Of a stretch of 64,000 nucleotides of DNA, positions 1 through 64,000 are shown piece by piece (the stretch's first letter is position 1; each line of letters opens with the position of its first letter). Made by a program: the position numbers and the translations under genes. The notes under the pieces are model-generated. The model searched no databases and was not told the origin of the DNA. It worked only from the letters and a program-made list of their open reading frames with translations. The DNA is taken from NCBI GenBank assembly GCA_965250195.1, contig OZ252295.1:1818887-1882886 (forward strand), in the 5' to 3' direction. Source of the DNA: Dehalococcoidia bacterium (GTDB lineage Bacteria > Chloroflexota > Dehalococcoidia > Lucifugimonadales > UBA2962).

Positions 1-1311
<1,311 letters not shown>

Positions 1312-1327
1312 TAACTCTCCAAAGCGC

Positions 1328-2743
1328 TTATTCGAGAATCGCATCTTGCCCGCTGTCGTCGAGCTTCGCAAGGGTGGCGAGCGTGACCGGATAGACGGGT
1401 GCTCGTCCCCTGGGGCGTCCCGCATCTGCGATAGGCCGTCCCGTTTGCTCGGCGATCACCGTAGTGACGAGGTTGTCGCAGTAGCGGCCCTGGCAAACGC
1501 CCATGCCTGCCCCGCTCAACCGTCGAACCTCCGGTGCCGTCCCATTGCCCGGTGCGACGGCCGCCCTCACATCGCCGAGCGTTGCGCCGGTGCACTTGCA
1601 CGCGACCACCGAGTCGCCGCCAACACTCCTGGGGCCCCCATCGCTCCTGTCGCCTTGATCTAGGGCAACCCGGCGCCGGGCCGCCGCCCGCGCCTCGCCG
1701 CGTCTGCCCAACCTGCGTTCAGCGATCATCCCGGTCGCCTCGGCCGCCAGTGCGGCTGCGCCAGGGTGGCGCAAGCCGAGAGCTTCCGCGGCCCTCAGTC
1801 CGGCCAGTCGGCCCAGGGAAATGGCCACGGCTCCGTTCTCAATACCCGACGCGTCTCCTGCCATCAGCACCCTTCGGTCGGACGTGCGAAATGACTCGTC
1901 GACGACCGGCACCCAGCCGCCCAGGTCGCGCTGATACGCCGTCTTCACACCCAGCAGTGAGGCCACATGAAACTCGGGTGCACGACCGGGCGCCAGGACC
2001 ACACGGTCAACCGCAAGCACCTCTGCCGACGACTCGTCGCACCCCTCCACCTTTCCAACGGTGACGCTCTCTACGCCGACCTTTCCAGTTGCGCCCAATA
2101 TGACGTGTCCCTCCAGCAGCCTCACCCCTGCGCGCTCTGCGTCTCGGAGCATGTCCGGCATCGCCGTCATCTCCGTCGCGTCATTGATCACCGCGACCAC
2201 TTCGACACCGACGTCCCGCAGGCCCCTCGCTACGATCAGCGCTTCGTCGCCTGCGCCCACCACTAATGCGCGGCTACCCGGTCGCGCCCCCCAGCGGCTC
2301 ACCGTCGTCTGGACGGCCCGCGACAGCAAAACCCCTGGCAGCGTCCAGCCCGGGAAAGTCACAACACCGTCAGTGCTGCCCGTGGCCACAATCAGTTGAC
2401 GCGCGTTCACCCGCTCGGCTGTGCCAGAGTGGGTGAACGAAACTGTAAGTTCTGGATCCACGTCCCACACCGGCGTCCCGGCGATCAGTTCTGCCCCCGC
2501 GGCCCTCGCTTGCCGGTGCAGCGCGGTCACGTAGGCCTGGCCGGTCATGCCTTCGTAAAGGTCGAGCCGATCGCGGAGGGGCTGGGACTGCAGGCCCAGA
2601 AGGCCGCCGAACTCCCGACTCGCCTCCAGCACCAGCACCGAAGTCCCGGCCTGTGCCGCCGTCATGGCGGCGCTTAGGCCCGCCGGGCCGCCGCCTACGA
2701 TCACCACGTCCACGTCGCGCATCGGACGTCGTTTCTCAGACAC
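1328..2743 (-). CDS. FAD/NAD(P)-binding oxidoreductase with C-terminal BFD-like [2Fe-2S] motif (HcnB/OoxA-like)
   Basis: 471 aa. N-terminal VVIVGGGPAGLSAA dinucleotide fold. C-terminal CKC...CQGRYC cysteine cluster. Overlaps the upstream DAO gene by 8 nt. Confidence 0.8.
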   Translation of the reverse strand: MSEKRRPMRDVDVVIVGGGPAGLSAAMTAAQAGTSVLVLEASREFGGLLGLQSQPLRDRLDLYEGMTGQAYVTALHRQARAAGAELIAGTPVWDVDPELTVSFTHSGTAERVNARQLIVATGSTDGVVTFPGWTLPGVLLSRAVQTTVSRWGARPGSRALVVGAGDEALIVARGLRDVGVEVVAVINDATEMTAMPDMLRDAERAGVRLLEGHVILGATGKVGVESVTVGKVEGCDESSAEVLAVDRVVLAPGRAPEFHVASLLGVKTAYQRDLGGWVPVVDESFRTSDRRVLMAGDASGIENGAVAISLGRLAGLRAAEALGLRHPGAAALAAEATGMIAERRLGRRGEARAAARRRVALDQGDRSDGGPRSVGGDSVVACKCTGATLGDVRAAVAPGNGTAPEVRRLSGAGMGVCQGRYCDNLVTTVIAEQTGRPIADAGRPRGRAPVYPVTLATLAKLDDSGQDAILE

Positions 2744-3929
2744 GGCTCAGGTCCTCCTTGTTCGCTCGCCAAAATGCCGCAAAATCTTCACCGGGGGGGC
2801 CCGAACTGTTTGGCAATTCGAAGCGGGCAGGGGAGAACGGCGCGAGGTCGACTACCCGCGCTCGGCCCTGGGTGATCAGTTCGGAGATGGCGATTCCGAC
2901 GACCGGCGCCAGGGTAATCCCGCTATGCGTCACCGCCACGTACAGACCGTCTACCCCCGAGGCCTGGCCGAGAATCGATATGCCGTCCACGGGCCAGGGC
3001 CTCAGCCCGGCCCAGAACCGCATCGCCCGCGCACCCCCCAGCGCCGGGAGCAGGCGCATGGCCCTGCCCGCGAGCGCCGCCAGCGTTGGCAGGTGGGTGG
3101 CCCGCGTGTAACCTGCGTCCTCGTAGGTCGTGCCGATGATTACCGAGCCCGAGGGCATCTGCCGCATCTGGCTCACCGGCATCGGGAGCATTCTGGGAAG
3201 AGGTTCGGTAGTAACGATCTGGCCGCGCTTGGCAAATACCGGAAAGGTCACCCCGGCCATTTCACCCAGCGCCGGAGTGTGGATGCCCGCCGCGATGACC
3301 ACGGTCCGGGTAGCGATCGTTCCACTGTCCGTCACCACGCCCGTAATCGTTCCGCTATCGATGTCGATCCCCGTCACTTTCGTTCCCAGGGAAATCCGTG
3401 CGCCGTGTCGCCTGGCCGCAGCGGCCTGCGCCAGGGTCAGCCGAAAACTGTCCACGCAGCCGTCCTGTGCCGAGTAAAGCGCCCCGACGATGCCCTCGGA
3501 AAGCGCCGGTGCCAACTCTCGCGTCCGGTCGGCGTCGAGCGTCTGGACGTGCATCCCCGGCACCTGGTTTTGCCGGGCCGCAAGTAGCCGGGCCTCCTCC
3601 ATCTCGCCCTCGGTCTCGGCCAACACCGGCATATTGCCGCTCGCCTCGAAGCCGATTTCGGCGTCCAGCTCCTCCGACAGTTGGCGATAGAGCTGGACGC
3701 TGCGCAGGTTCAGCGCCGTGTACTGCGGCGTTGCGTCCTTGGTCGACGCGTTCACCAGCGCGACCGTTGTGCCCGTGCAGCCCGCGGCCAGCCCCTTGCG
3801 CTCCAACAAGGAGACAGAGAGTCCGGCCCGTGCAAGACGAAAGCAGATCGACGTCCCCAACGCACCGCCGCCGATAACCACGGCGTCCGCCGTTTTGGGT
3901 GGTTCGCCCGTTGTAATTCGCTCAATCAA
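2736..3929 (-). CDS. FAD-dependent oxidoreductase, DAO family (HcnC/OoxB/sarcosine-oxidase-beta-like)
   Basis: 397 aa. AVVIGGGALGTSICFRLARAG GxGxxG motif near the N-terminus. TTG start. First gene of a 3-gene minus-strand operon. Confidence 0.8.
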   Translation of the reverse strand: MIERITTGEPPKTADAVVIGGGALGTSICFRLARAGLSVSLLERKGLAAGCTGTTVALVNASTKDATPQYTALNLRSVQLYRQLSEELDAEIGFEASGNMPVLAETEGEMEEARLLAARQNQVPGMHVQTLDADRTRELAPALSEGIVGALYSAQDGCVDSFRLTLAQAAAARRHGARISLGTKVTGIDIDSGTITGVVTDSGTIATRTVVIAAGIHTPALGEMAGVTFPVFAKRGQIVTTEPLPRMLPMPVSQMRQMPSGSVIIGTTYEDAGYTRATHLPTLAALAGRAMRLLPALGGARAMRFWAGLRPWPVDGISILGQASGVDGLYVAVTHSGITLAPVVGIAISELITQGRARVVDLAPFSPARFELPNSSGPPGEDFAAFWRANKEDLSRV

Positions 3930-4061
3930 TTAGCTGGCTCTGAAGGCCGCCAATTATAGCTTCGTACCCGTGTCAGGGTGTTTGGGTAGGGAGGACGAAG
4001 ATCGGTTGCTTTTCGCGGCGGCCATCTCCGGTTTTCCGCCCTCGCCATCACCGGTAGTCCG

Positions 4062-4529
4062 GTGTTGGGCGCACCGCCGGTCCGGGCCGGCACGCTGGCG
4101 CTGGAGGGGCGTGAGTCGCTGCCTGGCGAGCCAGTATCGGTGACGGCTCTGTTGACGAACACGACCGACGAGTCGGTCGTCTACACCGCGGTCCTGTGGG
4201 TGAACAGCTGCATTGAGACGACCCAGAGCGTCGTGCTCAAGGCCGGTGAATCGGTGCCGGTGCGCTTCTGGGTAACGCGGCCCATCGGCAGCTATGCCCT
4301 GCGGCTCGACCGCTGCACGGCCACCCTCGCTGTCCGCACTGGAGCCGAGCCCGCCAGTGGCCTGGTGACTCTGCCGAGCGCTGGCGGATTCGCCCCTTCG
4401 GGCGGCCTGCTGGCCGGGGCCAGGGCGGCCGATCTCGCTCTCGTGGTTACTGACTACGTGCTGGTGCTGGCTAGCTTTCGAAAAGTAGCTCGCCGTCGAC
4501 GTACGTCTGCTGCACCTGAATCTCTCTAA
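4062..4529 (+). CDS. hypothetical protein, Ig/CARDB-like segment plus C-terminal TM; possibly a 5'-truncated remnant
   Basis: 155 aa with a GTG start. The frame opens only at 3990, and there is no signal peptide or SD. The 3' end overlaps the convergent amidohydrolase by about 59 nt. Confidence 0.35.
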   Translation: MLGAPPVRAGTLALEGRESLPGEPVSVTALLTNTTDESVVYTAVLWVNSCIETTQSVVLKAGESVPVRFWVTRPIGSYALRLDRCTATLAVRTGAEPASGLVTLPSAGGFAPSGGLLAGARAADLALVVTDYVLVLASFRKVARRRRTSAAPESL

Positions 4530-6087
4530 TGTAGTCGGGGTCCACGGCTGTCGGGTCGTGGCTCAGCACCACCATATCCGCCCGTTTGCCGACTTCGAGC
4601 GAGCCGACTTCGTGGTCACGATTGGTGGCGTAGGCGGAGCCGTTCGTGTACTGCTTTAGCACTTCCTCGGCCGGAATCGCCTGCTCCGGGGAGAGTTGGC
4701 TGCTGTCTATCTGCAGACGTCTGTTGGCCAAAGCGGCTATCCCGGTGAGCGGCGGCAGGGGCGCGCAGGGAAAATCAGACCCTGCCGCGATCGTCGCTCC
4801 TGATTCCACCAGATCCTTGTAAGGGTAAGCGGGTAGCGACAGGTTGTAGTCGTCCAGCGTCTCTTGAAATAGCTCGCCGATGGAGAACAAAAACGGCGGC
4901 TGCAGCGACAGCACGATGGGCATTGCGGCCGACCGTGTTATCTGGTCCGGCCGCGGGAACGTCATGTGCTCAATGCGGAACCGGAGCTTGTCGGCGCCGG
5001 GAATCTCGTCAATCGCACGCTGGAAGGCATTCAGTCCCTGGTCGATTGCCCGATCGCCGATGCAGTGAATGGCGACCTGCGTGCCGTTGCCCGCGGCCCG
5101 CAGCACCAGGGCGTCCACCTCGTCCTGAGTGTAGTAAATCTCCCCCTCGGGAGTCAGTGACCCGTCTTTGTGGCACATGTTCATCGCGTAGTCGGGGTAG
5201 ACCGGGTCCATGAATAGCTTCATCGTCCCGCCCCGCAGCCGGTCCGACACGTTGTCCTGGTCGAAAACCCCCTGCGACGCCTGCTCCGGGATCTGAAAAA
5301 ACCCGTCGCCGCCCCGCAGTTGCTGCACGGCGATAGGCAGCTTGCCCGCCGCGTCGGCGATGCGGTACATCTCCGCGCTCTCGGGCATCGTTAGCGCGTC
5401 GCCGATGCCGGTAATGCCGACGGACAGGTGGCGCATCGCGTTCTGATGCACGAGTTCCGCCACGCCTTCCTCGCCGAAGTGGTCGATGTGGGCGCGCATC
5501 GACATGTGGTGAACCGGGTCCATTGCCCGCTCCTCCAGCACGCCGTTTGGCTCCTCGTCGGCGCCCTTCTTAATCCAGCCCTTGTACGGGTCGGCGGTGC
5601 TGCCGTCGATCCCGGCCAGCGCCAATGCCGCCGAGTTTGCGTAGCAGGCGTGGTAAGAAAAATCCATAATGCACACCGGGTTGTCCGGTGCCACCTCGTC
5701 CAGTTCCTGTCTGGTCAACGCTGTGGCCCCCTTCACCGTTTCGCAGTTGAAGCCCAGACCCCACACCCACTGGCCCGCCGGTGACCCGGCAGCCGCCGCC
5801 CCGATCGCCTCCAGCACGCCGGTCTTGCTCGGCAGCGGAGGCATACGGCAGTCCACCATCACCGGTTCCCACGTCGTCATGGAGAAGTGGTTATGCGGGT
5901 CGATGAACCCCGGCGTAACGGCCCGGCCCTGCAAATTGACCACGCGAGTGTTGTCGCCAATGTGTTTGCGCACGTCCACGCTGGAGCCGACGGCCGTGAT
6001 CTTGCCGCCGCGCACCGCCAGCGCGTCGGCGCGCGAGCTGCGGCCGTCCATCGTGAGAATCTTTCCGCCCAGCAGTACCAAGTCCAT
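4471..6087 (-). CDS. amidohydrolase-3 family metal-dependent hydrolase (YtcJ-like)
   Basis: 538 aa. N-terminal beta-sandwich followed by GFIDPHNHF metal motif. HCIGD and GSDFP motifs. SD aggagg lies upstream of the ATG. Confidence 0.85.
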   Translation of the reverse strand: MDLVLLGGKILTMDGRSSRADALAVRGGKITAVGSSVDVRKHIGDNTRVVNLQGRAVTPGFIDPHNHFSMTTWEPVMVDCRMPPLPSKTGVLEAIGAAAAGSPAGQWVWGLGFNCETVKGATALTRQELDEVAPDNPVCIMDFSYHACYANSAALALAGIDGSTADPYKGWIKKGADEEPNGVLEERAMDPVHHMSMRAHIDHFGEEGVAELVHQNAMRHLSVGITGIGDALTMPESAEMYRIADAAGKLPIAVQQLRGGDGFFQIPEQASQGVFDQDNVSDRLRGGTMKLFMDPVYPDYAMNMCHKDGSLTPEGEIYYTQDEVDALVLRAAGNGTQVAIHCIGDRAIDQGLNAFQRAIDEIPGADKLRFRIEHMTFPRPDQITRSAAMPIVLSLQPPFLFSIGELFQETLDDYNLSLPAYPYKDLVESGATIAAGSDFPCAPLPPLTGIAALANRRLQIDSSQLSPEQAIPAEEVLKQYTNGSAYATNRDHEVGSLEVGKRADMVVLSHDPTAVDPDYIREIQVQQTYVDGELLFES

Positions 6088-6289
6088 ACCCTAACTCCTC
6101 CTCGAAACGACCCATATGGCCCCGGGATGCCATCGAAACGACCGAATGCGCTCTCAGCCTGCGAACGCCAGTACATCGGGGCGCTCGGAGTTTAAGTGCG
6201 TCCGTATACCCCGTCAAGGACGGCGTCAGTCGTAATTGCTGCGCCAGTCCATACCGGGCAAAACCGTGCTACGAAAGCGTGCCAGGGAA

Positions 6290-6318
6290 TTGTCGCCCCT
6301 GGGCCGGGTGGCTATAAT
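6290..6318 (+). promoter_or_regulatory. candidate sigma70-type promoter for the tRNA-Leu/tRNA-Cys pair
   Basis: TTGTCG (6290-6295), 17-nt spacer, TATAAT (6313-6318), about 110 nt upstream of tRNA-Leu. Confidence 0.4.
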
Positions 6319-6430
6319 TTCCTCCAGTCACCGCCCTACCGGGGACCCTGGGACGAGCGCGCAGCCGTCTACAGGCCCGTTGGGTCCGGCGAGTGAGGGC
6401 CGGTGGGTGATGGGCCGTATGGCAGGGTGC

Positions 6431-6517
6431 GCCGAGGTGGCGGAATTGGTAGACGCGCAACGTTGAGGGCGTTGTGGCCGCAAGGCCGTGGGAGTTCGAG
6501 TCTCCCCCTTGGCACCA
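6431..6517 (+). tRNA. tRNA-Leu(GAG): tRNA-Leu (anticodon GAG), CCA encoded
   Basis: Acceptor GCCGAGG/CCTTGGC. D-arm GTGGCGGAATTGGTAGACGCGC typical of class II Leu tRNAs. Anticodon loop TTGAGGG. Long variable arm. T-loop GGAGTTCGAGTCTCC. 3' ACCA. Confidence 0.9.
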
Positions 6518-6550
6518 GCTAACAATTGGGGCACCAGCCAAAAACATCAA

Positions 6551-6627
6551 GGCGCCGTAGCCAAGTGGACTAAGGCGGAGGTCTGCAAAACCTCTATTCG
6601 GCGGTTCGAATCCGCCCGGCGCCTCCA
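6551..6627 (+). tRNA. tRNA-Cys(GCA): tRNA-Cys (anticodon GCA), CCA encoded
   Basis: Acceptor GGCGCCG/CGGCGCC. Anticodon stem GAGGT/ACCTC with loop CTGCAAA. T-arm GGCGGTTCGAATCCGCC. 3' TCCA. Confidence 0.9.
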
Positions 6628-6675
6628 CTCCTCGATAGCTTTTTATGAAACAGATGCCTGAACTAGGCTCCCCCG

Positions 6676-8355
6676 TCAGTTCGACAGTAGGATCACCAGC
6701 GTCGCCTTCACGCCGTCTGCGTCATTGTCCAGGGCGAGGAAGCCGACCGAGAATTTACCGAACCTCTTGATCGTCGTCCCCGTCTGACCGTCCTCGATAA
6801 TCATCTCGGATGTCCCCAACGGGCTGTCCGCTCTCAAGGAAATCTGGATCACTACCCGGCCCGGTGCCTCGCAGGTCTGTCCGGCCGGGCAGCGGGTGTC
6901 CTCAATGACGGTGACGAACCTCGCCGTCATGCCGGAGACCACCCCCTTGGGACTGGTCATTTCTTGACCCAGGGGCAGCCTTACCGGCACCCCTAGCTCG
7001 GTCAGCGTCGTCTCGCCCGTCGGGTTGGACTCGACCGCTTCTGGGAACTCGAACGCCAGGTTGAGCGGCTGCGGCGTCGGCGTTGGCCTCGGCGTCGCTG
7101 TCGCGTCCGGCGCTATCTCCGGCGTCGGCTCCTGTTCGGCCGCGGTGCCGGTGCGAACCTCCGCAGCGATCTCAGCGCCAATACCGAGAGTGAACAGCTC
7201 CGTCTCGGCCAGCACGCCGTCGCGACCCTGTCCGCCGACGATCAGCAGCTCGCCGTCCGGCAACAGGGCGAGCGAGCTGCGATAGCGCCCAATCAACATG
7301 TCCCCCGCCGTCGTCCATGTGTTGGTGGCCGGGTCATACACTTCCACCGTGTCCTGGCTGCCGGTGCCCCCGGCAACCGCCACTCGGCCGTCGGGCAGCA
7401 GCGCGGCTACGTGTTCGGCGCGGGGCGCGTTCGTGTCAGCCAGCGAGCCCCAGGAGTTGGTCGCAGGGTCGTAGATCTCCGACGTCGTCCGTTTGCCTCT
7501 GCCGCCCACCACCAGCACGCGGCCGTCCTTTAGGAGCGTTGCAGTGTGCTGAGCGCGAGAGACGGTCATGTCACCGGCGGACAGCCACTTATCGGACTGT
7601 AGATCGTAGATTTCCGCAGACTTCAGGAAAGGACCGTCCGGCTTGCCGCCCCCGGTAATGAGGACCCGCCCATCGCTTAGCAGGGTGCCGGTATGCCAGA
7701 TGCGGTCGCCCACCATCGACGCCAGCTCCGTCCATGTATCGGCGGCGACATCGTAAATCTCCGTGGTGGGAAGGTGCTCGTACACCTCGTTCGCGCCACC
7801 TATTACCAGCACCCGTCCGTCGGGCAGCACGATTAGCGGCATCTTCTCGTGTGCCACGTTCATCGACGCCACGGCCGTCCAAACCCCGGTGGCCGGGTCC
7901 CATATCTCGGCCGTGTCGATAGCATGGTTTTTGATGCCGCGCCCTCCGGCCGTCAGCACTCTGCCGTCCTGCAGAAGTACCAGCCCGTTAGAAAACCGCG
8001 CGTCGGCCATCTCCCCGGTCCAGTCCCAGGTGCCGGGTCCCGGCGTCCAAACCTCGGCCGTGGCCACAGACCCCGCCGCCCAGGTCGGGCTGTTGCCGCC
8101 GGCGACCAACACCCGGCCGTCGGCCAGCGTCACGGAAGACAGCCACTGGCGCTGCTCCCCCATGTCGCCCACCAGCGCCGAAGCTCCCGCCGTGGGGAGG
8201 GACGCCGTCGTGCCCTCGTCGACCTCCTGGACATCGGTGTCCTGCGGGGAGTCGGCCGTGGTGGCGGAGGGCGAAGAGCCGCACGCGGCCGCCACTATGG
8301 CGATTAGTAGAACGGCGACCGGCACGAGGGGCGCTGTCACGAATACTCTCTTCAA
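6676..8355 (-). CDS. Kelch-repeat (7-blade beta-propeller) lipoprotein with Pro/Thr linker and about 130-aa C-terminal domain
   Basis: 559 aa. Signal peptide plus lipobox AACGSS. Seven repeats of the DGRVLV.GG type. PTPEIAPDATATPRPTPTPQP linker. C-terminal domain with EDTRCPAGQTC motif. TTG start preceded by ggagtaggag. Confidence 0.85.
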   Translation of the reverse strand: MKRVFVTAPLVPVAVLLIAIVAAACGSSPSATTADSPQDTDVQEVDEGTTASLPTAGASALVGDMGEQRQWLSSVTLADGRVLVAGGNSPTWAAGSVATAEVWTPGPGTWDWTGEMADARFSNGLVLLQDGRVLTAGGRGIKNHAIDTAEIWDPATGVWTAVASMNVAHEKMPLIVLPDGRVLVIGGANEVYEHLPTTEIYDVAADTWTELASMVGDRIWHTGTLLSDGRVLITGGGKPDGPFLKSAEIYDLQSDKWLSAGDMTVSRAQHTATLLKDGRVLVVGGRGKRTTSEIYDPATNSWGSLADTNAPRAEHVAALLPDGRVAVAGGTGSQDTVEVYDPATNTWTTAGDMLIGRYRSSLALLPDGELLIVGGQGRDGVLAETELFTLGIGAEIAAEVRTGTAAEQEPTPEIAPDATATPRPTPTPQPLNLAFEFPEAVESNPTGETTLTELGVPVRLPLGQEMTSPKGVVSGMTARFVTVIEDTRCPAGQTCEAPGRVVIQISLRADSPLGTSEMIIEDGQTGTTIKRFGKFSVGFLALDNDADGVKATLVILLSN

Positions 8356-8500
8356 ATCCCTACTCCTACTCCCGCTCCCGACCGTGCTCCGGCTTCGGAC
8401 ACCAAGGGGCCGCGGGTTTGGCTTCGCGGCACCTTACATAAGATATCAGCCGGACCAAAGGACAGCCGGAAAGAGTCAGTCCCCGTTGTTTCGTCGATTG

Positions 8501-8533
8501 ATACGGAATCCCGCTTTGGGTAAGATTCCGTAT
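8501..8533. promoter_or_regulatory. perfect 10-bp inverted repeat in the divergent Kelch-Kelch intergenic region (operator or hairpin candidate)
   Basis: ATACGGAATC (8501-8510), 13-nt spacer, GATTCCGTAT (8524-8533), about 48 nt upstream of the ATG at 8581. Confidence 0.4.
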
Positions 8534-8580
8534 TAGCGCTTGAGTTAACCGATCCCCAACCCCCGACCTAAAGGGTACCC

Positions 8581-10266
8581 ATGAAAAAAGCTACCGCGAA
8601 AAAAGCTTCCGCCGTAATCGCCCTGTTCGCCGCGCTACTGCTCGCGACCGCCTGCTCCAGTTCGCCCGCGACGACCTCGTCTTCGACCTCCGGCTCGTCG
8701 GACACCGGCTCCGATGCCGATGTCTCCGAGACAACGGCATCGGTAGGAACCGAGTCCATCGCCGCCATGTTCGAAGGCAGGCAATTCCACTCGATCACGA
8801 CCCTGTCGGACGGGCGCTTGCTGGTAGTCGCCGGCAAGGGCATACAGGCGCAGTCCAGCGGGTACGGATCGAGCTTCCTCGACTCTGCCGAGGTCTACGA
8901 CCCGGCGAACGACGCGTGGTCGCGGACCGGCAAAATCAGCATCGTCAGGGAGCTGCCGGCAGTCGTCACGCTTAAAGACGGCCGGGCGCTCGTTACCGGC
9001 GGTGCAACCGTGAACCGCAATTCGACTGCCGTTACCGAGATTTGGGACCCGGCCACCGGCGTATGGACCGTCGTCGCTCCCATGAACCAGGCACGCGAGA
9101 AGCTCCAGGCAGTAGTGCTGAGAGACGGCCGGGTACTGGTCATCGGGGGCACCAACTCCGAGGCCCAGCGCACCGGTACCGCGGAAATCTACGACCCGGC
9201 CGCCGATACCTGGACCGACGTTGCTTCCATGGCGGAGAAACGCATTCACCACACCGCCACCGCGCTCCCCGACGGACGCGTGCTGGTAACCGGGGGCGGC
9301 AACCCCGACGGCCCGTTCCTGGGCTCTGCCGAAATATTCGACCCCGCCACCGGGGAGTGGTCGTCCGCGGGCGAAATGAACGTATCGCGAACCCAACACA
9401 GCGCAACCCTGATGGCAGATGGACGGGTGCTGGTAGTCGGCGGCCGGGGAAAACGGGCGACGTCGGAGATCTACGACCCCGAGGCCAATGCATGGATCAC
9501 GCTGGCCGACACCAATGCACCGCGGGCAGAGCACATCGCGGTGGCGCTGCCCGACGGCGGCGTACTGGTGGCAGGTGGCTCCGGCAACCTGGACTCGGTC
9601 GAGGTCTACGACCCCGTCACCGCCACCTGGACCGAGATCGGGACCATGGGCTTTACTCGTTACCGCTTTGTGGCGTCGATACTCTCAGATGGCCGGGTTG
9701 CATTGGTCGGCGGGCAGGGGACCGACAAGGTGTTGGCCGAGAGCGAGGCCTTCAGTCCCCCGGCAGCCGGTTACACGCGCACCGAGCTGATGGCCTCAGC
9801 CGAGGCGGCTCGTGCCGAGGCGCTCGAAATAGCCGCCAATGCCACCCCCACGCCCGTCCCCTCGCCCACGCCCGAGACCGAACGGCAGGCGACGACCGGT
9901 GAGGGCCTAGACATCGACTTCCCGAACGCGCTCGAGTCCAACGCCGAGGGGCGGACACAGGTTCCCCTGGGCCAGCCGGTCAGACTGGCACTGGAGCAGG
10001 CCGTAATCAGCCCCTCGCCCAGCACGGGCGCCACCGCCACATTCGTTGAGGTCGTGGACGACAACCGGGCCTCCGGCGGCAGCGTCACCATCAGGGTGGA
10101 CATCCGCATGTCGTTCTTCGAGCAGGGCGCGACCGATCTGATCATCGACCCGGAAAACCCCGGTCTGAACGTAAAGAAACTCGGCCGCTTCTGGGTCGGC
10201 GCGCTAAAACTGGAAGACGACGCAAACGGCAACCCCATAGCCACCGTCGTGCTCTTCGTGCCCTAG
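8581..10266 (+). CDS. Kelch-repeat lipoprotein, paralog of 6676..8355
   Basis: 561 aa. Lipobox LLATACSS. Repeated DGR(A/V)LV.GG blades. Linker TPTPVPSPTPE. C-terminal domain aligns with the paralog (LDIDFPNALESN... / LNLAFEFPEAVESN...). Confidence 0.85.
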   Translation: MKKATAKKASAVIALFAALLLATACSSSPATTSSSTSGSSDTGSDADVSETTASVGTESIAAMFEGRQFHSITTLSDGRLLVVAGKGIQAQSSGYGSSFLDSAEVYDPANDAWSRTGKISIVRELPAVVTLKDGRALVTGGATVNRNSTAVTEIWDPATGVWTVVAPMNQAREKLQAVVLRDGRVLVIGGTNSEAQRTGTAEIYDPAADTWTDVASMAEKRIHHTATALPDGRVLVTGGGNPDGPFLGSAEIFDPATGEWSSAGEMNVSRTQHSATLMADGRVLVVGGRGKRATSEIYDPEANAWITLADTNAPRAEHIAVALPDGGVLVAGGSGNLDSVEVYDPVTATWTEIGTMGFTRYRFVASILSDGRVALVGGQGTDKVLAESEAFSPPAAGYTRTELMASAEAARAEALEIAANATPTPVPSPTPETERQATTGEGLDIDFPNALESNAEGRTQVPLGQPVRLALEQAVISPSPSTGATATFVEVVDDNRASGGSVTIRVDIRMSFFEQGATDLIIDPENPGLNVKKLGRFWVGALKLEDDANGNPIATVVLFVP

Positions 10267-10296
10267 GGGAGTCTTCTCAGAATCTAGGAGAAACGC

Positions 10297-11265
10297 ATGC
10301 CCGCCGTTACCGTAGACGACGTACTGGTGCTGCCCCGAGTCCCCAGACCTGAGGATTCGAGGGAACGACCCGTAAAGAGCGTGACCACCACCCCCAGCGC
10401 GTTCGAGGGTGAGGGCTTTCCCGTCAGGCGGGCCTTCGCCGGGCTCGATCAGTCTGACGTCGATCCGTTCATCATGATGGACCAGATGGGCGAGGTGGAG
10501 TACCGGCCGGGCGAGGCCAAGGGCACGGCGTGGCACCCGCACCGTGGCTTCGAAACCGTCACCTACATCATCGACGGCACCTTTCAGCACCAGGACTCCC
10601 ACGGCGGCGGCGGCATCATCGCCGACGGCGATACCCAGTGGATGACCGCCGGTGGTGGCGTCCTGCACATCGAAGCGTCCATCGAGCAGCTGGTCGTTAG
10701 CGGCGGGACCGTGCACGGCGTCCAGTTATGGGTCAACCTGCCCGGCGCCAAGAAGTGGTCTTCGCCCCGCTACCAGGACATCCGCGGCGGCAACCTGAGC
10801 CTGCTCACGTCCCACGACGGCGGCGCGCTCATTCGCGTAATCGCGGGCGATCTGGCCGGACACGAGGGCCCCGGCATCACACATACGCCAATAACCATGA
10901 TCCACGCGACCGTGTCTCCGAGCGCCCGACTGGAGCTGCCCTGGCGCTCCGACTTCAACGCACTCGCCTACGTTCTAGAAGGCAACGGCTCCGTCGGGTC
11001 AGAGGCCCGGCCCATCACTCCGGGCCAGGCAGCGCTCTTCGGCAGCGGAGACTCGCTGGTGATCGGAGCAAGTGAACAGCGAGACAGTCGCACGCCGAAT
11101 TTAGAAATTCTGGTGCTTGGCGGGCAGCCAATCGGTGAGCCGGTCGCCTGGTACGGGCCGTTCGTCATGAACACCAGGGAAGAGCTGATACAGGCCTTCG
11201 AAGACTACCAGGCGGGCAAGATGGGCGCGGTGCCCGTCGATCAGCTACCCCACGCCGGCCAATAA
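10297..11265 (+). CDS. pirin family protein (bicupin)
   Basis: 322 aa. HPHRGFETVTYIIDG metal-binding motif, typical pirin length. SD aggaga lies upstream. Confidence 0.9.
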   Translation: MPAVTVDDVLVLPRVPRPEDSRERPVKSVTTTPSAFEGEGFPVRRAFAGLDQSDVDPFIMMDQMGEVEYRPGEAKGTAWHPHRGFETVTYIIDGTFQHQDSHGGGGIIADGDTQWMTAGGGVLHIEASIEQLVVSGGTVHGVQLWVNLPGAKKWSSPRYQDIRGGNLSLLTSHDGGALIRVIAGDLAGHEGPGITHTPITMIHATVSPSARLELPWRSDFNALAYVLEGNGSVGSEARPITPGQAALFGSGDSLVIGASEQRDSRTPNLEILVLGGQPIGEPVAWYGPFVMNTREELIQAFEDYQAGKMGAVPVDQLPHAGQ

Positions 11266-11304
11266 GCTACTCGGAGGCGCCAGCCTCACTGGGACAGGGG
11301 CCGC

Positions 11305-12531
11305 CTATTCGGTCCCGTAAATCTCCGTCGTCGCCAGCATCCCGTCCTTGCTCGTGCCGCCCATAATCACCGTGCGGCCATCGTCCAGGCGGAAGGCGTT
11401 GTGCCGGTAGCGGCCAGTACCCAGCGTTTCGCCGGCCAGCCAGGTGTTGGTCGTCGGGTCGAAAATCTCACTGGTCACCAGGTAGCCTGTGCCTCCAGTG
11501 ATCAGCACCGTGCCGTTGGCCAGCAGTGTGGCCGCGTGCTCGCTGCGCGGGTCGACCGTCTCGCCTGCCAGCGACCATGAGTCGAGAGCCGGGTCGTAGA
11601 TCTCAGCAATCTTGATTTTTCCCTTGCCGCCCACCACCAGCACCCGACCGTCTTCGAGCACCGTTGCCGTGTGGAAAGCTCGGCCCTTCGTCAACGGTGC
11701 GCTGAGAGTCCACGAGTCGGTTTCGGCATCGTAAATCTCCGTGGGCTTCAGGTACGGGCCGTCCGTCTTGCCGCCGCCGACCACCAGCACCCGGCCGTCA
11801 GGAAGCGTGGTGGCCGTGTGGTTGGCCCGTTTCTCGGCCATAGGAGCCAGCTCCGTCCAGGTCTCGGTTGTCGGATCATAAGCCTCGGTTTCGGCAGTAA
11901 GAGAGATGAGCAGGCCGTTCTCGTCCTTGCTTGTCCCGCCGATCATCATGAACCGGCCGTCCCGCAGAATCGCCGTACCCATCAGGTCATGCGGGCGATT
12001 CATCTCCGGACCGAACGTCCAAACGCCGGTTGCCTCGTCCCAGAACTCTGACGATGCGAGGGGCTCGCGCTGCCCGCTCAGGCCGCCGACGACCATAACC
12101 CGTCCGTCGGGAAGCGCGAGAAGGCCGGGTGAGCGGCGCTGCTCATTCATATCTCCTGTAAAACTCCACTCGGTAGAAGCGGGGTCGAACAGCTCGGCCG
12201 TCTCGTTGTAGTTGCCGCTCTGTGCCTGCAGGCCGATGGCGCGGCCGCCCACCGACATGAGCCGCCCGTCGCTCAGCGTTATCGTCGTGAAGCGCTCTCG
12301 CCGTGACTTCATGTCCGGGCCTTTTTCGAAACTTCCGGAAGCGAGCCGGGGCGAGGCCAGGGCGTCGCTAGGCTCGTCCGAGTCCACCTGTACAGACCCC
12401 GACTCCGAGCCACACGCCGCGAGTACGGCGAGGGTCACGACCAGGAGCGAAGCCAGTGCCACGCGGGTGGTGGCCAACGAACGGACCAGCAGAGCCCAAT
12501 TGCCCTGCCGGTCGTAAAGCAGCGAACTCAA
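11305..12531 (-). CDS. Kelch-repeat lipoprotein, third paralog, lacks the C-terminal domain
   Basis: 408 aa. Lipobox LAACGS. DGR(V/F)(M/L)V.GG repeats. The true start may be the in-frame TTG at 12477 (MATTRVALASLL...). Confidence 0.8.
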   Translation of the reverse strand: MSSLLYDRQGNWALLVRSLATTRVALASLLVVTLAVLAACGSESGSVQVDSDEPSDALASPRLASGSFEKGPDMKSRRERFTTITLSDGRLMSVGGRAIGLQAQSGNYNETAELFDPASTEWSFTGDMNEQRRSPGLLALPDGRVMVVGGLSGQREPLASSEFWDEATGVWTFGPEMNRPHDLMGTAILRDGRFMMIGGTSKDENGLLISLTAETEAYDPTTETWTELAPMAEKRANHTATTLPDGRVLVVGGGKTDGPYLKPTEIYDAETDSWTLSAPLTKGRAFHTATVLEDGRVLVVGGKGKIKIAEIYDPALDSWSLAGETVDPRSEHAATLLANGTVLITGGTGYLVTSEIFDPTTNTWLAGETLGTGRYRHNAFRLDDGRTVIMGGTSKDGMLATTEIYGTE

Positions 12532-12541
12532 GTCGAGTCCG

Positions 12542-12832
12542 TTATCCCATCGCCGCCATCGCCTTTTGCAGGTCCTCCTGCACCATGGCAGGGTAAAAAT
12601 TGACGGTGCCGCCGAAGGCCTGCCACCAGGACTCGGCTATAGAAGGCAGCTCACTGGCGTCGTCGATGTTGACGACCAGCAACTGGGTGCGGACGCCATC
12701 TTCTTCGTAGAAGTAGACGGCCTCCGGCTTTTGCGCTTCCAAAATCCCCTCGATCGTCGCACCAACAGTGCCGCTGGCGATTGCCGCGTTACCAATCTGC
12801 GTGTCCATCGTTGTCTTGACCAAAAAACGCAT
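12542..12832 (-). CDS. small hypothetical cytoplasmic protein (96 aa)
   Basis: Clean ORF with a protein-like, non-Arg/Pro-rich composition. Its stop lies 11 nt upstream of the Kelch gene start. No family assigned. Confidence 0.6.
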   Translation of the reverse strand: MRFLVKTTMDTQIGNAAIASGTVGATIEGILEAQKPEAVYFYEEDGVRTQLLVVNIDDASELPSIAESWWQAFGGTVNFYPAMVQEDLQKAMAAMG

Positions 12833-13041
12833 AGCTCTCTCCTCGTGTGTCTTGGTACGGCCAGGCTCACATATGGCCTAGCGTTGCGTGGCCGGAGTCT
12901 ACATGCGCGAGATTGCCACAGCAACCAAACCGTCGTGTCTGGCTCAAGGGCGGCTGTAAATAGCCGGGCAGACCGGATGATGCGATACAATCGCGCCGGT
13001 CCAGCCCGGTCAGCAGCCTGGCGAAAAGGAGATTTCGGCCT

Positions 13042-13583
13042 TTGAAGCGAACACTGATCGGCATGTTTCTTCTGGCGGCCGTCCCGGCCCTTTCGGCTGC
13101 CGCTGCCGCGTGTGGTGGAGACCCCGAGCCCATCGCCACGCCCGTCGTTATTCAGGCCACGTCCACTCCGGAACCCGCGCCCACTCCATCTCCTACGCCT
13201 AAGCCCGTGCCGCCGACGCCGGGGGCACTGGAGATGCTCCTGAGGACGGGGATGCGGCCGAAACCGGGCAGGCGTCCGAGGCGACCGACCCTTCGTCTCT
13301 CGTAGGGGAGTGGGACGGCACAATCCTGGCGATGGGCCTGCAAATCAACTTCATCGTCAGCTTCGTCATGGACGGCGACGTGCTCACCGGCTCCGTCAGC
13401 GTGCCGGGGCAGGGCATCGAAGGGGCCTCGCTCGGCCCGGTCAATTTGAGCCAGGGTTCCATCAGCTTCACCGACCCCGATAGCGGCGTCACCTTCGACG
13501 GCGAGTTCGACGGGACTCAGATCAAAGGCACGTTCCAGAACCAGGGACTGACCTTTGGTTTCACCATGACCAGGGCCGAATAG
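13042..13583 (+). pseudogene. lipoprotein gene split by a frameshift in a G5 run (or an assembly error)
   Basis: ORF 13042..13305 carries a signal peptide, lipobox AACGG and a PT-rich linker. ORF 13332..13583 is open in the +2 frame from 13203. One extra G in GGGGG (13221-13225) fuses them: ...PTPGGTGDAPEDGDAAETGQASEATDPSSLVGEWDGTILAMGLQ... Confidence 0.55.
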
Positions 13584-14452
13584 TGCTCGCCGAAGTAAAC
13601 GGCACCCGCATCTTTTACGAAACCATCGGCTCGGGTCGGCCGGTCTACGTGCTGCACGGCGGGCTGGGCTACGACCACAGCTATTTTCGACCTTGGTTCG
13701 ACCCCTGGGCCGAGCGTTTCAAAGTCGTGTTTTACGATCATCGCGGCTGCGGCCGGTCTGACCGTCCCGGGACAATGGCCGACGTCACTCACGAGACTTG
13801 GATCGACGACCTGGACGCGCTCAGGGCCCATCTCGGTGACGAGAGCTTCGTAATATCAGGCAACTCCTACGGCGGCGTGCTGGCGCAGGAGTATGCACTG
13901 AAGTACCCGGAGCGCCTCGACGGCATGGTGCTCATCACTTCGTTACCCGCATTCGACTACCAGGACCTCATCAACGAGAGGGCTCGGAGGCGAGGAACGC
14001 CCGAGCAGGTGCATGCGGTCGAGAACGAGTTCGCCCGCGGCACCGGCACCGACGAAAACCTAAAGCGCCTCGCCGAAATCGTCTTGCCGCTCTACTTCCA
14101 CAGATACGATCCCGAGATCGGTCGGCAGATCGGCGAGCGCATGATCTACAGTGCCATGGCCTGGGACCGGGGTTTTGACGATCCACTGCCGACGTGGTCA
14201 GTGGTCGATCAGTTGCACGAAATACAGACGCCGACGTTAATGGCGGCGGGGGCCGACGACTGGGTCGCGCCGATCGAAGTGGGCTCCCAGCGCATACACG
14301 ACGGCCTGCCCAATTCCAAGATGCTTACCTTCGAGCACAGCGGCCATTTCCCCTTTATCGAAGAGCAGGGCCGATTCTTCACCGAGGTCGGCGACTGGAT
14401 AGCCGCACTCCCTCCGGTTAGCTGGGTGCAAAGCGACGCCGTTGCACTGTAG
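13583..14452 (+). CDS. alpha/beta hydrolase (proline-iminopeptidase-like)
   Basis: 289 aa. VNGTRIFYE...HGGLG oxyanion region and GNSYGG nucleophile elbow. Paralog of 22022..22855 and 22952..23785. Confidence 0.85.
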   Translation: MLAEVNGTRIFYETIGSGRPVYVLHGGLGYDHSYFRPWFDPWAERFKVVFYDHRGCGRSDRPGTMADVTHETWIDDLDALRAHLGDESFVISGNSYGGVLAQEYALKYPERLDGMVLITSLPAFDYQDLINERARRRGTPEQVHAVENEFARGTGTDENLKRLAEIVLPLYFHRYDPEIGRQIGERMIYSAMAWDRGFDDPLPTWSVVDQLHEIQTPTLMAAGADDWVAPIEVGSQRIHDGLPNSKMLTFEHSGHFPFIEEQGRFFTEVGDWIAALPPVSWVQSDAVAL

Positions 14453-14507
14453 AGCTTGCGGTCACGACTCGCCCGATGGCGCGGCTTTGTGCGTCAACTG
14501 CGGCGCC

Positions 14508-15647
14508 TCAAGTGTCCGTGGAGCCGGTTTCTCCGTCGCCTGGGGCGACTGCTTCATCACCGTCTGATTGTTCCGATTCGGGCCCACCCGGTTCGTCTGG
14601 AGGTCCGGGTGGTTCACCCGGTTTCGAATACGGTGGCCCCGACTCTGTCAGGCCTAGCTCGGCGGCAAGCACCTCGCTAGTGAACGTGCCGGGAGCCGCG
14701 GTCCTGGCTCTGAGGTCCAGATAAAGGACCGTTATCAGAATGATCGACGGCGGCACCAACAACGTCCCGGCCACGATATCGCCGATGACAGGGATCAGGC
14801 CGACCGTGAATTGCAACACTGTCCCGGCCACAAGATAGAACGCCACCAGCACCAGCACGTACCCGGCGACCATCCACCAGTTGCCCCTGGTCATCCGGAG
14901 GCTCTCGTTGATCGACTCGGACGGCCCGGTTCGCCGGACAAGCGCAACTATTGGGGCGAACAGCAGCCGGACCGCCAGGTAGACACCGGCGATCACACCC
15001 AGCACCAGGGCTGGGCCGCCGATCACCATCATCAGTGCGATCGTCACGAATACCACGACCACGACAATCAGCGAGATCACGAGCGTGGTCAGCGCCAGGG
15101 GCAGGAGCCTGTCGAACGCGCGCCTCATGCTCACTGCGAGAGGCACTCTCACGTTCAATCGTGACTCCAATACCACCCATGTCATGGCCGCCTCAGAGAC
15201 GGCGAACGCCACCCAGATGAAGATCGCCGCTATCACCGCCGCCGCCCAATTGACCTCCAGGTCAGCCAGGTTGTCGAAGACACTCGAAGCCGGCTCGGAC
15301 GACTCCTCCGCGACGACGTCTCCCAGCAGGTTCCCCGGGTCCCCTACGTCACCTACGTCCCGTAGGTCGCCCTGATCCTCAAGGTCAACGAATATCTCCG
15401 CATTGCGTTCGACCGTCTCGACGAACCCTGCTTCCCTTGTTTCTCCTGCCGTGTCGCCCGACGAGCCTTCGAACACCAACGCTTCTCCCGCCAGCGATCC
15501 CACAAGAAACACCACGGCCTGGGCGACGAACGCGATTGCGATGAGGCGCCACGCATTGCGCCGGTAGATGTCAACCACAACGTCGATGGTCTTGCGGAAC
15601 AGGAGCGGCCTGAATATCGAGTCGTCAGGCTCGTGGGGTTCGATCAA
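14508..15647 (-). CDS. polytopic membrane protein with acidic/Pro-rich C-terminal tail
   Basis: 379 aa with several hydrophobic helices. TTG start overlaps the upstream PTE stop (TTGA). Confidence 0.7.
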   Translation of the reverse strand: MIEPHEPDDSIFRPLLFRKTIDVVVDIYRRNAWRLIAIAFVAQAVVFLVGSLAGEALVFEGSSGDTAGETREAGFVETVERNAEIFVDLEDQGDLRDVGDVGDPGNLLGDVVAEESSEPASSVFDNLADLEVNWAAAVIAAIFIWVAFAVSEAAMTWVVLESRLNVRVPLAVSMRRAFDRLLPLALTTLVISLIVVVVVFVTIALMMVIGGPALVLGVIAGVYLAVRLLFAPIVALVRRTGPSESINESLRMTRGNWWMVAGYVLVLVAFYLVAGTVLQFTVGLIPVIGDIVAGTLLVPPSIILITVLYLDLRARTAAPGTFTSEVLAAELGLTESGPPYSKPGEPPGPPDEPGGPESEQSDGDEAVAPGDGETGSTDT

Positions 15648-16594
15648 GCGAGGAACCGCCGGGGATTGTCCACCGTCAGCGTCGTTATCTGCGCCTCAGA
15701 CGCACCCAGCTCCCTCAGCCGGGGAAGTACGCGTAGGGGTATGAAGCTGTAACCGTCCGGGTTGCCCGCCTGCAGGTCCGACATCTGGTCGGATGTGAAC
15801 ACACCGACCGAGATCCAAAAATCGTGGCTCAGTAATAACTGCCGCTCGTACCCGGCTTCGACGAGCTTCCAAATCGTCTCCATACGCGTGGCCGCGTCGG
15901 GCGTGCCCTCCCGGTGGCCGTAGTTCGCCATGTGATCCAATCCCAGCCAGACGCCCCTTTTCAGCAGCGAGATCAGGTACGGGATATCGTCTGTGTCGTC
16001 GCTGTGGCCGATGCACACCTTTCCGGGGTCCACGCCCTCCCTCTCGAACACCTCCACCTGCATCTCGCCCGTTCGGCCCGGCGCCCAGGTATGCGTCGAA
16101 ATCGGCGTGCCAGTGGCCAGGCTTGCCAGAGCCGCCGCTTTCAGCGACAGCTCGGCCCCCGGCGTCAGCCCCTCCGAGTCGGTTGACGCCTTTATCAGTG
16201 CCGGTTTTACCCCCGTGCCCTCGATCCCGTCCTCAATCTCCCGCACGAAAAGCCGTGCCACGCGCTCTGCTCCCGTCGTCAAAAATGTCCTTGGCACGTC
16301 CAGCCAGGTGCCGGTTGAGCAGGCGATGTTCACCCCCGATTCTTTCGACACCCGTTGGAGGAGCCTTACGTCTCGCCCGATGTCGAACGTCGTCAGGTCC
16401 ACGATCGTTTCGACCCCCTGCTCGCGAACGCGTTTGAGCGCCGTCACGGCCCGCCCGGCCACCTCTTTCGTGTCAACGAGATCCGGGTACGTATGGGGAA
16501 TGCCGCCCGAGGTCTCCATCACGTGCTCGTGGGGCAACGTGAACCCGAGCGATTCGGCGTCTACGGGGCCGAGAACGGTCTCAATAGTGGCCAT
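15644..16594 (-). CDS. phosphotriesterase-family hydrolase, Lys-type (PTE/lactonase-like)
   Basis: 316 aa. GFTLPHEHVM HxH motif. GVKPALIKAST, with Lys at the metal-bridging position. HSDD and GLDH motifs. Confidence 0.9.
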   Translation of the reverse strand: MATIETVLGPVDAESLGFTLPHEHVMETSGGIPHTYPDLVDTKEVAGRAVTALKRVREQGVETIVDLTTFDIGRDVRLLQRVSKESGVNIACSTGTWLDVPRTFLTTGAERVARLFVREIEDGIEGTGVKPALIKASTDSEGLTPGAELSLKAAALASLATGTPISTHTWAPGRTGEMQVEVFEREGVDPGKVCIGHSDDTDDIPYLISLLKRGVWLGLDHMANYGHREGTPDAATRMETIWKLVEAGYERQLLLSHDFWISVGVFTSDQMSDLQAGNPDGYSFIPLRVLPRLRELGASEAQITTLTVDNPRRFLA

Positions 16595-17351
16595 CTGTGT
16601 TTCCTCCTGTTAGGTCGGTCAGGCAAATCAGCTGGTAAATGCCCCAGGCGAACGGGACGTAACCCAGGTACCCGAGTACGGGCATCTCGAAAATCATCGC
16701 ATAGCCGAGATATGGGATGTCGTAAACCCACTTCGGTGCCGCCCAGAAGTTCCACATCTCCCAAAGCGCCCCGCACAAAAGCCCTGCGAAAGCGACGGCC
16801 ACTAGCGTTTGCCACCGGCCTGCGGCGACTTGTGCAACCAGGCTCTGGCCCCGTACGAAGCCGACGGCCGCGTCCAGAATCAAAAACGGCCCCACCCAGA
16901 CCAGGGGGAAGAACATATCCGGCAGGGCAAACACCAGGCCCGTCGCCGTCAGCCCGGCGGCGGCTTCGACTCTGAGCAGGCCGTATCCGAACGTCGTGGC
17001 CGGGCCCGATTCGGGCCCCGGCATCCTCCCGATCAACGCCCGCCCAACCATCAGCCGCGAGGCTGCGTCCAGCGCCGGAATCACGGTCGAGAACGCTATC
17101 GAGGCGAATACGGCGTACTCGACGTCGTTGTAGGGGTGAGTCAGCAGGTACTCCCAGTTGTCGACCCGCGTGTTGACCGCCTCGAACCACCACCACACCG
17201 GCACCGACGCCAGCGCCAGTGCCGCGTGGCGACGCCAGCCCGGATGGCCGCCCGGTCCGGCGGCGTACATGAGCAGCGCAGCACCGAACCAGAGCCCGGT
17301 GAAAAACAGGGGACTCCAGTAGCTGCTCACCGACCACAGCAGGGCCAGCAC
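16581..17351 (-). CDS. polytopic membrane protein, unknown family; start uncertain
   Basis: The ORF-track version (to 17666) overlaps the upstream gene and has an Arg-rich N-terminus. The hydrophobic part begins at in-frame GTG 17351 (VLALLWSVSSYW...). An SD-preceded ATG at 17389 lies in another frame. The stop overlaps the PTE start by 14 nt. Confidence 0.6.
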   Translation of the reverse strand: MLALLWSVSSYWSPLFFTGLWFGAALLMYAAGPGGHPGWRRHAALALASVPVWWWFEAVNTRVDNWEYLLTHPYNDVEYAVFASIAFSTVIPALDAASRLMVGRALIGRMPGPESGPATTFGYGLLRVEAAAGLTATGLVFALPDMFFPLVWVGPFLILDAAVGFVRGQSLVAQVAAGRWQTLVAVAFAGLLCGALWEMWNFWAAPKWVYDIPYLGYAMIFEMPVLGYLGYVPFAWGIYQLICLTDLTGGNTDGHY

Positions 17352-17449
17352 GTCCCAAGCAACGCGGCCGCAACCAGGACCAGCGCCATCGCCTTTCGGT
17401 CGGTGGCCCGCACCGTGGCAATCGAAACTTGAATGGCCCGGCGGCCCCT

Positions 17450-18532
17450 CTAGCCGTGCCGCTCGCGCAAAATGGCTGCCGCCTCCGCCTCTCGCGTGAG
17501 CTTGAGGTAGCACTCGTCCAGCGGAATGTTGTGCCGGATGTCCGGTGCGAATCCGCAGTCCGGGTTCAGACTGAGCCGGTCGCCGTCCACATACTTCATG
17601 GCCTCTTCGACGCGGCCGACAATGTCGTCGGCGGTGGGAATTGCCTCTGAGCGCGGGTCCAGGCACCCTAGCCCCACCAGCTTGTCTTCGGGAAGCTCCT
17701 TGAGGATCGACACACTCCCGGTCACCGGAATGGAGAACTCCATCACGAACTGGTCCACGTCAATCTTCCCCAGCGTCTCGATAATCGGCTCGTAGCCGCC
17801 CTCCCAGTGCCAGCCCCGGTTCAGCGAGTTCCACCGGCACATGTGCATGCTCAGCCGCACGTCGTCTATGCCGGAGACCATCTCGTTAATCTTGGCCGCG
17901 CCTAGGTCCAGGTCGTATTGCCGGTCGCCGTAGACGGGGTCCTTATTCGGGTCCAGCAGTGATGCCATGTCGGGCTCGTCAATCTGAATCACGTCCACCC
18001 CGGCATTGCGCAGGGCCACTATCTCGTCGTGCAGAATCGGCACCAGCGCGTCAACGAAATCCTCCCGCTTCGGGTAGGCCTTCGTCGAGTAGTCCGGGTC
18101 CCAGAGGCGCGCGCCCAGGATGTACGGCGAGGGGATGCAGACCTTCGTCCCCAGGTCGGTGCTCGCGACGAGAAACCTGGCCTCTTCTGCCGCCAGACCC
18201 GGCTTCACCACCCTCAATGGTTCTGCAACAAATATGCCGAACCGCACTCCGGGTCTGGGGTCGACCGCGAAGCCCTCGCAAACGTCCGCGATCACGTGGG
18301 TGTAGGCGTGTCGTCGCCACTCCCCGTCGCTGACCAGGTCGATGCCGGCCGACTCCTGTAGTGCGATGGCGTAGCCTACGGCGGCGTCCATCCGCGGTGT
18401 GCGGGCGGCCTCGGCCGACGCCGGGCCTGGGCTGGACGGCAGCATGTCGCGCACCGGTGCCGTGCGGGGGAGGCTTCCCACCACACCGGCGGCGAATTTC
18501 TTGTTCAGCTTGCTACTAATAGTGCCGGGCAT
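17450..18532 (-). CDS. MetE C-terminal-domain-like (cobalamin-independent methionine synthase family) methyltransferase
   Basis: HMCRWN, EFS and NPDCGF Zn-ligand-like motifs. Start moved to ATG 18532 (MPGTISSKL...), which follows gagcggagaac. The ORF-track start 18571 lies inside the leader element. Confidence 0.8.
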   Translation of the reverse strand: MPGTISSKLNKKFAAGVVGSLPRTAPVRDMLPSSPGPASAEAARTPRMDAAVGYAIALQESAGIDLVSDGEWRRHAYTHVIADVCEGFAVDPRPGVRFGIFVAEPLRVVKPGLAAEEARFLVASTDLGTKVCIPSPYILGARLWDPDYSTKAYPKREDFVDALVPILHDEIVALRNAGVDVIQIDEPDMASLLDPNKDPVYGDRQYDLDLGAAKINEMVSGIDDVRLSMHMCRWNSLNRGWHWEGGYEPIIETLGKIDVDQFVMEFSIPVTGSVSILKELPEDKLVGLGCLDPRSEAIPTADDIVGRVEEAMKYVDGDRLSLNPDCGFAPDIRHNIPLDECYLKLTREAEAAAILRERHG

Positions 18533-18539
18533 GGCGAGT

Positions 18540-18596
18540 GTTCTCCGCTCTCTTCGTTCGCTCCATGGCACTTCGGCTCATGGTCTCATCGCTTCT
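18540..18596 (-). repeat. conserved leader element, copy C
   Basis: Sense sequence: agcgatgagaccatgagccgaagtgccatggagcgaacgaagagagcggagaac. About 80% identical to copies A and D. Ends 7 nt before the ATG. Confidence 0.8.
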
Positions 18597-18706
18597 CAGT
18601 GGGCCGCTTCGCTATCTTGATTACGCGTGCATTGAATCATTGCGGGCTCCCCTGCACAATGCGCCCTGGCACTTGGGACTGCCCGCAGGGCAGCAGAGGA
18701 GGCTAG

Positions 18707-19663
18707 ATGACGACGAAAATCATCCTCGATATGGACCCCGGCGTGGACGACGCGTTGGGTATCATCCTCGCTTTGCGCTCGCCTGAGCTTGAAGTCCTTG
18801 CCATCACCACCGTCGCCGGTAACGTCGGTGTCGATCACTGCACCCGCAACACCCTTCGAGTGCTCGCATTGCTGGGCAGGCACGATATCCTCGTGGCTCG
18901 CGGGGCGAGCCGGCCGCTGCGTGCCCGGCCGCACGACGCCGCCTCCGTGCACGGAGGCGGCGGCCTCGGCGCGCTTGGCGACGCCTACTACCCGGCGCTG
19001 GATGAGAGCCTTCTGACACAAGAACCCGCTCCAGAGTTGATCGCACGTCTGGTCGCCGAACACCCCGGCGAAGTTACCGTTTTGTCAGACGGTCCCATCA
19101 CCAATCTCGCTGACGCCATTCGTCGTCACCCGGCACAGATGGCGCGGGCAAAGGCCATCCAGGCGATGAACGGCGCGGTCAACGTGCCCGGTAACATACC
19201 CCCGCTGGGCGCCGCCGAGTTCGACGCCTACTGCGACCCCGACGCCCTGGCCGAGGTGCTCGATTTCACGGTGCCGGTGACTCTCGTGCCATTAGACGTC
19301 ACCCACGCCTTGCCCCTGTATCGCTCCGTCGCTCAGGCAGAATTCGGAAACCGGGACGACGCCGTCTCTCGCTTCATCCTCGACTCGTCCGTACACTACA
19401 TGGACTTCTACCTGCGCGACCAGGGCCACGACGGGTGCTACCTGCACGACCCACTCAACGTCGCAATCGCCATCGACCCGTCGCTGGTGCAGACCGAGGC
19501 CATGCGCATCCACGTAGACGTCTCCGAAGGCCCGGCCAGGGGTTTTACGATTCCCCACAGGCATCCGAGATTGGAAAAACCCGAGCCCAACTGCGAAGTC
19601 GCCCTCACGGTTGATACCGATCGCTTCATGAGTCTGTTCCTCGCCCGTATGAAGTCGGGCTAG
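18707..19663 (+). CDS. nucleoside hydrolase (inosine/uridine-preferring family)
   Basis: 318 aa. N-terminal DMDPGVDDALGI aspartate cluster. SD gaggagg lies upstream. Confidence 0.9.
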   Translation: MTTKIILDMDPGVDDALGIILALRSPELEVLAITTVAGNVGVDHCTRNTLRVLALLGRHDILVARGASRPLRARPHDAASVHGGGGLGALGDAYYPALDESLLTQEPAPELIARLVAEHPGEVTVLSDGPITNLADAIRRHPAQMARAKAIQAMNGAVNVPGNIPPLGAAEFDAYCDPDALAEVLDFTVPVTLVPLDVTHALPLYRSVAQAEFGNRDDAVSRFILDSSVHYMDFYLRDQGHDGCYLHDPLNVAIAIDPSLVQTEAMRIHVDVSEGPARGFTIPHRHPRLEKPEPNCEVALTVDTDRFMSLFLARMKSG

Positions 19664-20055
19664 TCGAGCGTAAAGCCGTACGGTAGCAACTCAGACGCGC
19701 AGGCCTCGACATGCTCGCCGTCGGTGCCGGGGAACGTCACGGTCGGGTCCCCAAACTCCATCATCACCTGCCTGCACGCCCCGCACGGGGCGCACGGCTT
19801 GCTCTCCCGGTTTGCTACCGCGACGGCGACCAGCCGCATGCCCGGCCCTTCTGTTGCTACGGCTGCTGCTATGGTGGCCTGTTCGGCGCAGATCGCCAGG
19901 CCGTAAGAGGCGTTCTCAACGTTGCAGCCGGAGAACACCGCTCCGGTTCCCGTCAGCACCGCCGCCCCCACGTGAAACTGCGAGTAGGGGGCGTAGGAGC
20001 GCTCCGAGGCCATCTCAGCGGCCTTTGCCAAGGCCGCATCGCTTCGGCATTTCAC
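19660..20055 (-). CDS. cdd: cytidine deaminase
   Basis: 131 aa. CAEQ and PCGACRQ zinc-binding motifs. Confidence 0.9.
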   Translation of the reverse strand: MKCRSDAALAKAAEMASERSYAPYSQFHVGAAVLTGTGAVFSGCNVENASYGLAICAEQATIAAAVATEGPGMRLVAVAVANRESKPCAPCGACRQVMMEFGDPTVTFPGTDGEHVEACASELLPYGFTLD

Positions 20056-20089
20056 GGTTGATTACAAGTCCTCGCCGTCATGCAATGAC

Positions 20090-20872
20090 TCACTCGGCTA
20101 GAGTCCCGCCGTCGGCTACTAGGGCGTGGCCGTGCACGAACGTCGCCCCGTCCGAGCACAGCCAGGCGACCGTGTGCGCTATCTCTTCGGGTGTCCCGTA
20201 TCGGCCAAGGGGCACCAGCTTCAGCCAGTCAGCCTCCGCCTCGGGGAACTTTTCCCAGTAGTCCTCGTTCCCCGGCGTGCGCAGAATGCCGGGTGCGATA
20301 GCGTTAATGCGGATGCCGTGCCTGGCGTACTCCAGCGCCGCCGACTTGGTCAGGCCGACCACCGCGTGCTTGCTCGCCGAGTAGGCAGACTGCGTCTCGT
20401 ACGAAGCCAGTCCCCGCATCGACGACGTGTTTACGATCACCCCTCTGGTTTGGGAGTCACCGACAAGCGGTTGCGTTTTCATCTGGCGGATCTGCGCCCG
20501 CATCCCCAGCCACACCCCGCGCACGTTGACCGCGAACGTGTGGTCGAAATCCTCTTCTGTCAGTTCGTCTGTGTTCACCCCGGCAGAAACCACCCCGGCG
20601 TTGTTGTGGGCGAAGTCCAGTCGTCCGAATTTCTCTATGGTCCTGACCACGGCGCGGTCCGAGTCAGCCGCCAGCGATACGTCCCCCGTCACCAGCAGTG
20701 CGTCGCCGCCCGTCGCCTCGACCATCGCCACCGTCTCTGCGCCCCCGTCCGTGTTGACGTCCACCACCGTGATCGCCGCCCCGTCCGCCGCCAGTCGCAG
20801 CGCCGTCGCCCGGCCAATGCCCGAGGCGGCGCCCGTCACCAGTGCAACGCGCCCGGTGAAGTCGTAGGTCAC
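20090..20872 (-). CDS. SDR-family oxidoreductase
   Basis: 260 aa. TGAASGIGRA cofactor motif, NNAG and YSASK catalytic motifs. GTG start. Confidence 0.9.
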   Translation of the reverse strand: MTYDFTGRVALVTGAASGIGRATALRLAADGAAITVVDVNTDGGAETVAMVEATGGDALLVTGDVSLAADSDRAVVRTIEKFGRLDFAHNNAGVVSAGVNTDELTEEDFDHTFAVNVRGVWLGMRAQIRQMKTQPLVGDSQTRGVIVNTSSMRGLASYETQSAYSASKHAVVGLTKSAALEYARHGIRINAIAPGILRTPGNEDYWEKFPEAEADWLKLVPLGRYGTPEEIAHTVAWLCSDGATFVHGHALVADGGTLAE

Positions 20873-20876
20873 GCGT

Positions 20877-20937
20877 GTTCTCCGCTCACGGGGTTCTCTC
20901 TAGGGCTCTTCGCGCGAGGGCTCATCGCTTCGGCAAT
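20877..20937 (-). repeat. conserved leader element, copy B
   Basis: Sense sequence: attgccgaagcgatgagccctcgcgcgaagagccctagagagaaccccgtgagcggagaac, followed by acgc and the GTG start. Confidence 0.8.
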
Positions 20938-20944
20938 CAATCCT

Positions 20945-22006
20945 TCACGCAAAAGTTAGTGCTCTCGCCGGGTTGTCGATTAGCACGGTGTCGATCTGGG
21001 CCTGCGTCCAGCCCCGGCCCCTCATGCGGGGCACGATGTTCTCCGGTATATGCGCATACCCTTTGCCGCCGAACCGGACCATCTGAATCTTCACAAAATT
21101 GTCCTGGGCGATGACCACCTGGTCGCCGTAGCCGTGCTCGAACAGCCACTCCAGCATCCACAGCCGGTGGTCGTCGTTGGTCACCACGAATTCCGTCGTG
21201 CCGGTCGTCTGGGCGGCGGCCAGCTCCGACCACTCCAGTCCGAACGTGTCGAACTCCAGATAGCATCCATAATCGGCCAAATCGCCAATCCAGCTGGGAT
21301 CGAAACAGAGACTGAGGTGCCCGAATATGACATGCTTCGGGTCGGCCCCGGCCGACACCAGCATCTCCATGATCGGCACTGGCGAGTCCTTGTGAAAACC
21401 CGGATGAATCAGTATCGGCGTGCCCGTTTCGGCCTGTGCTCGCGCCGACGCCCGCAGCACCTTCGCCTCGTTCGGCGTCATGGGCACGTGGTTGCCCACC
21501 TCGCCGATGACACCCGTCCTGACCTCCGTATTGCCGACACCCGTGGTTACGTCCGCGACGATCTCCTCGAAAATCGAATCCTCTGTGCGCTCGTCCATGT
21601 CCGGCGGGTGCGAGAGCGGCACGTAGTAGCTGCCGCCCATGACGATCTGCACGCCGGTCGCCCGCGAGATACGGGCCAGCGCCAGTGGGTCGCGGGCGAT
21701 GCCCACGCTGGTCGCGTCCACCATCGAGACGCCCCCGGCCAGCCTGTATCGCATGAGCTCCTCGACCGCTGTTTGCTCATCGTAAAGGTGAGTGTTGTCC
21801 TTCATCGTCGTCCAATAACGGACGACGTCCGACACGTTGTCAGTCGTGACCCGTTCCTCCACGAAGCCCCGGGCGGTGGCCTCGTCGGGCATGACGAAAT
21901 TGCACTCCACGTCCACCAGCAGGTGCTCGTGGGTCAGCGTAAAGCCCAGCGTACCGGGCTCGATCAGCCCCAGCACCGTCTGAACTTTTCCCGACTGATT
22001 GGTCAT
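20945..22006 (-). CDS. phosphotriesterase-homology protein (PHP-type, Glu at bridging position)
   Basis: 353 aa. GFTLTHEHLLVD and VIGEVGN motifs. Confidence 0.9.
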   Translation of the reverse strand: MTNQSGKVQTVLGLIEPGTLGFTLTHEHLLVDVECNFVMPDEATARGFVEERVTTDNVSDVVRYWTTMKDNTHLYDEQTAVEELMRYRLAGGVSMVDATSVGIARDPLALARISRATGVQIVMGGSYYVPLSHPPDMDERTEDSIFEEIVADVTTGVGNTEVRTGVIGEVGNHVPMTPNEAKVLRASARAQAETGTPILIHPGFHKDSPVPIMEMLVSAGADPKHVIFGHLSLCFDPSWIGDLADYGCYLEFDTFGLEWSELAAAQTTGTTEFVVTNDDHRLWMLEWLFEHGYGDQVVIAQDNFVKIQMVRFGGKGYAHIPENIVPRMRGRGWTQAQIDTVLIDNPARALTFA

Positions 22007-22021
22007 GTCGGCAGGGAAAGG

Positions 22022-22855
22022 CTAGTGCAACCCAGCGAGAAATTCGCGTAAAACACGGAGAAACTTCTCGTTCTCCTCAGCGAAAATCATGTGGGCGCTG
22101 TGCTCGAACATCACGAGCTTGGAGCCCGGAATGCCCCAGTGCAGCCGGCCCGGCCCCTGCTCGTACGGCGTGACGAAGTCGTCCGCCCCGCTCAGCACCA
22201 GCGTCGGAACGGTAATTTCATGCAGCCGATCCATCACGTCGTGCTGAGTGTGTATGTCGATGAACCCCCGGTTGTACCCGGCCGCCGAGTAGACCGCGTT
22301 CGGGTTCTCGGCCTTCGCTGCCTCGCTGTCCATGTCGTGGAAGTACAGCGCGCCGATGGACGCCGCCATCTCCTCCATGTCCTCGTCGTTGGCCACGTGG
22401 TTGAAGAACTGCTGCTCGATGGCTTGCACCTGTTCGGGATTCCCCTTGGCGCGCACCTTTTCCAGAATCACGTCCGTGTAGTCCCAGGCTGGGTATGTGG
22501 TGCCGAGTATCAGGCCCCGTAGGTGCTCTTGGTGACGCAGCGCGTAGTGCTGGGCCAACAGGCCCCCGTAGGAGTGGCCCAGCAGCACCATCTTCTCGAT
22601 CCCCAGGTGCTCCCTGAGCGCGTCCCCGTCGTCCGCCCACGTCGAGTGGAACACGTCGTTCAGTGAGGCGGGTCGTTCAGAGCGGCCGTTCCCGCGATGG
22701 TCGTAGAAGATCAGCGTGTAATCCTCTGGCAGCGGATCCACCCAGGGCCGGAAGTAGGTGTGGTCGAATCCGAGTCCGCCGTGCATGAACATGAGGGGAG
22801 GGCCGTCGCCCACAGTCTCGTAGAACAGCCGGGTCCCATTAACGTTTGCGAACAA
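22022..22855 (-). CDS. alpha/beta hydrolase (proline-iminopeptidase-like)
   Basis: 277 aa. VNGTRLFYE, HGGLG and GHSYGG motifs. TTG start with gaggga SD. Confidence 0.85.
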   Translation of the reverse strand: MFANVNGTRLFYETVGDGPPLMFMHGGLGFDHTYFRPWVDPLPEDYTLIFYDHRGNGRSERPASLNDVFHSTWADDGDALREHLGIEKMVLLGHSYGGLLAQHYALRHQEHLRGLILGTTYPAWDYTDVILEKVRAKGNPEQVQAIEQQFFNHVANDEDMEEMAASIGALYFHDMDSEAAKAENPNAVYSAAGYNRGFIDIHTQHDVMDRLHEITVPTLVLSGADDFVTPYEQGPGRLHWGIPGSKLVMFEHSAHMIFAEENEKFLRVLREFLAGLH

Positions 22856-22865
22856 TCTCTTATGT

Positions 22866-22954
22866 CTCCCTCAGGCAAATCGCTTCGCGATTTTCTTCGA
22901 ACTATTCCCCGGTGATTCCCTCAGGCAAATCCCTTTGGGATTCTCTTCGAACTA
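22866..22954 (-). repeat. tandem duplicated 39-nt leader unit, each with a hairpin followed by an SD-like GAGGGA
   Basis: Units 22866-22904 and 22916-22954 are 34/39 identical. Hairpins are aaatcgc-ttc-gcgattt and aatccc-ttt-gggatt, with a G-C to C-G compensatory swap. Confidence 0.85.
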
Positions 22955-23785
22955 GAGCTTGCGCAGCCAGTCGCGGACTACCTGGAGGAACTTCTCCGGC
23001 TCCTCGGCGAACGGCATGTGGCCGCTATGTTCGAATCGCACCAGCTCCGAGCCTTCAATGTCGCGGTGCAACCGGGCGGACGCCTTGTCGTACGGCGTAA
23101 TCCAGTCATTCGAGCCCGACATGATCAGCGTCGGGCTCGCAATCTCGTGTATCCGATCCGCCATGTCGTAGACCGGCAGCAGGTCCACGATGCTGCGGTT
23201 GAACGCCAGGGCCGAGTAGTTTGTCTCGGCACCGTATATTTTCGCCGCCTCGCCACCGGGATCGGAAAAGTACACGCTGCCGATCAGCGCGTACATCTCG
23301 GCCAGCTGCTCATCGGTCTGGATGGCGCCGCTAAACCCGGCCCCCACCGCCTCTATCTGCTCTGGCGTCCCGCGCTCTTGCAGGTTCTCGAGTACCGTCT
23401 CGGTAAAATCCCAGGCCGGGTAGCCAGACACGAAAATGAACCCATCCAGGCGCTCGGGGTAGTTGACCGCGAAGTGAGTCGCTATCGACGAGCCGTAGGA
23501 GTGGCCGAGCACGGTGATTCGCTCGTGACCGAGGTGCGCCCTGAGCGCATCCATATCGTCGCCCCAGTCCGCGTCGCCGAAGTCCGCCAGGCTGTCCGGG
23601 CGCTCCGAGCGACCTCCTCCGCGATGGTCATAGAAGATCAGTTGGAACTCGTCCGCCAGCGGAGTAAGCCAGGGCTTAAAGCTGGTGTGGTCGTAGGCCC
23701 CCAGCCCGCCGTGCGACAGCAGGATGGGCCTGCCCTCGCCGAGTATTTCGTAGTAAAGCCTGGTCCCGTTTACGTCTGCGTACAC
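22952..23785 (-). CDS. alpha/beta hydrolase (proline-iminopeptidase-like)
   Basis: 277 aa. VNGTRLYYE, HGGLG and GHSYGS motifs. GTG start with ggagga SD. Confidence 0.85.
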   Translation of the reverse strand: MYADVNGTRLYYEILGEGRPILLSHGGLGAYDHTSFKPWLTPLADEFQLIFYDHRGGGRSERPDSLADFGDADWGDDMDALRAHLGHERITVLGHSYGSSIATHFAVNYPERLDGFIFVSGYPAWDFTETVLENLQERGTPEQIEAVGAGFSGAIQTDEQLAEMYALIGSVYFSDPGGEAAKIYGAETNYSALAFNRSIVDLLPVYDMADRIHEIASPTLIMSGSNDWITPYDKASARLHRDIEGSELVRFEHSGHMPFAEEPEKFLQVVRDWLRKL

Positions 23786-23901
23786 CGGCTCCTCCAGAAT
23801 GAGCGCTGCAAAGCGGCCACAATCCTAACAGGAACCCCGGTTGCCCAGGGAGCCTGGCAACAAGCGGGGTCCCTGGGGTGTCCCCTGGAAACAAGGGAGA
23901 G

Positions 23902-24099
23902 CTAAGGTCGCTGGGCGAACCAGCCGCCGTCGGACAGGTCGCGGAACAGCGTGGTGAGCGTCCCGTCTTCTAGCTGCACCGAAAAGTAGCGTCGGGCGAC
24001 CGGTCGCTCGCGCCACCACTCGTCGGCGATCTCCCACACGTCAGTCACTCTCGTCACCCTTAACGCGCGGTGATTGGCCGTTACCAGCAGCGGGCGCAT
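23902..24099 (-). CDS. small Trp-rich hypothetical protein (65 aa) downstream of the imuB-like gene
   Basis: MRPLLVTANHRALRVTRVTDVWEIADEWWRERPVARRYFSVQLEDGTLTTLFRDLSDGGWFAQRP. The ORF-track 184-aa version has an Arg/Gly-rich N-terminus that overlaps imuB. It was trimmed to ATG 24099, 38 nt after the imuB stop. Confidence 0.55.
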   Translation of the reverse strand: MRPLLVTANHRALRVTRVTDVWEIADEWWRERPVARRYFSVQLEDGTLTTLFRDLSDGGWFAQRP

Positions 24100-24137
24100 G
24101 TCCGAAGCTTCTCTCACAGCCAGTGGAATTGGGGTAT

Positions 24138-25385
24138 TTAGGGGTCGAAGTGGACCAGGGCCTGTCGCCTTTCCGGTATTCGCGACCACGGTTCTACCTC
24201 CCTTACCCTGTACACCGGTGGTCTGGTGCGTAGGCGCTGTGCCAGCTGGTGCATCGTCTCGCGCAACTGCTCGCTCCTGCGCACGTCCGCGAACAGGCTG
24301 GACTGGACGCCCGACTCGCCGGTCAGGCCCGACAGCGTCAGTCGAAGATCCTCCAGCGCCCCCGGCAGCACTGTCCTGGCCAGCGCCCCCTTCAGCGCAA
24401 CGAACGCCCGGTCCCGCCCGCCGACAGCGTCTTTGAACGCAACACCCTTCGTCCAAGGCGCTCGGCCTATAATCGCGCCCTGTAGCGCCGCCGAGCGCGC
24501 GTACCTTCCGCGCAGTGCAGGTCGGGCGAAGGCCCGGCCGAGCAGCATATCCGTCCCCAGCAGCAGGGCGTTCATAGAGGCCGCGGGCGCGGGAAACGTT
24601 AACTCCTCGACCACTTCTTCATCGGCCTTGTACGGCACCACCGGCCGGGAATCGATTCCGCCTGCCAGCTCCCAGGCCGTCCGGCCGTCGCGCCCGAACT
24701 GCGCCGCCATAGCGCCGATGTCTAGAGCAGCCACGTCACCGAGCGAGTGCAGGCCGAACCTGTGCAGCCTGACCTTCGTCTCCCATGTAACGGGGAGTAG
24801 GTCCACCGACCGCGCTCTGAGAAAGTCCGCTGCTTCGGCCGCGTCATACGGCGCCCGAGACGCCCGCCCCGGTCCACTCATGGACGCCGCCACGTAGGCC
24901 GGGAACTTCCCACCGGCCACCCCCACGCGCCCCTCCAAGTCGTAGGGGACTGCGTGCAGGAGTGCGGCGGCGGCCCTGGCATCCCCGCCATACATCCTTC
25001 CCAGGCCTGACAGGCCCACGTACAGCACGTCCGGCGTATCTGGATCTTTCTCCACCGAGGGGCTTGTGCGAGACAGCGCGACCGCCAGCGAGTCCAACAC
25101 CCTGCGGTAGTAGGGCTCGTCGGCCTGCACCGTCATGACATCCCGGCAGCGCGAGGACGCCTCCCTGAGCGGCATTCCCGCCACGACGCCCTCCACTTCA
25201 GGGGAGCTATCGAGCACTACCTGCCCAGTACCCCCAGTGCCGGGAGTACTGGGGGTACTGGGGGCGCCGATTACGATAAAGGCCTTGCCTCGCAGCACTG
25301 GGTACCGTCTGAGCTCGGCCTTCACGGCCAGGTGCGTCACGAGCACACAGGCGATCTTTACGTGGTTCGGTACCATTGGAGCCAT
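24138..25385 (-). CDS. imuB: Y-family DNA polymerase-like protein lacking catalytic acidic residues (ImuB-like)
   Basis: 415 aa. The DinB-like fold positions read IACVLVTHLAVKAE and VLYVGLSGL instead of DxD and (S)IDE. An SOS box lies immediately upstream. dnaE2 is in the same window. Confidence 0.8.
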   Translation of the reverse strand: MAPMVPNHVKIACVLVTHLAVKAELRRYPVLRGKAFIVIGAPSTPSTPGTGGTGQVVLDSSPEVEGVVAGMPLREASSRCRDVMTVQADEPYYRRVLDSLAVALSRTSPSVEKDPDTPDVLYVGLSGLGRMYGGDARAAAALLHAVPYDLEGRVGVAGGKFPAYVAASMSGPGRASRAPYDAAEAADFLRARSVDLLPVTWETKVRLHRFGLHSLGDVAALDIGAMAAQFGRDGRTAWELAGGIDSRPVVPYKADEEVVEELTFPAPAASMNALLLGTDMLLGRAFARPALRGRYARSAALQGAIIGRAPWTKGVAFKDAVGGRDRAFVALKGALARTVLPGALEDLRLTLSGLTGESGVQSSLFADVRRSEQLRETMHQLAQRLRTRPPVYRVREVEPWSRIPERRQALVHFDP

Positions 25386-25391
25386 AGTTTA

Positions 25392-25407
25392 TAGAACTGG
25401 TGTTCTA
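25392..25407. promoter_or_regulatory. LexA (SOS) box, Gram-positive/Chloroflexi type
   Basis: TAGAACTGGTGTTCTA is a perfect palindrome of the form TAGAAC-N4-GTTCTA. It lies 7-22 nt upstream of the imuB-like ATG, just downstream of a TATACT -10-like hexamer. Confidence 0.7.
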
Positions 25408-25488
25408 CACTCAAGTATAGTAGTAAGGTGCCTCTACGCCCCTATGGCATGCGGCGCGTGATCGGGAAGGCGCTATTAGGGTGGGGGC

Positions 25489-25517
25489 TTGACATGCCAC
25501 CTATGAGAACATACTAT
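25489..25517 (+). promoter_or_regulatory. sigma70-type promoter upstream of the HU gene
   Basis: TTGACA (25489-25494), 17-nt spacer, TACTAT (25512-25517). Implies a 5' UTR of about 155 nt. Confidence 0.55.
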
Positions 25518-25680
25518 CGGGGCAACGCTCGTATGATGCCGACGGAACCTCATGCCACCGGAGCGGAGAGCCTTTTGGCAACCCTCTGGAAAGGCCTGGG
25601 AAGTCGGCTCCTCCGGGCGTTGAGTGAGCGTTTTTAGCGGGCCGAGATAGCCGCCGAATAGTTAAGGAGAGGGGTCGCAT

Positions 25681-25971
25681 ATGGCAACGTTGAGGAAAAG
25701 TGATCTGACCGCCCGAGTCGCTTCCAAGTTAAGCGGGTCGAGAGCACAGGGCGAGGCCGCTCTCAACGCGGTCCTGGACAGCATCCAGGAGGCCCTTTCG
25801 GCCGGGGACAGGGTAGTTCTCACAGGCTTTGGCTCCTTCGAGGTCCGGCAGGTCAAAGCCAGGAGAGTCCGGCCCATCCGTGGCGGCCAGGCGGGCTCCC
25901 TCATCACGGTTCCGGCGCACAAGCGAGTCGGTTTCACCGCTGGGGCGAACCTCAGCGCCGCTGCCCAGTAG
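25681..25971 (+). CDS. hup: HU/IHF-family DNA-binding protein
   Basis: 96 aa. GFGSFEVRQ...R..P motif region. SD aaggagag lies upstream. Confidence 0.9.
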   Translation: MATLRKSDLTARVASKLSGSRAQGEAALNAVLDSIQEALSAGDRVVLTGFGSFEVRQVKARRVRPIRGGQAGSLITVPAHKRVGFTAGANLSAAAQ

Positions 25972-26011
25972 CGGCTAACCACCCCGGCTTGACCCCAGTG
26001 GGGGCTTAATC

Positions 26012-26024
26012 GGGGGGGGGGGGG
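26012..26024. repeat. G13 homopolymer tract
   Basis: 13 consecutive G between the HU stop and its terminator. Confidence 0.9.
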
Positions 26025-26056
26025 CGAGGGCGGCCCCGCGACAATAGAGCGATTTA

Positions 26057-26100
26057 AAGGCGGGCCTCGTCCCTACGGGTCCGCCTTCTCATTTATTTTT
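26057..26100 (+). terminator. intrinsic terminator after the HU gene
   Basis: AAGGCGGGCC...GGGTCCGCCTT stem followed by CTCATTTATTTTT. Confidence 0.6.
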
Positions 26101-26152
26101 CCACTCACCCTTTTGCGGGGAGGGTATTTTCTAACGGGGAGCACTGACCGGC

Positions 26153-27016
26153 ATGCAGCCTGAACTCATAGTCGACTACGCCAACGCCGTGGGCGAGGGT
26201 CCGCTCTGGCACCCGGGCGACAAAAAGCTCTACTGGGTGGACATCCCCCCCGGCAAAATCTACCGTCACGACCCGGTCTCGGGTGAAAATGATCTCTACT
26301 TTCAGGGCCCCACCGGCATCGGTGGCTTCACCATCCAGGCCGACGGCTCGCTGCTGTGCTTCACCTACAACGCCGGTGTCGGGCTGCTCAAAGACGGCCA
26401 ATGGCGCTGGCTATTCGAACTTCTCCCAGAGGAGCAGGGGCGCAAGTTCAACGACGTCATCGCCGACCCCGTCGGTCGGGTATTCGCCGGGACCATCGTC
26501 AACGAGCGGGGCAGGGGAGCGCTGTACCGCATGGATCTGGACGCGACGCTGACCAAGGTCGAAGCCGACATCGGCATCTCCAACGGCATGGGTTTCAGCC
26601 TCGACCACAAGCTCATGTACTATACCGACACCGAGACCCAGCGCATCGACGTATTCGACTACGACGTCGATATCGGCGAGCTATCCAATCGCCGTCCGTT
26701 CGTAGACACCACCGACGGGTGGCCCGACGGCATGACCGTCGATGCGGACGGCTACGTGTGGTCGGCCGGTTTCGGTAAAAGCGGCGTCACCCGTTACGCG
26801 CCCGACGGCTCGTTCGACCGCAAGGTCGACGTGCCCATGCTAAAGACCACGTCCATCATCTTCGCCGGTGACCACCTCATCGACGCTTACATCACCTCCG
26901 CCGGCGGCGAGGACAAGGCCGAGTCGGGAGAGTACGCTGGCGCCCTGTACCGGCTGGACATGTCCGGCGAAGGCGTCAAAGGCCTGCCCGAATTCCCTTC
27001 CCGCATCGCCGTCTAA
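26153..27016 (+). CDS. SMP-30/gluconolactonase/LRE-family beta-propeller hydrolase
   Basis: 287 aa. GEGPLWHP..KLYWVDI start, and NGMGFS / PDGMTVD blades. Confidence 0.85.
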   Translation: MQPELIVDYANAVGEGPLWHPGDKKLYWVDIPPGKIYRHDPVSGENDLYFQGPTGIGGFTIQADGSLLCFTYNAGVGLLKDGQWRWLFELLPEEQGRKFNDVIADPVGRVFAGTIVNERGRGALYRMDLDATLTKVEADIGISNGMGFSLDHKLMYYTDTETQRIDVFDYDVDIGELSNRRPFVDTTDGWPDGMTVDADGYVWSAGFGKSGVTRYAPDGSFDRKVDVPMLKTTSIIFAGDHLIDAYITSAGGEDKAESGEYAGALYRLDMSGEGVKGLPEFPSRIAV

Positions 27017-27051
27017 GGCGCAGGCGGGCTACAAGTCAGGAGAGCCCTAAC

Positions 27052-28086
27052 ATGGTCACCATCGCCGACGGCATCCACTCCAGCCCCGACCTGCCCGCCG
27101 TCGCCGCCGACATGGCCCGAGCCGCAACGCGGCTCATCGACTCGTTTTCCCCCGAGCAGAAGGCCCGCGCCCTGTACTCGGAAGACCACTACGAGCGCCT
27201 CTACTGGAACTACGCCCCCATGAAGTACCGGGGGTTGCTGCTGGGCGAAATGGACGCCGACCAGTTGGCGATGACCTTCGACCTGCTCGCCACCGGCATG
27301 TCCGACGACGGCGCCGATCGCGCCCGCCGCATCGCCAATCTCGAAGTGGTGTTGGGCGAAATGGAGCGTGACGCGGGCACCGGCATGTTCCAGCGCGACC
27401 CCGGCCTCTATTACCTGCGGGTGTTTGGAACCCCCGGCACCGATGTATGGTCTTGGAGCCTGAACGGTCACCACATATACGTCGCCTTCACCATCGTGGC
27501 GGGCTGTGCCATCGCGTCGACCCCCAACTTCCTCGGCTCCAACCCCGCCCTGGTGCCCCACGGCTACGACGGTGCGGGCAGCGGCGTGCTGTGGGACACA
27601 GACGAGCGTGCTCGCGAGTTGCTCAGTTCGTTAGACAAAGGACAACGATCTAAGGCCGTCGTCAGTGACCTGGCGCCGCTGGATATCTACACCCTAAACT
27701 CGCCCATCCTCGTCGATGGCCCCGGTTCGGTACTCCCTCCGTCGGGGTTGTCTGTAGCCGACATGAGTTCGAGCCAACGTGAACGGCTGTGTGACCTCGT
27801 CGCGGGCTACGTCAACCGGCTGCGGCCGGAGCTTGCCGCGCCCATATTGGACGGTCTAAAACACGACGACTTCGGACGCTTCGACTTCAGCTGGGCGGGC
27901 GGCGACCAGCCCGGCCAGGGCCGCTACTTCCGGATACACAGGTTGCAACCGGGAAGCTTCCTAATAGAGCAGGACAATGTGCAGAACGAAGCTAACCACA
28001 TCCACTCCGTGATGAGAGACCTCGACGAAGACTTCGGCGTCAACCTCCTGCGCCACCACTACGAGACGGCGCACCTCCACGATTGA
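27052..28086 (+). CDS. DUF3500-like protein
   Basis: 344 aa. LNGHHIYVAF and NHIHSVMRD motifs recalled as typical of DUF3500. Family assigned from memory only. Confidence 0.7.
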   Translation: MVTIADGIHSSPDLPAVAADMARAATRLIDSFSPEQKARALYSEDHYERLYWNYAPMKYRGLLLGEMDADQLAMTFDLLATGMSDDGADRARRIANLEVVLGEMERDAGTGMFQRDPGLYYLRVFGTPGTDVWSWSLNGHHIYVAFTIVAGCAIASTPNFLGSNPALVPHGYDGAGSGVLWDTDERARELLSSLDKGQRSKAVVSDLAPLDIYTLNSPILVDGPGSVLPPSGLSVADMSSSQRERLCDLVAGYVNRLRPELAAPILDGLKHDDFGRFDFSWAGGDQPGQGRYFRIHRLQPGSFLIEQDNVQNEANHIHSVMRDLDEDFGVNLLRHHYETAHLHD

Positions 28087-28664
28087 CCGCACCTGAGCCC
28101 GAGAGAGGCAGTGGGTACGAGTACAAGCCCGACTACCCCGATTACCAGGAAGAAGGGGAGAACCCGCCTCCTGGAGGCGATCCTGACGACCTCGACCCTA
28201 ACGGAGACGTAAGGGAAGAGGGCGAACGGGGCGGTTATTACGACTCAGACAAAGATGAGTCGGGAGGCACGATCAAGCGCCTGCAACTCGGCTGCGGCGC
28301 GCTCATCATCATCGGCCTCGTTCTGGCCATCGTAGTGCCCGTCGTCGGGTCTTTCGGCGGCGGCGATGGTGGGGGCCATGTTGGCGGCCCCGGCGCCGAC
28401 GCTTGCGGCGAATTCCAGGGCCTGGTCGAAGACTCCCAGGGCGGGGGAGTCCCCATCGACGCCGATTTCGTCAGCAGAGTCGCCCGCATATCGGAGCTGG
28501 GTGCGGACGCCGAGTCGCCCATCCGTGACTCCAGCGCGGCGCTGCACATAGCGGCCAGCGTGGTGATGGCCGGCTCCCTCAGCGAGCCCGAGGTGGCTGA
28601 GATATACGCCCAGACCGACAACCTTATCCAGGCCTGCGGTAACGCCGGGTATTTTTCACAGTAA
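28083..28664 (+). CDS. hypothetical single-pass membrane protein with acidic N-terminus
   Basis: 193 aa with one TM (LGCGALIIIGLVLAIVVPVV). TTG start overlaps the upstream stop (TTGA). Confidence 0.55.
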   Translation: MTAPEPERGSGYEYKPDYPDYQEEGENPPPGGDPDDLDPNGDVREEGERGGYYDSDKDESGGTIKRLQLGCGALIIIGLVLAIVVPVVGSFGGGDGGGHVGGPGADACGEFQGLVEDSQGGGVPIDADFVSRVARISELGADAESPIRDSSAALHIAASVVMAGSLSEPEVAEIYAQTDNLIQACGNAGYFSQ

Positions 28665-28806
28665 TTTGCCCGGAACAGGCCAACACAGGTAAATTAGAGC
28701 CCGACCGGGGTCAATTCGTTCTGGGCGCGTAGGCGGCGCGCAGGCCCTGCTTTTCGACCATTTTTTGCCCGGCCGCGCCGGCCGTGGCCCTGTGAGCGTG
28801 GCAATT

Positions 28807-29913
28807 ATGAGAATTGACCGACTAGACGTTTATTACGTGGCGATGCCGCTTATCGCGCCCTGGCGTACGGCCTACGGCGCCGACTACGACATCCACTCCG
28901 TGCTGGTGAAGGCCACCAGCGGCGACCACTACGGCTGGGCCGAGTCCACCCCCTTCTTCGCCCCTACTTACCTCAGTGAGAGCGCCGGTGGCGCCTATTA
29001 CCACGTCACCGAGGTCTTCGGCCCCCAGGTCGTCGGCCGCGAATTCGACACCGCCGCAGACCTCAACGACGCGCTGGCGATATTTAAGGGAAACAGTTTC
29101 GCCAAAGCCGCCATCGAGATCGCCTGGTGGACTCTGCAAAGCAACATCACCGGCACGCCATTGCATCGCCTGTTGGGAGGCGAGACGCGCGAGATCGTCG
29201 CCGGTGCCGACTTCGGCATTCAGGACACCATCGATATCCTTCTCGAATCCATCCAGGGTGCGGTCGACTCGGGCTTCCCGCGGGTCAAGTTGAAGGCCGC
29301 GCCGGGCTGGGACATCGACATGCTCAAGGCCGTTCGGTCCACCTTTCCGGACATGACCTTCCACATCGACTGCAACTCCGGTTACACGCTCGACGACCTG
29401 CCGCTGTTCAAAGAGATCGACAAAATCGGCCTGGCCTTCATTGAGCAGCCGCTGCACTGGAACGACGTGCTCGACCACGCCGAGCTTGCCCGCAAAATTG
29501 AAACGCCGGTGTGCCTGGACGAAACCGTGCACTCGGTGAAGGCCGCCGAGCAGGCCATAGCCGTTGGGGCGTGCAAATACATCAACATAAAGCCGGGCAG
29601 GGTAGGGGGTTTGCACAACGTAAAGCTCATACACGACATGGCGCGGGACGCGGGCATACCCGTTTGGGTCGGCGGCATGCTAGAGAGCGCGCTGGGCGGC
29701 GCCATCTGCGTCGAGGTGGCCACGCTGGCCAACTTCACCTACCCCGGCGACCTTTTCGAGTCCTCGCGCTTCTACGTCGAGGACCTGTGCGAGCCGCCCA
29801 CCGTCATGACCCCTAATCACACCTTCATGCCCTACGAAGGCCGCCTGCCCGAGCCCGATCCAGATCGTCTGGAAAAACTTAAGAGACATCATGCCACGGT
29901 GCTGCCGCAATGA
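28807..29913 (+). CDS. enolase-superfamily o-succinylbenzoate synthase / N-acyl(succinyl)amino-acid racemase family
   Basis: RVKLKAAPG (KxK), HIDCN, IEQP, LDE and IKPGRVGG motifs. Start set at ATG 28807 (MRIDRLDVYYV...); the ORF track begins 42 nt earlier. Confidence 0.85.
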   Translation: MRIDRLDVYYVAMPLIAPWRTAYGADYDIHSVLVKATSGDHYGWAESTPFFAPTYLSESAGGAYYHVTEVFGPQVVGREFDTAADLNDALAIFKGNSFAKAAIEIAWWTLQSNITGTPLHRLLGGETREIVAGADFGIQDTIDILLESIQGAVDSGFPRVKLKAAPGWDIDMLKAVRSTFPDMTFHIDCNSGYTLDDLPLFKEIDKIGLAFIEQPLHWNDVLDHAELARKIETPVCLDETVHSVKAAEQAIAVGACKYINIKPGRVGGLHNVKLIHDMARDAGIPVWVGGMLESALGGAICVEVATLANFTYPGDLFESSRFYVEDLCEPPTVMTPNHTFMPYEGRLPEPDPDRLEKLKRHHATVLPQ

Positions 29914-30407
29914 CCGACCCGGCGAGCAAGGTAAACGACGCGCTGGCGGCCTGGGGGATTGAGCACGAGATTATAGAAATCGACCCCGACTTCGCGGACA
30001 CCGCCCAGTTCTGCGAGAAGTACGGCTACCCGCCCGAGCGCAGTGCCAACACCATCCTGGTTGCGTCAAAAAAGGGCCCCGAGCAGTACTGCGCCTGTGT
30101 CGTACTCGCCAGTACGCAGTTGGACGTCAACAAGCGCGTGCGCAAGCTCATGGGGGTTCGCCGCGTCTCGTTCGCGTCCGCTGACCAGACGAAAGACGTC
30201 ACCGGCATGATGATCGGCGGTGTGACGCCATTCGGCCTACCCGGGGACGTGCCGATCTATGTGGACGAGGGAATCGACGGCCTCGACTACGTGATTCTGG
30301 GTTCTGGCAGCCGGTCCTCGAAGGTAAAAATGCCCGGCGGAGAGTTTTCCAAAGTTCCCGGCGCCCGGTTCATCTCCGAACTCGCCGTCCAGCGCAAGAC
30401 AGACTGA
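29910..30407 (+). CDS. YbaK/EbsC-type aminoacyl-tRNA deacylase domain protein
   Basis: 165 aa. NTILVASKKG...CVVLAS...GGVTPFG pattern. Start overlaps the upstream stop (ATGA). Confidence 0.75.
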   Translation: MTDPASKVNDALAAWGIEHEIIEIDPDFADTAQFCEKYGYPPERSANTILVASKKGPEQYCACVVLASTQLDVNKRVRKLMGVRRVSFASADQTKDVTGMMIGGVTPFGLPGDVPIYVDEGIDGLDYVILGSGSRSSKVKMPGGEFSKVPGARFISELAVQRKTD

Positions 30408-30414
30408 AATGCTG

Positions 30415-30479
30415 ATTGCGAAAGCGATGAGGCCATGAGCCGAAGAAGCCCTGACGAGCGAACCCCGTGAGCGGAGAAC
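30415..30479 (+). repeat. conserved leader element, copy A
   Basis: attgcgaaagcgatgaggccatgagccgaagaagccctgacgagcgaaccccgtgagcggagaac. The 38-mer at 30423-30460 is identical to the reverse complement of 54151-54188. Confidence 0.85.
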
Positions 30480-31621
30480 GTGCTTTAGCCGGCCAGCGCC
30501 CGACGTGGGTCGAGATTGACCTCGACCGGCTGGTCGCCAACTACCGGGCCGTCAGCGACCACCTGCCGTCCGGCGTCACCGTGATGGCCGTCGTCAAGGC
30601 CGACGGCTACGGCCACGGCGCCGCCCGGGTGGTCGCGGCCTTGCAGGACGCAGGCGCCAAGACCTTTGGCGTCGCCATCACCGAAGAGGCTGTGGACCTA
30701 AGAGACGCCGGTGTATCCGGGGCGATCCTCGTATTCGGCGGCTGCTTCCCCGGTCAAGAAGAGACCTTCGTGGAGTTGGGACTCACCCCGACCGTGTACG
30801 ACATGGCAGCCCTTGAGCGACTCTCAAAAGCCGCTCTGGCGAAGAAGCAAGTCGTCGGCTACCACCTCAAACTCGACACCGGCATGGGCAGGTTGGGCAT
30901 TGGGCCTGACGACGTGGCCGGATTCGTGAAAGAGGCCGCCGGTCACAAGGGCGCGCGGCTGGAAGGCGTCTTCTCGCACCTCTCCTCTGCCGATGAGGAC
31001 GATCTGGCCTACACCCGTCAGCAGATCCACATATACACCGAGGCCGTCGACGCCATCGAGGCCGCCGGTCACCACCACATAGTTCGCCACGTCGCCAACA
31101 GCGCGGGCACGCTGCTGCACAGCGGCTCGTGGTTCGACATGGTCCGGGCGGGGCTCTCGCTCTACGGCATACACCCTTCCAGGCACCGGGGCACCGTTGA
31201 TCTGGCCCCCGTCATGTCGTTCAAGACGCGCATCGCGTTTGTGAAGACCGTGCCGGTCGGCACCGCGCTCGGTTACAACCGCACCTTCAAGACCGACCGC
31301 TCTTCGCTCATCGCCACGCTGCCGGTGGGCTACGCCGACGGCCTGGCCCGCCTCGCGTCCAACAAGGGCCACGTGCTAATCGGGGGCGCACAGGCCCCAA
31401 TAGTGGGCAACATCAGCATGGACACCACGCTCGTTGATATTACAGAAATCTCAGGTGTGGGACCGGGCGACGAAGTCGTGCTCATCGGGACCCAGGGTGA
31501 CGGCAAGATAAGCGCCCGCGAGGCGGGGCGGTGGGCGTCTACCATCCCCTACGAAGTGGTCTGCCGCATCAGTGCCCGTGTGCCGAGAATATATCTAAGC
31601 GCGGGCGAAGCAGAAAGTTAG
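30467..31621 (+). CDS. alr: alanine racemase
   Basis: 384 aa. RPTWVEIDL start and VVKADGYGHG PLP-lysine motif. The GTG start lies inside leader copy A. Confidence 0.9.
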   Translation: MSGERALAGQRPTWVEIDLDRLVANYRAVSDHLPSGVTVMAVVKADGYGHGAARVVAALQDAGAKTFGVAITEEAVDLRDAGVSGAILVFGGCFPGQEETFVELGLTPTVYDMAALERLSKAALAKKQVVGYHLKLDTGMGRLGIGPDDVAGFVKEAAGHKGARLEGVFSHLSSADEDDLAYTRQQIHIYTEAVDAIEAAGHHHIVRHVANSAGTLLHSGSWFDMVRAGLSLYGIHPSRHRGTVDLAPVMSFKTRIAFVKTVPVGTALGYNRTFKTDRSSLIATLPVGYADGLARLASNKGHVLIGGAQAPIVGNISMDTTLVDITEISGVGPGDEVVLIGTQGDGKISAREAGRWASTIPYEVVCRISARVPRIYLSAGEAES

Positions 31622-31627
31622 GGCGCG

Positions 31628-33001
31628 CTAGGCCCTGGTCGCCGGTTCGGCCCCGGTGTCAGTTCTGGCGCTTGGGGAGCCGCCCGAGCCGAACTCCTCG
31701 CCGGACCGGGTGACGAACAGAATCGCCAGGACCGTTGCTACGATCAGGCCGACCACCGAAGCGGTCTGGCCCAGCCCCAGGCCCAGGCTGGGTCCGTGGC
31801 CGAACCACAGCTTGTCTGCGGCGATCAACCCCCACATGACCGGGCCGACAATCGTCCCTAGCCTGCCGGTCAGGCTTTGCAGACCGAAGAACTGACCGGC
31901 ATGCTCGGCAGGAGTTATCTTCAGCAGCAGTGGCCTGTCGGTGACCCAGGTCCCGGCCACCATGAACCCGCTGGCCGCGCCAATGGCCCAGTAGAGATCG
32001 GGCGGCAGATCCAGCCAGGGAATGGCCACCGTGCCCAGCAGCACCGCTAGCCACGCCGCCAGGACGATCTTCATCGACAGGAACGGCCCAGAGCGATCGA
32101 CCAGTTTGCCCCACAGCGGCGCCGACGCCATGGCCGCGACAATCCCCACCGCCAGCACCCACCACACCTTGTATTCGCTGAATCCGATAGTCTCGGTGCC
32201 GTACCGGAAGGCGAAAAGAGCCGCTGTGTTCACCGCCAGGTAGTACCAGAACCGCCCGATGAGCAGGCTGCGCAGGCCGGGGTATAACTCGGTGTGTCGC
32301 ATCGTCTCGGCGAGGTCGGTGAACGCGCCCTGGAACCCCCGACCCACCCGGTCGGAGGGCGTTTGCGTCTCCTCCCGCAACTCCCTGGGCCGCTCGCGCA
32401 GCAAAATCAGTACTGGCACCGTCATCACCAGCATGAGCACGGCGATCACCCTGAACGCCGTCACATAGTCCTCGTCAAAATGGAGCCCCACCCCAACAGC
32501 CAGCAGCGCACCCAGGTAACCGATGCCCGCGCCCATGGAGCCGATGAACCCGCGGTTGCCCTCGTGACTCACCTCCACCAACAGTGCGTTATAGATCACG
32601 GTGCCAACGTGCATGGTCACCACTGCGGCGATGAACAGCAACACCGTCGCCTCTTGGCTCCCCGCTCCGAGTAGGAGCGTGGCGGCAATGCCGATCATGG
32701 AAACAACAGCGAGAAACGGCAGGCGGCGTCTGGCGTTGTCAGACATCGCGCCAATGACCGGAGCCACCATCAGGTTGATGACCATGGCGATGGCCACGAT
32801 TAAGGCGATGGTGGCGTCGTTGCCACCCTGGACGTTGCCTACCCAGAGGGGAAAGAGGGTCCCCATAATGCCGGTGAAAAAGAGCGTATTGGAGACGTCG
32901 TAGACGGCCCAAGAGCCAATCGAAAGCCTGGAAACGGACACGTCGTCAGTACGAGCGTCTGACGTCTCTTCGTGCGCGGAAACTCTCCTGAGTGTTGGCA
33001 T
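31628..33001 (-). CDS. MFS transporter (UMF1/Atg22-like)
   Basis: 457 aa with about 12 hydrophobic helices. Confidence 0.8.
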   Translation of the reverse strand: MPTLRRVSAHEETSDARTDDVSVSRLSIGSWAVYDVSNTLFFTGIMGTLFPLWVGNVQGGNDATIALIVAIAMVINLMVAPVIGAMSDNARRRLPFLAVVSMIGIAATLLLGAGSQEATVLLFIAAVVTMHVGTVIYNALLVEVSHEGNRGFIGSMGAGIGYLGALLAVGVGLHFDEDYVTAFRVIAVLMLVMTVPVLILLRERPRELREETQTPSDRVGRGFQGAFTDLAETMRHTELYPGLRSLLIGRFWYYLAVNTAALFAFRYGTETIGFSEYKVWWVLAVGIVAAMASAPLWGKLVDRSGPFLSMKIVLAAWLAVLLGTVAIPWLDLPPDLYWAIGAASGFMVAGTWVTDRPLLLKITPAEHAGQFFGLQSLTGRLGTIVGPVMWGLIAADKLWFGHGPSLGLGLGQTASVVGLIVATVLAILFVTRSGEEFGSGGSPSARTDTGAEPATRA

Positions 33002-33137
33002 CGGTCCCCCGGGGCCCGTCGGGGAGAGGCACGGCCGCTCGGCCGCAGCCTACCCCGTATCACTAGGCAGCACCAAGATATCCGTCCCGCGTCAGGCGGT
33101 CAACCGGCTAATTCGATACCTTCCCGCCTCGTCTTCG

Positions 33138-34430
33138 CTACTTGGATACGGCCTCGGCTCTCACGGGCTCCAGCGGGTCGCCCAGGTGCTCCGGGGCAGA
33201 CTGCGGCCCCGGCTCCGGTGACTGGGGCGGGGCCAGCGCGATCAGAGCGCCGACGGGCACCAAAATCATGCCTGACAGGGACGCGATAATCAGCGGCAGC
33301 CGCAGCTCCCCGGTCGCCTCCTGCAAAAAGCCCGTCATCACCGGCCCGCCCACCATTCCGACAGAGACAGCCGTCATCACGGCGGCAACCGCCAGGGGGA
33401 TGCGGTCCCGGGTAACCCCGCGCAGCTGAAATGCCGCGCTATACAGCAGCGGGAAATACGCTCCCGAAAGTCCACTGACACCGGCATAAACGATAAGCAG
33501 CGGCAGGCTCCCGGTCAGCGTCATGGCGATATAACCGGCCGTCATCCCCAGGCCCAGTATCACCAGCACCGGGTTCAGCAGTCGCGAGCGCCCCAGCAGG
33601 AACGCCATCGCGACTCCCATAACCCCTCCGACAGCCATATTCAGCGCAAGCAGGCCGCCCGACCACGACAGCGACACGTCATAGCGCTCGAGCATCAGCG
33701 TGGGAAAGAAATTTATGAACGCCGACCATGCCAGCACCGCGCCAGCCATGCCCACGCACGCCAGAACTAGGTCCCTATGAGTCAGCGTCTTGAGCACCGT
33801 CGTTGATACGCTTGTCGTCGCCGGTTCACCTGTGTCGGAGGGACGCGACTTTCCGACCGGGTGCCGGTCGCGGCCGAAGATGAGCCACGCCACGGCGAGC
33901 AGCGCATACATCGCGCCTGACACATAAAAAGTCATGCGCCAATCGCCGCCCAGCGCCCTCAAAATAAATGGTGTCGCCACCAGGCCCGCGCCCATGACAA
34001 AGCCGAACCCTGCGTTGGAAACGCTGTTGACGAACACAATGCGATGGGGCGGAAACCACTGGGCGACCAGAGCGGCGCCGGGCGGTTCCATGGCCATCAG
34101 CGCGATTCCGAAACCGAGTCGGCCGATGAGCAGGTACGCGAACACCGGCGACCAGCCCTGCATAAACACCAGCAACGTACCGATAGCTAGCGTCGAGGCG
34201 ATCACCGCCTTGGGGCTGAACCTCGTGGTCCACCACCCCAGCGGCAGCGTCAGCACCAGGTTTCCCCACGACGAAGCGGCCCCCAGCAGCCCCTGTTGGC
34301 TCGGTGACAGGCCCAGGTCCTCTGCAATAGACGGCATGAGGATGCCGATATTGAACAGGATCACGAAGCCGGTCATGGTGGAGATCAGCCAAAGTCCCAC
34401 CACGACCCAGCCATACGAGGGCCGAGACAT
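33138..34430 (-). CDS. MFS transporter
   Basis: About 12 TM helices. Start set at ATG 34430 (MSRPSYGWVVV...). The ORF-track start 34487 is an alternative. Confidence 0.8.
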   Translation of the reverse strand: MSRPSYGWVVVGLWLISTMTGFVILFNIGILMPSIAEDLGLSPSQQGLLGAASSWGNLVLTLPLGWWTTRFSPKAVIASTLAIGTLLVFMQGWSPVFAYLLIGRLGFGIALMAMEPPGAALVAQWFPPHRIVFVNSVSNAGFGFVMGAGLVATPFILRALGGDWRMTFYVSGAMYALLAVAWLIFGRDRHPVGKSRPSDTGEPATTSVSTTVLKTLTHRDLVLACVGMAGAVLAWSAFINFFPTLMLERYDVSLSWSGGLLALNMAVGGVMGVAMAFLLGRSRLLNPVLVILGLGMTAGYIAMTLTGSLPLLIVYAGVSGLSGAYFPLLYSAAFQLRGVTRDRIPLAVAAVMTAVSVGMVGGPVMTGFLQEATGELRLPLIIASLSGMILVPVGALIALAPPQSPEPGPQSAPEHLGDPLEPVRAEAVSK

Positions 34431-34542
34431 CTCCCCATAATACGGGGAAAACCGGCGGCAATGAAGCAGGAACCGGTGCCGGTACACTCGGCCGGAAGAC
34501 GAACCGTCCAGAGGATGCCCCCCGGGAAAGAAGAGGGTAGAG

Positions 34543-35166
34543 CTAGGCGAACTTCCGGGCCCAGATGGCGCAATGCTCCAGACCGTTGTTGTTCGTGTAG
34601 TACATCAGGCCGCCCAGGGAGTGTTCACTCTCTGCCGGCACCATGACCATGCCCTGCGCCTGGAGGGCGGACACGACCATTGGTGCGTGGAAGAGTTGGA
34701 ACGACCTTTCCACATCGTAGTCCGGGTCGTCCAGAGTGACCGTCCCACGTCCGCACTTGAACACCAGTTGCAGGACTCCGCCGGGCCTCAACACCCTGGC
34801 CAGCTCCGGAATCGTCGTGCGGAACACATCCTCCGGCCGGAGGTGCTGGATCACCGCGTTGCACATGACAAAGTCGAACCCTGCGTCCGGGAAGTCCAAC
34901 GGCTCGGATAAATCGGCGACGTGGACCCGGCCGGTGAGAGACGGATGCAGGCGGAGCGCTGTCTCCACGTTCTGCTCGATGGCGTCGATGCCGACCACGT
35001 CGAGCCCTCGGCCGACCAGGTCCGCCACGTCAATCGCCCCGGCCCCACAGCCCGCATCGAGGCCCCTGGGCCCCGGCGCCATCTCCACCAGTGCGTCGAT
35101 CAGGGAATGGTTGCCCTTCAGGAGGGAGTGGGACGTGTTCGCCCAGACCCGCTGGACCCGGTTCAC
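34543..35166 (-). CDS. class I SAM-dependent methyltransferase
   Basis: 207 aa. LDAGCGAGA motif I and RVLRPGGVL post-motif. Confidence 0.85.
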   Translation of the reverse strand: MNRVQRVWANTSHSLLKGNHSLIDALVEMAPGPRGLDAGCGAGAIDVADLVGRGLDVVGIDAIEQNVETALRLHPSLTGRVHVADLSEPLDFPDAGFDFVMCNAVIQHLRPEDVFRTTIPELARVLRPGGVLQLVFKCGRGTVTLDDPDYDVERSFQLFHAPMVVSALQAQGMVMVPAESEHSLGGLMYYTNNNGLEHCAIWARKFA

Positions 35167-35299
35167 CTGGTTGGCGGCATAGCGGTCGGCGTGGTGCTTG
35201 TAGAAGGCCGGTGATGTGTCGACAGTCCGTGTGCTGCCAACGACACCTGATTTCGTCGCGATAAGACTCCTCCTGCGTGTTGAAAGAAGCTGGTGAAAG

Positions 35300-35382
35300 T
35301 GCCCAGGAAGGGACTCGAACCCCCACTCCCTAACGGGAAGCGGATTTTAAGTCCGCCGCGTCTGCCATTCCGCCACCTGGGC
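35300..35382 (-). tRNA. tRNA-Leu(TAA): tRNA-Leu (anticodon TAA)
   Basis: Sense sequence: GCCCAGGTGGCGGAATGGCAGACGCGGCGGACTTAAAATCCGC...GGGGGTTCGAGTCCCTTCCTGGGCA. Anticodon loop CTTAAAA, long variable arm, no encoded CCA. Confidence 0.9.
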
Positions 35383-35505
35383 GCGCCACACCCTCTGCCA
35401 TCCCTGCGGGCGGCCACCTCGGGACCCGTGCCCATCTTACCAGCCCGGCCCTCACCCGCGCCGTCGGGCAGCTGCCGGTAGCTCGCGATGGCAGTAGGCC
35501 GAGCC

Positions 35506-35916
35506 CTAATCTGGCAGTCGTTCGGCTCCGATCTGGCGCAGGAGGGCGAGCTGGTCAAACACGGCGCGTGTCTCGGAGATTTTGCCGTCTCTTACCCGGT
35601 AGGTGACCATGCTGGGGTAGCGAATCGACGTGCCTGTGGCGGGGATGCCCAGAAACGTGCCCTCGTGGGTGCCGGTGACCGTGATCTGCAGCACCACCCG
35701 GTCACCCTCCGCCGTGACCTCGTCGACATTGTGCACGAGGTCGGGAAAGGCGGCGAAGAACTCGCCGGAGAAGCGCTTGTAAGTCTCCATGTCGAACGGC
35801 TGGTCGCCCTGCATGTAAGTCTGGGCGTCGGCCGTGTACAGGTCCAGGACCGGCCCCGAGTTGCGGTCGAGGGCCTCGATGGTTCTCATAGCAATGGCCT
35901 TGTTTTGTTCGGACAT
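35506..35916 (-). CDS. SnoaL-like / ester-cyclase family protein
   Basis: 136 aa from ATG 35916 (MSEQNKAIAMRTIEALD...), preceded by aggag. The ORF-track 286-aa form has a spurious Arg/Gly-rich N-terminus. Confidence 0.8.
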   Translation of the reverse strand: MSEQNKAIAMRTIEALDRNSGPVLDLYTADAQTYMQGDQPFDMETYKRFSGEFFAAFPDLVHNVDEVTAEGDRVVLQITVTGTHEGTFLGIPATGTSIRYPSMVTYRVRDGKISETRAVFDQLALLRQIGAERLPD

Positions 35917-35978
35917 CGGCTGGCTCCTACATCTACCTGGCCCTCTACCTCGTCCAGTAGGGAGTCGTGCGCTTCGTG

Positions 35979-36578
35979 CTATTGGGGCTCCCGTAGCATC
36001 GCCACGTTCCAGATGTCTGTCTCGGGCATGTCGGCGCGCTCCATCACCCGGAACCCGAAGTGCTCGTAGAGCTCGATGTTGAACTCCGAGTTCGTGTCCA
36101 AAAACACCGGCACCCCCTCGGCGTCGGCACGCTCGAGCATGGGCAGCATGAGCTTGGACGCATGGCCCGCTCCCTGGTGTTGTGGATCGACACCTATTGG
36201 TCCGAGGAACCAGTGCGGCATAGGTGCATTCCGTCTGCGCATCTGCTCTTGCAACTCCAGCCCCACCGTCACCTTGCCCCCGCCGCCGCGGAAAAAGCGC
36301 AGCATGTCCAGGGGTGCGGCCCGCCACATGTGCCGGTACGAGAGGTGAAACCCAGGTGGCTGCCACGCCGCCACCCCTTCGAAGTCGATAGACGTCGCGT
36401 GCACCTCACCGTGCTTACAGATAGCGGCGACCATCGCCCGCCAAAAGGGAGGGAAGCACCGGGCCCGTTCCGCCTCATCCGGCCAGTAGCCGCCCGGAAA
36501 CTCGAAATCCCAAAAAGACCGTCCCAGGGTGTCCGACGCCGCGCTCGCCTGTGACGGGTCCAAGCGCAAAAGGTCCAT
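35979..36578 (-). CDS. GNAT-family N-acetyltransferase
   Basis: 199 aa. Q.QGAGHASKLM acetyl-CoA motif region. Confidence 0.8.
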   Translation of the reverse strand: MDLLRLDPSQASAASDTLGRSFWDFEFPGGYWPDEAERARCFPPFWRAMVAAICKHGEVHATSIDFEGVAAWQPPGFHLSYRHMWRAAPLDMLRFFRGGGGKVTVGLELQEQMRRRNAPMPHWFLGPIGVDPQHQGAGHASKLMLPMLERADAEGVPVFLDTNSEFNIELYEHFGFRVMERADMPETDIWNVAMLREPQ

Positions 36579-36589
36579 CTGGGTTGCCC

Positions 36590-37513
36590 CTAAATCGGTG
36601 ACAGCTTCGTCAGCCGCTGCCCCGAGCCCTTCGACGCTCCGACGGCAGTGACGTGGCCGACGTAGATGTTGCCGGTTGAATCAATTGCGACTCCGTGCGG
36701 CCAGGCGAACAGGCCCGTGTTGTCGGCGGCGCCCCACCGTCCCAGCACCGTGCCATTGAGGTTCAGAAGTGTCACCCGGCCCCCGTGCTCAGTCACCACC
36801 ACGAGCCCGTCCGGACCTTGGTGCACCTTGCTCGGCATAGCCAGGCCCGACCACATGCCCAGGAAACCTCCGTCGAGGTCGTAAATCTGGATACGGTTAT
36901 TGAGCCGGTCGCAGATCAGTACTCGTCCACGGGTATCAATGAACAGGCCGTGTACGAGATGAAACTCGCCCGGTCCGCCCTTGCCCGGCTCACCCCAGCT
37001 CTTTAGCAGCTCGCCGTCCGGCGAGAAGCGGTGCACGCGGCAGTTGGCATAGCCGTTGGCGACGTACACATCCCCGTTCGGCGCCACGCGCACCCCGCTG
37101 GGCACGTTAAACGGGTGCCCGGCCCGTTCGACCGGATTTTTCCAACCCGTCTTACGGCCCTTGGCCAGGGAGTAGCCGGTTTTTGAGGGCTTACCCGGCG
37201 TGCCCATCGTCATCAGCACCTCGCCCTCGGCCGAGTACTTGGTCACTTCGTGCTTATTGCGATTGACCAGGTACACGTTGCCTTCGGGGTCGAAGTCGAT
37301 GCCGTGCACGTTCACGTAGGTGTGCGGCCAGACTCGAACGAGCGTCCCATCCGGCGCGAACACCATCAGCTCGCCCGTGGGAATGTTGAAGGCCCAGACA
37401 TTGTCGTCCGGGTCCACCGCGACAGCGGCGCATTCGGCGAAAGTGTCGGGGTCGGGCGGTTCCCCCCAACTAATGTCCACTTCGTAGCGATACGGCCCGG
37501 CGGTGAGGATCAT
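36590..37513 (-). CDS. NHL-repeat six-bladed beta-propeller protein (peptidyl-hydroxyglycine-lyase-like)
   Basis: 307 aa. Repeated P.GV..D..GN.YV..... motifs. Confidence 0.75.
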   Translation of the reverse strand: MILTAGPYRYEVDISWGEPPDPDTFAECAAVAVDPDDNVWAFNIPTGELMVFAPDGTLVRVWPHTYVNVHGIDFDPEGNVYLVNRNKHEVTKYSAEGEVLMTMGTPGKPSKTGYSLAKGRKTGWKNPVERAGHPFNVPSGVRVAPNGDVYVANGYANCRVHRFSPDGELLKSWGEPGKGGPGEFHLVHGLFIDTRGRVLICDRLNNRIQIYDLDGGFLGMWSGLAMPSKVHQGPDGLVVVTEHGGRVTLLNLNGTVLGRWGAADNTGLFAWPHGVAIDSTGNIYVGHVTAVGASKGSGQRLTKLSPI

Positions 37514-37541
37514 CGCGGCGCGCCCACCCGAGAAATCGGTC

Positions 37542-38381
37542 TCACGGGTTCACCAGTTCTTCATGAGTCGACCAGTAGCCGCCCAGCGGGGTTCGTTTCT
37601 CGGGCACCGTACCCTTCCCTATGCGGAAGTCTTCCACCGAGTCCTCGGGCTCATACCCCAGCACGTCCTGGAAATGGGATATGTCGCGATAGCCCCACTT
37701 GTTGTCCGACGTCACCAGGAACGTCTCGAACGCAACATCGTCGGGCGCGTTCAGCGCGAGCATCAGCGCCTGCACAACGTCGCGATGGCTCAGGTATATC
37801 GAATAATCGTAGGGCTCTTCCGGGACGCCTGAAGGGCGCACCGTACCGATGCGCAGGTTAATTACCGAGAGCCCGTGCACGTCGGAGAAGTGGCGGGCCA
37901 GCCCCTCGGCGGCCATCTTCGAGACGCCGTACAGGCCATACGGGTGGAACACCTTGTGATCGACCATCGGCCATGAGGCCGGTACATCGCCGTATCGCCC
38001 GTCTTCGAGCGCCTTGTACACACTGCCCGGTTCTCGCACGACGCCCTTGATCGTAGCGCCGCTGGACGTATTGACCACGCGCTTTATGCCTGCGAGACGC
38101 GCTGCCTCCAGCACGTTATAGGTGCCGGTGATGTTCACCGCCGCCATCTGTTGCCAGTCCGAGTCCGTCAGCACCGCCGACAGGTGCACCACCGCGTCCT
38201 GCCCTTCGAACGCGCCCTTAATGGCGTCCAGGTCGGAGATATCGGCCTGCACCGTGCGCACGCCCTCCACCGGGCTTCGATTGAGAGCCGTAATCTCATA
38301 GCCGCCGTTGGCATCCATGCGGTCTCTCAGTAGCCCGCCGATCAGCCCACTCACCCCGGTGATGAGAACCGTCTTTGTCAT
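37542..38381 (-). CDS. NAD-dependent epimerase/dehydratase (extended SDR)
   Basis: 279 aa. VLITGVSGLIGG Rossmann motif and YGVSK catalytic motif. Confidence 0.85.
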   Translation of the reverse strand: MTKTVLITGVSGLIGGLLRDRMDANGGYEITALNRSPVEGVRTVQADISDLDAIKGAFEGQDAVVHLSAVLTDSDWQQMAAVNITGTYNVLEAARLAGIKRVVNTSSGATIKGVVREPGSVYKALEDGRYGDVPASWPMVDHKVFHPYGLYGVSKMAAEGLARHFSDVHGLSVINLRIGTVRPSGVPEEPYDYSIYLSHRDVVQALMLALNAPDDVAFETFLVTSDNKWGYRDISHFQDVLGYEPEDSVEDFRIGKGTVPEKRTPLGGYWSTHEELVNP

Positions 38382-38538
38382 GATTATTTCCCTCGTACCA
38401 GGACCATGCCATGCATTGTCCTAGATTGTTAGAGATGAATTGCGCGCCGCACCCGTTACCGAACGTTGCGGCGCAGCGTCAATATAAGGATGACCCCCAT
38501 ATGCGTCAAACTGTGGGTCGACAAGACTAGGAGTACCA

Positions 38539-39276
38539 GTGGAACGAACGGACGGCTTGGACATCCCAGAGATAACGACCGCCGAGATGGTCGAGGTGGA
38601 CCGGGCAATGGTCGAAGACTACGGCATCGACCTGCCCCGAATGATGGAGAACGCCGGTCGCGCACTAGCCCTACTCGCACGCGCCCGCTTCCTCGATGGC
38701 GATCCCGTCGGCAAGCGTGTCGTTGTGCTGGCTGGCTCCGGCGGCAACGGCGGCGGCGGCCTGGTGTGCGCCCGCCGCCTCAGTGCCTGGGGAGCGTCCG
38801 TCGAGGTACACCTGTCACGTCCGGCCGGCGAAATAACGGGCGTGCCCGGCGAGCAGCTTGCCATCCTGCGTCACACAGGCGCGGAGCTGCACGAGCCCGG
38901 CGGGCTGCCCGAACTGGCCGAAGCCGATCTGGTAATCGACGCGCTGCTTGGCTATTCCCTGAGCGGCCCGCCACGAGGCGCGACCCGAATCCTGATTGAC
39001 GCCGCCAACCTGTCCGGCACGCCCGTCCTCGCGCTAGATGTGCCCAGCGGCCTCGATGCGACCAACGGGGAAGTGCCCGGTGTCGCAGTCATCGCCGACG
39101 CCACCATGACGCTGGCACTGCCCAAAATCGGGCTCTCGGCCGAAGCGGCGGAGCAGTACGTGGGCGAGCTTTACCTCGCCGACATCGGCGTGCCACCGGC
39201 GCTTTACGCGCGGGCGCCGCTAAACCTCACCGTCGGCTCCATCTTCGCCGCCCAAGAGATCATCCAACTGCGCTAG
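38539..39276 (+). CDS. nnrE: NAD(P)H-hydrate epimerase (YjeF N-terminal domain)
   Basis: 245 aa. LAGSGGNGGGGLVCARRL and DALLGYSL motifs. GTG start with aggag SD. Confidence 0.8.
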   Translation: MERTDGLDIPEITTAEMVEVDRAMVEDYGIDLPRMMENAGRALALLARARFLDGDPVGKRVVVLAGSGGNGGGGLVCARRLSAWGASVEVHLSRPAGEITGVPGEQLAILRHTGAELHEPGGLPELAEADLVIDALLGYSLSGPPRGATRILIDAANLSGTPVLALDVPSGLDATNGEVPGVAVIADATMTLALPKIGLSAEAAEQYVGELYLADIGVPPALYARAPLNLTVGSIFAAQEIIQLR

Positions 39277-39281
39277 CGCAG

Positions 39282-40301
39282 TTAAAGAGTGCGGCCCACC
39301 GCCTCGGCGATAGTCTGCATCTCTTTGGCGAGGTCAGGTATCTCAGCCGCCGGGATCGACTGCGGCCCGTCGCTCAGCGCCTCCGCCGGGTTCGGGTGGC
39401 TCTCGATAATCAGTCCGTCCGCCCCAGCTGCAATAGCGGCACGGCCCATAGGGATAACGAACTCCCGCACGCCCGTCCCGTGGCTGGGGTCGGCTATTAC
39501 AGGCAGGTGGGACTCCTTCTTGGCGATCTGGATCGCCGTCAGGTCCAGTACATTGCGGGCGAACTCCCCGTCGAACGACCGGATGCCTCGCTCGCAGAGG
39601 ATGACGTTCGGGTTGCCTATCTTGAGGATGTACTCCGCCGCCAACAGCCACTCCTTTATCGTCGCGTGGAAGCCGCGCTTGAGCAGCACCGGTTTGCCCG
39701 TCTCGGCCACCCTCTCCAGTAGACGGAACGTGTGCATCGTGCGCGCGCCGATCTGGAGGATGTCCGCGTACGCGGCCACGTCCTGCACGTCCGCCTCCGA
39801 CATCACCTCGGTGACAATTTTGAGCCCCGTCTTTTCCCTCGCTTCGGCCAGGAGTCGTAGGCCCTCGATGAACAGCCCCTGGAAGCTATAGGGCGACGTG
39901 CGCGGCTTGAAAGCGCCGCCGCGCAGAATGGGGAACCCCGCGCCCTTCACCGCCTCGGTCGTCGCCATCAGCTGCTCCCTGCTCTCTACCGCACAGGGGC
40001 CAACCATCATCACGACCCTGTTGCCGCCGATCTTCACGCCCCCCACGTCCACCACCGTGTCCGCCGGGTGGAACTCGCGGCTAGCCTCCTTGTAGGCCTT
40101 CTGCACCCGCAGCAGGCTCTCGACTCCGGGTAAGTCTCCAAGGCCATCGAGGCGCTGGTCGCCGGCCGTATCGCCGCGCACCGCGACTATCGTCTGGAGT
40201 TCGCCGGACGTCAGGGCCGTCTCGAACCCCAGCGCCCGCACCCGGTCCTGCACCGCGCCCAAGTCCTCCGGACTGGCGTCCGCTCGCATTACAACAATCA
40301 A
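39282..40301 (-). CDS. 3-deoxy-7-phosphoheptulonate (DAHP) synthase, type I-beta, with N-terminal ferredoxin-like regulatory domain
   Basis: KDO8PS/DAHPS core (GPCAVES, LLKRG, DPSHG). N-terminus IVVMRADAS... resembles Thermotoga-type regulated DAHPS. Start set at TTG 40301, 7 nt after gaggag; the ORF-track start is 40316. Confidence 0.85.
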   Translation of the reverse strand: MIVVMRADASPEDLGAVQDRVRALGFETALTSGELQTIVAVRGDTAGDQRLDGLGDLPGVESLLRVQKAYKEASREFHPADTVVDVGGVKIGGNRVVMMVGPCAVESREQLMATTEAVKGAGFPILRGGAFKPRTSPYSFQGLFIEGLRLLAEAREKTGLKIVTEVMSEADVQDVAAYADILQIGARTMHTFRLLERVAETGKPVLLKRGFHATIKEWLLAAEYILKIGNPNVILCERGIRSFDGEFARNVLDLTAIQIAKKESHLPVIADPSHGTGVREFVIPMGRAAIAAGADGLIIESHPNPAEALSDGPQSIPAAEIPDLAKEMQTIAEAVGRTL

Positions 40302-40321
40302 TGTGTGTCTCCTCAATAGAA

Positions 40322-40345
40322 AAGGCCCTCCGGAGGGAGGGCCTT
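40322..40345 (-). terminator. strong hairpin plus U-tract immediately upstream of the DAHP synthase SD (attenuator candidate)
   Basis: Sense sequence: AAGGCCCTCC-ctcc-GGAGGGCCTT followed by TTCTATT, then GAGGAG and the start. Confidence 0.6.
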
Positions 40346-40426
40346 ATCGCACTTGCTACCGGTTCGTCGTTCTCTAACGTCGGCCGAGGTCCTCCCATTC
40401 GCCTTGCGGCGGGTAAAAGCTCCAAA

Positions 40427-40454
40427 AATATAAGCTGCGGATCGCTCGGTTCAA
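40427..40454 (-). promoter_or_regulatory. candidate promoter for the DAHP synthase leader
   Basis: Sense TTGAAC (40454-40449), 16-nt spacer, TATATT (40432-40427), located between the ADH stop and the hairpin. Confidence 0.45.
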
Positions 40455-40520
40455 CATCTCTACCTAAAGTCTACTACTAACGCTTCGTCCCAGGCCCTTT
40501 GTACCCGGCATACGGGCCCG

Positions 40521-41585
40521 TTAGAACGTCAGCAGCGCCCGTCCGGCGATCTTGCCGTTCGTCAGATCACTCATCGCCTCGTTCGCCTGCTCAATCGGGT
40601 AGTGCCGCGTGACCAGCTTGTCCAGCGGGAACTTCCCCTCGGCATTTAACCGGAGGTACATCGGAAAGTCCCTGTCGGGGACCGCCGAGCCGTGGCTGCC
40701 CCGGAACTGGCGCTGATGGTAGACGAAGTGCTCGGCGTTCAGCTTGAACTCCGGCTGCGGCCAGCCAATCATCACCGCCATGCCGCCCACGTTGTCGCCG
40801 CCCGGCCCGCCGCCGCGCACCATCGGCAAAATGAGCTCGTGCGTGGGGATCGAGCCCACCGCGTCGAAGGCGAAGTCAGCGCCGTTGCCCGTTATCTCCC
40901 ACACCGCCTCGATGGGGTCCACCTTCTTGGAGTTGATCGTATGGGTCGCCCCCCAGCCCTTGGAGAATTCCAGCTTCTCGTCGTCGATATCGACAGCGAT
41001 CAGCGGGTACGCCTGCAATAGCGAAGCCATCTTGATGGCGGACAGCCCGACGCCCCCGGCGCCGATCACCACTACCGAGTCTTCAGGCCGCACCTTCGCC
41101 GTGTGGTATACGGCGCCAGCGCCGGTCAATACTGCACAACCAACAATGGAACTCTCCATCGTAGCCTGATCTGCTGGTATTTTGACTGCCAGTTGGTCGC
41201 TGACCAGGCAATCCTCGGCGAACGTCCCCACCGGTCCGTGAACCAGCTCGCCCCTGAACTTCACGCCAATCGGGCTGAGGCCGTCGATGAAGCCTCGTCC
41301 CGGGAACCCGTCCCTGGGAACCCAGGTAGTGATAGCGTGGTCGCCCTCTTTCAAATGAGTCACGTCCTTGCCGACGTGCGTCACCACGCCCACACCCTCG
41401 TGGCCGAGAAGCTGCGGGCACTGGTCGTCGGGGACCAGTTGGAGCTGGTGGACCTGCGAAAGACACAGTCCCGTTGCTGACTGTTTGACGATCACCTGGT
41501 GCGGTCCGGGGTCCGGCACCTCCATCTCGTCGATAGCCATCCGCTGGTTGGTCCCGACCATTACGGCCGCCCGCGTCTTCAACAT
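40521..41585 (-). CDS. zinc-type alcohol dehydrogenase (MDR family)
   Basis: 354 aa. GLCLSQVH, GHEGVGVV and GAGGVGLS motifs. Confidence 0.85.
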   Translation of the reverse strand: MLKTRAAVMVGTNQRMAIDEMEVPDPGPHQVIVKQSATGLCLSQVHQLQLVPDDQCPQLLGHEGVGVVTHVGKDVTHLKEGDHAITTWVPRDGFPGRGFIDGLSPIGVKFRGELVHGPVGTFAEDCLVSDQLAVKIPADQATMESSIVGCAVLTGAGAVYHTAKVRPEDSVVVIGAGGVGLSAIKMASLLQAYPLIAVDIDDEKLEFSKGWGATHTINSKKVDPIEAVWEITGNGADFAFDAVGSIPTHELILPMVRGGGPGGDNVGGMAVMIGWPQPEFKLNAEHFVYHQRQFRGSHGSAVPDRDFPMYLRLNAEGKFPLDKLVTRHYPIEQANEAMSDLTNGKIAGRALLTF

Positions 41586-41869
41586 CGCTACTCCTCGTAT
41601 ACTGGTTGATGGAACGACTTCCTCGTATAGGAAGAATCTATCGAACCGATAAGTAAATAGGGTTTCTCTAATATCGGGCGACCGTTTTACCGGTGCCAGA
41701 TATCACACACCAGCGGAATCCTAACATACGACACCACCCTCAAACGGACGGCTCCGGTCCTGCCCTGCATCCCGGTGATGGCCCGTTTTCGTACATATTA
41801 AAGAGCACCATCAGGGACTGGATTTTGAGCATTTTCGGAAAGACGAAACTTAGGTACGGCCGCATACGC

Positions 41870-42601
41870 ATGCTGCTGGTGCTGGGCCTCGTGCTCGCCG
41901 CCGCCGTCACGGGCGCCGCCAAGTGCGAGGGACGCTTCTCCGGCGGCACGGAGGACTTCACCGAAGAGCGTCTGGAGACCGCCATCACCATCGGCCAGAG
42001 CGACGCCGACTACGGCCTCACGCTGGCGGCGGTGGCGGCCTACATGGCCGAGTTCGCCTTCGGTTTCCAGGTGGAGGTCGTGTCCCTCGCTGCCGGAGAA
42101 GTGCAGACTGCGCTGGAGAGCGGCCGGGTCGACCTCGTCCTGGACGCCGGTCAGCCAGACATCGACGAATGGTTCAAGGCGGCCGTAACGAACGGGACCA
42201 TCCTCAGCACGGGGACCACATATATCGACGAGGACGACTTCCCCGTCAGCGGGGCGGTGAGCCCGAGGCTGGCGGAGCTGGGAGCTGACTTCGTCGCGAC
42301 CCTGACGGTCATGGAGCTGCGCCAGTCGCGGTTGGAAGAGACCGAGACGTGGTGGCACGACAACGATATCGACGGCGAGTTCCGCGCCGCCATCTACTTT
42401 CTGTGGAACTTCAACTACGAAGACGACTGGAAATCGTGGATGAAGTGGGATCCGGCAGAGCGCGTCCGCCAGCAGCTCGAACGCTTCGCCAAGGTGCGTT
42501 ACCCTGATTTGTACGAGGGCATCGAGTACAACGAGCGCTTCAATCCCATTGTCTACGACGAGAACGGCACCCCCATACCCGTTAACTACGACGACGAGTA
42601 G
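41870..42601 (+). CDS. hypothetical secreted protein, weak resemblance to an OpuAC-type substrate-binding fold
   Basis: Hydrophobic N-terminus MLLVLGLVLAAAVTGAA. The start could instead be TTG 41825. The ORF-track start 41693 is unlikely. Confidence 0.5.
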   Translation: MLLVLGLVLAAAVTGAAKCEGRFSGGTEDFTEERLETAITIGQSDADYGLTLAAVAAYMAEFAFGFQVEVVSLAAGEVQTALESGRVDLVLDAGQPDIDEWFKAAVTNGTILSTGTTYIDEDDFPVSGAVSPRLAELGADFVATLTVMELRQSRLEETETWWHDNDIDGEFRAAIYFLWNFNYEDDWKSWMKWDPAERVRQQLERFAKVRYPDLYEGIEYNERFNPIVYDENGTPIPVNYDDE

Positions 42602-42613
42602 GGTAGCCGCCCT

Positions 42614-43147
42614 CTAAAGGGAACTGGCTAACTCGGCCCAGTCTCGCACCATTTGGCGCTGCCCGCCGGTGTAAGGCGAGCCCATGGGCCCGCCGATCAG
42701 GCCGTCCCGCATCCGGCCCATCTCGTCCAGTGCCTGCTGACCGGACAGGCCGCAGCGCACCAGCCAGCAGCCCACCACCGCGCCCGTCCTGCCCATGCCG
42801 ATCATGCAGTGCACGTAGACCACCTCGCCCGCTTCGAGCGCCCCATCGACAGTGTCCAGCACTCGCACCATGATCTCCGGTTCGGGCGGCGTCATATCGG
42901 GAATCGGGAACCTAATGTAGGCGGCGGCCTTGCCCCGCAACGCGGCCTCGTCTACCAGGACGTCTGAATAGGGTTCCAACTCGCCCGCCTCTGTCAGGTC
43001 GATGAACGTCGTAATCCCGGCGTCCAGTAGTGAACGCAGCTTCGGCCGGGCGACGTCGCCGTCCAGCGAACCGGGATAGCTACCCGCCATGAACCGGCCG
43101 GGGCTCACCCAGTACGAGTGGTCCACCGGCCCGTAAGCGTCAATCAC
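42614..43147 (-). CDS. Cys-based protein tyrosine/dual-specificity phosphatase
   Basis: 177 aa. VHCMIGMGRTG matches the HCX5R(T) signature. Confidence 0.8.
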   Translation of the reverse strand: MIDAYGPVDHSYWVSPGRFMAGSYPGSLDGDVARPKLRSLLDAGITTFIDLTEAGELEPYSDVLVDEAALRGKAAAYIRFPIPDMTPPEPEIMVRVLDTVDGALEAGEVVYVHCMIGMGRTGAVVGCWLVRCGLSGQQALDEMGRMRDGLIGGPMGSPYTGGQRQMVRDWAELASSL

Positions 43148-43175
43148 CAGTTGGGCCCGTCCCCCTAACTATTAA

Positions 43176-44363
43176 TCACCAGTTGGACCCGTCCCGGGTC
43201 CAGGCGTGCTCCCGCGCTACGTCCTCGTTCAGGTCCGTGCCCCAGCCCGGTCCCGTCGGCGTCTTCATGCGGCCGTCCTCTATCTCCGGCAGCTTGGTGA
43301 CGAGATCGTCCTTCCATGGCACATCGTCCACGTCGATCTCCATGATGCGAACGTTGGCGAGGACCGCGCATAGGCTCGCACTAATGTAGCTGGCCAGATG
43401 AGAGTAGAAGTTGTGCGGCGCCACGTTCAACTCGTGCGACTCGGCCAGGTCGCCGACCTTCTTGGACTGGGCGAACCCGTTCCAAGGCACGTCGATCATG
43501 TACACATCGGCGCTGCGGGCGAGGAAATAGGGCAGGTAGCCGCGCATGTAGTAAAGGTTCTCCCCCGTGCAGATCCTGGTACTCGTAGAGTCCTTTATCT
43601 GGCGCAAGGCCTCTGGGTCGTACATGTCGACTTCGAGCCACAGTAGATCGAGAGGCTCTAGCGCTTTGGCAATGCGCATGACGGCCTCCGGCTTGAAGTT
43701 GAAGTTCAGGTCCAGGTTGATGTCGATGTTCGGGCCCACCGCGTCGCGGAACGTGCCAATCTGGGCCACGATGTGGTCCAGCAGCGCCCGATCGACATCT
43801 TGATCCGTCGTGCCCGGTCCGCCGCCGAAGCCAGGAAAGTGCAGCGACGCCGGTTCACCGGGCAGGATGATGTTCGTCTTCAGCGCCGTATAGCCCCGTG
43901 CGACGACCTCCCGGCCGAGGTCAGCGAGGTCGTCGAGCGTGCGTATCGGCGGCGTGCCCAGAAGTTCGTGGTTGGTCGCCCGAGTCGAGCCGCAATGCGA
44001 CCAGTAAAGGCGCACGTCGTCCCGGGTCGGCCCCCCAAACATCTCGACGACCGATATGCCCAGCGCCTTGGCCTTGAGGTCCAGCAGCGCGTTCTCGACG
44101 CCCGCAATCGCCTTGGCGCCGATGCCTCCGATGCTCTGGCGGGTGCGGCGCATCATGTCCCAGTAGCGCATCTCGAATGCCGTCGGGTCGGCGCCGATCA
44201 GAAGGTCAGACATGTCCTGAATCGTACCCACCACCCCGTGCGGAGAGCGCCCGTCCGAGCACTCCCCGTAGCCGACAGTGCCATCGTCCGCCTCGATCTT
44301 TACGAAGATCCAGGGCCGCCACCCGGCGTCGACAATAAAAGTCTCGATGTTTGCGATCTTCAT
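43176..44363 (-). CDS. enolase-superfamily dehydratase (mandelate racemase / D-galactonate dehydratase family)
   Basis: Start set at ATG 44363 (MKIANIETFIVDAGWRPWIFVKIEADDGTVGYGE...), preceded by ggagggg. The ORF track adds 40 aa. Confidence 0.85.
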   Translation of the reverse strand: MKIANIETFIVDAGWRPWIFVKIEADDGTVGYGECSDGRSPHGVVGTIQDMSDLLIGADPTAFEMRYWDMMRRTRQSIGGIGAKAIAGVENALLDLKAKALGISVVEMFGGPTRDDVRLYWSHCGSTRATNHELLGTPPIRTLDDLADLGREVVARGYTALKTNIILPGEPASLHFPGFGGGPGTTDQDVDRALLDHIVAQIGTFRDAVGPNIDINLDLNFNFKPEAVMRIAKALEPLDLLWLEVDMYDPEALRQIKDSTSTRICTGENLYYMRGYLPYFLARSADVYMIDVPWNGFAQSKKVGDLAESHELNVAPHNFYSHLASYISASLCAVLANVRIMEIDVDDVPWKDDLVTKLPEIEDGRMKTPTGPGWGTDLNEDVAREHAWTRDGSNW

Positions 44364-44485
44364 GGTTTGAGAGCCCCTCCGTAGGCTAATGAGGTCGGCG
44401 GATTGTAACCCAGGGCAGCGCTGCGGCATGGCATGACCGGGTGTTACATTCCACCCCCAGGCTCTGAGATTAAGAGGAACCATCC

Positions 44486-45154
44486 ATGACCGAGAAGCCC
44501 AATCCCGGCCGCACCCTGACCGAGCGCCTGTCTCGCTGCTACAGTGGTGCGGTCTACGATGCCATGCGCGATCTCGGCATGCCCGCTTCAGCGCTGCCCA
44601 GCGACATACGGCCGCTCGACCCCAAACGGACGCTCGTCGGTCCCATCTGGGCGGCCGAAGGCAGGCCCCAGCCCGGCATCGACGCTGACACCTCTCTGTT
44701 GGGCTGGACCCGGCTGCTCAGCGCCGCGCCATCGGGCTCGGTCGTCGTGTGTCAGCCCAACGACGACTCCATCGCGCACATGGGCGAACTGTCCGCTGAA
44801 ACTCTCCGACTGAGAGGGGTCACCGGTTACCTCGTGGACGGTGGCTGTCGAGATACCGACTTCATCACCCGCATGGGCTTTCCCGTCTTCTGCCGCTACA
44901 ATACCCCGGCCGACATTGTCGGCCGCTGGGCCGTCACGGCCCTGGGCGAGCCGATAAGCATCGGCGGAGTGCCAGTCGAAACCGGAGATTTTTTGCTGGC
45001 GGACATAGACGGCGCGGTGGTGATTCCAGAGGCCAGGGTTGAAGAAGTCGTCGCCGAGGCCGAGCGCCTCATGACCACCGAGAGCGAGCTGCGCAACGCC
45101 ATCATGTCCGGCATGGACCCGAGCGAGGCATATCTCCGGTTCAGGGTCTTCTAG
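44486..45154 (+). CDS. RraA-family protein (HMG/oxaloacetate aldolase-like)
   Basis: 222 aa. GELSAETLRLRGVTGYLVDGGCRD motif. Confidence 0.85.
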   Translation: MTEKPNPGRTLTERLSRCYSGAVYDAMRDLGMPASALPSDIRPLDPKRTLVGPIWAAEGRPQPGIDADTSLLGWTRLLSAAPSGSVVVCQPNDDSIAHMGELSAETLRLRGVTGYLVDGGCRDTDFITRMGFPVFCRYNTPADIVGRWAVTALGEPISIGGVPVETGDFLLADIDGAVVIPEARVEEVVAEAERLMTTESELRNAIMSGMDPSEAYLRFRVF

Positions 45155-46137
45155 GCACCCATCTCCGAAGCAGCCGGAATCCCTCCCAGCCCCGTCGCTG
45201 CGAGCACGCCGCTGACGGCTGCCTGTGCCACGCAGTGGGCCGCCGCCGCTCCCAGCCGGGTCATGTCCACCGGCGTGTCCGTCGCGCCCGTGCCAATAGC
45301 GAACAGCGTGTCTCCGTCGTACTGCAGGTGCGCGGGCCGCACCGCCAGGGCGATGCCGTCGTGCCCTACCGTCGCCAGCCGGTTCGCCTCAGTCGTCGTG
45401 AGCCGAACGTTCGTGGCGATAATGCCGATCGTGGTATTCGTGCCGGATGCCCACCTGGGCGGCGAGTAAGCATCGGAGACAATCAGCTTCAGCGAGTCGA
45501 CAATCGCGCCGTCGGAATCACGGGGGCCTGCCAGTATCCGGCCGTCGGCCGGGTCGTAAATCCCGCCGATGGAGTTCGTCACCACCGTCGCTCCCACCAT
45601 CACACCGTCTCCAAGGTCCACCGACGCCGTGCCGAACCCGCCCTTCATCGCCTGTTTTAGCTCTCCCAGCTTGCCCACCGTTGCCCCAGTCCCGGCACCC
45701 ACAGTGCCCTGTGGTGACGCCGAGTCGAGCGCCGACTCGCTGGCAGAAAAGCCATCGTCGGCCGTCGGCCTGACCCGGTGGTTTATAAAGCCCAGGTCGA
45801 AAATGACGGCCCCTGGGACTCGGGGGACATAAATGCGACCGAGCCGGTAGCCTTTTCGATGAGCTTCGAGATAGCGCAGAATGCCCGACGCTGCGTCGAG
45901 GCCGAACACCGTGCCCCCGGTGAGCAAGATCGCGTGCACCACCGAGTCCACTGAAGTGGGTGAAAGCATGGCGATCTCCCGGGAGCCGGGAAACGCGCCC
46001 ATCACCGAGACGCCGCCCACGGCGCCGTCCTCGCACAGGATCACCGAGCAGCCGGTACCTGCGCCGGGGTCTGTGTGGTGGCCGACCCGGATGCCGGTAA
46101 CGTCGGTGATGCAGTTGCCCGGTCCGGTCACGATCAT
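45151..46137 (-). CDS. peptidase S58 / DmpA (L-aminopeptidase/D-esterase) family
   Basis: 328 aa. ITDVTGIRVGHHTD start and GTNTTIGIIATN self-processing region. Confidence 0.85.
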   Translation of the reverse strand: MIVTGPGNCITDVTGIRVGHHTDPGAGTGCSVILCEDGAVGGVSVMGAFPGSREIAMLSPTSVDSVVHAILLTGGTVFGLDAASGILRYLEAHRKGYRLGRIYVPRVPGAVIFDLGFINHRVRPTADDGFSASESALDSASPQGTVGAGTGATVGKLGELKQAMKGGFGTASVDLGDGVMVGATVVTNSIGGIYDPADGRILAGPRDSDGAIVDSLKLIVSDAYSPPRWASGTNTTIGIIATNVRLTTTEANRLATVGHDGIALAVRPAHLQYDGDTLFAIGTGATDTPVDMTRLGAAAAHCVAQAAVSGVLAATGLGGIPAASEMGA

Positions 46138-46251
46138 AGGCGCCCCATGCTACACTCCCGCCCACTGTAGGAGCACCCTCGCTGGGCGTGCGCACCCGGT
46201 AGCACCGGGCACCAGACGAAGACCAGGCGAAGCTCGGGGGAAACGGGGAAG

Positions 46252-47325
46252 GTGAAAGTGGCGAGCCAGACAAGCGGTTACATGACCGGAAAAGTCCAGA
46301 CCGTGCTGGGGCCGATAGAACCCTCAGCAATGGGTGTGACGCTGACGCACGAACACATCCTGCTTGACCTCACCTGCTACTACGCCCAGCCCGACGAGGC
46401 CTCCCGCCGCTGGTACCACGACAAGCCGTTCACTATGGACATGGTGGGCAAAGCCAACACCCTGTGGTACGTCAACACCGACAACGGCCAGCTATTCGAC
46501 GAGGCCGATGCGACCCGTGCCATCGGCGATTACATGCTTGCCGGTGGCAACACCGTCGTCGACGTGACCAACTATGATATCGGCCGCGACCCGCTCGCGT
46601 TGGCTCGCATCTCCCGCGCCACGGGTCTGAACATCGTCATGGGCGCGGGCCACTACGTGCCGAAAGCCCACCCGGCCGACATGGACGAGCGGTCCGAAGA
46701 CGCAATTTACGAACGGTTTCTTCGGGACATAACCCTGGGTGTCGGAGACACTGGCGTAAAGACCGGAGTCATCGGCGAACTGGGCAACGTCTCGCCCATG
46801 ACTGAAAACCAGCGCAAAGTCCTGCGGGCGGCGGGACGCGCCCACGCCGAGACCGGCGCCCCCGTATCGATCCACCCCGGCCACCACGAAGACAGCCACA
46901 TGGAGATACTCGACGTACTCGATAAGGCGGGCTGCCCGCCCGGCAACGTCATCATGGGTCACCTGTGCTGGACCGTCGACGACTACGAAACGCTCAAGCG
47001 CCTAGCCGAAACGGGCTGCTACCTGGAATACGACGTAATCGGCTTCGAAGGCTCCGGCCTCGAATACCTGGGCGGGTTTTTGGATCCTCTCAGCGACGTA
47101 CAGCGCGTCGAGCACCTCGAGTTCCTCGTCGGTTCGGGTTATGGAGACCGCATACTCGTGGCGCAGGATGTGTGCATGAAGTGGTTTCGAGCCAGCCACG
47201 GCGGCAAGGGCTATGCCCACGTGTTGGAGAATATCGTCCCCCGATTGCGAGCCCGAGGCTGGACGCAGGCCCAATTAGACGACATGCTCATTCACAACCC
47301 GGCCAGGGCATTGGCGTTCGGCTAG
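46252..47325 (+). CDS. phosphotriesterase-homology protein (PHP-type), tandem copy 1
   Basis: GVTLTHEHILLD and VIGELGN motifs. An alternative start is ATG 46282 (MTGKVQTVLG...). Confidence 0.9.
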   Translation: MKVASQTSGYMTGKVQTVLGPIEPSAMGVTLTHEHILLDLTCYYAQPDEASRRWYHDKPFTMDMVGKANTLWYVNTDNGQLFDEADATRAIGDYMLAGGNTVVDVTNYDIGRDPLALARISRATGLNIVMGAGHYVPKAHPADMDERSEDAIYERFLRDITLGVGDTGVKTGVIGELGNVSPMTENQRKVLRAAGRAHAETGAPVSIHPGHHEDSHMEILDVLDKAGCPPGNVIMGHLCWTVDDYETLKRLAETGCYLEYDVIGFEGSGLEYLGGFLDPLSDVQRVEHLEFLVGSGYGDRILVAQDVCMKWFRASHGGKGYAHVLENIVPRLRARGWTQAQLDDMLIHNPARALAFG

Positions 47326-47351
47326 AGCCGGACGCACAAAGGGGGAAGAAG

Positions 47352-48404
47352 ATGACCACCATGACCGGAAAAGTCCAGACCGTGCTGGGTCCGATCGACC
47401 CCGCCGACATGGGCGTCACCATTACCCACGAGCACCTGGTCATCGACATGACCGGCTACTCATACCAGCCCGAGGAGGCGACCCTGCGCGCCCTCTGGGA
47501 CAAGCCCTACACCATGGACATGGTCGGCCAGTACGCCAAAGCCGTCTGGTTCAACCGCGACATCATGCAGCTGTACTCTGAGCAGGCGGCCATTGAAGAG
47601 GTCGAAAAATTCATGCTCGCCGGAGGCGGCACCGTCGTCGATACCACCAATTGGGATCTGGGCCGCAGCCCGGCGACGCTCGCCCGCATCTCCCGTGCCA
47701 CCGGCCTGCACATCGTCATGGGCGCGGGCCACTACGTTCCGCTCCTGCGCCCGGCCGACATGGACGGTCGCACCGAAGACTCCATCTATGAGCGCATCGT
47801 CGCCGACGTGACCGAGGGCGTTGGCGATACGGGCATCAAGTCCGGCGTCATTGGCGAGATCGGCAACGTCCACCCCCTCGACGACAACCAGACCAAAGCC
47901 CTGCGGGCGGCTGGCCGGGCCCATTTAGCAACCGGCGCTCCCATCTCCATCCACCCCGGCGGCGTCGACGAATCTCCCATGGCGATCCTGGAAGTGTTGG
48001 CCGAGTCCGGCGTCGACCTCGGTCGCGTCATCATGGGCCACCTCGACTTCGCCGTCCGCGATACGGGCGCCCTGGTGGCCATTGCCGAGACGGGCTGCGT
48101 TCTGGAGTACGACACGTTGGGCGCCGAGGACAGCGGCATGGACTACATGGGCACCGAGCTGCGCATGCCCACCGACGGCGAGCGCCTCGCAGCTCTCGAT
48201 TTTCTTGTCGAACGGGGCTACGAAGACCGCATAGTGCTGGCACAAGACGTGTGCTTCCAGCGCATGCACACCGCAACCGGTGGACATGGCTTCGCCCACA
48301 TCGTCGAGTCCATCGTGCCCCGTCTATTGGACCGGGGTTACAGTCGTGAACAAATCGAAAAATTCCTCGTACGCAACCCCGCCAAAGCCCTCGCGTACGC
48401 CTAG
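47352..48404 (+). CDS. phosphotriesterase-homology protein (PHP-type), tandem copy 2
   Basis: Start at ATG 47352 (MTTMTGKVQTVLGPIDP...) after gggggaag. GVTITHEHLVID and VIGEIGN motifs. The ORF-track 479-aa form reads through the upstream gene in another frame. Confidence 0.9.
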   Translation: MTTMTGKVQTVLGPIDPADMGVTITHEHLVIDMTGYSYQPEEATLRALWDKPYTMDMVGQYAKAVWFNRDIMQLYSEQAAIEEVEKFMLAGGGTVVDTTNWDLGRSPATLARISRATGLHIVMGAGHYVPLLRPADMDGRTEDSIYERIVADVTEGVGDTGIKSGVIGEIGNVHPLDDNQTKALRAAGRAHLATGAPISIHPGGVDESPMAILEVLAESGVDLGRVIMGHLDFAVRDTGALVAIAETGCVLEYDTLGAEDSGMDYMGTELRMPTDGERLAALDFLVERGYEDRIVLAQDVCFQRMHTATGGHGFAHIVESIVPRLLDRGYSREQIEKFLVRNPAKALAYA

Positions 48405-48427
48405 CGCGGGCACGAGGCTCGACCACC

Positions 48428-49483
48428 ATGCCATCTGACATGTCAGGAAGAATCCAGACCGTGCTGGGCCCGATAGACCCGTCCGAAATGGGCGTGACGC
48501 TAACGCACGAGCATCTGTTAATAGACCTCGCCGGCTACTCCGTGGACGTCGAAGAGGCGACGTTGCGCGGCCTGTGGGACAGGTCCTACACCATCGACAT
48601 GGTCGGCGAGTTCGCCACCAAGGGCTACGCCAACAAGGACGTGCTACAACTGCTCTCTGAGGAGACGGCAACACAGGAGGTCCGAGCCTTCATGCTCGCG
48701 GGCGGCGGCACCGTCGTCGACGCCACCAACTGGGACCTCGGCCGCGACCCTCTCGCGCTCGCCCGCATCTCCCGTTCGACCGGGCTTAACGTCGTGATAG
48801 GCTCCGGGCACTATGTCCCCTCGTTCCGGCCCCCGGACATGGCCGAGCGCTCCGAAGACTCCATAACCGAGCGCATAATCGGCGACGTTAAACAGGGCGT
48901 CGGTGACACGGGGATAAGGGCGGGCTTGATCGGCGAGATCGGCAACATCCACCCGTCCGACGACGACCAGCGCAAGGTGCTCCGCGCCGCCGCCCACGCC
49001 CAGCGGGCCACCGGTGCCACCATCCTGATCCACCCCGGCATCGACGATACGTCGGCCTCAGAAATACTGGAAGTCCTGTCCAAAGCAGGGGCCGACCTAA
49101 CGCGCGTCATCATGGGCCACCTCGACTACTCCGTACGTGACCCGGCTCATCTCAAGGCCGTTGCCGAGACCGGTTGCTACCTGGAATACGACACCTTCGG
49201 CATGGAGCCCACCGGCCTCATCGAGTGGGGTCGCGAGGTGCCCATCCCCAGTGACGCCGAGCGCATCGACACCCTCGAATTTCTCATCGATGCCGGTTAC
49301 GGCGATCGCATTCTGCTCGCGCAAGACGTGTGTCTCAAGTACATGCAGTCAGTCACCGGCGGCCACGGCTTCGCCCACGTCGTCGAATCCATAGCGCCCC
49401 GAATGAGCGCGCGCGGTTTCACACCCGAGCACATCGAGGGCTTCCTGGTGACGAACCCGGCCAGCGCGATAGCTTTCGTCTAG
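48428..49483 (+). CDS. phosphotriesterase-homology protein (PHP-type), tandem copy 3
   Basis: 351 aa. GVTLTHEHLLID and LIGEIGN motifs. Confidence 0.9.
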   Translation: MPSDMSGRIQTVLGPIDPSEMGVTLTHEHLLIDLAGYSVDVEEATLRGLWDRSYTIDMVGEFATKGYANKDVLQLLSEETATQEVRAFMLAGGGTVVDATNWDLGRDPLALARISRSTGLNVVIGSGHYVPSFRPPDMAERSEDSITERIIGDVKQGVGDTGIRAGLIGEIGNIHPSDDDQRKVLRAAAHAQRATGATILIHPGIDDTSASEILEVLSKAGADLTRVIMGHLDYSVRDPAHLKAVAETGCYLEYDTFGMEPTGLIEWGREVPIPSDAERIDTLEFLIDAGYGDRILLAQDVCLKYMQSVTGGHGFAHVVESIAPRMSARGFTPEHIEGFLVTNPASAIAFV

Positions 49484-49935
49484 CCGGGACCCCGTTGCCG
49501 GGACTGGGGCTTACGCCTCCGCGCCGAAGTAGACAAAGCCCAGCTCCTCGATCTCCTACAAGTAGTCCAAACCGGCCTGGCGGAGTAGTTCACCCCGGCA
49601 CCCCTCAGCACCGGTTCGTCCGGATCCGCGTGAGTGTTCCGTGAGTCGCAGTCGATACGATTTAGCTGCGCTGATTAAATTTACCTGTCCGTTAGTCATC
49701 ATTGCGGCTTCACTCCATCGAACTTGTCTGTCGTGCGGCTCTGGTCACATCTTCAAAACTGTTCCTGGGACAGTCAGTACTTTCGCATGCCAAAAGTGTG
49801 ATTTGGTTTTCCACGGATCCAAACTCTTTGGGCTTCGATTGGCATTCAGGAGGCGCGTTCGATCAGGGCTACAGACGCCAAACCCATCCGGCTGATGGAG
49901 ATACTTACCAGGCGGATTGACCGGGTTCTTCGTAC

Positions 49936-52900
49936 CTAACGCCAGTCGTGTGCCACCGGTAGCGGGCCGACCGGGGCTCGCACCGCTTCGGCGTGGGTGA
50001 GCATGATGTTCATCGTGCTCTCTCGCCGGGAGACCTTGCCCTGCACCAGTAGCACCGGCTCGCGGATGGCGTGGCGCAGCCGCTTGTAGGTGTCGGGGAA
50101 CATCATCACCGGGATGTGCCCGTACTCGTCCTCCAGCGTCAGGAAGATCGCCTTGCCCGACGGGTGCTGCCGCCGGATCACCCGCCCCGCCGCCAGCACC
50201 TCGATGCCGTCGCCCACGAACTCCAGCTCGTCCGACCGCACGACTCCGGGGGGCAGTAGTTCTCGAACCAGCTCCATCAAGTGCCCGCGCGGGTAAATGT
50301 CCATCACCGCGTACTCCCCGGCCATCTCCTCCCACTCATCGAGCGGGGTGAGCGCCGCCATGTCCTGGCTGACAGGCAGGGCGAGCGCCTGCTGCGAGCC
50401 CACCGGCCGATAGCGCAGGCCGATCTCCCACATCACCTCCCGCCGGTCCCGGTGCAGCGCATCGAACGCGCCTGCATACGCCAGCCCCTCCAGCGGCTCC
50501 CGACGCAGCCCTGTGCGCCGCATGAAGTCGCCGATGTCCCTGAACTGGCCGCCGGTCTGCCGGGCCGCCAGAACCTTGTCCGCCTCGGCCGAGCCCACGT
50601 TCTTGACGTTGCGCAGGCCCACCAGTAAGCGTTCTCTATGTATTACCGAGATGTCCGTGCTCAGGTTCGCGTCCGGGTTGAGCACCGTGACCCCGTGGCG
50701 GCGGGCGTCCTCCTTCAGCGACTCGATGGAGTAAAACCCCATCGGCTGCTGGTTATACAGCCCGACGTAGAACTCCAGCGGGTAGTAATGCTTCAGCCAC
50801 GACATGTGGTACGCCGTAATGCCGAAGGCGAAGGCGTGCGCCTCCGGGAACATATATTCCCCGTTGAACTTTTCGAAAATCTTCAGCGCCACACTCTCCC
50901 GCACCCCCCGCTCGTCCGCGCCGGACACGAACTGCTCCCTGAACCCCTGGATCTGCTCCTGCGTGCCCCGGCTCGTGAACGTGCGCCGAAACGTCCGCCG
51001 CAGCCGGTCCGCCTCCACTGGCGACAGCCCGGCCACGTCCATCGCCAGCTGGTTCACCTGGTCCTGGAACAAAATTATGCCCAAAGTCCGTTCCAGGGCT
51101 TTCTCTTCCAGCGGGTGGTCGTAGTCCCAGCGTCTGGGTGGCGGTGTTTTCCCCTCCGCCAGCACCTTCTCCGCATCCCTCTCCTCGATGTGGCGCTGCA
51201 CGAACGTGCTCACCCCACCGTTCACGCCGACGCCCGGGCGCACGGCGGCCACCTCGTACGCCATTTCTGTCAGATTACGGGGTCGGATGCGGGTGATCGT
51301 CTGCATCTGCGCCGCCGACTCGATCTGAAATATGCCGACGGTGTCCGCTCTATGCATGTCGGCATAGACCGCCTCGTCCTCGAAGTCGACCCGACTCAGG
51401 TCGATGTACTCCCCCGTGCGCTCCTCTATCAGCGCCAGCGCGTCCTGCATCTGCGATAGCGCGCCCAATGCCAAAAAGTCGATCTTTACGAATTGCGCAT
51501 CGTCCGCGCTGTCCTTGTCCCACTGGCACACGAACCGCCCCTCCATGGCGCTGGGTATCACCGGGACGATATCCATCAGCGAGCGCGAGTCCAGCACCAT
51601 GCCGCCGGGGTGCTGCGCCAGGTATTTTGGGAAATTCACAAGCTGCCCGGAGAGGTCCGCTATCTCTCGCCACACCGGTGACGACGTCCGGTCCCTGAAC
51701 GCCGGTAGCTCCGCCATCTGCTCCGCCAGCGAGTTGAAGTGCCGCCAGTCGATTTGCTTGGCCAGCTTGTCCAGGTCCTCCCCAGGCACTCCAAACGCGC
51801 TACCCAGATCGCGTACCACCCCGCGCGGCTTATAGGTGGAGATCATGCCCGTCAGCACCGCGCGCTTGGGTCCCCATTCCCGCTGCACCCGGACGATCAA
51901 TTCCTCCCTGATGTTTCGCGGAAAATCCAGGTCGATATCGGGGATCACCCCGTCCATTGCCTCGTCCGGCATGAACCGGCTCAGGCTCAGCCCGAACTTG
52001 AGCGGGTCCATATGGGAGATGCCGATCAGGTACCCGATCAGCATCGCCACCGACGACCCCCTGCCCCTGCCCGGCGCCCGTTCTTCCAGCGGTATCTCGG
52101 GCTCGGACAGCCCCAGCTCAATCATCACCTCGCGCGCCATCTTCACCAGGTCGTAGTAGATGAGAAAGAACCCCGCCAGTCCGTGCCGATCTATCAGCCC
52201 CAGCTCCTCTTCCATCCGCTCGGCGACAGTCTGCTTCCCGGCGCCCTTAATGTCGTAGCGGAAATCGAGCGACCCATAGCGCCTCAATGCGGCATCGCGG
52301 CAGACCTTCGCAAGCCAGGATTGCGCCGTATGCCCCTCGGGCACCGGATGGTCGGGGAACGTGTAGCCCAGGTCCGCCCGCAGGTCGAAGCTGCACCGCT
52401 CGGCAATACGCATCGTGTTGCTAATGGCCTCGGGGCACCAGTGGAACAGCCGTACCATCTCGGCCGGTGACTTCATGTAGAACTGCGAATTCGGCCGTCG
52501 CTCCCTGTGCGTCTGCTCCAGCGTCGAGTTGCTCTTTATCGCCACCAGCGCGTCGTTCAGCCGATGCCGATCCCGCACGTGGTAGTGCACGTTATTGGTG
52601 GCGACGACGCCAATATCTGCTTGCGTAGCAAGCGTTGCCAGGCGTCGGTTGCGGGCCTTGTCCCCGTAGACCAGATTCTGTTGCAGTTCTACGAACACGC
52701 CGTCCCTGCCGAAGCTGCTCCGGTACCCGTCGAGCAGCGCCCTCGCCTCCCCCAGCCGTCCCTTTACAACAGCCATCGACAGCGGCGATTTGCGACAGCC
52801 GGTGAGCAAAATCAGGCCCTCTGTAGGTTGTGGTGACAAGGCATGTTGGGAGAAATGCGCCGGGTCCAGCTCCGGCTCTCGCCGCCGCTCGTCCCGCCAA

Positions 52901-53226
52901 TCCGGCGTGCCATCGCAGCCGTGAGCCAGCGAAATCAGGTTGCACAGGTTGGCGTAGCCCGTCCGGCTCTCCGCCAACAGCGTCACGTGCCCGCCGCCCG
53001 TCAGCGTCAGCTCCGCCCCGGTAATGCCCTTAAGGCCTCGCTTCCTCGCCGCCTTGGCGAACTCCATCGCCCCGCACACGTTGTCGTGATCGGTAATCGC
53101 CAGCGCCCGGTAGCCCAGTTCGACGGCCCGCTCCACCAGTTCATGCGTCCAGGACGCCCCCTCCTGGAACGAGTAGTTCGTATGGCAATGAAGCTCGGCA
53201 TAAGAAGGGGTGAGCTTGACAGTCAT
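49936..53226 (-). CDS. dnaE2: error-prone DNA polymerase III alpha-like (DnaE2/ImuC)
   Basis: 1096 aa. N-terminal PHP domain (ELHCHTNYSF...ITDHDN). The length and architecture fit DnaE2 rather than replicative DnaE. Confidence 0.9.
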   Translation of the reverse strand: MTVKLTPSYAELHCHTNYSFQEGASWTHELVERAVELGYRALAITDHDNVCGAMEFAKAARKRGLKGITGAELTLTGGGHVTLLAESRTGYANLCNLISLAHGCDGTPDWRDERRREPELDPAHFSQHALSPQPTEGLILLTGCRKSPLSMAVVKGRLGEARALLDGYRSSFGRDGVFVELQQNLVYGDKARNRRLATLATQADIGVVATNNVHYHVRDRHRLNDALVAIKSNSTLEQTHRERRPNSQFYMKSPAEMVRLFHWCPEAISNTMRIAERCSFDLRADLGYTFPDHPVPEGHTAQSWLAKVCRDAALRRYGSLDFRYDIKGAGKQTVAERMEEELGLIDRHGLAGFFLIYYDLVKMAREVMIELGLSEPEIPLEERAPGRGRGSSVAMLIGYLIGISHMDPLKFGLSLSRFMPDEAMDGVIPDIDLDFPRNIREELIVRVQREWGPKRAVLTGMISTYKPRGVVRDLGSAFGVPGEDLDKLAKQIDWRHFNSLAEQMAELPAFRDRTSSPVWREIADLSGQLVNFPKYLAQHPGGMVLDSRSLMDIVPVIPSAMEGRFVCQWDKDSADDAQFVKIDFLALGALSQMQDALALIEERTGEYIDLSRVDFEDEAVYADMHRADTVGIFQIESAAQMQTITRIRPRNLTEMAYEVAAVRPGVGVNGGVSTFVQRHIEERDAEKVLAEGKTPPPRRWDYDHPLEEKALERTLGIILFQDQVNQLAMDVAGLSPVEADRLRRTFRRTFTSRGTQEQIQGFREQFVSGADERGVRESVALKIFEKFNGEYMFPEAHAFAFGITAYHMSWLKHYYPLEFYVGLYNQQPMGFYSIESLKEDARRHGVTVLNPDANLSTDISVIHRERLLVGLRNVKNVGSAEADKVLAARQTGGQFRDIGDFMRRTGLRREPLEGLAYAGAFDALHRDRREVMWEIGLRYRPVGSQQALALPVSQDMAALTPLDEWEEMAGEYAVMDIYPRGHLMELVRELLPPGVVRSDELEFVGDGIEVLAAGRVIRRQHPSGKAIFLTLEDEYGHIPVMMFPDTYKRLRHAIREPVLLVQGKVSRRESTMNIMLTHAEAVRAPVGPLPVAHDWR

Positions 53227-53271
53227 GGTTTAAGCACTACTGTGGGGCGAACATTGTTGGAGGAGGAAATT

Positions 53272-53673
53272 ATGTCCGAGCAGAACAAAGCGGCGGTGAG
53301 GAAGTACTATGAGGCGCTCGATGCCGGTGACGAGGCCGGGATGGCGAGCGTCCTGGCCGATGACTTCAAGGCCGACTTCATGGGCGGGGAGTTCGACAAG
53401 GCCGGCTACGTTGGGATGGCCATGGGGTTCGGGATCGCGGTTCCCGATCTCAAGCACGTGCTGGGCGAGCAGGTCGCCGAGGGCGACACCGTCATCACCC
53501 CGCTGGTCGCCACCGGCAGCCAGCAGGGCGAGTTGATGGGCATGCCCGCCTCCGGTAAGAGCTTCGATCTCGTTGGCATCGATACCCACCACCTCTCCGG
53601 CGGCAAGATTGTCTACCACACCGCCATCTTCGACGGCGGCCCCGGCGTGTTCATCAGCCAGATCCAGGCTTAG
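53272..53673 (+). CDS. SnoaL-like / ester-cyclase family protein
   Basis: 133 aa from ATG 53272 (MSEQNKAAVRKYYEALD...) after aggagga. Paralog of 35506..35916. Confidence 0.8.
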   Translation: MSEQNKAAVRKYYEALDAGDEAGMASVLADDFKADFMGGEFDKAGYVGMAMGFGIAVPDLKHVLGEQVAEGDTVITPLVATGSQQGELMGMPASGKSFDLVGIDTHHLSGGKIVYHTAIFDGGPGVFISQIQA

Positions 53674-53675
53674 TT

Positions 53676-53733
53676 GTTCTCCGCAGGGCAGGGCCGTGCT
53701 CGTCAGTGCTTCTTCGGCTAATCGCCTCACCGC
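53676..53733 (-). repeat. conserved leader element, copy E (orphan, no downstream gene)
   Basis: Sense sequence: gcggtgaggcgattagccgaagaagcactgacgagcacggccctgccctgcggagaac. 32/38 match to the A/D core. Overlaps the VOC stop codon. Downstream sequence is antisense to the SnoaL-like gene. Confidence 0.75.
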
Positions 53734-54128
53734 AGGTCCGGCGTGTATGTAATCCCTATGAGGAGCCCCTCCGGCGACAGCAACCGGGCCGTCGTCTGGC
53801 CCCAGGGCTCGGTCTTCGGCTCCTGCAAAAGCTGGAGCCCCTTCGCCTTCAGCTCTGTCGCCGCGGCCTCCACGTCGTCCACCTCTAGCTCGATAGTCGC
53901 TTGCGGTCGGGGCACATCGGCGGGCCACTCGTCCGTCCCGAACGTGCTGCGGGCGGCGTCGGTGAGCGTCCACAGCCCGAAGTGCTTGACCCCATCGACC
54001 TGCGCCACGGCGTATTCGGTACCGGGCTCCGGCTTGAGCGACAGGGACAGGGCGTCCCCATAGAACCGCCTCGCCGACTCTGCATCTGGCACGATAGGGG
54101 ACACCCCCGCCACAAACTGAACTTCCAT
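53727..54128 (-). CDS. VOC (glyoxalase/bleomycin-resistance/dioxygenase) family protein
   Basis: 133 aa from ATG 54128 (MEVQFVAGVSPIVPDAESARRFY...). The in-frame upstream ATG 54176 lies inside leader copy D and would add MSRRSPDERASRGEFF. Confidence 0.8.
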   Translation of the reverse strand: MEVQFVAGVSPIVPDAESARRFYGDALSLSLKPEPGTEYAVAQVDGVKHFGLWTLTDAARSTFGTDEWPADVPRPQATIELEVDDVEAAATELKAKGLQLLQEPKTEPWGQTTARLLSPEGLLIGITYTPDLR

Positions 54129-54134
54129 AAAAAA

Positions 54135-54196
54135 CTCTCCGCGCGAAGCGCGCTCGTCAGGGCTTCTTCGGCTCATGGCCTCATCGCTCTTGCAAT
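54135..54196 (-). repeat. conserved leader element, copy D
   Basis: Sense sequence: attgcaagagcgatgaggccatgagccgaagaagccctgacgagcgcgcttcgcgcggagag, followed by ttttttATG. Confidence 0.85.
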
Positions 54197-54405
54197 TAAC
54201 CGAGATTGGCTTGCAAGCCATCGGAGGTTCTTAGGAGGCGTGAACCCCCTACGTGAGGTTTGGGGGCCAGCCCCCAAAAAGCCCAATGGGGCAAGAACCC
54301 GAAGTATAGCACAAACGTTCTGTTAGACGGAATGGGCCCGGACCGCACCCCGGCCCCTGCATCCCAAGTAAGGGCCCCGCATCCAAAGGAGCGAGGGAGA
54401 CAACC

Positions 54406-54750
54406 ATGCTCAACCCGTTGAAAAAAACCAAAAACAGAGGCCCGAAGGGCAAAACGAGAGCCGTCGCAGGCGGCGTCACCATCGCCGAGAGCGACGAGAC
54501 CATCGACATGGCGGGCGTCACCTACTTCCCCTTCAGCGCCATCAAGCGCCAGTACTTCACCCATTCAGACCTCCGCACCACCTGCGTCTACAAGGGCGAG
54601 GCCAGCTACTACGACATCACCGTAAACGGCCAGACCAGGCCCGACCGCGCCTGGTACTACCCCGAAACCAAGCCCGCTTATCGGCACATCAAGGGCTACG
54701 TAGCGTTCTACGGCCCCCGCCAAAACGGCGTCGAAATAGTTCCCGCCTAA
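54406..54750 (+). CDS. DUF427-like protein
   Basis: 114 aa. YFP....T.C.YKG.A.YY pattern recalled as typical of DUF427. Confidence 0.75.
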   Translation: MLNPLKKTKNRGPKGKTRAVAGGVTIAESDETIDMAGVTYFPFSAIKRQYFTHSDLRTTCVYKGEASYYDITVNGQTRPDRAWYYPETKPAYRHIKGYVAFYGPRQNGVEIVPA

Positions 54751-55238
54751 AGGGCCAGTTCAAGCCAGAGTTGGCGGCCGCCCTTCATCTCGGACACGGG
54801 CCTGCCGCCGGACCTGAATCCGTATCGCTCATAGAGAGCGAGCGCCCTGACGTTGCGCTCGTTCGTATCCAGCGTCACAACCGAGCAGCCCCGCGCCCGT
54901 GCCCGGTCGATGGCCGTCTCCACCAGCTGCGCGCCCAGGCCCTGCCGTCGTACGTGCTCGGCCACGAACAGATCTTCGATATAGGCCTCCTCACCGGGAG
55001 CCCAGATATTGCGACGGTAGCGAAGCTGCAGGAGCCCCGCGCAGCGCTCGCCGTCGTCCCCTTCGGAGGCCACCAGAAACTCCGCGTCCGCATCGTCGAG
55101 AAGAGGCGGAATGCGTGCGGCGAACTCGGCCTCCGACGGCCCGTCATAGCCCAACTCACGGCGAAAGGCGTCCGCCATTACGGCCATGCAGGGCACATCC
55201 GCAGGCCCGCCCGACCTAATCTCGAACTGAGTCACCAC
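54747..55238 (-). CDS. GNAT-family N-acetyltransferase
   Basis: Start set at GTG 55238 (VVTQFEIRSGGPADV...), by alignment with the upstream paralog's N-terminus MPNGDFEVRVGGRDDV. RRQGLGAQLV motif. Confidence 0.8.
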   Translation of the reverse strand: MVTQFEIRSGGPADVPCMAVMADAFRRELGYDGPSEAEFAARIPPLLDDADAEFLVASEGDDGERCAGLLQLRYRRNIWAPGEEAYIEDLFVAEHVRRQGLGAQLVETAIDRARARGCSVVTLDTNERNVRALALYERYGFRSGGRPVSEMKGGRQLWLELAL

Positions 55239-55242
55239 TGGT

Positions 55243-55731
55243 TTAAAGCGCCTGCTCGAACCAGAGTTGGCGGCCGCCGCTGATCTCAGAATCCGGTCCA
55301 CCCGAGTTCACGAACCCCAGCCGCTCATAGAGGGCGATGGCGCGCACGTTGCGCTCGCTCGTATCCAGCGTAATCATGCTGCATCCCCGGTCTCGTGCTC
55401 TGCCCATTGCCGTCTCCACCAGTTGCTTGCCGAGCCCCACCCCTCGGCTATGTTCGGTCACGAACACCGTCTCGATATACGCATCGCCGCCGTCCGTCCA
55501 GATAGTCCGGCGATAGCGCTGCTGCAAAAAGCCCGCGCAGTGCCCGTCAGCGTTCAACGCCACCAGGAACTCCGTGTCCGTGTCATCGAGCAGCGGCAAA
55601 ATGCGCTCGGCCAGTTCGGACTCTGTCGGATGCTCGCGGCCCTCAAGTCGGCGAAACCCGTCCGCCATCTCGGCAATGCAAGCCACGTCGTCCCGCCCAC
55701 CCACTCGGACCTCAAAATCGCCGTTAGGCAT
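55243..55731 (-). CDS. GNAT-family N-acetyltransferase, tandem paralog
   Basis: 162 aa. SRGVGLGKQLV motif. Confidence 0.85.
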   Translation of the reverse strand: MPNGDFEVRVGGRDDVACIAEMADGFRRLEGREHPTESELAERILPLLDDTDTEFLVALNADGHCAGFLQQRYRRTIWTDGGDAYIETVFVTEHSRGVGLGKQLVETAMGRARDRGCSMITLDTSERNVRAIALYERLGFVNSGGPDSEISGGRQLWFEQAL

Positions 55732-55839
55732 GTCTGTATAATAGCCGTTCTGGCGCGCCGTCTAGGCGCTGCCGTACGCGCCGCCTGGGCGGCGGAAAAC
55801 CCGTCATGAGCCGCCGAGGCGGCAGAGACACTGGGGGAG

Positions 55840-56214
55840 GTGGGATTATTGGAGGCGCTTGGAACGCACCTGCTTTTGGAGCTTGAGGCCTGCCGCCCCG
55901 AGCTACTCGACGACCTGGACTACATCAGAGACTCCATGGTCTCCGCCGCGTCTGAGACCGGCGCCACCATCGTTGGGCAGACCTTCCACAAATTCTCCCC
56001 CACTGGCGTTACCGGCGTCGTCGCCATCGCCGAGTCCCACCTGTGCATCCACACCTGGCCCGAGCGCCGATACGCAGCCGCCGACATCTTCACCTGCGGC
56101 ACGGGCTTCGACCCCAACGGCGCCGCCGAACTGATCATCGAAAAGCTAGGTTGCGAGCGCCCCACCATTCGCGAAGTCAGCCGCGGCCCCATCGCCGCTC
56201 CAACGCTGTCCTAG
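55840..56214 (+). CDS. speH: S-adenosylmethionine decarboxylase proenzyme (small bacterial/archaeal type)
   Basis: 124 aa. VAIAESHLCIHTWPE self-cleavage (E-S) motif. The start could instead be the in-frame TTG 55849. Confidence 0.85.
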   Translation: MGLLEALGTHLLLELEACRPELLDDLDYIRDSMVSAASETGATIVGQTFHKFSPTGVTGVVAIAESHLCIHTWPERRYAAADIFTCGTGFDPNGAAELIIEKLGCERPTIREVSRGPIAAPTLS

Positions 56215-56219
56215 CCCAA

Positions 56220-57149
56220 ATGGACACTCCGCCGATCAAGCCGGGCGAGCGGTGGCACTTCGAATACATCACCCCCGTCCTCGTCCAGGGTGAGCGCGTC
56301 GACCGCGTCATCGCTGAGGGCCGGTCCAAGTACCAGCACTACCTCATCCACGACACCGCCCTGTTCGGCCGCACCCTCGTCCTCGACGACAAGACCCAGT
56401 CCACCGCGTTGGACGAATTCGTCTACCACGAGGCCATGGTGCAACCGGCGATGGTCGCGCACGAGAGCCCGCGCTCCGTCTTCATAGCTGGGGGAGGGGA
56501 GGGTGCCACGGCACGTGAGGTGCTCGCGCATCGCTCCGTGGACCGCGTCGTCATGGTCGACATCGACCGCGAGGTCGTTGAGCTATGCAAGGCGCACCTG
56601 CCGGACCATCACAAAGGCGCATTCGATGACCCCCGTCTCGACGTGGTCTTCGAGGACGCCTTCGCGTATCTGGAGTCCCGGACCGAAAAGTTCGACATCG
56701 CCATCATCGACGTTCCCGACCCCCTCGAAGAGGGCCCTGCTTATTTGCTCTTTACGAGAGAGTTCTACGAACTGCTGGCCCGGCGCATGAACCCTGGCGG
56801 CATCGTCGTCGCCCAGTCCGGCCCCACCGGCGCGGCCTTCGTAGAGCAGTGCTTCTCCGCCGTCGCCAACACCATGTCGCTGGTATTTCCGGCGACATAC
56901 GGCTCCGAGGCATTCGTGCCCGCCTTCGGCACATCTTGGGGTTTTATGGTCGCCAGCCTCGGTCCCGACCCGACCGCCCTCTCGGCGAACGAAATCGACG
57001 GCCGCATCGCCGAGCGCGTGACGGCAGACCTGCGCTACTACGACGGGGAAACCCACACCGGCATGTTCGCCCTGCCCAAGTACCTGCGCGCCGCCATGAC
57101 CGCCGAGCAGCGCGTCATAAAGCGGGACACGCCCCTCTACGTGCCGTAA
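56220..57149 (+). CDS. speE: spermidine synthase
   Basis: Start at ATG 56220 (MDTPPIKPGERWHFE...). GGGEGATAREVL and DVPDP motifs. The ORF-track start 56043 overlaps speH. Confidence 0.9.
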   Translation: MDTPPIKPGERWHFEYITPVLVQGERVDRVIAEGRSKYQHYLIHDTALFGRTLVLDDKTQSTALDEFVYHEAMVQPAMVAHESPRSVFIAGGGEGATAREVLAHRSVDRVVMVDIDREVVELCKAHLPDHHKGAFDDPRLDVVFEDAFAYLESRTEKFDIAIIDVPDPLEEGPAYLLFTREFYELLARRMNPGGIVVAQSGPTGAAFVEQCFSAVANTMSLVFPATYGSEAFVPAFGTSWGFMVASLGPDPTALSANEIDGRIAERVTADLRYYDGETHTGMFALPKYLRAAMTAEQRVIKRDTPLYVP

Positions 57150-57287
57150 CCGGCACGCCTCTCGTTATCAGGGGAGGGCTCCTGAAACCCCCGGCCCTGG
57201 CGCCGGACCTCCCGTCCACCTACGACAGGGGATATCATCTGCCTGTAAGCGCCGGAGTCGCTCGGCTTAACGGGAAGGAATCGCGAA

Positions 57288-57962
57288 ATGCTGATAGTCA
57301 CGCAAGGCTGGAAAGACAGGTTCCCCGGCGCCGTCGTCGGCGTGCTGGCCATGACCGGCGTCGCCAACCCCAAGTCCCACGCCGGGCTCGACGCCCGCAA
57401 GCGCGAAATCGAACAGTCCATCCGGTCCCGGTACGCTGGCATGGAGCGCGCCGAGCTGCGGGAGCTGGAGCGCATGGGCGTCTACGCGGCGTACTACAAG
57501 AAGCACAAAAAGAGCTACCACGTCCTGCTTCAGGTCGAGTCCGTGCTCAAGGGCAAGCCCATCCCCAGCATCTCGGGCCTCGTCGAGGCCAACTTCATGG
57601 CAGAGCTAAAAAACCAGCTCCTAACCGCCGCCCACGACGCCGACTCCCTCCAGCGGCCCATAACCCTGGACGTATCGGCCGGCACCGAAGAGTTCATGCA
57701 AATGACGGGCAACCGGCAGGTCCTCAAAGAGGGCGACATGGTCATCAGCGACGGCGACGGCGTCATGTCCTGCATCATCTACGGCCCGGATAGGCGCACC
57801 AAGATCACCCCCGAAACCAGCAGCGCCGTGTACACGACCTACGCCCCGGCGGGCATCGGTGAGGCCGCCGTGCGCGACCACCTCGGCGACATCAGAGACA
57901 ACGTCCTGCTGTTCGCACCCGACGCCGAGGTGCAGCACCTCGACACCTACGAGGCGGGCTAA
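57288..57962 (+). CDS. B3/B4 (PheRS-beta-like) tRNA-binding domain protein
   Basis: 224 aa. Pattern resembles stand-alone B3/4 domain proteins. Family assigned from memory only. Confidence 0.65.
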   Translation: MLIVTQGWKDRFPGAVVGVLAMTGVANPKSHAGLDARKREIEQSIRSRYAGMERAELRELERMGVYAAYYKKHKKSYHVLLQVESVLKGKPIPSISGLVEANFMAELKNQLLTAAHDADSLQRPITLDVSAGTEEFMQMTGNRQVLKEGDMVISDGDGVMSCIIYGPDRRTKITPETSSAVYTTYAPAGIGEAAVRDHLGDIRDNVLLFAPDAEVQHLDTYEAG

Positions 57963-58211
57963 ACCAGCCCAACGTACAGGGGCCCTGCCCAGGTAACTCG
58001 GAGCCGCGGTGAACGCGGGGCACCGCATCACATCACCCGCGACACGCCGCTTTACGTCCCCTGACTCCCGCTCGTTCCCCTGCGACCTGCTACGATGGAA
58101 GTACCTTCTCGTATCGCGGGTCATCTACTGACCTCACCCGTCTTTCGTTTGACAGGCCTTATTCAGGCCTCCGCCACACCTTTAGGAATATTCACCGAAG
58201 GAGAATTCGGT

Positions 58212-58514
58212 ATGAGGATTTATGTTGGAAGTTTAGCGAGTAGCGTCAATGACGACGCGCTCAGGGCGGCATTCGCCGCGCATGGTGAGGTCGCATCCGC
58301 GAACGTCATCACAGACCGCGACACAGGTGCATCGCGGGGGTTCGGCTTCGTAGAGATGCGGGACGCTGAAAGTGCCAAAGCGGCTATGCAGGCGCTCGAT
58401 GGCTCCGAGCTCGGCGGCAGCTTCTTGAAGGTCAACGAGGCGCGGCCTCGCAACGAGGGCGGCGGCAACCGAGGCGGCGGCGGCGGAGGTTACGGCGGCG
58501 GCGGGCGGTACTAA
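58212..58514 (+). CDS. RRM-type RNA-binding protein with Gly-rich tail
   Basis: MRIYVGSL (RNP2), RGFGFVEM (RNP1) and a GGGNRGGGGGGYGGGGRY tail. SD aaggaga lies upstream of ATG 58212. Confidence 0.9.
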   Translation: MRIYVGSLASSVNDDALRAAFAAHGEVASANVITDRDTGASRGFGFVEMRDAESAKAAMQALDGSELGGSFLKVNEARPRNEGGGNRGGGGGGYGGGGRY

Positions 58515-58541
58515 CCACTCGTAAATCCGCAATGGATTGAA

Positions 58542-58582
58542 AGAGCCCCCGCCACAACAGGCGGGGGCTCTTTCTGTTGTTA
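58542..58582 (+). terminator. intrinsic terminator after the RRM gene
   Basis: AGAGCCCCCGCC-acaaca-GGCGGGGGCTCT followed by TTCTGTTGTT. Confidence 0.8.
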
Positions 58583-58598
58583 TAATGGCCCGTGCCCC

Positions 58599-60950
58599 AT
58601 GCAAACTGACGTTCTAACCATGCTCAACGACCGCCAGCGCCAGGCCGTACAGCACGTCGAGGGGCCGCTGCTCATCGTCGCCGGACCCGGCTCCGGCAAG
58701 ACTCGGGTCATCACCCACCGCATCGCTTACCTCATTAACACCTGCGGGGTGAGCCCGTACCGCATTGCCGCGGTTACATTTACAAACAAGGCAGCGAGAG
58801 AAATGCGCGAGCGGCTCGACGAGTTGCTTGGCCCGAGAGGCAAGGGTCTGACGGCGTCTACCTTTCACTCTTTCTGCGCCATGATCCTGCGCCGAGAGGG
58901 CGAGCACATCGGCCTCGACCGGGACTACGCCATCTACGACGACGCCGACACGGTGGCGCTGCTCAAGCGGGCCATGAAAGAGGTCGAAGTGGACCCCAAG
59001 CAGTGGGGCGTGCGGGCCATCCAGTCCTCCATCTCCGGGGCCAAGAGCCAGCTAATGGGCGCGGCCGAGTTCGGCAAAAACAAGGACAGCTATTTTGACG
59101 AAATAGTCTTTCGGGTCTTCGAGCGCTACGAGGCGCTGCTAACCCAGTCCACCGCCGTCGATTTTGACGATATTTTGCTAAAGTCTCATCGTCTGCTAAC
59201 GCAAGTGCCGGATATTGCCGACAAGTATCAGCAGCGCTTCGTCCACTTCATGGTCGACGAATTCCAGGACACCAACATCGCCCAGTACGCCATCGCCCGC
59301 AAGATGGCTGGCGTCTACAACAACCTGTGCGTAGTCGGCGACCCCGACCAGAGCATCTACTCGTGGCGCAACGCCGACCTGCGCAACATCCTCAGCTTCA
59401 AGCGCGATTTTTCGAACTCTACCGAAATCGCTTTGGAGCAGAACTACCGCTCCACAAAAACAATTCTTGAAGCCGCTCAGAAGGTCATCAAGCCCAACGA
59501 GCAGCGCGTAGAAAAAGAGCTGTGGACAGAGAACGGCGACGGAGTCCCCATAGTCATCGCCGAGGGGTACGACGAGCAGGAAGAGGCGCAAAAAGTCCTC
59601 AAAGAGGTCCAGGTCCTCACCAGGTCTGAGGGCTACAGGCCGGGGGACATCGCCGTCATGTTCCGGGTCAATGCCCAGTCCCGCGCGTTAGAAGAGGGCT
59701 GCCTGCGCTACGGCATCCCATACCAGCTCATCGGGGGACTGCGCTTCTACCAGCGCCAGGAAATCAAAGACGTCGTCGCCTACCTGCGCCTGCTCGCCAA
59801 CCCGCACGACGACGTCAGTCTGACGCGGGTCATCAACGTGCCCAACCGGGGCATCGGCCAGCGCACACTCGATGAACTGACCCGCATGGCTCGCGATAAC
59901 GAGACCTCCATCTGGGAGCAGATTTCGCGTCTTGGTGGCGGCAACGGCAGGTCACCGGAAACGCCCAGCGTCCCCATCGCAGCGCGGTCGGCCAATGCCC
60001 TGGTCGCGTTTAGGGAGATGATGGTCGTCGTGACGAAAGCCGCGGGAAAGCTCGACCTCGTCCAGAAGATCGACCTGGTCATGGAGCGCACCGGCTACCG
60101 CGCCTACGCAGAGGGCATGGAAAAGGGCGAAGAGCGCGGTCAGAACCTGGACGAGCTGCGAAGCACGGCCAGGGACTTTCTCCACGTAGGGACCGAGGAA
60201 CCACAAGACGGAGAGGAGGCCTTCAGCCCCCTGACAGTGTTCTTGGAAAGCGTATCCCTGGTGGCCGACACCGACTCGCTGGAGGACCGGGGCGACGCAA
60301 TCACGCTGATCACACTGCACCAGGCGAAAGGCCTCGAATTCCCCGTCGTATTCATGGTCGGCATGGAAGAGGGGTTGCTGCCGCACTCCCGCTCCCTCGA
60401 AGACGAGGACCAGATGGAGGAAGAGCGCAGGCTGTGCTACGTCGGCATGACCCGTGCCCAGCGACGCCTCTACATGCTGCGGGCCTTTCGTAGGGGCTTC
60501 CGGGGCAGCTTCGAGCCCAGCGCCCCGTCCCGATTTCTCGCCGACATCCCGCAAAAACTAATCGTCGCCCAGGGCACGGGTGCGAAAGTCAGAAACCTGC
60601 CTGGCAAGCCGGACAGGGTAGGGCGCGACTCGCGCCCGAGAACCGTCGTCGTCACCCGGCCAGAAGAGCGCATCGAGCGCGGCCCGAGCCGTCGGCGAGT
60701 AGACGCCACCAACGGCGGCCCCCGCACGGCCCGGCCAGATAGTGGCACGGGGCGCCGCACGCAGCCGTTGGCGTCAGGTGCCGACGATCTGCGGACCGGT
60801 GACAAGGTCAAGCACGAAAAATTCGGCGAGGGCGTCGTGGTAGCTGTAAAGGCCACCCCCTCCGACATCGAAGTCACCGTAGCCTTCAAAGACGGCGGCG
60901 GCATCAAGCGCCTGCTAATGAGCTTCGCCCCCCTGGAAAAAGTCGGTTAG
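58599..60950 (+). CDS. pcrA: ATP-dependent DNA helicase PcrA/UvrD (SF1)
   Basis: 783 aa. AGPGSGKT Walker A, DEFQDTN motif II, and a C-terminal Tudor-like KFGEGVVV tail. Confidence 0.9.
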   Translation: MQTDVLTMLNDRQRQAVQHVEGPLLIVAGPGSGKTRVITHRIAYLINTCGVSPYRIAAVTFTNKAAREMRERLDELLGPRGKGLTASTFHSFCAMILRREGEHIGLDRDYAIYDDADTVALLKRAMKEVEVDPKQWGVRAIQSSISGAKSQLMGAAEFGKNKDSYFDEIVFRVFERYEALLTQSTAVDFDDILLKSHRLLTQVPDIADKYQQRFVHFMVDEFQDTNIAQYAIARKMAGVYNNLCVVGDPDQSIYSWRNADLRNILSFKRDFSNSTEIALEQNYRSTKTILEAAQKVIKPNEQRVEKELWTENGDGVPIVIAEGYDEQEEAQKVLKEVQVLTRSEGYRPGDIAVMFRVNAQSRALEEGCLRYGIPYQLIGGLRFYQRQEIKDVVAYLRLLANPHDDVSLTRVINVPNRGIGQRTLDELTRMARDNETSIWEQISRLGGGNGRSPETPSVPIAARSANALVAFREMMVVVTKAAGKLDLVQKIDLVMERTGYRAYAEGMEKGEERGQNLDELRSTARDFLHVGTEEPQDGEEAFSPLTVFLESVSLVADTDSLEDRGDAITLITLHQAKGLEFPVVFMVGMEEGLLPHSRSLEDEDQMEEERRLCYVGMTRAQRRLYMLRAFRRGFRGSFEPSAPSRFLADIPQKLIVAQGTGAKVRNLPGKPDRVGRDSRPRTVVVTRPEERIERGPSRRRVDATNGGPRTARPDSGTGRRTQPLASGADDLRTGDKVKHEKFGEGVVVAVKATPSDIEVTVAFKDGGGIKRLLMSFAPLEKVG

Positions 60951-61023
60951 CCGGGCCGCCCCCGGCATCCGGCCCTACTGGTCCGGGACTCGGTCCCCAG
61001 TTTAACCACGGGGCTATACTCAA

Positions 61024-61036
61024 TACCTGACAGGTA
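61024..61036. promoter_or_regulatory. 13-bp perfect palindrome between a -10-like TATACT and the copA start (metal-regulator operator candidate)
   Basis: TACCTG-A-CAGGTA at 61024-61036. TATACT at 61015-61020. ATG at 61042. Confidence 0.35.
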
Positions 61037-61041
61037 GCGCG

Positions 61042-63342
61042 ATGACCTCCACCACGCATACACCCACAGCGCCGGACGCCCAGTCCTCCCCTGGTGAGGG
61101 CGTTACGGACACCGTCCACCTCAGCGTGGGCGGCATGACATGCGCCTCCTGCGTTTACCACATCGAGGGCGCCCTCAGCGGCGTGCCCGGCGTCACGTCC
61201 GCCTCCGTCAACCTGGCCACCGAGTGCGCCACCGTCGCGTACCAGACCGGCGCCACCGGGTTAACGGAAATGCGCCGTGCGGTAGAGGGCGCGGGGTACC
61301 GACTCCTCGGCGTATCGACCGACGGCATGGACGACCCCGGCGGCGAGCGCGAGCTGGCCGTGCTCGTCTACAAAGTGGGGCTCAGCATCGTGACATCGGT
61401 GCTGATAATGGTGTTGATGTTCGTGCCCTGGTTCATGGACAACGCCGGGTTCCGGCTGGAGATCCTGTTCCTCGCGTTGGCGACTCCCGTCCAGTTCTGG
61501 GCCGGGCGTCACTTCTACCGCTCCGCTTTCGGCGCCTTACGGCACCGGACCAGCAACATGAACACCCTCATCGTCGTCGGCACCTCGGTGGCGTACTTCT
61601 ACAGCCTCGCTGTCACAGTGGCACCGGAAGGCGTGGCCATTCGCTCGGTGTCCACCGACACCTACTTCGACGCCTCCACAGCCATCATTGGATTGGTGTT
61701 ATTGGGCAAGCTTTTGGAGGCCCGGGCCAAGCGCCGAGCCACAAGCTCTCTTCGTGCGCTCATCGGCCTGCAACCGAAAGAGGCCCGTGTTGATCGGAGC
61801 GGCGTTTCGATGACCATACCGGTGGACGAACTGACCCTTGGCGACGTGCTCGTAATACGACCGGGCGAAAAAATCCCCACCGATGGCTCCGTCCTATCCG
61901 GGTCCTCGGCCATCGACGAGTCCATGCTCACCGGCGAGCCTCTCCCGGTGACGAAGATCGAGGGCGACGAGGTCTATGGCGGAACCATCAACGGCACCGG
62001 TGCGCTGCGCGTCACCGTCACCCAAACAGGGAAGGGGACCGTCCTCGCTCGCATAGTGCAAATGGTCGAGCGCGCCCAGGGCAGCAAGGCCCCGGTGCAG
62101 CGCCTCGTTGACCGCGTCGCCGCCTACTTCGTGCCCATCGTGCTGGTCATCGCAGCAGCAGCGTTCGTGGCCTGGTACTTCGCTGCACCGGAGCCCGCGT
62201 ACGCCGTCGCCACGCTCGTCGCCGTCTCGGTCCTGGTCATCGCGTGTCCGTGTGCACTCGGCCTGGCCACTCCCACTGCCATAACAGTCGGCACCGGTGT
62301 GGGAGCCGAAATGGGGATGCTGGTGCGCGACGCCGAGTCGCTGGAGCGCCTGCACACCGTCGATACCGTGGTGCTCGACAAGACCGGCACCATAACTCGG
62401 GGTCATCCCGAGATTTCGCGCATAACCGTTGTACAGGGCTTAGAGAGTGACCTGCTGGCACTGGCCGCATCGGCCGAGGCGCTCTCCGAGCACCCTCTCA
62501 GCGTGGCCGTCGTGTCGGCGGCGAAAACCCGGGGCCTGTCACTGCAAGACGCTGGCGACTTCGAGGCCGTACCCGGCATGGGAGTGCGCGCGACCGTCTC
62601 CGGCAGCGCCGTCCTCATAGGCAACCGCGCCCTGCTCGACGCCGCCGACATCGCCCTCCCGTCCGGGCTGGACGGCCCGCGCCCCGGCGAGACAGCCGTG
62701 TACGTCGCCGCCGACGGGCAGGTAATCGGCACGATCGCCATAGCGGACAAGATTCGAAATAACTCGGCCGCAGCCATCGATTCTCTACGCGCCCAGGGTC
62801 TGGAAGTGGTCATGCTCACCGGCGACGGCGAGGCGGCGGCTGGCGAAATCGCCCGGCAGGTGGGCATTTCGCGCGTCATCGCCGACGTGCGGCCCGACGG
62901 CAAGGCGGCGGCGGTTGCCCGAATGCAGGCCGAGGGTAGGCGAGTGGCCATGGTCGGTGACGGCATCAACGACGCCCCGGCGCTGGCCCAGGCCGACGTC
63001 GGCATCGCCATCGGCTCCGGCACCGACGTGGCGTTGGAGACCGCTGGGGTCACACTCGTACGTGGAGAACTGGAGGGTGTCTCGGCGGCCTTAGCGCTAA
63101 GCAAGGCCACAATGCGCACCGTGCGGCAGAATCTGTACTGGGCGTTCGGCTATAACGTGCTTTTGATACCGGTGGCTGCGGGCGTCCTCTACGCCGCCTT
63201 TAGCGACGGCGTGCCGACCGGCCTGCACTGGGCGCTGGGCGACGAAGGCTTTCTAAACCCCATCCTCGCCGCCGGAGCAATGGCCATCAGCTCCGTCACC
63301 GTCGTGACAAACTCAATACGCTTGAAAGGTTTCAAACAATGA
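61042..63342 (+). CDS. copA: copper-translocating P1B-type ATPase
   Basis: 766 aa. GMTCASC HMA domain, [15 protein letters not shown] and GDGINDAP motifs. Confidence 0.9.
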
Positions 63343-63539
63343 GAATTCCGCTATTTGCCAAGAAGGGCCCGACGGCGAAAGACCCCGTATGCCACATGGA
63401 CGTGAACATGGAGAAGCCCGGCGGCGGCACCTTCGACCACGAGGGCGAAAAATACTACTTCTGCGGCCCCGGCTGCAACACGGCATTCCAAAAAGACCCG
63501 GCAGCGTACCTCTCGGGCAAAAAGAGCATCGACATGTGA
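63339..63539 (+). CDS. YHS/TRASH-domain small metal-binding protein
   Basis: 66 aa. DPVCHM...YYFCGPGC motif. Start overlaps the copA stop (ATGA). Confidence 0.8.
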
Positions 63540-63573
63540 GGGCGGGTCTACTCTCCGCCAGCCTCGCGCGCCC

Positions 63574-64000
63574 CTAGTTCGCCCGCTCCTCCACGAGCCC
63601 GACCAGCACCTGTAGCCCTGCGTAGTCCACCAGCGGGTCGTCGCCCGGCTGCATCGTTGAGAGCAGCATGAAACCCCGCGGTCCGATCGTGAACGCGATC
63701 GCCGCTCCGGCGCCCTCGCCCAGGGCGTCGATGCCCGCGCTCCGGTCGCCATACTCCAGCGGGGCGGTCCCGACCGGGAACTCGGCCTCCACCGTGTCCA
63801 TCCAGTCGCTTGCGGCCTCGGCCGACACGAAGTGAATCTCCGAGTACTGCACCTGTCGGGCGGCGTCTTCGTCGTCGAACTGCACCGCTATCCACGCGAC
63901 GATGTCGTCTACCTGCGATGACGGGCTTGCCGACGCGGCGGCAAGAAAGTCCCTGGCGATCACGCTCGCGACCTCGCCGTCCGACGCGGCCTCGACGTCG
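63574..64000 (-). CDS. hypothetical protein, probably N-terminally truncated by the window edge
   Basis: The frame is open from base 64000 (DVEAASDGEVASVIARDFL...) to the stop at 63574. The ORF-track M at 63963 is internal. No family assigned. Confidence 0.5.
   Translation of the reverse strand, partial: DVEAASDGEVASVIARDFLAAASASPSSQVDDIVAWIAVQFDDEDAARQVQYSEIHFVSAEAASDWMDTVEAEFPVGTAPLEYGDRSAGIDALGEGAGAAIAFTIGPRGFMLLSTMQPGDDPLVDYAGLQVLVGLVEERAN

Follow-up and report, generated by a model that had tools for sequence, protein, structure and literature searches.

A ~62-base repeat with two hairpins at gene boundaries in uncultured marine Dehalococcoidia

Copies of the element in the window

The window, by which we mean the whole 64-kb stretch of DNA analysed here, holds five copies (A to E) of an element that we call E1. 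They lie beside genes that are unrelated to one another, as an initial annotation of the bare sequence had stated and as Pfam confirms (alr, SDR, Meth_synt_2 and glyoxalase/VOC). All five sit essentially where that annotation had located them, and all are recovered by a covariance model with 16 seed copies, 15 of which come from other genomes, copy C being itself a seed. In an unfiltered scan of the window the model gave 67 bits for C (the seed), 62 for A, 54 for B, 49 for D and 26 for E (E-value ~1e-4 for this last copy); the next best match, at 20013-20055, is a decayed relic with 11 bits, and beyond these the scan returned noise only.

Copy A (30414..30479, forward strand) belongs to subfamily i and runs from the head GATTGC (30414-30419) to the tail GGAGAAC (30473-30479). 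Between them lie module a (30424-30449, forward strand), composed of GC, GATGA, hairpin a (GGC-CATGA-GCC), GAAGA, A and GC, and hairpin b (30458-30472, forward strand; GCGAAC-CCC-GTGAGC), which contains tandem G.A pairs. The YbaK-like gene upstream has its stop codon at 30405-30407. Downstream, alr was at first thought to begin just after the GGAG of the tail; this proved mistaken, as its sole possible in-frame start is the GTG at 30467-30469, within the element and in the 3' arm of hairpin b.

On the reverse strand, copy B (20877..20938) represents subfamily ii, with a degenerate hairpin a of the GCGC type (GCCCTCGCGC) and a hairpin b of GAGAAC-CCC-GTGAGC; the stop codon of a phosphotriesterase-family gene lies 3-4 nt before its head, and its GGAG stands 7 nt before the GTG start (20872) of the SDR gene. 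Copy C (18540..18601, reverse strand) is a degenerate subfamily-ii unit with the head CACTGA, its upstream neighbour being a divergent nucleoside-hydrolase gene across a gap of ~105 nt, and its GGAG precedes by 10 nt the ATG (18532) of the Meth_synt_2 (MetE-like) gene. Copy D (54135..54197, reverse strand) is again of subfamily i and has a fully Watson-Crick hairpin b (GCGCG-CTT-CGCGC), with GGAG 8 nt before the ATG (54128) of the VOC/glyoxalase gene. The Shine-Dalgarno-like GGAG that had been proposed is present before the SDR, MetE-like and VOC genes at the spacings just given, where 4-7 nt had been stated. Directly 5' of copy D lies E2 (54200..54285, reverse strand), a second repeat family with two G5/C5 hairpins (TTTGGGGGCTGGCCCCCAAA and AGGGGGTTCACGCCTCCT), which often precedes E1 arrays in related MAGs.

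Copy E (53676..53731, reverse strand) is headless, with a hairpin b of GCACGGC-CCT-GCCCTGC and the tail GGAGAAC. Its GGTGA (53731-53727) includes the VOC stop codon TGA (53729-53727), and 2 nt separate the end of its tail from the stop codon (53671-53673) of a SnoaL-like gene that runs convergently. Copy E is no leader: instead of lying in front of a gene, as was first supposed, it lies between the convergent VOC and SnoaL-like genes. The decayed relic (20013..20060, reverse strand; aATGCCGAAGCGATGcGGCCttgGCaAAG..) now codes for the N-terminus of a cytidine-deaminase gene. The resemblance noted among the copies was borne out: A and D share an identical 38-mer (none expected in 100 shuffles), E matches this 38-mer at 32 of 38 positions in a hand alignment, and identity is 83% for A and B, 79% for A and C and 73% for B and C.

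Two hairpins maintained by compensatory change

An E1 unit has five parts: the head (RATTGC-nAAAGC), module a, a linker in two forms, hairpin b and the tail (GGAGAR). Module a, GC-GAUGA-[3-bp hairpin a]-GAAGA-GC, is invariant and purine-rich, and its hairpin measures 10 or 11 nt; hairpin b is variable (5-7 bp in 13, 15 or 17 nt), often with tandem G.A pairs. The conserved core had initially been described as impossible to fold convincingly, yet the two hairpins covary strongly. Paired cells make up 89% in E1 versus 76% in shuffles, 8 of the 9 base pairs in the two hairpins show changes on both sides, and the covariation score is 0.263 (a value that none of 500 shuffles reached) versus 0.084, with slid controls at ~0. 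Compensatory change maintains the two hairpins. In the case of alr, for instance, hairpin b GCGAAC/GUGAGC has become GCGAAU/AUGAGC at the orthologous site, a compensatory C-G to U-A exchange. Hairpin b was hidden in the window copies because its pairs 3-4 are tandem G.A/A.G (GCGAAC-CCC-GUGAGC), and this pairing dominates the non-Watson-Crick states in a set of 62 distinct hairpin-b sequences. A plain MAFFT alignment yielded no structure with RNAalifold, since hairpin-b length variants were misaligned there; the structure was obtained from a gapless seed, a hand-written structure and the covariance model.

E1 is 64% purine on one strand and contains 9.5% T overall. It is the purine-rich strand that folds best, since on the opposite strand C.U mismatches would take the place of the frequent tandem G.A pairs; against such a strand preference, hairpin a has 7 A.C mismatches that are G.U on the other strand, and the whole-element MFE is similar on both. 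A small ORF or leader peptide within the unit was rejected, as indel lengths are not divisible by three and the internal ATG lacks conservation. Support is weak for a cassette with stops in all three frames: sense stops are enriched in E1 (2.7 versus 1.6 per unit), but just 15 of 72 copies have every frame closed.

The internal G.A/A.G pairs that hairpin b often has resemble the tandem sheared G.A motifs of hammerhead stem II, k-turns and loop E. Within module a, GAUGA-[stem]-GAAGA corresponds to what we take to be the UGA..GAA bracket of hammerhead stem II, and the module presumably also resembles the Kt-7 strand GGC-GAA-GA-ACC. A hammerhead was nevertheless rejected: C3/U4 are replaced by G/C in GCGAUGA, GAAG is without a stem III, and there is no GAAA-stem III-cleavage triplet, while a second potential site, CUGACGA-[hairpin b]-GGAGA, is without GAA and reads CUAGA in subfamily ii. 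For a k-turn of the box C/D kind, the core could be accommodated by GCC-GAA-GA-(A)GCC opposite GAUGA-GGC; the NC helix, however, is poor, and GAA, the would-be loop, does not vary. An A36-to-U exchange occurs naturally (GAAGUG in copy C and at locus L030 of a related MAG) and would break the k-turn A.G pair while keeping a zipped G.U pair; this change at the would-be A2b argues, as far as the sequence goes, for a putative zipped GA/UA/GA helix over a k-turn.

E1 is not a described motif, as had been suspected. Rfam 15 at the gathering threshold yielded only three tRNAs across the whole window. At E<=10 over window positions 53600-54400 there were chance matches only, the best on E1 being the sR3 C/D-box RNA (11 bits, E=3.2), and at E<=1 across eighteen related and soil loci nothing fell on the elements; no ribozyme or k-turn family of Rfam matched. 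Keyword and sequence-string searches of the literature returned no description of E1.

Module a itself extends beyond E1. It recurs in unrelated repeats of soil metagenomes and of an Acidimicrobiia MAG. At least four repeat families with no relation to one another contain it; they include, besides E1 of marine Dehalococcoidia, a ~120-nt multi-hairpin element from soil metagenomes, a 62-nt tandem leader repeat and an Acidimicrobiia composite element. In a metagenome scan with a loose pattern there were few true E1 copies among the matches listed, and module a was seen in soil families; all 21 matches to the E1 pattern in viral contigs look like chance or coding sequence. The shared module in repeats of soil bacteria and of an Acidimicrobiia MAG points to a common factor or mechanism. 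We speculate, while considering it unlikely, that GC-GAUGA-[3-4-bp hairpin]-GAAGA-GC is an unrecognised, widespread RNA (or single-stranded DNA) motif read by a conserved trans-acting factor. If so, single units beside GGAG would subject many unrelated genes of Dehalococcoidia to a common post-transcriptional control, and the factor would be titrated by stand-alone E2-E1 arrays acting as sponge RNAs.

A related proposal makes E1 as a whole the binding site of a trans-acting RNA-binding protein, with module a as a purine-rich non-Watson-Crick helix, control of many mRNAs through binding beside GGAG, and multi-unit arrays as sponges in the logic of Csr/Rsm. It accords with the invariance of module a in all copies, unpaired purines included, with its identity across the unrelated soil-metagenome and Acidimicrobiia families, with the GGAG that directly follows hairpin b, and with arrays of 2-4 units that have no downstream sense gene and often stand behind E2 (loci L055, L030, L085 and L042). 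We nevertheless regard it as quite improbable: it comes without a candidate protein, no promoter or terminator was found that would mark the arrays as separate transcripts, the associated genes are functionally incoherent, antisense copies exist, and the conservation of module a could equally serve recognition at the DNA level.

Placement, orientation and use by neighbouring genes

Further copies, which the initial annotation had suggested seeking, are numerous: the covariance model gives ~94 matches across 433 kb of DNA from four Dehalococcoidia MAG species together with the window. E1 fills short gene-boundary spacers at about one copy per 5-13 kb of the DNA examined, which for the related MAGs, themselves fragmentary, means E1-bearing loci only. 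Gene calls come from a home-made codon model, and because copies from related MAGs are not independent the p-values below are optimistic.

Among 56 high-confidence contexts, 21 are sense/sense, 17 convergent, 9 antisense/antisense and 9 divergent, and in 26 of them no sense gene follows. Antisense intercistronic copies are real (five were checked with Pfam); one of them, seen in two MAGs, sits between khpA and rimM. In tight co-directional spacers of high confidence, 17 copies are sense and 3 antisense (binomial p=0.0026; optimistic). Copies in the window change orientation along with the strand of the local genes (A forward, B to E reverse), which ties orientation to transcription and, within these 64 kb, rules out a link to replication. 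The first description of E1 as a 5'-leader thus survives in part: it is a real conserved repeat beside unrelated genes, but a leader position does not define it, given the mixed contexts and the antisense copies. Random orientation and position had been named as what would speak against it, and this applies in part: orientation is not random, and copies are not restricted to the 5' side of genes.

Where a sense gene does follow, it often appears to use the element. The start codon lies 4-13 nt after GGAG in 17 of the 34 sense downstream genes, and in 8 more, including alr and its ortholog, it is an in-frame (G/A)UG inside hairpin b, so that 25 of 34 would use either the tail GGAG or a GUG/AUG in hairpin b. 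Stop codons fall within GATGA or the head in ~11 copies, and starts within hairpin b in 8. Hairpin b also differs with context: G.A and Watson-Crick variants stand at 15:17 before sense genes versus 2:16 otherwise (Fisher p=0.013; optimistic), and its MFE is -5.0 versus -7.5 kcal/mol (p=0.02; optimistic). Conservation of the tail GGAG is just as high in places where no gene follows. The stop codons of neighbouring genes lie close by (2-9 nt), which shows that E1 simply fills compact spacers, and the Shine-Dalgarno-like spacing could thus be due in part to packing. Some copies come directly after terminator-like hairpins (loci L070 and L003), so that sense co-transcription is not a necessity for them.

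A gene-specific cis-regulatory leader RNA, riboswitch-like or an attenuator sensing a common signal, might have been expected from the conserved structure and from the sense copies directly 5' of four window genes. We give this reading hardly any credence. A sense downstream gene is missing in the 26 contexts mentioned, copy E stands between convergent genes, downstream functions are unrelated, units are multiplied in tandem with number and subtype varying at orthologous sites, and Rfam gives no match even at E<=10. There is also no expression platform: T-runs are lacking in the tail (0.19 T per 7 nt), nothing in the element offers the Shine-Dalgarno sequence a CUCC-type partner, and an intrinsic terminator fails because hairpin b is followed by GGAGAR and not by a U-run. 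Unrelated genes, 3'-UTR and convergent positions, tandem arrays and turnover at orthologous sites all make a riboswitch-like role unlikely.

At the other extreme, E1 could be a chromosomal site acting purely at the DNA level, with no RNA role, whether bound by a nucleoid protein or gyrase as for REP/BIME or serving as a recombination hotspot. Its intergenic location, high copy number and presence at boundaries of gene gain and loss are consistent with this. The reading is very unlikely, however: the strand-asymmetric non-Watson-Crick pairs and the 64% purine content point to a single-stranded fold, orientation follows the local direction of transcription, and hairpin-b strength depends on whether a sense gene follows.

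We instead envisage E1 as probably being co-transcribed within the mRNAs of its neighbours. When a sense gene follows, the tail GGAG would serve as its Shine-Dalgarno sequence, or a GUG/AUG in the 3' arm of hairpin b as its start codon, and hairpin b would be kept weak. In a convergent spacer hairpin b would be stronger and fully paired, and probably acts only as a 3'-end structure.

Arrays, turnover and relation to known repeats

E1 units form direct tandem arrays of up to four with a period of 44-65 nt, in which the head occurs once and the core unit is repeated 1-4 times (loci L055, L065, L085 and L018). At orthologous sites copies are gained, lost and replaced, and unit number and subtype differ. 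For instance, L003 has two units where the window (at 58.5 kb) has none, the single subfamily-i unit of copy D corresponds to two subfamily-ii units in its ortholog L050, and the SDR gene, bracketed by copy B and the relic at 20013..20060, is absent from the orthologous locus L021. E1 may spread and become homogenised by duplication, slippage and recombination between copies; a trans-acting enzyme is also conceivable.

By analogy, E1 behaves like the pneumococcal BOX elements and the mycobacterial MIRUs, and also like REP, and unlike a riboswitch. In Streptococcus pneumoniae the BOX elements (boxA-boxB(n)-boxC) resemble E1 in being intergenic, occurring in many copies, being predicted to fold and being able to influence neighbouring genes; a transposase is known for neither. 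They also share with E1 a terminal module joined to a variable number of internal modules, a purely architectural analogy across phyla, probably with no sequence relationship, and E1 differs in its invariant GA-rich hairpin, its GGAG tail used as a Shine-Dalgarno sequence and its sense-biased orientation. MIRUs are direct tandem units of 40-100 bp, intercistronic and mostly co-oriented with their operon, and their number varies between strains. E1 is alike in function, which does not show homology, in its direct tandem intercistronic units, its co-orientation and the stops and starts of flanking genes inside it (the VOC stop, the alr GTG); unlike MIRUs it is defined by covarying hairpins and has convergent and antisense copies. 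Small in-frame ORFs of the MIRU type were rejected for E1, as its units and indels have lengths that three does not divide.

REP/BIME and REPIN-RAYT elements are likewise short structured intergenic repeats found after stops, in high copy and sometimes clustered, and protection of mRNA 3' ends is plausible for both REP and E1. PMC3733652 describes REP as a single imperfect palindrome of 20-40 nt with a GTAG or CGTC tag at one end. E1, at ~62 nt, has two distinct hairpins (3 bp and 5-7 bp) split and flanked by conserved unpaired purines, and GTAG or CGTC occurs in only 4 of 72 distinct copies. REP are often arranged in inverted pairs; among the E1 arrays seen there are none of this BIME/REPIN type, all being direct tandems, and no RAYT gene was identified in the E1-bearing loci. 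With integron attC sites E1 shares strand-specific imperfect hairpins just after stop codons, whose sequence varies while the fold is kept, and, as in a cassette, single genes (SDR, VOC) are bracketed by its copies, the SDR gene being present or absent between relatives. The attC cores RYYYAAC/GTTRRRY are absent, the ends being RATTGC and GGAGAAC, and unlike attC the E1 copies lie dispersed between housekeeping genes (alr, khpA-rimM, rpsI) in no cassette array and form tandem arrays of units; in an unsystematic look no integrase was seen.

These likenesses bear on whether E1 is selfish mobile DNA, a REP/RAYT relative, an IS200/IS605 derivative or another hairpin-dependent MITE, whose transposase or recombinase, encoded elsewhere, would read the strand-specific hairpins and flanks as single-stranded DNA; hairpin covariation would then reflect what transposition requires, and the tail would serve as a Shine-Dalgarno sequence only incidentally. 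Such a reading is possible, if on the unlikely side. It would account for the polymorphism in presence and unit number at orthologous sites, for copies within a genome being more alike than orthologs (the 38-mer identical in A and D, the differing subtypes of D and L050), for the occurrence of both orientations, for module a in otherwise unrelated repeats of other phyla, much like conserved IS-family ends, and for a strand-asymmetric structure like that of attC or IS608 ends. It has to contend with terminal inverted repeats no better than the shuffled level (an end-to-end match of 6.3/16 versus 6.1 for a shuffled 5' end), which also led us to reject a MITE, with the rarity of the REP tag and the direct tandem arrays noted above, and with the lack of a consistent target-site duplication, the TTAT at the single filled/empty pair (L003 and the window at 58.5 kb) being ambiguous. 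No transposase was seen beside the copies in an unsystematic look, and mobility would need added selection at the RNA level to explain the 17:3 bias in orientation and why hairpin b is weaker where a sense gene follows.

E1, then, is an undescribed repeat of ~62 bases with two hairpins that sits at gene boundaries and is not a leader specific to any gene. Four roles had initially been offered (a cis-regulatory RNA, a protein-binding leader, a spread translation-initiation cassette and a small mobile intergenic element), and the latter two fit best. Our preferred reading, to which we attach a probability of roughly one half, sees in E1 an interspersed repeat, modular, structured and lineage-specific, which belongs to uncultured marine Dehalococcoidia and was co-opted as a cassette for translation initiation and gene boundaries. 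To our knowledge nothing is known of how these organisms organise gene expression, and a repeat that supplies a ribosome-binding site or start codon to many unrelated genes offers a concrete handle on them, bearing on translation initiation, operon architecture and genome plasticity. With its strength tuned to context, E1 also marks sites of gene gain and loss. It is relevant to MAG assembly and binning, because such repeats break contigs, and to annotation, the alr start and the cdd N-terminus both falling within repeat-derived sequence.

The Dehalococcoidia in question derive from Arctic Ocean metagenomes and may be of the SAR202 type.

Copies, anatomy and fold of the repeat

The repeat, a structured element of roughly 62 nt called E1 here, is real and undescribed. 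Sequence inspection places it at 30414-30479 (+, copy A), 20877-20938 (-, copy B), 18540-18601 (-, copy C), 54135-54197 (-, copy D) and 53676-53731 (-, copy E), the five copies of the initial annotation. A covariance model seeded with 16 copies (15 taken from other genomes), and so a non-circular test on the window, bears these out: searched unfiltered against the complete window, it scored A at 62 bits, B at 54, D at 49, E at 26 and C at 67, the last not independent as copy C is itself a seed. The next-best match was a decayed relic at 20013-20055 (11 bits), and below that lay noise. As had been reported, A and D share an identical 38-mer (AGCGATGAGGCCATGAGCCGAAGAAGCCCTGACGAGCG), for which the chance expectation is no match, and a hand alignment of E with it gives 32 matches over the 38 positions; pairwise identity is 83% for A-B and 79% for A-C. 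Pfam confirms the neighbouring genes as alr (alanine racemase), an SDR, a MetE-like gene (Meth_synt_2) and a glyoxalase/VOC gene.

Alignment and parsing of 74 units on the sense strand reveal a modular layout. A head, (A)CGGyn-RATTGC-nAAAGC, occurs once per array and is followed by module a, GC-GAUGA-[hairpin a]-GAAGA-(A)-GC, in which hairpin a is GGC-CAUNA-GCC or GCG-CUYG-CGC. The linker defines two subfamilies (AAGCCCUGACGA in subfamily i; AGCCCUAGA, 3 nt shorter, in subfamily ii) and leads to hairpin b, of 5-7 bp with a 3-nt loop, closing pairs G-C and C-G and an otherwise highly variable stem (62 distinct sequences), and then to the tail, GGAGA(G/A)(C). The sense strand is 64% purine and just 9.5% T. 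Direct tandem arrays contain four units in locus L055 (44-nt period), three in L065 and two at many loci.

It had been held that the conserved core forms no convincing hairpin; this was wrong, as two hairpins fold with covariation, and the earlier failure is explained by hairpin a having only 3 bp and by tandem G.A/A.G at pairs 3 and 4 of hairpin b in the window copies (e.g., GCGAAC-CCC-GUGAGC). The covariation signal is strong: in a model-based alignment of 94 units, standard pairs fill 89% of cells versus 76% in shuffles, both sides change at eight of nine pairs, and the covariation score is 0.263 versus 0.084, a value reached by 0 of 500 shuffles, with slid controls at about 0. Since this alignment is structure-fitted, a second parse was anchored on the flanking conserved words alone; it agrees, with hairpin-b positions 2, 4, 5 and 6 alternating C-G/U-A, C-G/A-U, G-C/A-U and G-C/C-G. 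Between the orthologous alr sites, hairpin b differs by a compensatory exchange: C-G in the window (GCGAAC/GUGAGC), U-A in L075 (GCGAAU/AUGAGC).

The commonest non-standard state at hairpin-b positions 3-4 is G.A plus A.G (about 20 of the 62 distinct sequences). Read from the complementary strand, such purine-purine pairs would turn into C.U mismatches; what is selected is therefore one strand of E1, as RNA or ssDNA, and it is on one strand that the fold is conserved. Wobble pairs give a mixed picture (sense hairpin a has 7 A.C mismatches), and overall MFE is alike on both strands. That E1 is a site at the DNA level we consider very improbable. Module a can be drawn as one continuous irregular helix, from the outside in G-C, C-G, G.A, A.G, U-A, G.A, A.G and then the 3-bp stem, a drawing that stays conjectural because the flanks of the module are invariant and do not covary. 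Natural A-to-U variants (GAAGUG) retain a G.U pair in this drawing, whereas they would destroy the essential A.G pair of a k-turn.

Gene boundaries and translation starts

E1 is sited at gene boundaries and biased to the sense orientation. With genes called from codon usage, by a model trained on these same loci, 56 clusters have confident genes on both sides: 21 sense/sense, 17 convergent (upstream gene sense, downstream gene antisense), 9 antisense/antisense and 9 divergent. In tight spacers (<=60 nt either side) the counts are 17, 12, 3 and 2, so that co-directional tight spacers hold E1 sense to antisense at 17:3 (p=0.0026). In the window, orientation goes with the strand of the surrounding genes (copy A + among + genes, B-E - among - genes), which argues for a link to transcription over one to replication. 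Antisense copies are nonetheless real, and Pfam verifies, for instance, khpA-E1-rimM (the same site in two MAGs) and antisense copies between rpsI and MR_MLE, YjgF and GFO_IDH, and NAD_binding and mutS.

The element occupies the whole spacer: the upstream stop typically lies 3-20 nt 5' of the head, in about 11 copies that stop codon is part of the element (TGA of GATGA or T(G/A)A of the head), and a convergent gene's stop falls 2-9 nt past GGAG in 18 of 25 cases. Copy E, listed among five copies in front of genes, is not 5' of any gene; it sits between convergent VOC and SnoaL-like genes, its GGTGA holding the VOC stop codon and its tail ending 2 nt from the SnoaL-like stop. The label of leader is thus too narrow: sense genes do follow 34 clusters, but there are convergent and antisense copies too. 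A riboswitch-like leader we regard as the most remote of the explanations. At L083:440-520 and L090:6640-6720, in two MAGs, the sequence a few bases beyond the E1 tail resembles the 3' end of an opposite-strand tRNA gene (tggcggagagggcgggattcgaacccgc); the window tRNAs at 6431-6514 (+), 6551-6624 (+) and 35300-35382 (-) do not adjoin E1.

Where a sense gene follows, an in-frame start lies 4-13 nt past the tail GGAG in 17 of 34 clusters (7 nt for B, 8 nt for D and 10 nt for C), and for eight more the 3' arm of hairpin b (GUGAGCGGAG) supplies an in-frame (G/A)UG start, alr and its ortholog among them. The sole possible start of alr is GTG 30467, within copy A, and therefore the tail GGAGAAC is translated there; the earlier placing of the tail ahead of the alr start needs correcting. 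Before sense genes, tandem-G.A and fully paired forms of hairpin b stand at 15:17; in other contexts the ratio is 2:16 (Fisher p=0.013). Mean hairpin-b MFE is -5.0 versus -7.5 kcal/mol in the two settings (p=0.02), and these statistics include non-independent copies from related MAGs. Weakness of hairpin b ahead of sense genes is what would be expected if strong structure is avoided next to a functional translation start.

The best explanation of the whole, at a probability of about one half, is an mRNA-borne repeat used as a translation-start signal, and as a 3'-end structure or passenger elsewhere. E1 would be carried within mRNAs; where a gene follows, its GGAG or GUG would be that gene's start signal, with hairpin b tuned weak, and elsewhere it would form a 3'-end structure or ride as a neutral passenger. 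It would spread by slippage and recombination, or via a putative enzyme.

Distribution and turnover

E1 belongs to a Dehalococcoidia lineage, in which it is an interspersed repeat, modular and structured, that is multiplied in tandem and turns over at orthologous sites. A scan of one genome per GTDB species with AGCGATGAGN7GCCGAAGN{1,2}GCC yielded 91 loci, about half of them in four Dehalococcoidia MAG species (CBN3_323.20, CB21_323.7, CB21_323.32 and SRP308112_co1_417). One Acidimicrobiia soil MAG accounts for three of the other loci, and the remainder were scattered single matches in many unrelated taxa, in which a profile search found no E1 and one of which (L058) falls within a gene. Further copies do exist: profile and covariance-model searches count 94-105 units in the Dehalococcoidia loci and the window. 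Several loci have orthologous counterparts in the window (nucleotide identity about 80%), which makes its source a relative of these Arctic Ocean Dehalococcoidia; the lineage may belong to SAR202.

In L003 (CBN3_323.20; 6185-6304) two units lie between a hairpin and a conserved TTATAAT, 5' of the gene orthologous to window gene 58599, and the matching window site, 58515-58598 (+), has a canonical intrinsic terminator (AAAGAGCCCCCGCC..GGCGGGGGCTCTTTCTGTTG) without E1. The gene preceding that terminator has a GGC-rich 3' end, implying a glycine-rich C-terminal tail. The SDR gene, 20090-20872 (-), has copy B on one side and, on the other, a decayed unit at 20013-20060 (-) that now codes the N-terminus of a cytidine deaminase; orthologous L021 has one unit and lacks the SDR gene, which fits gene gain or loss via recombination between flanking copies. 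Copies at orthologous sites often disagree in subtype or in the number of units: against the single subfamily-i unit of D, L050 has two subfamily-ii units, and B and C likewise differ from their L021 counterparts. Non-orthologous copies of the same genome can be identical over 38 nt, a signature of concerted evolution or repeated replacement. Alternatively, E1 might be a purely selfish, hairpin-dependent mobile element, for which its hairpins and this replacement could speak; no terminal inverted repeats, REP tag or clear target duplication were found in E1, and we view this alternative as the strongest rival, though less likely than the mRNA-borne repeat.

Four window regions (20945-22006, 46252-47325, ~47.4-48.1 kb and 48428-49483) resemble one another and related loci, with 65-73% identity at the DNA level; the first is a phosphotriesterase-family gene by Pfam, and the regions may thus represent paralogs of an amidohydrolase/PTE family. 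A second repeat family, E2 (CTTTTTGGGGGCTGGCCCCCAAACCCCACGCAGGGGGTaCCtACCCCCTACGAACCCCCGATGGCTTG; two G5/C5 hairpins), lies at 54200-54285 (-) in the window and in L055, L088, L090, L050, L042, L030 (two copies), L085, L081, L019 and L065. The DNA examined has 14 copies (13 strong, one weak), usually directly 5' of the E1 head and co-oriented, some followed by a middle module, TGCAGCGCACCTCCGGCACGCATTGAGCACTC. E2 is highly conserved in sequence, hardly covaries and matches no Rfam family.

Comparison with known elements and the recurrence of module a

As a family E1 is new, but elements of its kind are known. It shares a modular head and repeated core with BOX elements; like MIRUs it is tandem, intercistronic, co-oriented with genes and overlaps stop and start codons; and like REPs it is placed 3' of genes. 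E1 does not pass the defining tests for a REP, MITE, attC, hammerhead or intrinsic terminator, and it belongs to no Rfam family. Less ordinary is its invariant GA-rich module, which recurs across phyla.

Module a is not confined to E1. For the module-a elements outside Dehalococcoidia there is no Rfam match, keyword and sequence-string searches of the literature found neither E1 nor module a, and viral contigs gave only chance matches to the pattern, which serve as background. We think it rather unlikely that module a is a conserved trans-factor motif with sponge arrays, and a little more doubtful still that E1 as a whole forms a protein-binding regulon with such arrays; the invariance of the module and the tandem units could be read in this way.

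Three composite repeats, nearly identical to each other, occur in the Acidimicrobiia soil MAG SMAG_U8284 (L031:4646-4701, L033:189-280 and L079:61-116) with GCGAUGA-GGCCUCCGGCC-GAAGAGCC, the module (GCGATGA-GGCCTCCGGCC-GAAGAGCC) being flanked by hairpins GGTTGGGG..CCCCAACC and AGAGCGCCCGCC..GGCGGACGCTCT. A metagenome scan (120 loci, L092-L211) gave mostly chance matches among the matches listed, together with at least 43 matches to an identical GCGAUGA-GCGCU(C/U)GCGC-GAAGAG(C/G)CC module in about 40 of the 120 loci listed, most apparently from soil. Among these, on at least about 30 contigs, the module forms the 5' end of another, multi-hairpin element about 120 nt long (e.g., L200:3361-3484, L119:732-855, L157 and L183), which starts GCGATGA-GCGCTCGCGC-GAAGAGCCC and ends ..CGGCGG(A/G)AT.. 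and whose internal stems vary between copies in an apparently compensatory manner. By crude gene calls on the matches listed, this element too seems to lie mostly downstream of a same-sense gene (13 to 5). Another small module-a family, on metagenome contigs L161 (1-200), L129, L199 and L208, comprises direct tandem units of 62-64 nt, three of them in L161, immediately 5' of a start codon.
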